The notes under the pieces were generated by a model, which ran no database searches, was not told the origin of the DNA, and saw only the letters and a program-made list of their open reading frames with translations. From a virus (Duplodnaviria; Caudoviricetes), in IMG/VR virus record IMGVR_UViG_3300037424_000280, positions 1-28,691 of that record: a DNA stretch of 28,691 bases. One strand, given 5' to 3'. The number at the start of each line of letters is the position of its first letter. Position 1 is the stretch's first letter. This document shows positions 1-28,691 of the stretch, one piece after another. The translations under genes were made by a program, and so were the position numbers.

Positions 1-555
1 TTCATCATCAAAGTTAAATTTTCTAAAAGCTATAACTCCTCTTTCTTTACCTACCTTTATTTTCAATTTATCTTCTAACTTTTTCCTATTTTGCTGTTGT
101 ATTTGCTGTTGCTGCTGTTTAGTTTGACTTTCTAATTCACTTTTTCTACGTTCACTAGCTTTCTCTAATAATCTTGATTTTTCTTTTGGATCTACCCTGC
201 TAAAAATATCTTCAAGTTGTTCATCATCATATATCATTTTCTTTTTCTCTTTTAATTCATCTCCCATTACCATTTTAAGATATTTGTTGTCTACCATCTC
301 TTGTTTAACTTTTTTACCCATTCCAGAAGTAGGCTCAATAGCATTATAAGAAGAATCTGAAATTTTTGGTATCGAACTTAACGCTTTGTATATGGGGCTA
401 GATTTCAAAAATTCAGCTTCTTCTGTATTAATATTTGAAGTAGTGGCTTTTTTATGTAATTCACTTGTCTGCTTTAATTGGTCAAGGCCAGTAGATACAT
501 TTTTTAACAAATCCTTATTCGTGATTTGTTTTAATACACTCCCTATTATTGACAT
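1..555 (-). CDS. Partial CDS running off the left edge; probable large internal virion/ejection protein
   Basis: ATG at 555 with the TTAACAAATTAAATT leader. Frame is open to position 1 (MSIIGSVLKQITNKDLLKNVSTGLDQLKQ...QQQQQIQQQNRKK...). Absent from the ORF track because it lacks a stop. Function inferred only from position after two ejection-like genes. Confidence 0.55.
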   Translation of the reverse strand, partial: MSIIGSVLKQITNKDLLKNVSTGLDQLKQTSELHKKATTSNINTEEAEFLKSSPIYKALSSIPKISDSSYNAIEPTSGMGKKVKQEMVDNKYLKMVMGDELKEKKKMIYDDEQLEDIFSRVDPKEKSRLLEKASERRKSELESQTKQQQQQIQQQNRKKLEDKLKIKVGKERGVIAFRKFNFDDE

Positions 556-566
556 AATTTAATTTG

Positions 567-2381
567 TTAATATCCTAAATCACTCGCACTTAATCTTGAG
601 GATGTCGATGTTGTCTTCGATGTCGATGATTTTTCATCTTTCGCAGCCTTCACCCAATCAATATAATCATCCCCGTAGAATGCCAACTTTTCTTGTTCTG
701 CCTTTGTAGGTTCATCCCCAAAAGTCTTTGTCCAAAGAACCATTATATCATCTTCCACCTTCGCCGGCGCTTGAAATTGTTTATATAAATCTATGCCGCT
801 TGCAATAGTAGTTAGTGGGTTTTTGCCTAATGACGAAATAACTTTTTTTGTCTTATCGATTTTTCCAAGAGTATCCAAATAAGCTGCTACCTCTCTCGCC
901 GTATGATAACTACCATCGGGCTTTTTCATTGTAATATCTAAATGTATTCCGGTTTGACCATATGTCGATCCTGTGTTCCCCTGCGTTCCAATCATTGTCC
1001 CAACTCCTATTTTATCTCCCTTCTTTACATTTACATCTTTTAAATGTGAAAACCATATTTCCCTACCATCTGGCATTTTTATTTTTACCCTATTACCAAA
1101 ACTACCTTTTTCTCCTTTAACATGTCCTGTATCAACCTGAACAACTTCACCGCCTACAGGGGCTTTTACTTCCGCCCCCATTCCCCCGTCTAATACAAAA
1201 TCAAGTCCGGGTTCCCAATATTTACTACCATCTATTCCTGTAACTGTTCCGTTACCCAAAACATTTGTAGTTCTAAATTGTGTGTTTCCTTCAGGATATT
1301 GACTTTGAGCATCCTCTATACCTTCGGATATTTCCCCATCATCGTACAAATAATTATCACTATCCCCTACATAATCAAATTTTTGTGTTGATTCATTCCA
1401 CGTATACCCATTTTTATGCATATCCGCTATTGTTTCAGGACTAGGATTTGCATTAGCCCACTCTACAGCCTGCTGTTCTAAGTCATATTGTTTTTGTAAA
1501 AAATCAAATTCTTGCTGCGCTTTTAGGGTACTTTGTAAAACAGTTTCGTATGTATCATAAACTCTATTATATTCATCTAAATGCAATTTATATTTCTCTG
1601 CCACCGCATTGTAAGTATCACTCATAGCCCCGCCGGTTGTAGATAATTGATTAATAAAGCTTTTATAATTATCATTCATCACCTGATTTTGACTATTTAA
1701 ACTTTGCATTAAAGTAGTATAACCCGATACTCCATCTGTAGCTATCCCTGCTTGTTTATAAAAATCACTTACACCTAAGTTTTGTTTAGCCGGATCAGAT
1801 ACTTTTCTAAGTGCATCTTCTAAACCAGCCATCATAGTATTAGTAGGTTTCGGAGTATTCTCCATTGTCCCCTTAGCTTTTTCATAATCTAGTAATTTCT
1901 GATAATCAGCTAAACCAGCTAATTCCTTTTCTGAATAAGTCATTTCAAATAATTGCTTCGGGTCTAAATTAGCTATAGAATTTAAATCTAATCCATTACG
2001 CTCTAAAGCTGCTTGTTCCCTATTAAAATCCCTTTGTACTGTCCCGGCTATATTAGATGTATCAGATACATTTTGCCCATAAATACTAGAGTCCGCCTGA
2101 GCCGTTAAATCTCCTTGCGTTGATTGTTGTGGAGTCATTGTAGGTGACGTAGGCGTAGACCATTCAGAAGTTCTATCTGCTGTAACCGTAGGCGTTACAC
2201 CTTTAGTATAATTGCCAGTTAGAAGCGAACTACCTTTAGCCTTAATCTCGGCTTGTGTTGCTTGTTTCTGTGCAAGGGTTTTATCTTTATCGAAAGCGCC
2301 GGCTGCACGCTGTTTTTTGTATTCAGCCAGCCTTAAAGCTTGAGCTTCCTCCCAATTAGGATCTTGACTTTGAGTTGCCAT
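567..2381 (-). CDS. Probable internal virion/ejection protein with an M23 (LytM-like) peptidase domain
   Basis: C-terminal part has M23 hallmarks: PGLDF..G.EVKAPVGGEVV, GNRVKI, FSHL..VNVKKGDKI..G..IGTQGNTGST..TGIHL. N-terminal part is helical and Q/T-rich. Lies downstream of the tail genes. Confidence 0.7.
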   Translation of the reverse strand: MATQSQDPNWEEAQALRLAEYKKQRAAGAFDKDKTLAQKQATQAEIKAKGSSLLTGNYTKGVTPTVTADRTSEWSTPTSPTMTPQQSTQGDLTAQADSSIYGQNVSDTSNIAGTVQRDFNREQAALERNGLDLNSIANLDPKQLFEMTYSEKELAGLADYQKLLDYEKAKGTMENTPKPTNTMMAGLEDALRKVSDPAKQNLGVSDFYKQAGIATDGVSGYTTLMQSLNSQNQVMNDNYKSFINQLSTTGGAMSDTYNAVAEKYKLHLDEYNRVYDTYETVLQSTLKAQQEFDFLQKQYDLEQQAVEWANANPSPETIADMHKNGYTWNESTQKFDYVGDSDNYLYDDGEISEGIEDAQSQYPEGNTQFRTTNVLGNGTVTGIDGSKYWEPGLDFVLDGGMGAEVKAPVGGEVVQVDTGHVKGEKGSFGNRVKIKMPDGREIWFSHLKDVNVKKGDKIGVGTMIGTQGNTGSTYGQTGIHLDITMKKPDGSYHTAREVAAYLDTLGKIDKTKKVISSLGKNPLTTIASGIDLYKQFQAPAKVEDDIMVLWTKTFGDEPTKAEQEKLAFYGDDYIDWVKAAKDEKSSTSKTTSTSSRLSASDLGY

Positions 2382-2392
2382 AATTTATTATA

Positions 2393-3739
2393 TTAAGAAA
2401 ATATTTTAACGGGTTCACTATACTGGTTTAAGTTCTGTTGTTGATTATATAAACTATCTAAAGTTGAAGTATAAGCCTTTTGTTTTTCCGCTTCAATAGT
2501 ACCCTGTGTAACATCTCCAATAGCCTTCAACCCTGTACTTGCCATTCCACTCGAACCTAATGTTTTTTCAGCCTGCCTTGCTAAATCTTTTAATTGTTGT
2601 TCTTGTCTTAGCGCTGTAGATGACGACATTAATTTATTTGATTGATTCACTAAACCTTCACTATATTGACCATTGGCAAAAGGAGTTTGTAAAGGAATTG
2701 CAGATTCGCCTGTTTGAGCATAAGCACTTTTAGCACCTAATTGATTTATACCTTCACCTGTGAAGGTTCTCCCTGAACCCTCTAAGGCTGCTTGCATTCC
2801 CTTTATATTTTCATCAGCTACAGTTCCGGTTTGTTCACTTTCTGCTGCAATTTGTTTTTTCTGATATTCAAGAGTTGTATTTAAATCATTAGTAAATTGT
2901 TGTATCTGTTCTTTAAAATAAGGGTCGATAGTACTTGTTTTAATTTTATCAAAAGAAGCTATTACATTTTCAATATTCAATTCCTGTGTCGGGTCCCAAT
3001 TTTCAACTACTCTATTAAATAAAGGTTTTAAAGCTTCTGGTATCCGGCTATCATTAGCTATTGAATCTAAAGCAGCTTGAATATTGTTAGCTACAGGCTG
3101 TGTTTGTGTAGCATTTTGTTGAGTTACCGGAACTATTTGATTATTTACTGATGTTTTAGCATCTTCCCACATCCCGTTTGATGTAGAAATCGGAGCTGTA
3201 GGTAATGAAGTAGGGTTATTTATAGATGTATTGTTATTAGCACCACTTTGAATAATATTCCAAGCTTCTTGTTTGTTTGGATTAGTAGCCCACCATGAAT
3301 AATTTTGTATATTTTGAATATCTTTAGCTTTTGCATATTTAGCCAATTCTTCCGGTGAACCTAAAATTTGCTTAATCCTATCATTAGCTTTTTGCCTTTC
3401 AGTTAAATCCGCAGACGACCACCATGATTCATTTTGCACGTTATTTACATCTTTTCTTTCAAGTAGGACTTTGTCTACCAACTGATTAGCTGTTAGTCCT
3501 GAACTTTGATTCGAAGAAAAAGAAGTTCCTTGAGCTTGAGTTGTTTTAGTTGATGTACCAACTGATTGAGAAGTAGGCGTATTAAGTGTAGATGAAACGT
3601 TAGCAATAGCCTTAGAAACAGGCATTGAAACACCATTGATAACAACTGATGCAGATGGGTTTCTGCTCAATATATTGTTTAGGTATCTTTGTGCAACATC
3701 TAATTGCATTGTTGAACTTCCAATTTTAATAGTAGCCAT
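2393..3739 (-). CDS. Probable ejection/internal virion protein (Q/N/S/T-rich)
   Basis: 448-aa ORF with a low-complexity, Gln-rich helical C-terminus. Position after the tailspike matches DNA-ejection genes of P22-like podoviruses. No catalytic motif seen. Confidence 0.45.
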   Translation of the reverse strand: MATIKIGSSTMQLDVAQRYLNNILSRNPSASVVINGVSMPVSKAIANVSSTLNTPTSQSVGTSTKTTQAQGTSFSSNQSSGLTANQLVDKVLLERKDVNNVQNESWWSSADLTERQKANDRIKQILGSPEELAKYAKAKDIQNIQNYSWWATNPNKQEAWNIIQSGANNNTSINNPTSLPTAPISTSNGMWEDAKTSVNNQIVPVTQQNATQTQPVANNIQAALDSIANDSRIPEALKPLFNRVVENWDPTQELNIENVIASFDKIKTSTIDPYFKEQIQQFTNDLNTTLEYQKKQIAAESEQTGTVADENIKGMQAALEGSGRTFTGEGINQLGAKSAYAQTGESAIPLQTPFANGQYSEGLVNQSNKLMSSSTALRQEQQLKDLARQAEKTLGSSGMASTGLKAIGDVTQGTIEAEKQKAYTSTLDSLYNQQQNLNQYSEPVKIFS

Positions 3740-3750
3740 AAATATATTTG

Positions 3751-6696
3751 TTAAGTCATTAAATTACTTGCTTCAACATTACCGGTTCTCGCTCCCGTAC
3801 CTTGAAATCCTGCTCCGATAGTACCTGCTGTTAAGCTGTGTGAATTTCTGTTGCCTGTGAATAAACAGTTATTAGTTGTTCCTACAATAGTCATAGCATA
3901 ATTACCGGAAGCCCCTGCATATAATCTATTTCCACTAACTACCAAATTCCTGGCATTACCTCCAATATAAATACATTCTGTAGCCCCTGTTGTATCATCA
4001 TGCTGTATATGATTTCCATTAAATACACTTCCTTCCGTTTCGCTTGTACTTGTATCTACATTCCCTACAATTGCAATACCATAACCAGCTGCATCATATT
4101 GAATCCAGTTACTGCTGAATATGGAATTATCCATATCAGTAGCTACTCTAATTCCAATAATTTCAGAATCTATCCTATTGCCGGTAAAAATACAATTATA
4201 AATACTGGCATCACATTTTATACCACAAGCTCCTTCCGCTTGCGTATCAATATAGTTATTATAAAATCTTCCTTCATTTACATCGCCGGTTACTAAAATC
4301 CCATTATCAGTACTTACATCTATTGTATTCCCCGATATTTCCGCACCTGTCATAGTAGCACTAACAACAATGCCTGCTGATCCATAAATATGATTACCAC
4401 TAATAATAGAGCCGGATGTCAAATATTCGACTACAATCCCATCATAAACTTTATTATTCATTATTTTTAATGGTGAAACTGAATAATCAACAAAGGCTAT
4501 TGCTTTACTATCCATATCTTCGATATCATTATTTGCAATATTTACATAGCCACATTCACTATCGTAACGCTGTTGAAATCCGATCCCGAGTTCAAAGTTC
4601 CTTATTATATTTCCATCAATATTTACATTACTTACAGCACTACCCAACCCTATTCCTATACCGGTTGTTTGAGAAGCATCGCCGGCTATATAATTATTTG
4701 AAAATATAAAGTTATAAGAAGGGAAAGCCCCACTTGAACATTGTATTGTTATTCCGTTACCACAATCTCTAATTTCGTTACTTGAACAAATAATATTTTC
4801 ATGTATAGCTGTCGATTCTGAATCTCCTATACCGGAAGAACAATTATGTATTGAATTACCGGTTATATTAAAATTTGAAACATCAAGACTTATTCCATCA
4901 CCACCACAATCATAAATTGAATTATTTACTATATTATTAATATTATCTGCACTAGCATTACCACCTTTTACAAAAATACCATTATCTATACAACCTTTAG
5001 CTTGATTGTTACCACAAACAATCCCTGCACTTTCTAATACATAACCATTAACAGCGGCAATTACAGAATTATCTACTACTCTATTTTCCTGAAAAACCGT
5101 AGCATCTCCATTTATATTTATACCTATTGGATAATCTCCTGCCCCCGAAACAACAAATATCACATTCCCACTTATTAAAGTTTTCGTCAATCCCGTACCA
5201 TAACTTATTATCCCAATACCTCTTGTTAAAGAATCAGAAGCTATCATACCAATCGCATTATTCATCACAAAATTTTGTTGATTAGTAGCATCTCCTTTAA
5301 ACCAAATACCATTACCTGAACAGACGATACGATTATTAACAATTTGAACATCGCCACGATCACCATTCATTGTGATAACTGATTGTACTCCTAAAGGATT
5401 ATCAGTTAATGCGGAAGGTGCCGAAAAAGTATTATTAGTTATCCGCACATTAGTATCTCCCACATCTGTCGGATCACCAATATAAATACAACCTGCACCA
5501 TCAGCCTCGCTAAAATTATTATTCATTATGCAATGATCAATTAGTACATGATCACTTCCTATAGCTTGAATTAAACAAACCCCGTCCGAATTTCCTGTAA
5601 CTGATAAATTTCTAATAGTAATATCCTTATTAAATCTCCAATATTTTTGAGCTGTATCGAAAGATATTATTGTTGATACTTGATCTTCACCCACTAAATT
5701 AACCTCCATATTCCAACCGGCTGTTTTTTCGTTTTCCGTATAAGTTCCTTTGCGCAGAAACATTGTTATTTCTGTTGCTCCTGCTGTCTGTGCTGCATCT
5801 AAAGCCGCTACTATAGAACTATAAGAAGTCCCACCATAAAAAACTTTAGTAGCTCCTCCTGTACCTTCTTTATTAACTATCATATCGTACTGCTTATATC
5901 CTCCAAGATACAGGGATGAACCCTCCGCCCAAAAACCATACTCCTCCGTCCCTGTAGCATCTTTCAAATTGCCCATCATACATTTTAAATCATAATCATC
6001 ATAAGTAGCTGAATTACGTTTAAACACTTTGACAAAAGGCGAGTTAGTACTTGAAGCATTTAAGTCAATAAACCCTTCATCAGCCTTAGCGAATGAAACA
6101 ACTGCTGTTCCTTTTTGCCATTCAGGATTATTATCTGAAGCATAATCTCCTGCTAAATCACGAGTAACAGTATGTACAAGACCTGTTACTCCCGTTACTT
6201 CTAACCATTCATCATTAGATGTATCTTTTAATCTTAAGATTGTACCTATAGCGAAAGCATCACTTCTTGTTGTCAAAGTTGCAGCATTTAACGCTGTCAT
6301 GTTTTCATCTAGTACATCAGAAGTAGAAATCAAAAGACTTCCTCCAACCGCATTTACTGTATCCTTTTCAAATACAGAAGTCCTAATAACTCCCCTTGAA
6401 GTTAAATTACCAAATTCCGCATCACCATTACCCCATATCCTCCAACCTGTCGTACCGGGTTCAAAATTGCTAGTACCTACGTTTTGTGTCGGATATAATT
6501 TGTCAAGTGTTAATCTCGAAAAATCAATAGCATTAGGCGGTATTGTTTTGTTTATACTTGATAAAGGAATTTGATCTACAGTATTTAATTTAACCCTATT
6601 TAAAGAAGTAAAAACATCATCAAGATTTTCTTGAGTTTCTTCTTTGCGATTTAAAGTAAATCCTAAATCCTTTAATGTAGATTGTAATATTGGCAA
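3751..6696 (-). CDS. Tailspike / receptor-binding protein with right-handed parallel beta-helix
   Basis: 981 aa, TTG start. Many I.GN.I / I.NN.I repeats (pectin-lyase-like beta-helix) over the C-terminal two-thirds, preceded by a SIVAALDAA...LRKGTYTE cap. N-terminal GWRIWGNGDAEFGNLTSRG resembles phage tail-fibre motifs. Confidence 0.75.
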   Translation of the reverse strand: MPILQSTLKDLGFTLNRKEETQENLDDVFTSLNRVKLNTVDQIPLSSINKTIPPNAIDFSRLTLDKLYPTQNVGTSNFEPGTTGWRIWGNGDAEFGNLTSRGVIRTSVFEKDTVNAVGGSLLISTSDVLDENMTALNAATLTTRSDAFAIGTILRLKDTSNDEWLEVTGVTGLVHTVTRDLAGDYASDNNPEWQKGTAVVSFAKADEGFIDLNASSTNSPFVKVFKRNSATYDDYDLKCMMGNLKDATGTEEYGFWAEGSSLYLGGYKQYDMIVNKEGTGGATKVFYGGTSYSSIVAALDAAQTAGATEITMFLRKGTYTENEKTAGWNMEVNLVGEDQVSTIISFDTAQKYWRFNKDITIRNLSVTGNSDGVCLIQAIGSDHVLIDHCIMNNNFSEADGAGCIYIGDPTDVGDTNVRITNNTFSAPSALTDNPLGVQSVITMNGDRGDVQIVNNRIVCSGNGIWFKGDATNQQNFVMNNAIGMIASDSLTRGIGIISYGTGLTKTLISGNVIFVVSGAGDYPIGININGDATVFQENRVVDNSVIAAVNGYVLESAGIVCGNNQAKGCIDNGIFVKGGNASADNINNIVNNSIYDCGGDGISLDVSNFNITGNSIHNCSSGIGDSESTAIHENIICSSNEIRDCGNGITIQCSSGAFPSYNFIFSNNYIAGDASQTTGIGIGLGSAVSNVNIDGNIIRNFELGIGFQQRYDSECGYVNIANNDIEDMDSKAIAFVDYSVSPLKIMNNKVYDGIVVEYLTSGSIISGNHIYGSAGIVVSATMTGAEISGNTIDVSTDNGILVTGDVNEGRFYNNYIDTQAEGACGIKCDASIYNCIFTGNRIDSEIIGIRVATDMDNSIFSSNWIQYDAAGYGIAIVGNVDTSTSETEGSVFNGNHIQHDDTTGATECIYIGGNARNLVVSGNRLYAGASGNYAMTIVGTTNNCLFTGNRNSHSLTAGTIGAGFQGTGARTGNVEASNLMT

Positions 6697-6698
6697 AG

Positions 6699-8159
6699 TT
6701 ATTTCTTAGGAATATTAGAATAGAGTTCTATATCATACAATAAACCAAGTAAACTAAAATATGGTAACTGTGAACTTTCACTACCAGCGATCTGTATCAT
6801 CACACCATTATCAACATTCACATCAAAATCATTAATATATTTAATTAGTTTTCCTAAAGGTTTATATGGTGTCAACATTCTAATATTTCTATCAACAACT
6901 CTAGCTTGTAAATTCAATCCCTGTGCTCTATTAGCTATTGCTGTTACCTTCTTCAGTCTTTTGACTTTTTCACTATTTAACCAAATAGGAGGCAATTCAA
7001 AATTAGCTGCGATATCATATCCGTCATCACTTGAAATCAAAGTAGTATCTGTATATTTTCCTTTACACATTACCTCGCCATCATCAACACCCATATACTG
7101 ATATACTTTTCCACCATTATTATATGGAGCATAAATAGTAAAATTATCATAAAACTCTCTCCATCTCCAAGACTGCGTAGGAATATTAAATATAAGTTCA
7201 CAATTAGTATATTGAACTCCATTAACAGTTATTGTCCCTACATAAGTTCTAATTTCTTCATCAGTTTCACATGAAAAGAAGTTCCGAGGATTACCGGCTT
7301 TAATGAATTTAACTATAGGTCCACCAATAGGCTCTGGCTGCCCACCACTTGACCGCCAAGCATTATCACCATCGAACCAATACATATACGGACCTTTGTT
7401 TACTATTGTCCTATGAGCCGTACAACCTGTATCCCAGAGTTTCTTCCAAATAGATTGATCGTATATATGAGCTGTTTGTTCAGTAAACACGACTAATCTA
7501 TCCCAGTTCGTGCCCATACCTGTAATTTCTCTACCAAAATCTACATCAAGAAAATCTGTTGCTGGAGTCCATTCAATAGCTCCTGCAACTGGAACACTAG
7601 AATAATAAACCCTATACTGATATAAAGCTCCAGAATAATAACAATGAGCGATATAAAGTCTATCCCTATATCGTTTAATAAACTTACCCTGTGGCATATC
7701 AGTTACATTTGTTGACGTTGAAAATGTCGTACCGGTTAAACTCCCTACCGGTAAAAATACTTTATCAGTTGAATCGTAACCTACAAAAAAACAATATCCT
7801 ATGAACCCTTCCATCTCTACTTTACAATCTTCAAAAGCATCCCATGCTGAACCTATATTTATATCTGTCCAAGTGCCAGCATTATTATAAGCTAGTACTA
7901 AATTAGTACCTGCAGCATTATTAACTGTTGCTAATATCTTTTGAGTTGTAGGACTTTGGTGAAAATCGTACAAACCTGTGATACTTTTACCAGCTTCTAA
8001 CGTATCACCCACCTGTGAATACCCCGTATCTTTCAAAAGCGCTCCTAATTCATACGCATTATTAACACCATTTAATACAGTTGGTGAATTTTCTGGCTGT
8101 AACAATGGTGATACACTAGCATTAGCGCCTGCTAAAAAATTAGTTTGTGGAATAATCAT
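6699..8159 (-). CDS. Tail nozzle/hub protein (P22 gp10 / tubular protein B-like)
   Basis: 486 aa with beta-propeller-like blades (YRDRLYIA, RVYYSS, EITGM...DRLVVFT, GCTAHRTIV). Directly follows the adaptor gene with a 1-nt overlap. Confidence 0.6.
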   Translation of the reverse strand: MIIPQTNFLAGANASVSPLLQPENSPTVLNGVNNAYELGALLKDTGYSQVGDTLEAGKSITGLYDFHQSPTTQKILATVNNAAGTNLVLAYNNAGTWTDINIGSAWDAFEDCKVEMEGFIGYCFFVGYDSTDKVFLPVGSLTGTTFSTSTNVTDMPQGKFIKRYRDRLYIAHCYYSGALYQYRVYYSSVPVAGAIEWTPATDFLDVDFGREITGMGTNWDRLVVFTEQTAHIYDQSIWKKLWDTGCTAHRTIVNKGPYMYWFDGDNAWRSSGGQPEPIGGPIVKFIKAGNPRNFFSCETDEEIRTYVGTITVNGVQYTNCELIFNIPTQSWRWREFYDNFTIYAPYNNGGKVYQYMGVDDGEVMCKGKYTDTTLISSDDGYDIAANFELPPIWLNSEKVKRLKKVTAIANRAQGLNLQARVVDRNIRMLTPYKPLGKLIKYINDFDVNVDNGVMIQIAGSESSQLPYFSLLGLLYDIELYSNIPKK

Positions 8160-9622
8160 TAGTAATCTGTTACAAAATTATAATAAGTTAAAGATTCTGC
8201 TGTAGGAGCACTAGAAGCTAAAGCATTATCAAGTACTCTATCTTTAAATTCCTGCATAAAAAGTACCGCCTTATCGTCATTCCCTTTTCTTCTTTCTATC
8301 CAACTAGCTAAATAATACTGGAATACATTAGTAAAAGGAATTTCTATTGTATCGGTTGCTTCGATTAATGCTGTAAGTTTTTTAAAGTATCTAATTTTTA
8401 AAGGATAAGCATTATAATCGCTTGAAAAAGGTCTATTAAAAACTATATTACCATCAAAATAAGTCCAATAATCAGGCAATCCCAATTGTATACCCTGCCA
8501 GACGGGATCATTGTCCGCAATAGTCGCCTCTATCGAACCTGTTCCGCTCGCAGGTATACCTGTAAACCCCGTTGTACTTGATTTCCCCGTATATGTGATT
8601 ATGTTGGCTCCTGAATACAAAGTCCCAGAATCATCAAATTCCACATTAGAATCAACTGTAAGCGTTACATCCCCTATGCTCGCTCCCCCATTGCAATCTG
8701 TTCTTGTATATTCTTCAGTATCATCATCGTAACTTGTTAAATCTTGTTTCTCAAATTTGCCTTCTGAACCTAACCTTATACTTATAATTGATCTTTCATT
8801 TTCATATTTAGGCACTACAGTTAATCCCGAAAGAGCATATTCATGCTCACCAGTTAGCGCCGTTAAAGAAGTCTTATCTTCCAGCACTTCAAAATCCCAA
8901 TTCATACTTTTCATTTCACCACTTCGAGAATCTTGATATTTGAATTGTTGTATTGCTGTTTGACAATCATTAGCTTGTTTTATTAAATCTTCACGTGTAA
9001 TTAAATTCCCGTCGATTTCCGAGTTAGTTATCTTTAAAGCCTGTTGTATTATATATTCAACACTATTTGAATAAGGAGCGCCAGTAGCAAGCACATAATC
9101 ACTCGCTGAACTATCAGTAGTTCCATCTGTAAATTTAACAAAATAATACGCATAAGCAGTATCTGTTGAAATAAGTGTATATTCTGTATACTCTTTATTC
9201 CATTCAATCATTTTAGCATCTGCAATAGGTGTAGTAACTACATCAATAGAGGCTATTAACGTACCCACCCCACCATCCGTAGCTGCTCCGTAAATTTTAA
9301 TCCCACGTTCATATATTTTAGTAACGGGAGCATCAAGCTCATGCCCAAATTTTAGAGTATTTGTAACAGTTAAAGATGTACCTCTGGTAACAGCCCCGTT
9401 CACATCACCTTCCTCTGTTTCTTGATCCCCAACTTCTCCTACAATAAACCAATCATTATCAGCAAAACTATTATTGTCCTGAACTGTCATCGCCGTACCT
9501 GCCGCCGCAATTGTAGAACTTAAATAAGTTCTAACATTATTAGAAATATCAGGATGTGCAATCCTTATAGTCGAGCCTATAATTTCTATAATTTGTGGCT
9601 TCTGTAAAACTTTAGCCCCCAT
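8159..9622 (-). CDS. Head-tail adaptor (tubular protein A-like) with extra beta domains
   Basis: Adaptor-like core (helical IIQQAL...ANDCQTAI, LTALTGEHEYAL, GLPDYWTYFDGNIVF...LKIRYFKK...IEIP, C-terminal helices). Lies upstream of the nozzle gene. Confidence 0.55.
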   Translation of the reverse strand: MGAKVLQKPQIIEIIGSTIRIAHPDISNNVRTYLSSTIAAAGTAMTVQDNNSFADNDWFIVGEVGDQETEEGDVNGAVTRGTSLTVTNTLKFGHELDAPVTKIYERGIKIYGAATDGGVGTLIASIDVVTTPIADAKMIEWNKEYTEYTLISTDTAYAYYFVKFTDGTTDSSASDYVLATGAPYSNSVEYIIQQALKITNSEIDGNLITREDLIKQANDCQTAIQQFKYQDSRSGEMKSMNWDFEVLEDKTSLTALTGEHEYALSGLTVVPKYENERSIISIRLGSEGKFEKQDLTSYDDDTEEYTRTDCNGGASIGDVTLTVDSNVEFDDSGTLYSGANIITYTGKSSTTGFTGIPASGTGSIEATIADNDPVWQGIQLGLPDYWTYFDGNIVFNRPFSSDYNAYPLKIRYFKKLTALIEATDTIEIPFTNVFQYYLASWIERRKGNDDKAVLFMQEFKDRVLDNALASSAPTAESLTYYNFVTDY

Positions 9623-9623
9623 C

Positions 9624-10154
9624 TTATTGTTTGTTAAGAATAATATTACTTATATGTTGCTGAGAAATATTAAAAGATTTTGCTAAACGGATTTGTGTCC
9701 AACCAAAAATTCTATATAAAACTTTAATTATTATTTTTTCATTTAGTTTTATTTTATAATTCCATCTACTCTCTCCTTTTTTTATACATCCATTTTCTTT
9801 TGCTTGCTGCATATTCATATTTTGTGTTCCCCACATCAAATTTTCCACATTAGAATTAGAAGCTTTATCATTGAGATGTAACACAAAAGGATATTTTTTA
9901 GGGTTTGGAATAAACATCTCAGCAACCAACCTATGCACCCCCTTAGTATAACTTTTACCATTTTTCCTTAAAATAACATATCTATACCCTTTCTTTCGTA
10001 TTGATGGTTTTAATTCTCTTAATGTACCTTTTATGATAGATTTAAATCCACCACCCTTTAAACCAATATTTTTCCACTTACTAAAAACCCTTCCATCTTT
10101 AGAAATGAAATATCCAGGAAATTCCTTTATTTCTTTAACCTTACTTGTAGACAT
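9624..10154 (-). mobile_element. Free-standing NUMOD4-HNH homing endonuclease gene
   Basis: N-terminal IKEFPGYFISKDGRVFS (NUMOD4-like). HNH-like VHRLVAEMFIPNP...VLHLNDKASNSNVENLMWGTQNMN. C-terminal HTH-like WTQIRLAKSFNISQQHISNI. Confidence 0.85.
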
Positions 10155-10163
10155 AATTATTAT

Positions 10164-10442
10164 TTAATTAAAAAATGCTTTTGCCGTTCCTATTAATTCC
10201 AACAGTTGATTTAACGCCCAAAGCATTACTCCCCCTGCCAGTCCATAAGTAATTAATTCAGTTGGTCTAAATCTTGATTTACTTACTTTATCACCTAAGG
10301 ATTCTTTGAATAACTTTTTTATATCCTCATGGTCTGTAAAATTTCTAGTCATTGATTCTTTCATAAACTCAATATCTTTCTGTATTGATGTAATATCAAC
10401 TGTTTGCTGTCTGTTTTGCGTTTCTATTAGCGTTTCTGTCAT
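10164..10442 (-). CDS. Holin-like small membrane protein
   Basis: 92 aa with an N-terminal coiled coil (DITSIQKDIEFMKE) and one C-terminal hydrophobic segment (LITYGLAGGVMLWAL). Confidence 0.45.
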   Translation of the reverse strand: MTETLIETQNRQQTVDITSIQKDIEFMKESMTRNFTDHEDIKKLFKESLGDKVSKSRFRPTELITYGLAGGVMLWALNQLLELIGTAKAFFN

Positions 10443-10452
10443 ATCAGTATTG

Positions 10453-10686
10453 TTAAGATTTAATTAATTTGCGTATCAGTCCTCTGTACATTTTGATTAC
10501 ATCTTCCACGTCTTCATCGGTTTCTCTTAAAATGGTTACGCACTCATTGTGCTTTTCGATAACAAAATCTCTTATTGCAGATACTTTATTCGGAGGCATG
10601 TTCTCAAGTCTGCTTTCCTCCGCCAATTCATCCAGTAACGCATCCCGTTCTCCATAAAGCCTATTTCGGTCCAAACGTGTAATCAT
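10453..10686 (-). CDS. Hypothetical protein (77 aa)
   Basis: ATG at 10686 (MITRLDRNRL...) lies just after the stop of the 181-aa gene, so it is preferred over the overlapping 10767 start. Confidence 0.55.
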   Translation of the reverse strand: MITRLDRNRLYGERDALLDELAEESRLENMPPNKVSAIRDFVIEKHNECVTILRETDEDVEDVIKMYRGLIRKLIKS

Positions 10687-10697
10687 ATTTAATATTA

Positions 10698-11243
10698 TTA
10701 TCCTACTCCTAAAAGGGTTAAATTGTGCCTTGTACCTGTAGCCGCCACTCCGTAAACATAAAAACAAGCGTCCTGATTAGACATAGCAGTCCATGTTGTA
10801 GGTACATACTTACAAAGATTCCCATCATGTGAAGGACTTGACCAATCATAACCAACCCTTATATAATCACTAGCATTTCCCCCAGTAAATTCAACGACTA
10901 TAACATAATAGTTTGGAGTCAACGCTATTCTCTCTACGCCACTAAAAGTGAAAGTATAAGGTGCATGCGAAGTAGTTAATGTGCTAACATCAAAAGCATC
11001 AGAAGTAGCCAAAAGAACATTACCAACACTTGACGTACCATAAGTACCAGAATGTGAAAACAATTTAGCGTACGCACTCCCAGTTGGGCTACCAGTTTTT
11101 CTAAGCTCAAATTTTGCCGAATCTAAAGTATAATTACTCCCACAAGTAAAACTTTGACCGGCTATTGTAATTGTAACACCATCACCCACCCCTATATCAG
11201 TACTCCAATTAATTTCACTATATGAATCTATAATGTCTGCCAT
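10698..11243 (-). CDS. Minor virion protein, beta-sandwich-like
   Basis: GQSFT...LDSAKFELRKTGSP...YTFTF...LTPNYYVIVV pattern, typical of jelly-roll domains in phage structural proteins. Located in the structural region. Confidence 0.5.
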   Translation of the reverse strand: MADIIDSYSEINWSTDIGVGDGVTITIAGQSFTCGSNYTLDSAKFELRKTGSPTGSAYAKLFSHSGTYGTSSVGNVLLATSDAFDVSTLTTSHAPYTFTFSGVERIALTPNYYVIVVEFTGGNASDYIRVGYDWSSPSHDGNLCKYVPTTWTAMSNQDACFYVYGVAATGTRHNLTLLGVG

Positions 11244-11254
11244 ATTATATTAGG

Positions 11255-12661
11255 TTAAACTGATACAATTGCATAACACAAAAATCCGTCAACATCTCCT
11301 CCTGTTATATCCACTTCTAAATCTTTATCTGTAGCGCACTTAAATATCGGCATTGAGAAGTTTCCTGATGGCGGTACTGATATACCTCCGTACTGTGCAA
11401 ATTCCATTACTCCAGTTACAGCCGTATCATCTTCATCTTGAAGGCTTACTGTCTGTCCGTCTGCATCTCCGCATGTAAATCCGTATCCATATACCCAAAT
11501 CTGTTTACTTGCTGCACTTGATACTAAGACCTGATTAGCTCCTGTAGTTAAGTTAATCGCTATATGAGCATAAGAATCTATTGTGGGATTTCCCGGACCT
11601 TGTACTGAACCGGGTAAAGTCAACACATCTACATCTCCGATATTGTTTGTTCCTGCGGGTAAAGCTGCAACTACATCTACCTGCATTTCACTACCGGAAA
11701 TTGCGTTATCAATAACTTCTACTGCCGTCTTAATTGAATCTGTATTTGTCTTAATATCTGCTAAATTCCCTCCACTTTCCAAAGCAAACCCTGTAATTGC
11801 TGCCGGCGGAGTTAAAGTGGTTACTTGAGCCTCTGTTAATACTACCGGTACACTCGCAGCCGCCAAAGCTTGACCTAATGCCGGAGTTTTGCCGTCCAAT
11901 GAAGTAGTATCTCCTGCGATTGTATCTAAATTTCCTCCTGATTCTTCTGCATAATTTGTAATTGCAGCCGGAGGCGTTAAAGTTGTTATTTGTCCTGCTG
12001 GTAAAACTACCGGTACACTCGCAGCTTCTAAAGCCTGTCCTAATGCTGGCGTTTTATCGTCTATAGAAGTCGTATCTCCCGCTATAGTTGTTTCAAGAAC
12101 CTCTAAAGCTGCAAGATCTGTAGCACAAGCCGCTAAATTTCCGCCAGCCTCTAAAGCTAAAGCGGAAGTGTTTAAATTAGTACCTGCATTTGCTGTTACT
12201 GTTCCTGCTATTGAACCTGTATCACAAGTAGTTATCTTACCGTCTATACTGTCAACGGCTGCATCTAAGGCTGTTATCATCGTATCGTCCGTTGCTATCG
12301 TTACAGGCGCACTTGCTGCCATTACAGCCGTCCCTAATGCCGGAGTTTTTGTGTCTATATTATCTAAAGAAGTATTCCCTGTGGTCTGTCCTACTGATGT
12401 AGCAAGTCCGGTTGTATCTATTGAAGCATTTACATCAAGTGCGTTAGCTGTTACGCCTACAACATTTCCTGCTCCGTCTACTATTTGTGTCTTTTGATCT
12501 CCATTCGTCTGATTATCTGATGTAGCTCCACCTGTAACACTAAAAGAACCGGATACAGGTATAGTTGTTTGATCGTTAGCAATCACAACAGATATAGAAT
12601 TCTCCATATTCTCCTGCCCTAATTCACCATTAACTTCTGGTTGATTTCTATTCCCTGCCAT
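11255..12661 (-). CDS. Repeat-containing fibre-like virion protein
   Basis: 468 aa, A/T/G/D-rich, with internal KTPALG...AASVPVVL repeats and a C-terminal globular beta domain. Confidence 0.55.
   Translation of the reverse strand: MAGNRNQPEVNGELGQENMENSISVVIANDQTTIPVSGSFSVTGGATSDNQTNGDQKTQIVDGAGNVVGVTANALDVNASIDTTGLATSVGQTTGNTSLDNIDTKTPALGTAVMAASAPVTIATDDTMITALDAAVDSIDGKITTCDTGSIAGTVTANAGTNLNTSALALEAGGNLAACATDLAALEVLETTIAGDTTSIDDKTPALGQALEAASVPVVLPAGQITTLTPPAAITNYAEESGGNLDTIAGDTTSLDGKTPALGQALAAASVPVVLTEAQVTTLTPPAAITGFALESGGNLADIKTNTDSIKTAVEVIDNAISGSEMQVDVVAALPAGTNNIGDVDVLTLPGSVQGPGNPTIDSYAHIAINLTTGANQVLVSSAASKQIWVYGYGFTCGDADGQTVSLQDEDDTAVTGVMEFAQYGGISVPPSGNFSMPIFKCATDKDLEVDITGGDVDGFLCYAIVSV
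11760..12090 (-). repeat. Tandem coding repeat with a 165-nt (55-aa) period; a third degenerate copy lies near 12290-12380
   Basis: TIAGDTTS[IL]D[DG]KTPALGQAL.AASVPVVL...Q[IV]TTLTPPAAIT..A.ESGGNL occurs twice. GAAGT.GTATCTCC starts at 11901 and 12066. Confidence 0.9.
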
Positions 12662-12672
12662 TGTTTAAAGGG

Positions 12673-13536
12673 TTAAATTTTAAGGTCTGGGAATCTCTCC
12701 CCATACTTTTCCTCCATTTGAGTTTTATAAGTATGTAATTTATCAATACTCTTTTTCGTAAATTTTTCCCTAACAATTAAATCCTTCTCCTTTTCATCAA
12801 GAGCTTTTTCCCTGTTAGCTAATGTTATTTCAATTTCAGCTTTTTCCGCTAAAGCTTTTTCTAACATAGCCTCATTACTTTCAATTTGTTTCTTTTCCTC
12901 TACTATCAACTTCTTTAAATTTCCTTGCGCTATTATAATTTCGCTTTCAATATTTTTCTTTTCAGCTTCTAAGTTATTATTACTTGCTTTGGCTACATTT
13001 ATTTCTTGATTCAAACACGCTACTTCATTATTCAAATCTATCAATTTACTTTCTAATAAACGGTTTTCAGTTTGAATTTTTGCTTGTTCTTCAACCAAAT
13101 TATTTATACCTTCTGCAAAATGTTTTTTATCGTTTAGATACTGTTTATTAAGTTCTTCTAATTCATTTGTACTAATTCTAATTTGGTCTTTAATATCACT
13201 TAATTCAACTGAAAGATTTTTAAATTTTTCTTGTTTTTCTTTAATTTCTTCAGCTAAAGCTAATTTTTGGTTGTCTGCACTCGACACAAAAGCAGAATTT
13301 TCTACTTGTGCTTGATGTAAGGCTTTTTGCAATTCAGTAATCTTAACCTGCAAATCTTTAATATTATCATCTAAACCTTCTTTACTTTTCTTTAAAACTT
13401 TTATTTTTTCAGATAAATCTTCATAGTCTGCTAACTGTTTTTCAGCTATGGCTATGTTTGCGTAAAGTGAATCCAGTCTTTCTCTGGCTGCAACCTGCTC
13501 CGGGTCTGGCGCTGTTGCCCTTGTATTGCTAGGCAT
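12673..13536 (-). CDS. Long coiled-coil protein
   Basis: 287 aa, E/K/L-rich with heptad pattern throughout. Confidence 0.7.
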   Translation of the reverse strand: MPSNTRATAPDPEQVAARERLDSLYANIAIAEKQLADYEDLSEKIKVLKKSKEGLDDNIKDLQVKITELQKALHQAQVENSAFVSSADNQKLALAEEIKEKQEKFKNLSVELSDIKDQIRISTNELEELNKQYLNDKKHFAEGINNLVEEQAKIQTENRLLESKLIDLNNEVACLNQEINVAKASNNNLEAEKKNIESEIIIAQGNLKKLIVEEKKQIESNEAMLEKALAEKAEIEITLANREKALDEKEKDLIVREKFTKKSIDKLHTYKTQMEEKYGERFPDLKI

Positions 13537-13546
13537 AATTTATTGG

Positions 13547-13921
13547 TTAAACAGTATGTAATATTGCATCTACCGCTACAGTAGAAGTTGTTAATGTTCC
13601 TGTCCCTTTAATTGAAATTTTTATATATCGTGCAGAAATAGGAACTTTAATTTCATAATTTCCTGCTGTAGTAAACGTATATTCATTAACTACAAGTGTG
13701 CTTGAACCTCCTGCAACTGTAGCATTAGTTTCTCGAAAATAAGTTGTACCATCAAATGAAAACTCTACCTTTACTTCGCATGAAGTAGCTGTACCAGCAA
13801 CCCATTGAACAAGTACGTTCAACTGATTATACTGTCCTGCATTTTCAACAACAGTACCAACTACATAAGAGGTAGTTGGAATCAGAGCTGTTCTAACCGG
13901 GACATTTAAGAAATCTAACAT
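13547..13921 (-). CDS. Small beta-rich virion protein
   Basis: 124 aa, T/V-rich beta strands (EVKVEFSFDGTTYF, ARYIKISIK). Located in the structural region. Confidence 0.5.
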   Translation of the reverse strand: MLDFLNVPVRTALIPTTSYVVGTVVENAGQYNQLNVLVQWVAGTATSCEVKVEFSFDGTTYFRETNATVAGGSSTLVVNEYTFTTAGNYEIKVPISARYIKISIKGTGTLTTSTVAVDAILHTV

Positions 13922-13943
13922 GAGAACTTGGTTAAGATTAAAT

Positions 13944-13980
13944 TTTTATAGGAATGCCGATAGAGGCACTCCATATAAAA
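13944..13980 (-). other. Intergenic stem-loop (possible attenuator, processing or stability element)
   Basis: Minus-strand RNA GGAGUGCC-ucuauc-GGCAUUCC, extended by UUUUAUA/UAUAAAA. No U-tract directly 3' of it. Confidence 0.55.
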
Positions 13981-13982
13981 CT

Positions 13983-14105
13983 TTAAACTTCTTCTTTCTT
14001 AGTTTTCTTTACTTTCTTTGCTGCTGGTTTAATTGTTGATTTACTATCTGCAAATTCATCAACACCGGCTTCGACTAAGTCTGAATTTCTTGTAAGTTCT
14101 GACAT
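13983..14105 (-). CDS. Unannotated 40-aa protein with Lys-rich tail
   Basis: MSELTRNSDLVEAGVDEFADSKSTIKPAAKKVKKTKKEEV*. Preceded by TAACCTAATTAAATT, the leader motif shared with neighbouring genes. Fills the gap between two genes. Confidence 0.7.
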   Translation of the reverse strand: MSELTRNSDLVEAGVDEFADSKSTIKPAAKKVKKTKKEEV

Positions 14106-14124
14106 AATTTAATTAGGTTATTGA

Positions 14125-15132
14125 TTAAGCTGCCTGGATAGCAATACCTGCCGCTGCACCTGTAGCATCTGGCGTATATCCTTCAACAAATACGCCTGTA
14201 GTTGTTGATATAGCTGCTGGTGTTTGAGTTGCTACAGGATCAACAATTAAAACTGAACCATTAGTTTGTGAAGCACCAAAACTAACACATTCATCCATAT
14301 TTGTTGTACCAAGTGCATCAGCCCAGAAAATAGGTCTAGTAACTAATAATCTTCGTTCAATATCTGTAGCACCTGCTCCATACATAAACGAGTTATCAGC
14401 ATCGTTACTACGTCTATTGAAAATACAATCTTCAAAAATCACATCTCTGGCAACTTTACCTGTAATTTGTTCCCTACCGAAATCCACACAAGGTCTGTTC
14501 CCGTTAGCTGTGATCGCTACAGAAGTGTAGCCAAATGAACATTTTACATATTGAGAAGTATCTCCATTACAAAGCATATCTGCTGCTGTAGCGGTACTAA
14601 CAATACCATTTCTTACAGTATGGCAATTTTCCATATAAGTAAATTCTCCACCATCTTTGAAAGCCCATAAAGCAGAAGTGCTTGAGTTTGTACTTTCAAA
14701 TTTAAGACCTCTGAAAGAATTTCTTACACCTGTATTTTCAATTACTGCATCGTTGCCAGCAGTTGAACCTGCAATTAGAATTTTACTTCCCTGTCCTTCG
14801 ATTCTCTTTACACCCATTAACCAGTCAATACCAACTACATGAACTCTGCTTTTAGACATTGTTACTTTAGTTGTAAGTGTATGAGAACTCTTTCCGTCAA
14901 CTACAATAACATCGTTATTCCCATCTTCTGTAGCATCATAAGCATCAGAGAAACTAGTATAGAATCTCACTATACCATTTAAAGCGGTAAAAACTTCTTG
15001 TAATTTTTGGTATCTTTCTCCTGCATAATCAGAAGAATTTACCACAATAAAAATCCTACCAAAAGTAGGGACAGCACTATGAACAGCGTTTAATAATGCC
15101 TGCCCATAGCCTGAATTTTGATTATAACCCAT
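14125..15132 (-). CDS. Virion protein with beta-helix-like repeats (possible head spike/decoration)
   Basis: 335 aa directly after the MCP. FSDAYDA...NNDVIVV cap followed by NSFRGLKFE / TYMENCH / QYVKCSF / VIFEDCIF repeats. Confidence 0.5.
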   Translation of the reverse strand: MGYNQNSGYGQALLNAVHSAVPTFGRIFIVVNSSDYAGERYQKLQEVFTALNGIVRFYTSFSDAYDATEDGNNDVIVVDGKSSHTLTTKVTMSKSRVHVVGIDWLMGVKRIEGQGSKILIAGSTAGNDAVIENTGVRNSFRGLKFESTNSSTSALWAFKDGGEFTYMENCHTVRNGIVSTATAADMLCNGDTSQYVKCSFGYTSVAITANGNRPCVDFGREQITGKVARDVIFEDCIFNRRSNDADNSFMYGAGATDIERRLLVTRPIFWADALGTTNMDECVSFGASQTNGSVLIVDPVATQTPAAISTTTGVFVEGYTPDATGAAAGIAIQAA

Positions 15133-15216
15133 ATTTTTAATTGTTAATGTTTATTTCGCTTCCTCCAGCCTGCCAGGGTTCTTATGTTACCTTAGCGAAT
15201 AAACGGAATTAATTAC

Positions 15217-16212
15217 TTACGGACATGAACCCAATACACCTCTCGCCACAACACAACAAGTAGCCCATGCGGCACGAGTGCCGAATGTTATATTGTCGTT
15301 ATGTACGTCTTCGTCTTGAGCTTTCATGTAAGGAACTTCGTATATATCAAGATATAAAGAAGCTTCTTCCGCAACATAGAACCACCATTTAGCTTTTGTA
15401 GAATCGTAAGCACCAGTAGCAGTTGTAGCTAGTCTAGGTAATTTAATGTGTACAAACTTAGGAGCAACATTAACTACTCCCGGATTGTTTTGTGTAACAT
15501 CTGTATTTGACAACATAACCTGCTGTACAGCATCAGAAGTAGTTGGATCATCTCCAGTTACAATGTATTTGAAGTTGTACACACGTCTTTCGTTGAAATT
15601 TGATACTACCTGTGTAGTTGTCCTTTCTCTAGCAACCTGAAAAGCTCCTGTTGAAAAATAAGGTGTTCCAGTAATTACTGTTGAATAAGTAGATGTAGAA
15701 CCTGTTAAATCCTGAGTTGAATCTACAAGAGCAGTTGAAGTTGTTGACCCCATAGATACATCAACTGTTTCCCCATCCATATCTGTATATGAAGTAGAAG
15801 TAGCAAATGTAAATCTATGTGTAAGGTCTAACGCCATTCTCTGCGGACAATATTTAGATAGAGAAGTCATTTTGTTTACGATATTAGCATCAGAAGTAGC
15901 AAATTTATTCATTTCGTGAGTAAGGTCGATTTCTGCTGCAAATCTTCGCATTGTAGCTGTTTTTGTCCAGCCTTTGATAACTGCAACCTTTGTAGCATCG
16001 CCACCTTCAATTTTAAGGTGAGCATAAGTTTCAGTATCGTATTCGTCATGTATTCGTTGAGTACCTGTGTTGTTAGGAATAGTTTCTATTTTATAGAGCT
16101 TCTTAACTTCCGCAAGGTCTTCAACAAGGTATTCACCCATTTGGTGTATTCTTTTAGTAGTATCTACTAAATCAGAAAACGCTAATGATGAAATTAAAGT
16201 TGATCCTGCCAT
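15217..16212 (-). CDS. Major capsid protein (HK97 fold, Mu gpT-like)
   Basis: 331 aa with EGGD...TKTATMRRFAAEIDLTHEM and C-terminal DNITFGTRAAW...RGVLGS, resembling gpT-like capsid proteins. Lies downstream of portal, scaffold and a decoration-sized gene. Confidence 0.75.
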   Translation of the reverse strand: MAGSTLISSLAFSDLVDTTKRIHQMGEYLVEDLAEVKKLYKIETIPNNTGTQRIHDEYDTETYAHLKIEGGDATKVAVIKGWTKTATMRRFAAEIDLTHEMNKFATSDANIVNKMTSLSKYCPQRMALDLTHRFTFATSTSYTDMDGETVDVSMGSTTSTALVDSTQDLTGSTSTYSTVITGTPYFSTGAFQVARERTTTQVVSNFNERRVYNFKYIVTGDDPTTSDAVQQVMLSNTDVTQNNPGVVNVAPKFVHIKLPRLATTATGAYDSTKAKWWFYVAEEASLYLDIYEVPYMKAQDEDVHNDNITFGTRAAWATCCVVARGVLGSCP

Positions 16213-16234
16213 CTTTAAAATTTGTTATAGAATA

Positions 16235-16642
16235 TTAATCTTTACCATGTAAAACATTCAATTTGAAAATACCTGTTGTTGCGTTGATGTATTTAACTAA
16301 TTCCACGGTATCATAAGTAGAAGTTCCCTGTGCAATAGTTAATCCACCAGAAGCAAAATCAAACTGATCGCCCTCCATAGCTTTTGTAAGAGTACCTGAA
16401 CCTCCATCAGCATAAAATGTAGAGTTCACCGAATTAGGAACTAATACATACATGTCTTCTGTTGAAGCACTTGAAGCATAAGAAGCCTGAACAATACCCT
16501 TAAGATGATTTTGTGTAGTAGTGGTTACTGGAACATTGTCTGTTTCGTCATTGTAAATAAACATCCCTGCTGTATAAGTAGTTGATGCTTTACGTGGCAT
16601 TTTTGTCATTGACCAGTCCCTACTTGATGGTCTGAAAGCCAT
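16235..16642 (-). CDS. Head decoration/cement protein
   Basis: 135 aa, S/T/G-rich beta protein immediately upstream of the MCP, the usual position for cement proteins. Confidence 0.55.
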   Translation of the reverse strand: MAFRPSSRDWSMTKMPRKASTTYTAGMFIYNDETDNVPVTTTTQNHLKGIVQASYASSASTEDMYVLVPNSVNSTFYADGGSGTLTKAMEGDQFDFASGGLTIAQGTSTYDTVELVKYINATTGIFKLNVLHGKD

Positions 16643-16691
16643 AGTTTTGTTTGTTAATAAATAATTGGCTCATGTCTTATGTTTTTACAAG

Positions 16692-16791
16692 TACGGTAAA
16701 ACGAAAAAAAACCGTATTAAACCGCTTGCGAGAACGGATACGCAAAAAGACACAGCTTTCGCCGTGCCCTTATCTATGCTCCTTTTACGCA
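16692..16791 (-). ncRNA. Candidate structured 5' leader of the capsid transcript
   Basis: Long stem 16739-16791 capped by a GAAA tetraloop, plus hairpins at 16722-16737 and 16692-16716. G-U pairs favour the minus strand. Confidence 0.5.
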
Positions 16792-16812
16792 GGTCGCCTT
16801 TCGATTTATTTT

Positions 16813-16842
16813 ATTATATACACATTTTTAATTACTTTGCAA
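16813..16842 (-). promoter_or_regulatory. Sigma70-type promoter for the capsid genes
   Basis: TTGCAA (16842-16837), 18-nt spacer, TATAAT (16818-16813). Confidence 0.65.
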
Positions 16843-17488
16843 GTTCTTTTTCTTTTTTTGTTGTTATATATTTGTAACGGACTGCCCCCTTTAATAATTC
16901 TTTATAGTACATACAATCTTTAAAATCACTCCAATCTAATTGTTTAACATTTTTATAATCATTAGTTTTCTTTGTATCAAACACTTTTCCTTTTACATCA
17001 ATACCTAAATCTTCAAATAATTCATAAGGATTTTCGACTAAATCCTCTAATCTGTAAATCAAATCTGCATACCCTTCAATAAGCCTATTCCACGAAAGCC
17101 AATTATAAATATATCTGTCCATTAAACTTAATCTTCTTATATGGGGCATGTATAACTCCTTATACATAGAATAAATATTAGATTTAAAATTATAATCTTC
17201 AAATACTTTCTGATGACACAATGAACTTATTTGTTTTAAAGGATGTCTTATAATTTGTATTATAATCGCTCCTCTCTTTTTCTCTCTTTGTAAAAAAGGC
17301 GCTGCTAACCACGATACATCACCTATCATTCCTTCTCTCCATTCACCGAATCCAGGTGCACCAAATATTGTTTCATGCCCCATTATAACGCCCCCTTGTG
17401 TCATCAAATTAGCAAGAAAGTTTGTACCACTTCTCGCACATCCCGTTCCTATTATCGCAGGAAATTTTATATCTTTACGAATTTTCAT
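16832..17488 (-). CDS. PAPS-dependent sulfotransferase
   Basis: 5'-PSB loop IIGTGCARSGTNFLANLM, 3'-PB motif IIRHPLKQISS, and YRLEDLVENP. Likely start is ATG 17488 (MKIRKDIKF), overlapping the glycosyltransferase end by 14 nt. Confidence 0.85.
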   Translation of the reverse strand: MKIRKDIKFPAIIGTGCARSGTNFLANLMTQGGVIMGHETIFGAPGFGEWREGMIGDVSWLAAPFLQREKKRGAIIIQIIRHPLKQISSLCHQKVFEDYNFKSNIYSMYKELYMPHIRRLSLMDRYIYNWLSWNRLIEGYADLIYRLEDLVENPYELFEDLGIDVKGKVFDTKKTNDYKNVKQLDWSDFKDCMYYKELLKGAVRYKYITTKKEKELAK

Positions 17489-18110
17489 TAATATTGTTTT
17501 TAAAATCTTTATCATACCAGTATGTAACCGGTTCACCAATATGCTTAGAGTAAACATCAGCCATACACCAAACCTCTAAACCTAATTCACCAGCTCTCCT
17601 ACAAAAATTTATATCTTCGCTAAACTCTACCAATATTTCTTTTCCGTCAACCATTTCTATAGCATTTTCAAATTGAAAAGGAGCAGGGTATTCCTTGATT
17701 ATTTTCTTTAATGCTTTTGACTTTATAAGTGTGCTCGCCATTCCAACACCACCCACTCTTTGCGTTTCTTTTATTTCATTTATTCTATTAAAATCCATAT
17801 CATAAACAGCTAACTCTTTTTTGCCATTCCTACTAGGTATCGGACAACCAACAATATCTTTATCTAAAGCTACCATTTTTACTAGAATATCTTTACATGG
17901 AATTTGATCGTCATCGCAAAAAAACAAATAATCATTATCATGCATTAAACATTGACTTACCATTCCGTTTCTGGCTTTATCTATCATCAGTCTTGAAACA
18001 TAACCGAAATTCACAATACTATCTTCAGGTTTATCAAGTTGAATAAGCCTACTCATAACGCTTAATGGTATTTTTCCTGTAGCGCTTGGTATTGCTATCA
18101 TTATTTTCAT
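17475..18110 (-). CDS. GT-A fold (GT2-like) glycosyltransferase
   Basis: KIMIAIP, IDKARN, YLFFCDDD (DxD motif), GMASTLI, FSEDINFCRRA..LG..VW and HIG motifs. Confidence 0.88.
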   Translation of the reverse strand: MKIMIAIPSATGKIPLSVMSRLIQLDKPEDSIVNFGYVSRLMIDKARNGMVSQCLMHDNDYLFFCDDDQIPCKDILVKMVALDKDIVGCPIPSRNGKKELAVYDMDFNRINEIKETQRVGGVGMASTLIKSKALKKIIKEYPAPFQFENAIEMVDGKEILVEFSEDINFCRRAGELGLEVWCMADVYSKHIGEPVTYWYDKDFKNNINENS

Positions 18111-18520
18111 ATAGCTTTATTATTAGAATCAAGTTTTATATTATGATGTTTCTCTAGCATAACTTCGAAATTAATAGGGTATTTTAATCCACCTTCTTTG
18201 CGAATTTTAGTCCCGCTTATTTCTTCAGTCTTCTTATCCAGCCGTACTTGCTCAACCTTATATCCTACATCTCTACCATAAAATATACCCTCAATGTCAA
18301 GACATTTCTCAACTACTAATCGTCCATCACACATCTCCTCATCAAATTTATCCATGAACATTAAATATCTTTCAAAAATACTATATGGATTCTTTTTACT
18401 TTTCCTTGTATTCCTTATCAACACCAATACATTCTTCCCCTCATCTAACTTATTTCTAATAAGTTTAATATGCCCATCATGCAAAGGTTGAAAACGCCCT
18501 ACTGTAAGCCAAAATTTCAT
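18107..18520 (-). CDS. HxGH nucleotidyltransferase (cytidylyltransferase/NadM-like; candidate minimal ATP sulfurylase)
   Basis: GRFQPLHDGH and ISGTKIR signature motifs, plus NPYSIFER. ATGA overlaps with both neighbours. Confidence 0.8.
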   Translation of the reverse strand: MKFWLTVGRFQPLHDGHIKLIRNKLDEGKNVLVLIRNTRKSKKNPYSIFERYLMFMDKFDEEMCDGRLVVEKCLDIEGIFYGRDVGYKVEQVRLDKKTEEISGTKIRKEGGLKYPINFEVMLEKHHNIKLDSNNKAI

Positions 18521-18873
18521 AATGTTATGTTAAATGTTAAACCTTTTATATCCTCAAAAAGAACATCGTCATCACGTCTTTTTGCTCCTTCATGTGATAC
18601 TTGAATAAATTTTACAAAATGCTGGTTATCCCTCCACTCTTTATAAGGAGCTATTGCGCAAACAATAACAAAACTATTTCTAGCTTGAAGCGCACTTGCT
18701 TCATATAAAAGGTTATCACACGATTCCATTCTGTCATCTTTACTATAACCTAAATCAGACCACTTTTTTCTATATACGTCAGCATCAACTATCGGAGCAT
18801 TAAGTATCTCCGCTAAATATGTTGCTAATGTTGTTTTACCGCTACCACTAGCGCCACAAAGCCATATAATCAT
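18517..18873 (-). CDS. cysC: Compact adenylylsulfate (APS) kinase-like protein
   Basis: IIWLCGASGSGKTT P-loop, VDADVYR, DLGYSKDDR and VIVCAIAPY..WR match CysC motifs. Only 118 aa. Confidence 0.75.
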   Translation of the reverse strand: MIIWLCGASGSGKTTLATYLAEILNAPIVDADVYRKKWSDLGYSKDDRMESCDNLLYEASALQARNSFVIVCAIAPYKEWRDNQHFVKFIQVSHEGAKRRDDDVLFEDIKGLTFNITL

Positions 18874-19526
18874 TTTTTAATTCTGTTATCAATTTGCGAC
18901 ATTTTAATCTTATCCCGACTACAACCCCAATTAACCTCGTTAGCTTTTATATAGCTATTATCAAGTGATAATACCATCTGTTCTATTAATTCACCAAAAT
19001 AAAAATTAGCTATTGTATTTATCAGCATCTCATTATCTAATTCAATACAACCATTTACAAAATCTTCATCTTTAAGCATTACCTCTTTAGATAATATTTC
19101 AGAAGCTATTAATTGGCATGTAGGCTCACACTCCATATTCCGCTGTTCTGTTGAATCTTTAGGTTTACCCATCCTCATTCTATCAATAATATCAAGAGTT
19201 TCTTTAGCCTGTCTTTTTCTTTCACCTTTACTTTTTAAATTCTTTTTAGCTTCTTTGTAATCATCTTCGAACCCGAATATCTGTTGTTTAACACCATCTA
19301 AAAGAACATCTAAGAATGCTCTGCGTGCTCTCTGTATTTGCTCATTACTAAATCTCAATTTAGCTATTGTCTTTTCGATTATTTCAAGGCTCCTATCCCT
19401 TAAATAATGAGTATCTAGATAACGTATATCGTCATTTAACATCTTAGTTAAAACCTTTAACACCAATTCATCTATATTTTTAGCACGTTTTGAACGAGCT
19501 TCCTGCATAAATTTATCTTTGTCCAT
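18870..19526 (-). CDS. Hypothetical helical protein
   Basis: 218-aa ORF whose stop overlaps the cysC-like start (ATGA 18873-18870). Confidence 0.7.
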   Translation of the reverse strand: MDKDKFMQEARSKRAKNIDELVLKVLTKMLNDDIRYLDTHYLRDRSLEIIEKTIAKLRFSNEQIQRARRAFLDVLLDGVKQQIFGFEDDYKEAKKNLKSKGERKRQAKETLDIIDRMRMGKPKDSTEQRNMECEPTCQLIASEILSKEVMLKDEDFVNGCIELDNEMLINTIANFYFGELIEQMVLSLDNSYIKANEVNWGCSRDKIKMSQIDNRIKK

Positions 19527-19537
19527 TATTTGAATTG

Positions 19538-20278
19538 TTATAAATTAAGATAATCAGCCTCCATTTGGAACTCTTGTCCATTCTTTCGTTTAACAGTAAC
19601 AGTTGATTCAACTCTAAATACCTCTAATGGTACTTGACCGGAACCTATACTTCTACCAAAACCCGAACCGCCGTCTAATGTCCTTTTAGGATATTTTTGT
19701 TTATCATATTCAGGCATAGGTACAAATCCATCAACTTTCTTTAATATTCTTCTATCCTCACCAACAATTTCAACCTTTTCAATTTCTTGTATCTTAGCAA
19801 ATTCTACAGCTTCAATTTTCAAATCTTCTGTTGTTCCATCGTCATATCTAACTAAAACATTATAAATCAATAAATCATTTTTGCGTGTTTCTTCGTTGAA
19901 AGCATTATTTTTAAATGTAGTGAGTTTGATAACAAGTCCTGCCGGTGAATCAGAATCCTTTTGATATACTTTTAAAGTAGCTGTTTTGTTCTGATCTTTA
20001 GGTGGTTTGTATTCAGCCCAACCTTCTTGGAGTTTAGATGTTTCTTCTCTTAAATTAGAATTTTCACTTGATAAATGTTCTATCATCTTTTCAAGTCTGG
20101 CTATTCTATCTTCTTCGCTTGGTTTTGATATATCGTGTATCATTTCTACTTCATTAATCTCTTTTTCCGGAGCAACTTCTTTCTTTTCAAACTGTGCTTT
20201 CAATTCTGAATACCTTTCCCTCTGCGCCATATTGAGATTTTTGTACCCAATCGCTTTTAGTTCTTCAAATGATTCCAT
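19538..20278 (-). CDS. Hypothetical protein
   Basis: 246-aa ORF with an N-terminal coiled coil and a beta-rich C-terminus. Has the TAAC leader. Confidence 0.7.
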   Translation of the reverse strand: MESFEELKAIGYKNLNMAQRERYSELKAQFEKKEVAPEKEINEVEMIHDISKPSEEDRIARLEKMIEHLSSENSNLREETSKLQEGWAEYKPPKDQNKTATLKVYQKDSDSPAGLVIKLTTFKNNAFNEETRKNDLLIYNVLVRYDDGTTEDLKIEAVEFAKIQEIEKVEIVGEDRRILKKVDGFVPMPEYDKQKYPKRTLDGGSGFGRSIGSGQVPLEVFRVESTVTVKRKNGQEFQMEADYLNL

Positions 20279-20289
20279 AAATATTTAGG

Positions 20290-20919
20290 TTAAATTTTAA
20301 ATTTAGGATTAATTTGTTTTACTTTCTCAATCTCTTTAGCAAACTTAGCCTCAAAAATAGCTTTACCTTCTTGTGTCTGGGTAAATCCTTTTTCTCTGGG
20401 CTGTTCACTTTGTTGTCCTGTAACAGGACTATAGGCGTGCAAAGGATTAACTTTCTTTCGGGTTCCTTCTAAGAACTCAAAAGCTTTTTCATATCTATCA
20501 ACTAATTCTTTACTATCAGCCGGAGCGCCTAAATACGCTTCACTATTTTTTACTCTGTCCTCCAACTTTTGCCTTAAATCTTTATCATCCCCTGCTAATT
20601 GTTCAAGCGAAACCTGTTCAGCATCTCTCATTATACTTGATTGTAGTTTTTGCCGATCCTCTCTTTCTTGATTAATAAGAGCTTCCATATCAGCCACCCT
20701 ATCAGCTATTTTTTTTCGTTTACCCTTTTCAGCTTCTTTTAAGTTCTTAAAATTTTTCTCTTTATTTTTCTCTTTCTCTAATTCTTCTTCTAATTCTTTT
20801 ATCCGCTGGTCTTTTTCATCAATACCATCTACATTGTCTTCATCTTCGTTATCTCCATCTTCGTTATCTTCCTCATCTTCTTTAATATCTACATTGTCTT
20901 CATCGTCATCATAAGCCAT
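20290..20919 (-). CDS. Capsid scaffolding protein
   Basis: Very acidic N-terminus followed by a charged coiled coil. Lies between portal and MCP. Confidence 0.65.
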   Translation of the reverse strand: MAYDDDEDNVDIKEDEEDNEDGDNEDEDNVDGIDEKDQRIKELEEELEKEKNKEKNFKNLKEAEKGKRKKIADRVADMEALINQEREDRQKLQSSIMRDAEQVSLEQLAGDDKDLRQKLEDRVKNSEAYLGAPADSKELVDRYEKAFEFLEGTRKKVNPLHAYSPVTGQQSEQPREKGFTQTQEGKAIFEAKFAKEIEKVKQINPKFKI

Positions 20920-20937
20920 AGTGTTTTGGGTTAAAAA

Positions 20938-21294
20938 TTATAAAGGATTGTTAGGATCAAAATCTTCCGATTTAGTTTCTTTTTGGGCATAACCTTTAAT
21001 CACATCTTCAACTTTCAATACTACATTTATATTATTATGCAATATATCTCTAGTCTTTTCATCTTGCCCTAAACTAAAAAGAGCTTCTGAATATGATTTC
21101 AGAATCTCTGTAAATATATTATCGCTAGCACCACTATTTACAAATTCAAAACTATTTAAGTTCCTTTCCTTAACTTCTACATCTGTAAGTTCTTTAGTAA
21201 AACCACGCTGTAAACCATTAAGATATAATGTATCTAATTGTACTCGGCAATACTTATTGTAAAGCCAACTTATTAATCGTTTCATATTATTCAC
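20938..21294 (-). CDS. Small post-portal protein
   Basis: 118 aa from GTG 21294, or from ATG 21285. Occupies the slot between portal and scaffold. Confidence 0.65.
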   Translation of the reverse strand: MNNMKRLISWLYNKYCRVQLDTLYLNGLQRGFTKELTDVEVKERNLNSFEFVNSGASDNIFTEILKSYSEALFSLGQDEKTRDILHNNINVVLKVEDVIKGYAQKETKSEDFDPNNPL

Positions 21295-21320
21295 GCCAAT
21301 TCACGCATTAGCGAAGCGAG

Positions 21321-23315
21321 TTATCCGTTTAAAACTGAATTAAGTGAAGGTTTCTGTGCTCCCTGTTGAGCCATCTGCGCAGGTATTTGCCCTTGTGGTT
21401 GTTCAGCTTGTGTTGGCATTCCTATCGGTTGAGCTGCTTGTTGTTGTTGCCAAACCTGATCAGGATCTTCATCATTCACTTGTGCAAATCTATCTGCTAA
21501 GTAATCCATGTTTGGCATTTTACCTGCCGGCATAAACAAAGTAAACACTTTCTGTAAAAATTCTTCATACATAGCCGCTTTTAAATCATCAGTATTCTTT
21601 TCTGTCGGAGTGATTGTTACCTGCCATGAGTATTTTAAGTTCTTTAACATCTTAGGATTTATATAAACTTTCCTAATTGGCTTACCTTTAACCTTCGAAA
21701 GTACATCTTCTTCAGCTTTTACGATTGACGGAGGAGGAACATCTTCAGTCAAATCAATTATCTTCTCACCTTCACGCCCATTTTCTATCGTATCCGATAC
21801 AGAAATAGTCCTGTAAACATCTGTCATTTTCTTAACCCCATCTCTGGTAGTCATTACTTTACTATCTATTGCATCAGTCCAATGGCTTAAAATATTGTAT
21901 ATTCTCAACCAAGCCATTCGCTGTTCAAGATTAATAACCCCTAACATAACACCGCCTAACTTAGTCATTGATTGTTCTTTTTGCATGATTAATTGACGTG
22001 CTGTAGCTTGTTTACCGGGCGTTTGCCCTTCCATTACAGGAGTGATTGACTTATTATCTATAACCTCTTTAACAAATTGTGTCATATTAAATTCCGCTAC
22101 CGTTACTCCATTGTTAGTACCGATCTCTTGTAATTTATCTGCATCTATATTCTTAAATATCTTACCCGGTAAATAAATACTAGGACCTACATTGTAATTA
22201 CCCTTATTAGCTATTGGTGGTTTATATGATTTTCTGGTTTTAATAATCATCATCTTAAAAAACTCATCTAACATAGCCTGATCCATTCTGGTCTTAGCTC
22301 CAATCCCTCTTGAAAAGAAAAAGTTAGCACCAATCATCTCACCATCTCCTTTAGAAATAGGATATTCACATACACCATTTAATGCACTCATTGGAAATCC
22401 TACAGGTAACATAAGCACGCCATTCAACATTATCTGATATTCGTTAGTCCATTTATTGTAATACACAATCCATTCAATTAAATCTGTTTCTGTTTCTATC
22501 ATCTGGAAATCATCATAAGCTACAGTCGAAACTAATTCATTGGTTAATGTCCCGGTCTGTAACTGTTTAGGAACATATTTAAAACGCTCCCAAGAACCAA
22601 ACATAGCTTTTGTTTGTGAATAAGTTAAGACTTTTCTAGTGATAAAATAAGGCTGTAACTCCATAAAAGGCTGTCTTATGTTTCCGGGAAATACCTCAAG
22701 CCCTGTTAATATACTTGAATTACAAAATGAATATAATTTACCTAATTTCTCTTTCCACTTAATCTTATCTAATTGCACTTCTTCGCTCCAATCCATCTTT
22801 TCTAATTCCTTTTCAGGTATAGAAAATTCATCCCAACTCTCAATTACAAACACATTCCCCTGATTTATAAGTTCACCATAAACCATTGGTCTTTTAACTT
22901 CATATCTGGGCAATTCAAGTTCTCTACTCTTTCTAACTAACTTTTCTACAGCATTTCCAAGCTCACGATTTTCGTTATTATCTTCATCATAAGCCATTAT
23001 ATCACATTCAAGATTGAAACTTAAAAGAGTTGAAACAATAGTATTGCCCTTCTCTCTAGTAGTACCCGTTACAACCTGAACATCTTCTTCATTTTCTTTA
23101 GGCTTAATATAAGCCTGTGCGTTCTTTTTAGCTTTGTAGTACCACGATTCATAATCCATATCATCAAGATCAATATACTTCTGCCGTTTCTGGTCAGCTG
23201 CATGCCTCGCTTCTTCTATAATTACACTCCTTTGATTTAATTCTATATCAGAATATTCAACCTGGGGAGTTTGTTTATCTTCTACTTCACTAGCAATCGT
23301 AGTGTTTTTAGCCAT
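21321..23315 (-). CDS. Portal protein (P22-like)
   Basis: 664 aa directly after TerL, with MEGQTPGKQATARQLI motif and a Q/P-rich C-terminal tail. Confidence 0.8.
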   Translation of the reverse strand: MAKNTTIASEVEDKQTPQVEYSDIELNQRSVIIEEARHAADQKRQKYIDLDDMDYESWYYKAKKNAQAYIKPKENEEDVQVVTGTTREKGNTIVSTLLSFNLECDIMAYDEDNNENRELGNAVEKLVRKSRELELPRYEVKRPMVYGELINQGNVFVIESWDEFSIPEKELEKMDWSEEVQLDKIKWKEKLGKLYSFCNSSILTGLEVFPGNIRQPFMELQPYFITRKVLTYSQTKAMFGSWERFKYVPKQLQTGTLTNELVSTVAYDDFQMIETETDLIEWIVYYNKWTNEYQIMLNGVLMLPVGFPMSALNGVCEYPISKGDGEMIGANFFFSRGIGAKTRMDQAMLDEFFKMMIIKTRKSYKPPIANKGNYNVGPSIYLPGKIFKNIDADKLQEIGTNNGVTVAEFNMTQFVKEVIDNKSITPVMEGQTPGKQATARQLIMQKEQSMTKLGGVMLGVINLEQRMAWLRIYNILSHWTDAIDSKVMTTRDGVKKMTDVYRTISVSDTIENGREGEKIIDLTEDVPPPSIVKAEEDVLSKVKGKPIRKVYINPKMLKNLKYSWQVTITPTEKNTDDLKAAMYEEFLQKVFTLFMPAGKMPNMDYLADRFAQVNDEDPDQVWQQQQAAQPIGMPTQAEQPQGQIPAQMAQQGAQKPSLNSVLNG

Positions 23316-23327
23316 AAATTTTATTTA

Positions 23328-25946
23328 TTACAAGGGGTCATTGGGATCAAAATTTGTTTCCTCTGTTATCACCACACGAGAATCACGTACTTCTGTTCTC
23401 ATCTGCCACACTATCGCCAATGCTATCAATAAATCCCAATGTTTAGTTTGTTCAGGATCAAATCTAATTTGACTTAAATCCTCTTTATCGTACGTCCTTA
23501 ATTCCCTTAAAAGAACTTCAGAATGTATCACTATCTGCCTCTCATTGATTGCATCATTCAATTCAAATAACATTTTAGGCTTACTAGCACCGGTTGTCAA
23601 CCAACCTAATTTCTTAGTGTCTTGATCTAAAACCTTGTCCTTTCTAATCTCCGTATAAATGTTATCGTATATATGCTTTAAGGTTGCTATCGTGGTATGC
23701 CCATGATTATTTCTTTCAGGAGCTATAATGCAAAAACCAAATTTGTCGCCCCAATTTCTAAGTTCGTGAGCGAAGATATCAGGTGGAATAGTATTAGATT
23801 TAAACTCTGCCACCTGTTCCATAGTTGTAAAGTCGAAGATAATAGCTGTCGAACTATCTTGTCCTACGCCTTCAGCTACATCAGCTCCAATCCCGTATTT
23901 ATGTGAAGCTTTAAAGCTTTTAAACAAAGTCCAATCTCCTATTTTTTTACCTTTTTCGATAAATTGTTTTTGCCACTCAAGAGCTGTTTGATTAAACAGT
24001 TTAGTACCGGAAGTTTCAAACGCTTCTTCCGGTGTGGTGGGGTATTCACGTTTCATATTATCTTTTTGCGTATTCTTCTCTATCAAATACCATTTAATCT
24101 GGCTATCAGTTAAATTATGCAACTTCTGATATTCTTTAATATCTTCAGGTATTTCAATATCAGCTTCAAGTTTATATTCTTCTTGTGAAGTCCAAGAATA
24201 AAAGAAGGCTTTAAAATCTTTATTAACTCTAGGTATTCCACGCTCCCACGCCTCCCAAAACATATCATTAAAATAACCCCAATCACCTTCAGCTGTGGAT
24301 TCTATATCAATCCTACCCCCTTCAGGTACAGAGGGCAGCGCACCGGTTATTATTTCATCTGCTTTTAGTGGATATTTTTTACATATCTTCCCGAACTCTG
24401 AATTATGAACCACTCCTGAAGTCGTAGTGTAACAGTGAGGGGGGCTATCTAAGGATATATCATATACAAATTCTGGATTCTTACATTCTTCGATTGATTT
24501 AATTCTACTCCAATAATATTTCTTCCCTCTCCTCCAAAACTTACGACCACAAAGACACAGCCCCATCTTTAATTTAATTTTTGAAAGACCGCTAGTATAG
24601 GTTGGTAAATCTAATCCAAAATACTTTCTAAACTTCCAATTACCAGCTCCATTTAATTTTATAGTCCATGTGGCTTGACAATTCCTACCATAATAAATGC
24701 CTGCTTTACGGTAATATATAGTTGGATATCCTAATCTTAACGAAATCATCAACAGTTTTATTTGATATATTATTTGACTTCTAACAGAAACAGCCGATAT
24801 CTCTCTTGTGTTAGTGAAACATCCATCACCATCAAAGTATCCAAACACTACGCCGTCCAAAACTTGCCTTTTATAATTCCATATTAAATCAGATAAATAC
24901 TTATTTTTACCACAGCCACAATGCCTTTTAACAAACTCGCACAGCTTTTTGCTATTTATAGTTATGATTGTAGTCCTGCTAGCTTTGGAATCATAAACCC
25001 TAAAAGAATTATAATATTTCTTAAACTTTTCTACCAACCTTACAACTTTTGCTGTTTCTGATCTATTAATAGACAATGTTAATTCAGAATTTCTTATAGT
25101 ACCCTCTGCTAAATAAAATCCTAACAAGTACCCCACCGAATAATCGTCTACATCTAATCCTTGACTTCTTCCGCTCCAATTTCGACTAGGGTAAGCTAAG
25201 TAATCACCACTCTTTAAGTCTTTTGCTTGCTTCCAAATGGGCTTACCAGACTTGTGTGTTCTTGCTAAGACACTATGATTGCCTGTTAATTTCAATGAGG
25301 CATAGTCGCCAAATACTTTTAACTCTAACATTTTTTCGCCTATTTCTTTGAACCTATTCTTTATTACTTTCTCTACCTTACTGAAACTACCATTGCCATT
25401 TAACACCTCCTCGCCATTCTTTATATCTTTTATTCTTTTCATACCGCCATTCTTTAACATAATCCTCGTATTCCCATCTAAGCAAACATGTAGTCTATGT
25501 ACTGTATCCGCACGGGTAGAAAGAGCAACCGAAATAGAGCTACCGTTATTAAATGAAAGTTCATTAGCGGAATCCACATTGACCAAATAACCTAAAGCTT
25601 CTTTTACCTCTTTAGGAAAATTATCCCAAGCTGTTTTTATTTTCTTAAATATTTTTTTAACAGCTTTTTCTTCATGGGCAATTATAACCATGTTAAAATT
25701 TCTATTAAAAAGAACGTCATCTAAGCCATCAATACAGGCATTTGTTGTAAACCCTAATTGGCGTGCTTTAAGTAAAATATTTCTGTACCAACACTCCTGA
25801 TTAAATTCTAACTGAACAGGGTTAGGCTTGTATTGAATTAAGTTTGCATTTTTATCAACAATTTTATAAAGATGTTCTAATCTCCATTGTTTATTGCCTA
25901 ATTCTTTTTTAACCTGTGGCGTGATCGCTTCAAGACTTAAGGGCAT
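23328..25946 (-). CDS. terL: Terminase large subunit (intein-containing)
   Basis: Walker A LKARQLGFTT. Walker B VHRLHV/SEFG is rejoined after splicing. Also IESTAEG, and nuclease-domain motifs GIGADVAEG, PERNNHG, HWDLLIA. Exteins total 511 aa. Confidence 0.95.
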   Translation of the reverse strand: MPLSLEAITPQVKKELGNKQWRLEHLYKIVDKNANLIQYKPNPVQLEFNQECWYRNILLKARQLGFTTNACIDGLDDVLFNRNFNMVIIAHEEKAVKKIFKKIKTAWDNFPKEVKEALGYLVNVDSANELSFNNGSSISVALSTRADTVHRLHVCLDGNTRIMLKNGGMKRIKDIKNGEEVLNGNGSFSKVEKVIKNRFKEIGEKMLELKVFGDYASLKLTGNHSVLARTHKSGKPIWKQAKDLKSGDYLAYPSRNWSGRSQGLDVDDYSVGYLLGFYLAEGTIRNSELTLSINRSETAKVVRLVEKFKKYYNSFRVYDSKASRTTIITINSKKLCEFVKRHCGCGKNKYLSDLIWNYKRQVLDGVVFGYFDGDGCFTNTREISAVSVRSQIIYQIKLLMISLRLGYPTIYYRKAGIYYGRNCQATWTIKLNGAGNWKFRKYFGLDLPTYTSGLSKIKLKMGLCLCGRKFWRRGKKYYWSRIKSIEECKNPEFVYDISLDSPPHCYTTTSGVVHNSEFGKICKKYPLKADEIITGALPSVPEGGRIDIESTAEGDWGYFNDMFWEAWERGIPRVNKDFKAFFYSWTSQEEYKLEADIEIPEDIKEYQKLHNLTDSQIKWYLIEKNTQKDNMKREYPTTPEEAFETSGTKLFNQTALEWQKQFIEKGKKIGDWTLFKSFKASHKYGIGADVAEGVGQDSSTAIIFDFTTMEQVAEFKSNTIPPDIFAHELRNWGDKFGFCIIAPERNNHGHTTIATLKHIYDNIYTEIRKDKVLDQDTKKLGWLTTGASKPKMLFELNDAINERQIVIHSEVLLRELRTYDKEDLSQIRFDPEQTKHWDLLIALAIVWQMRTEVRDSRVVITEETNFDPNDPL
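24402..25484 (-). mobile_element. Intein with LAGLIDADG homing endonuclease (361 aa, TerL residues 155-515)
   Basis: Starts CLDGNT, block B LKLTGNHSVL, LAGLIDADG motifs LLGFYLAEG and VFGYFDGDG, block F VYDISL, ends VVHN followed by Ser+1. Confidence 0.95.
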
Positions 25947-26325
25947 CTAGTATTTCGTTTAAATTTGTGAGTTTAACTTTCTTCTCGATCCTGCTTTTCA
26001 AAATATTATATTCTTTTATTGCTTGTATTTTCGCTTTAAAGTCTGCATCTTGTTGAATTAATTTACCTAATTGTTTATCAACAAAGCTATCATTCATCCC
26101 TCCTAATTCAATTAATTTATCTATCCTCTTTAATATCTTAGGGGTTTCTAACAAGCGAAAAGCCTGTACACTGGCCACTTTATAGCTGCCTTTCTTGTTT
26201 CTATCTAAACCAAACGCTTCAATATAACTTTGAACGCCATTACAAAAGAACTCTTTATCAGTAGCATAAAATTGACAAAACCTTTCTTGTTTTTCAGTTA
26301 ATCCTTTATCAGTAATTCTCCCCAC
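25930..26325 (-). CDS. terS: Terminase small subunit
   Basis: LTEKQERFCQFY...NGVQSYIEAFG...A.RLL..PKI..RI HTH-type TerS pattern. Overlaps the terL start. Confidence 0.85.
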   Translation of the reverse strand: MGRITDKGLTEKQERFCQFYATDKEFFCNGVQSYIEAFGLDRNKKGSYKVASVQAFRLLETPKILKRIDKLIELGGMNDSFVDKQLGKLIQQDADFKAKIQAIKEYNILKSRIEKKVKLTNLNEILDALKS

Positions 26326-26545
26326 TTAAAAACTTGTTAATATTTTTTTGAATTTTCCTATTCATTAAATAAACGCCCCTGTTATCTATCATAATTTCTT
26401 CGCCCATCTGCTCACAAATATCCTTCACCACATCTTCAAACACCTGCTTATCCCACCGAATCATATACCCACTAGCTGTAGTATCGCTCCTCTCAAACGA
26501 GAATTTTTTATATGTCTTTTTAATTACATCTTTAAGGGTTCTCAT
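26309..26545 (-). CDS. Hypothetical protein
   Basis: 78-aa ORF tiled in the operon, overlapping terS. Confidence 0.6.
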   Translation of the reverse strand: MRTLKDVIKKTYKKFSFERSDTTASGYMIRWDKQVFEDVVKDICEQMGEEIMIDNRGVYLMNRKIQKNINKFLSGENY

Positions 26546-26555
26546 AAGTATTTTA

Positions 26556-26801
26556 TTAACGCCCTCTGTTTTTAGATTTACTCATCACCCGTAAATTAGA
26601 CCTACTATTACCACCACCTTGCCTAAGTGGTCTTTTATGGTCTATATCTTTACCACGTACGGCGCTTACACCTAAAGCTTCAGTCATTATTCTGCGAGCC
26701 TGATTCCTTTTACTACGTTTTGCCTGTTCCGTTGGGTTATTAAATTTTTCCTTATTCTTATGATAATAATCGCCCATATACCCTTTTTTATTAGTTGGCA
26801 T
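26556..26801 (-). CDS. Small HNH endonuclease
   Basis: GKDIDHKRPLRQGGGNSRSNLRVMSKSKNR. Lies two genes upstream of terS. Confidence 0.85.
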   Translation of the reverse strand: MPTNKKGYMGDYYHKNKEKFNNPTEQAKRSKRNQARRIMTEALGVSAVRGKDIDHKRPLRQGGGNSRSNLRVMSKSKNRGR

Positions 26802-27009
26802 TATTTAAGTTGTTAAAAGACTGTTCGTACGCTTGAGCGTTTTTCAAATCTAAAATTGCTTCGGGCTGTAGTTCAAATGAAGAATTTTTCTTTTCGTTTA
26901 ATTTCTGAAAGAATTCATCAATCATCCCATGACACGCAAAAAAATCTCCGACAGTTATTTTCCCTACGGATTCAACTAAACCAGTATCGGTATTAATTTG
27001 AAGTATCAT
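26791..27009 (-). CDS. Hypothetical protein, first gene of the leftward operon
   Basis: 72-aa ORF with a TTAAC leader, downstream of a consensus promoter. Confidence 0.6.
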   Translation of the reverse strand: MILQINTDTGLVESVGKITVGDFFACHGMIDEFFQKLNEKKNSSFELQPEAILDLKNAQAYEQSFNNLNNAN

Positions 27010-27051
27010 AAAGAAAAGTTAATACATACTAACACACGTCAATACATTTTA

Positions 27052-27080
27052 ATTCTAAGGGGAAAGTTTAAATAAGTCAA
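27052..27080 (-). promoter_or_regulatory. Sigma70-type promoter for the leftward packaging/morphogenesis operon
   Basis: TTGACT (27080-27075), 17-nt spacer, TAGAAT (27057-27052). Confidence 0.8.
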
Positions 27081-27091
27081 GTAGATTTATA

Positions 27092-27120
27092 TTGACTTTG
27101 GAACAGAAATAGATTAACAC
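27092..27120 (+). promoter_or_regulatory. Possible rightward promoter for the replication genes
   Basis: TTGACT at 27092-27097, back-to-back with the leftward -35. The -10 at 17 nt is a weak TAACAC. Confidence 0.35.
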
Positions 27121-27137
27121 GGGGGTACAAAAATAAT

Positions 27138-27245
27138 TTTAACTCGCTAGTAAATGCAAATACATTTATATCCGTCAACTATCCCTTCAAAGGTCTAGCG
27201 AGTTTTGTTGGTAGTTGACGGATATAAGTATATTTAACTCGCTAG
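27138..27245 (+). ncRNA. Candidate antisense/pseudoknot regulatory RNA in the rep leader
   Basis: Perfect 16-bp stem 27166-27181/27212-27227. Loop CTAGCGAGTT (27195-27204) is complementary to the direct repeats TTTAACTCGCTAG at 27138-27150 and 27233-27245. Confidence 0.7.
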
Positions 27246-27249
27246 AACA

Positions 27250-28059
27250 ATGGCAAATCCCCAATTAGAAAACGGACATTTAGATATTGCTAATGAACTT
27301 GTCGACCAATTTGCTAAACATAATATTCCGGGTTCAGAAATGAGGATTATTTGGGCTATATGGCGAAAAACGTGGTGTTGGAAAGATGGAGATCGAAAAA
27401 AAGATTTTGACTGGATTTCCATAACTCAATTTGAAAAATTAACCGGAATAAAACGTGCAAATATTCATACAGCTATTAAGAGTTTGTTATGCAAAAACAT
27501 AATAGCAGTTGAAAATAGAAATGGAAAGCTCTTTTATGGCTTTAACAAACGCTATAACGAGTGGGTGTTATGCAAACGCATACCTATTATGCAAAAGCAT
27601 AACAAAACTGTTATGCAAAAGCATACACAGCTGTTATGCAAAAGCATACCCACAAAAGATAGTATTACAAAAGATACACTTAAAGATAAAAAATATATAA
27701 AAATTTTGGAAAAATTTAACAGCTTATGTAAAACCAGCTTTCGCATGACACCAGAGAAAAAAAAACAACTAGAAAGCAGATTAAAAACTTTTTCCATAGA
27801 GGACATAGAACAAGCTATAAAAAACAGATTAAGCGATTCCAGCTGCATGGGGCAAAATTCTACAGGTAAAATTTGGGCTAAAGACTGGAACTCACTCTTT
27901 CGTAATGATGAAAATTTAGACAGAGCCTTGAATTTATCTAATTCAATTAACTACGAAAGAGAATTTGAGGAATTAGGGATGATGAAATTTAAAAGAAAAT
28001 ACTCATTGGAGCTAGCACAGAAGTATTACACAAAACAGCAACAAAAATTACTTCAATAA
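27250..28059 (+). CDS. Phage replication initiator (lambda O-like N-terminal domain)
   Basis: MANPQLENGHLDIANEL...IWRKTWCW...DWISITQFEKLTGI...AIKSL pattern, central iteron-encoded linker, and helical C-terminal replisome-organiser-like domain. Confidence 0.85.
   Translation: MANPQLENGHLDIANELVDQFAKHNIPGSEMRIIWAIWRKTWCWKDGDRKKDFDWISITQFEKLTGIKRANIHTAIKSLLCKNIIAVENRNGKLFYGFNKRYNEWVLCKRIPIMQKHNKTVMQKHTQLLCKSIPTKDSITKDTLKDKKYIKILEKFNSLCKTSFRMTPEKKKQLESRLKTFSIEDIEQAIKNRLSDSSCMGQNSTGKIWAKDWNSLFRNDENLDRALNLSNSINYEREFEELGMMKFKRKYSLELAQKYYTKQQQKLLQ
27486..27648 (+). repeat. Iterons / probable replication origin inside the initiator gene
   Basis: TTATGCAAAAGCATA at 27587, 27611 and 27634, with one-mismatch copies at 27568 and 27487. 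Palindromic core TATGC-N4-GCATA. An A-rich tract follows. Confidence 0.85.
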
Positions 28060-28082
28060 AAAATTCCTTAAAAAATTCCTTA
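28059..28082 (+). repeat. 12-bp tandem duplication
   Basis: AAAAATTCCTTA at 28059-28070 and 28071-28082, between the rep and primase genes. Confidence 0.8.
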
Positions 28083-28095
28083 ACAATAAAAAACA

Positions 28096-28691
28096 ATGAC
28101 AATTAAAGATTTCCTAAAAGCTTTCCCTAATACCATCTTCCAGGTTTTTAAAGATAAAGGATCGGGGAATCCGCAACAATTTACAGAATACAATCAGGAC
28201 CATTTCCGCAAACTGAACGAACAGGGTTACGGCATCTACTTCACACCTAACGGATTCAAAGACCGCAGGAAGAAAGAAAACCTGCTAACACTTAACGCCG
28301 TATTCGCAGACCTCGACATAGCTAAGACCGGAGATGGTAGTACACCACAAGAACGCCATCAGTCAAAACTTGCGATTTTAGGCTGGTTAAAATCACGAGT
28401 GGTACCTCATGTCATTATCGACACTAAAAATGGATTACAGCCCATCTGGTTACTCCAGGAGGGCATATCCTTAGACCGACAGGGTGAGTATAAATCGGTA
28501 ATTGAAGGAATTATTTATCAAAGTACTAAAGTGGGGTGTGCCGGAGATCAGGTGAAAGATGTTAGTAGAGTGCTTAGGTTACCCAATTTCTTTCATATGA
28601 AGGAGGGACCTTATAGGTGTAGGGCTGTCTTTAATAATGTTCCACGTTATTCACTTGAAGAAATTTCTTTATCATTCCCACAGCGAATGAC
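28096..28691 (+). CDS. Partial RepB-like (AEP superfamily) DNA primase
   Basis: Open from ATG 28096 to the window end: MTIKDFLKAF...GYGIYFTPNG...NAVFADLD...DTKNGLQPIWLL...KDVSRVLRLPNFFHMK. Absent from the ORF track because it lacks a stop. Confidence 0.8.
   Translation, partial: MTIKDFLKAFPNTIFQVFKDKGSGNPQQFTEYNQDHFRKLNEQGYGIYFTPNGFKDRRKKENLLTLNAVFADLDIAKTGDGSTPQERHQSKLAILGWLKSRVVPHVIIDTKNGLQPIWLLQEGISLDRQGEYKSVIEGIIYQSTKVGCAGDQVKDVSRVLRLPNFFHMKEGPYRCRAVFNNVPRYSLEEISLSFPQRM

Follow-up and report, generated by a model that had tools for sequence, protein, structure and literature searches.

A hairpin leader with a loop complementary to an upstream start site is conserved ahead of lambda-O-like initiator genes in uncultured phages

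The lambda-O-like replication initiator gene (rep) of an uncultured phage is preceded by a real, conserved, RNA-level element, an uncatalogued variant of leader-ORF/antisense control of an initiator. In this rep leader, which lies in a 28,691-nt stretch of viral DNA that was analyzed whole (hereafter, the window), a small leader ORF (uORF) runs into a long hairpin, the loop of which carries an antisense word complementary to a target at the uORF start. It points to a common form of RNA-only control of lambda-O-like initiators in uncultured phages, present in about 1 in 11 of the rep relatives sampled and absent from Rfam. The explanation that we favor, at roughly an even chance of being right, is a self-closing translational switch, acting mainly in cis, in which rep would be made only while ribosomes read the uORF.

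The window is a partial phage genome from a virus record, about 63% complete, with a G+C content of 35%. Packaging and structural genes run leftward from 27009, and the O-like initiator and a primase-like ORF, likely in the same operon, run rightward. Rep displays both features of Phage_rep_O: it matches PF04492 with 59.7 bits (curated cut-off 28.7), and it contains internal direct repeats, which are likely origin iterons like those of lambda, where they lie within O. Cultured phages have only distant O relatives (<36% identity, 23 records), and no close relative was found for the putative portal protein of the window. Contigs from three DNA runs did not extend over its rep leader. Elsewhere in this genome, the terminase large subunit (23328-25946) contains an intein with a LAGLIDADG endonuclease domain, and a sulfate-activation/transfer cassette with APS-kinase-like, cytidylyltransferase-like, glycosyltransferase-like, and weak sulfotransferase matches sits among the head genes (16832-18873). 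Three small leftward ORFs precede the small terminase (26309-27009). Those of 72 aa, for which Atlas gave no usable family, and 78 aa are without family, and that of 81 aa falls in PHROG 4590 and shows, by eye, an HNH-like motif; none of the three resembles an HTH repressor.

The start signal of the window phage is TAAC. It is found shortly 5' of ATG in 17 of the 29 long ORFs of the window, 16 times at a distance of 8-11 nt (e.g., at the starts 555, 2381, 12661, 16642, 20919, and 28096), and a Shine-Dalgarno word precedes none of the 29. The phage that carries a related rep leader, L001, likewise has TAAC before ATG (15/37). The motif recurs at a lower level in 2 of 20 stretches from genomes of, or near, CPR-labelled MAGs (5/26 and 5/24), and in a Rep tree the Rep of the window groups, with a support of 98, with that of a contig labelled Saccharibacteria. 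From these two observations we infer, rather than observe, a CPR host. A Rep search of 401 genomes from the phylum of G001 gave four with a match and no new usable leader.

The leader and its surroundings are composed of the following features.

27092-27120, plus strand: possible rightward promoter, picked out by eye and uncertain, with a good -35 (27092-27097), a weak -10, and a 17-nt spacing.
27138-27150, plus strand: upstream target X1, a 13-nt repeat copy, of which 27141-27150 is complementary to the loop; it covers the TAAC of the uORF (27140-27143).
27154-27198, plus strand: uORF, a putatively translated leader ORF of 14 codons running through the 5' arm, with its TAG stop (27196-27198) inside the loop word.
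27158-27183, plus strand: 5' arm of the long hairpin (perfect core, 27166-27181).
27194-27204, plus strand: antisense word of the loop, able to pair with 10 nt of X1 and 11 nt of X2, and predicted to be partly self-paired.
27210-27235, plus strand: 3' arm of the long hairpin (perfect core, 27212-27227); its last nucleotide is the T of TAAC, 14 nt ahead of the rep ATG.
27233-27246, plus strand: downstream target X2, the second repeat copy, lying over the rep TAAC (27235-27238); its duplex with the loop has -17.7 kcal/mol.
27250-28059, plus strand: rep, the regulated gene, a lambda-O-like replication initiator of 269 aa (Pfam PF04492, E 4e-16; PHROG 277, E 2e-19).
27566-27650, plus strand: four 19-nt direct repeats within rep, likely origin iterons, found by repeat search.
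28096-28691, plus strand: primase/polymerase-like ORF 3' of rep, truncated by the contig end (PHROG 2478, E 4e-9).

The hairpin has a perfect stem of 16 bp (27166-27181 with 27212-27227), which extends to 26 pairs (27158-27183 with 27210-27235) including two G-U pairs and one C-A mismatch. The leader region folds with -50 kcal/mol (z = -6.8), a value that none of 200 shuffles equals. The loop word CTAGCGAGTT, at 27195-27204, occurs once in the window, and its complement AACTCGCTAG only at 27141 and 27236. The upstream copy pairs with the loop over 10 nt (-15.5 kcal/mol) and the downstream copy over 11 nt (27236-27246 with 27194-27204), ending 4 nt before the rep ATG at 27250. Since the uORF starts just 3' of the upstream copy, with the TAAC-to-ATG spacing of 10 nt that is commonest in this phage, X1 and X2 each lie over a TAAC start, that of the uORF and that of rep. 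This copy/complement/copy pattern of 10 nt is not due to chance, because 2,000 dinucleotide shuffles of 27060-27300 gave at most 8 nt. The stem and its extension, both flanking copies, and the overlap of the downstream one with TAAC had all been pointed out in a first-pass annotation of this DNA and hold at every coordinate, whereas the uORF was absent from it. That annotation also had the loop displaying its word; the position is right, but the word is not fully open, since the folding model has part of the loop paired on itself and puts the cost of opening the word at about 6.3 kcal/mol.

As for transcription of the leader, a promoter scan called no plus-strand site in this region, a terminator scan of 26900-27400 gave no terminator-like site, and a minus-strand promoter consensus at 27256-27227 is at chance level (2 found, 2.2 expected). 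Upstream of the leader, a 7-bp inverted repeat (27074-27098) forms two back-to-back -35-like hexamers 11 nt apart, the leftward of which has a good -10 (27080-27052); this repeat could correspond to divergent promoters or to an operator.

Relatives of Rep were gathered from viral, metagenome, and genome collections, and their leaders were examined with a detector that accepts a stem of at least 13 pairs ending no more than 50 nt from the start codon, with a loop of 12-55 nt. The match is the longest Watson-Crick pairing that the loop can form with the 45 nt preceding the stem, and it counts from 8 nt upward. As a control, the detector was also run on the leaders of every other ORF at these loci. 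Rows without a locatable start codon, with <170 nt upstream, or with a duplicate leader were dropped, which left 215 leaders from 250 loci (window included), 53 from 80, and 31 from 76 in three successive sets. The thresholds were set after a first look at the data; the second and third sets are out of sample, although the search query for the second was built from element-bearing Reps. The architecture is present in 18 of the 215 rep leaders of the first set (the window being one of the 18) versus 1 of 1,361 other-gene leaders. With the thresholds fixed, the second set gave 9/53 versus 2/433, and the third 1/31 versus 0/209 (5/31 versus 2/209 at 7 nt). In the three sets together, the element thus precedes 28 of 299 rep genes and 3 of 2,003 other genes.

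The matched words differ from phage to phage in almost every one of the 28 cases. Moreover, members are scattered on the Rep tree, with 23 label changes for 27 rows among 267, and are therefore not near-copies. Complementarity is thus kept in relatives through changed letters, although mainly between loop and upstream target; the downstream copy, which the first-pass annotation had presented as part of the design, is clear in only 3 of 27 members. With a separate word and matched partners in each phage, the element lends itself readily to compensatory-mutation tests. A covariance model built from four members was poor, since MAFFT misaligned the stems and left eight consensus pairs, so the word changes carry no formal covariation score; in 100 sources, the model recovered only its four training sequences. 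A scan with the loop-flank pattern found only the contig of L402, one of these relatives, and four chance matches, and a scan for a repeat-plus-ATG DNA pattern was too loose, returning 120 loci, none with the architecture at >9 nt.

In the 27 members of the first two sets, the upstream target is tied to a start codon. An ATG or GTG lies between 12 nt before and 6 nt after it in 26 of 27 members, when 5,000 shuffles gave a mean of 14.8 and a maximum of 24; this interval was fixed after the first 23 cases and held out of sample in 8/9 members of the second set and 1/1 of the third. In 24 of 26 members, no stop interrupts the frame that begins there before the end of the 5' arm (shifted frames, 8 and 12), and in 15 of 26 its stop falls between -16 and +17 relative to the rep ATG (shifted frames, 3 and 6). 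The stem itself ends a median of 14 nt before rep (range, 1-44 nt; 27 members). In 12 of 27 members, a sigma70-like promoter ends 4-9 nt before the uORF start, versus 45 of 667 control start codons, a comparison in which each family member could use the best of as many as three starts. Such a promoter would place the target at the 5' end of the RNA, suggesting that in these 12 members the uORF is leaderless, at the very 5' end.

The non-Watson-Crick positions of the stems, in the 27 members, are G-T 19 times, A-C 3 times, and other 10 times (G-T versus A-C, p 9e-4). This excess of G-U favors plus-strand RNA, although it is not free of selection bias since the detector accepts G-U in stems. It is at odds with the idea that the three 10-13 bp copies function as DNA, whether as operator sites or as a single-stranded structure used in replication. 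A protein could bind to direct-inverted-direct copies located close to a promoter and an origin, but a DNA-level role would account neither for the strand-specific G-T excess nor for the link to start codons and open frames; in addition, the likely origin is the iteron array inside rep, and most members have two copies only. We consider a DNA-level role very improbable. Of the control of rep translation that the first-pass annotation had envisaged, what stands is an RNA-level, plus-strand element over an O-like initiator. Its main conserved partner, on the other hand, is the upstream copy at the uORF start and not the copy at the rep start.

Several side observations were made in the family. 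A DnaA-box-like 8-mer lies upstream of the leader promoter, within 110 nt of the target, in 7 of 27 element-bearing leaders (L232, L258, L295, L409, L412, L417, and L460, the window being without one) versus 3 of 236 others, the compared windows differing slightly; host DnaA may gate rep transcription. In a second sub-type (L232, L297, L203, L281, and L296), the loop matches 10-20 nt over the first uORF codons, and since only 0-10 nt separate target and stem, the two helices look mutually exclusive. The hairpin/upstream-word layout also occurs, with genes labelled by eye, before an HNH-like gene 415 nt upstream of rep (L419:3396-3588), a small gene 1.8 kb upstream of rep (L326:3026-3218), and a helicase-like gene (L424:613-805).

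The window belongs to a three-copy sub-type. Together with L001, L242, and L402, it shares a layout with a TAAC-like signal, a variable word, an ATG 10-13 nt after the match start, and a long stem, and in all four the loop ends in the complement of the TAAC-like signal. No two of the four words are related, and every loop matches the word of its own leader. Over the rep start, the window, L001, and L242 have a clear second target (-17.7, -17.6, and -17.1 kcal/mol; p 0.005, the lowest value that 200 shuffles can give), L128 has a weak one (p 0.02), and the remaining 23 members, L402 included, have none; no further three-copy case was found among the 31 rep leaders of the third set. In the three phages with a clear second target, the uORF terminates at or next to either the loop word or that target. 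As the loop has been kept complementary to the TAAC stretch at two start codons in three divergent phages, this sub-type provides independent evolutionary support for TAAC plus spacer as a ribosome-loading site in hosts without Shine-Dalgarno signals.

How might such a leader operate? In the switch that we favor, a ribosome would load at the uORF while the transcript is still growing and the loop word, some 55 nt further on, has yet to be made. It would then traverse the 5' arm, hold the hairpin open, and hand over to rep; in the window phage, it would stop on the loop word, keeping the word off the rep start. Once ribosomes no longer load, the hairpin would close beside the rep TAAC and the loop would capture a start site, that of the uORF near the free 5' end in all members and, as a second lock in the three-copy sub-type, that of rep. 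The transcript would then be silent, and initiator output would amount to a short burst per transcript, dependent on the translation activity of the host.

Folding the growing transcript stepwise is consistent with this order of events. At lengths 27200-27212, the predicted fold is an X1:loop helix stacked on a hairpin that hides the uORF AUG, and from 27218 the long hairpin replaces the X1:loop helix. Action in cis is favored because the X1:loop fold forms as soon as the word is made, because, by a rough estimate, a cis knot on the finished hairpin is within reach in 25 of 27 members, and because the target lies near the free 5' end; the lack of a terminator, the rarity of CCA after the stem (within 6 nt in 1 of 27 members, the window not among them), and the absence of extra targets in the own genome (11 genomes) point the same way. 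The same early helix could be read in the opposite sense, as an ON state that forms first, holds the word off the rep start, and hinders the long hairpin until refolding, by analogy with the ColIb-P9 pseudoknot; a 26-bp stem would presumably be slow to wind through a closed loop of 44 nt. That reading leaves unexplained why the target sits on a uORF start and why the frame is kept open, the long stem is about 15 kcal/mol more stable, and there is no excess of minus-strand promoters from which an Inc-like antisense RNA could come (6/27 members versus 36/241 others). We rate an ON state as decidedly unlikely.

An equilibrium model is less kind to the self-closing switch. Opening the rep start from -25 to +13 costs 12.3 kcal/mol, compared with a median of 7.2 for 23 other genes, but an ordinary 8.6 kcal/mol when counted from -20 to +13. 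A ribosome footprint on the 5' arm lowers the cost only to 9.3-10.5 kcal/mol, as X2 then captures the freed word or the lower stem closes again, and a footprint at the uORF stop codon leaves it unchanged. Simple melting hence does not explain activation in the window phage, where activation would have to be kinetic. Further points against the switch are that 54 nt separate the uORF stop from rep in the window, whereas in 15 of 26 members the uORF ends close to rep, that no clear rightward promoter was called, and that the loop word is partly self-paired.

Termination has also to be weighed, in that the hairpin might be a terminator, or a Rho trigger, set by uORF translation and loop-to-upstream pairing. 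A run of at least four T around the 3' end of the stem in 16 of 27 members, loops of only 12 nt in several, and the location of two of the three control matches (L326 and L419) before a gene upstream of rep, on the rep strand and leading the rep operon, would suit such attenuation. However, these sequences are AT-rich, most loops exceed 20 nt, and the longest run in the window, L001, and L402 is 3 T. The features of an intrinsic terminator, a GC-rich short-loop hairpin followed by a U tract, are thus not found in the window, in line with the terminator scan, although some relatives do have T runs. Attenuation is, in our view, quite unlikely, barely ahead of the ON state.

The same parts could work in trans. 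The leader would then give rise, by cleavage or termination, to a stable hairpin RNA of about 78 nt that accumulates and binds through its loop to uORF and rep starts on other transcripts, a possibility that we hold to be real but doubtful. The outcome, to which we attach the same doubt, would be phage-specific copy control or superinfection immunity, as for P4 CI with seqA/seqC. The window has target, word, and target on one strand, as in P4 (PMC4825925). Furthermore, the word varies among phages, as expected of a specificity determinant, and one loop cannot hold both targets in cis. Longer stems go with shorter linkers (rho -0.44, p 0.02; 27 members) and two of 27 members fail the reach estimate, neither of which is predicted by a cis knot; linkers that shorten as stems lengthen suit trans pairing or sequential folding better than a standing knot. 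Among viral records with the element, none of 15, and 0 of 3 near-complete ones, has a tyrosine integrase above cut-off, and no resolvase or S24 repressor domain was found in five.

Other evidence speaks against a released RNA. Neither a terminator-like site nor, in 26 of 27 members, a CCA end is there to define it, no C4 or IsrK model of Rfam matches, and a pairing of only 10-11 bp must repay the cost of opening the word. In 11 genomes, loops find targets among the other start regions of their own phage no better than among foreign ones. The start of ORF 16235-16642, which matches the loop with -15.5 kcal/mol, was rejected as a trans target on these grounds. The first-pass annotation had noted that no protein repressor gene lies in the divergent region, which is borne out by Pfam, PHROGs, and Atlas. 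The contig is incomplete, though, and HTH_3 proteins above cut-off are encoded in 3 of the 15 element-bearing records, once as a divergent pair, so RNA does not always replace a repressor protein; the phages may also simply be lytic. A related and rather doubtful idea, marginally more so than a trans-acting RNA in general, is a class of replication control, widespread among phages and uncatalogued, in which the leader counts itself, released hairpins with a phage-specific loop word blocking in trans the leader-ORF start of like transcripts and, in the three-copy sub-type, the rep start too. If true, such a leader would provide copy control and immunity without a repressor protein or an antisense gene, and the three-copy sub-type would be aimed at the TAAC that replaces Shine-Dalgarno in a probably CPR host.

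Comparison with known systems places the rep leader between two groups. The C4 RNA of P1/P7 (RF01695) has a multi-stem fold and lies upstream of kil/icd-ant genes. The rep leader, in contrast, is a single long hairpin directly preceding an O-like rep and a primase-like ORF, mostly lacks CCA after the stem, and has no clear downstream target in 24 of 27 members. In P4 CI/C4, the antisense word and its targets, upstream and downstream, are on one strand of one transcript and control replication or lytic genes (PMC4825925 and PMC3632133), and CI/C4 RNAs are processed by RNase P (PMC5499578). The likeness to P4 CI with seqA/seqC and to P1 C4 drawn in the first-pass annotation is a fair analogy as far as target, word, and target on the same strand are concerned. 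Only the window, L001, and L242 have both targets, however; in most of the 24 further members the upstream one stands alone. The Rfam 15 covariance models, C4, c4-2, and IsrK among them, gave no match at E<=1 in the window. Ten related loci gave one irrelevant snoRNA match (E 0.97), and ten more none at the gathering score. On the features tested, the rep leader is not a member of the C4/CI or IncI families. In the literature searched, which covered few subscription papers and was screened at the level of abstracts, neither the element nor the TAAC start signal is described.

On the plasmid side, translation of a leader ORF in ColIb-P9 (IncI-alpha) licenses a repZ initiator hidden by structure, and a hairpin loop pairs at long range; that pairing is downstream and activates, while a separate Inc RNA from the opposite strand represses (PMC4705826). 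Like ColIb-P9, IncB, and IncL/M, the window has a leader ORF, presumably translated, upstream of rep. In the rep leader, by contrast, the conserved pairing joins the loop to the leader start upstream, and minus-strand promoters show no enrichment. Where the first-pass annotation had invoked the IncI pseudoknot, the downstream copy of the window extends over the start signal and over the spacer up to 4 nt from the ATG, and should therefore block, unlike the activating pairing of ColIb-P9, which leaves the start signal free. In the CopA/CopT-tap-repA system of plasmid R1, antisense pairing reportedly blocks translation of the leader peptide and hence of the coupled initiator, as Blomberg is said to have found in 1992. 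CopA is a countertranscript, whereas the antisense word of the rep leader is within the same mRNA. The IsrK RNA of Gifsy-1 is a leader RNA that acts on its own long isoform via a uORF coupled to the next gene (PMC4825925). The rep leader similarly joins a leader RNA, a uORF, and a next gene, but IsrK, a seqA homolog, activates, is in Rfam, and targets an antirepressor-like gene and not an initiator. The rep leader would thus appear to work like a hybrid of P4 CI/P1 C4 and of plasmid leader-peptide control as in ColIb-P9 and R1, combining the principle of P4/P1 immunity, an antisense word on the strand of its targets, with the coupling of plasmid rep genes to a leader peptide.
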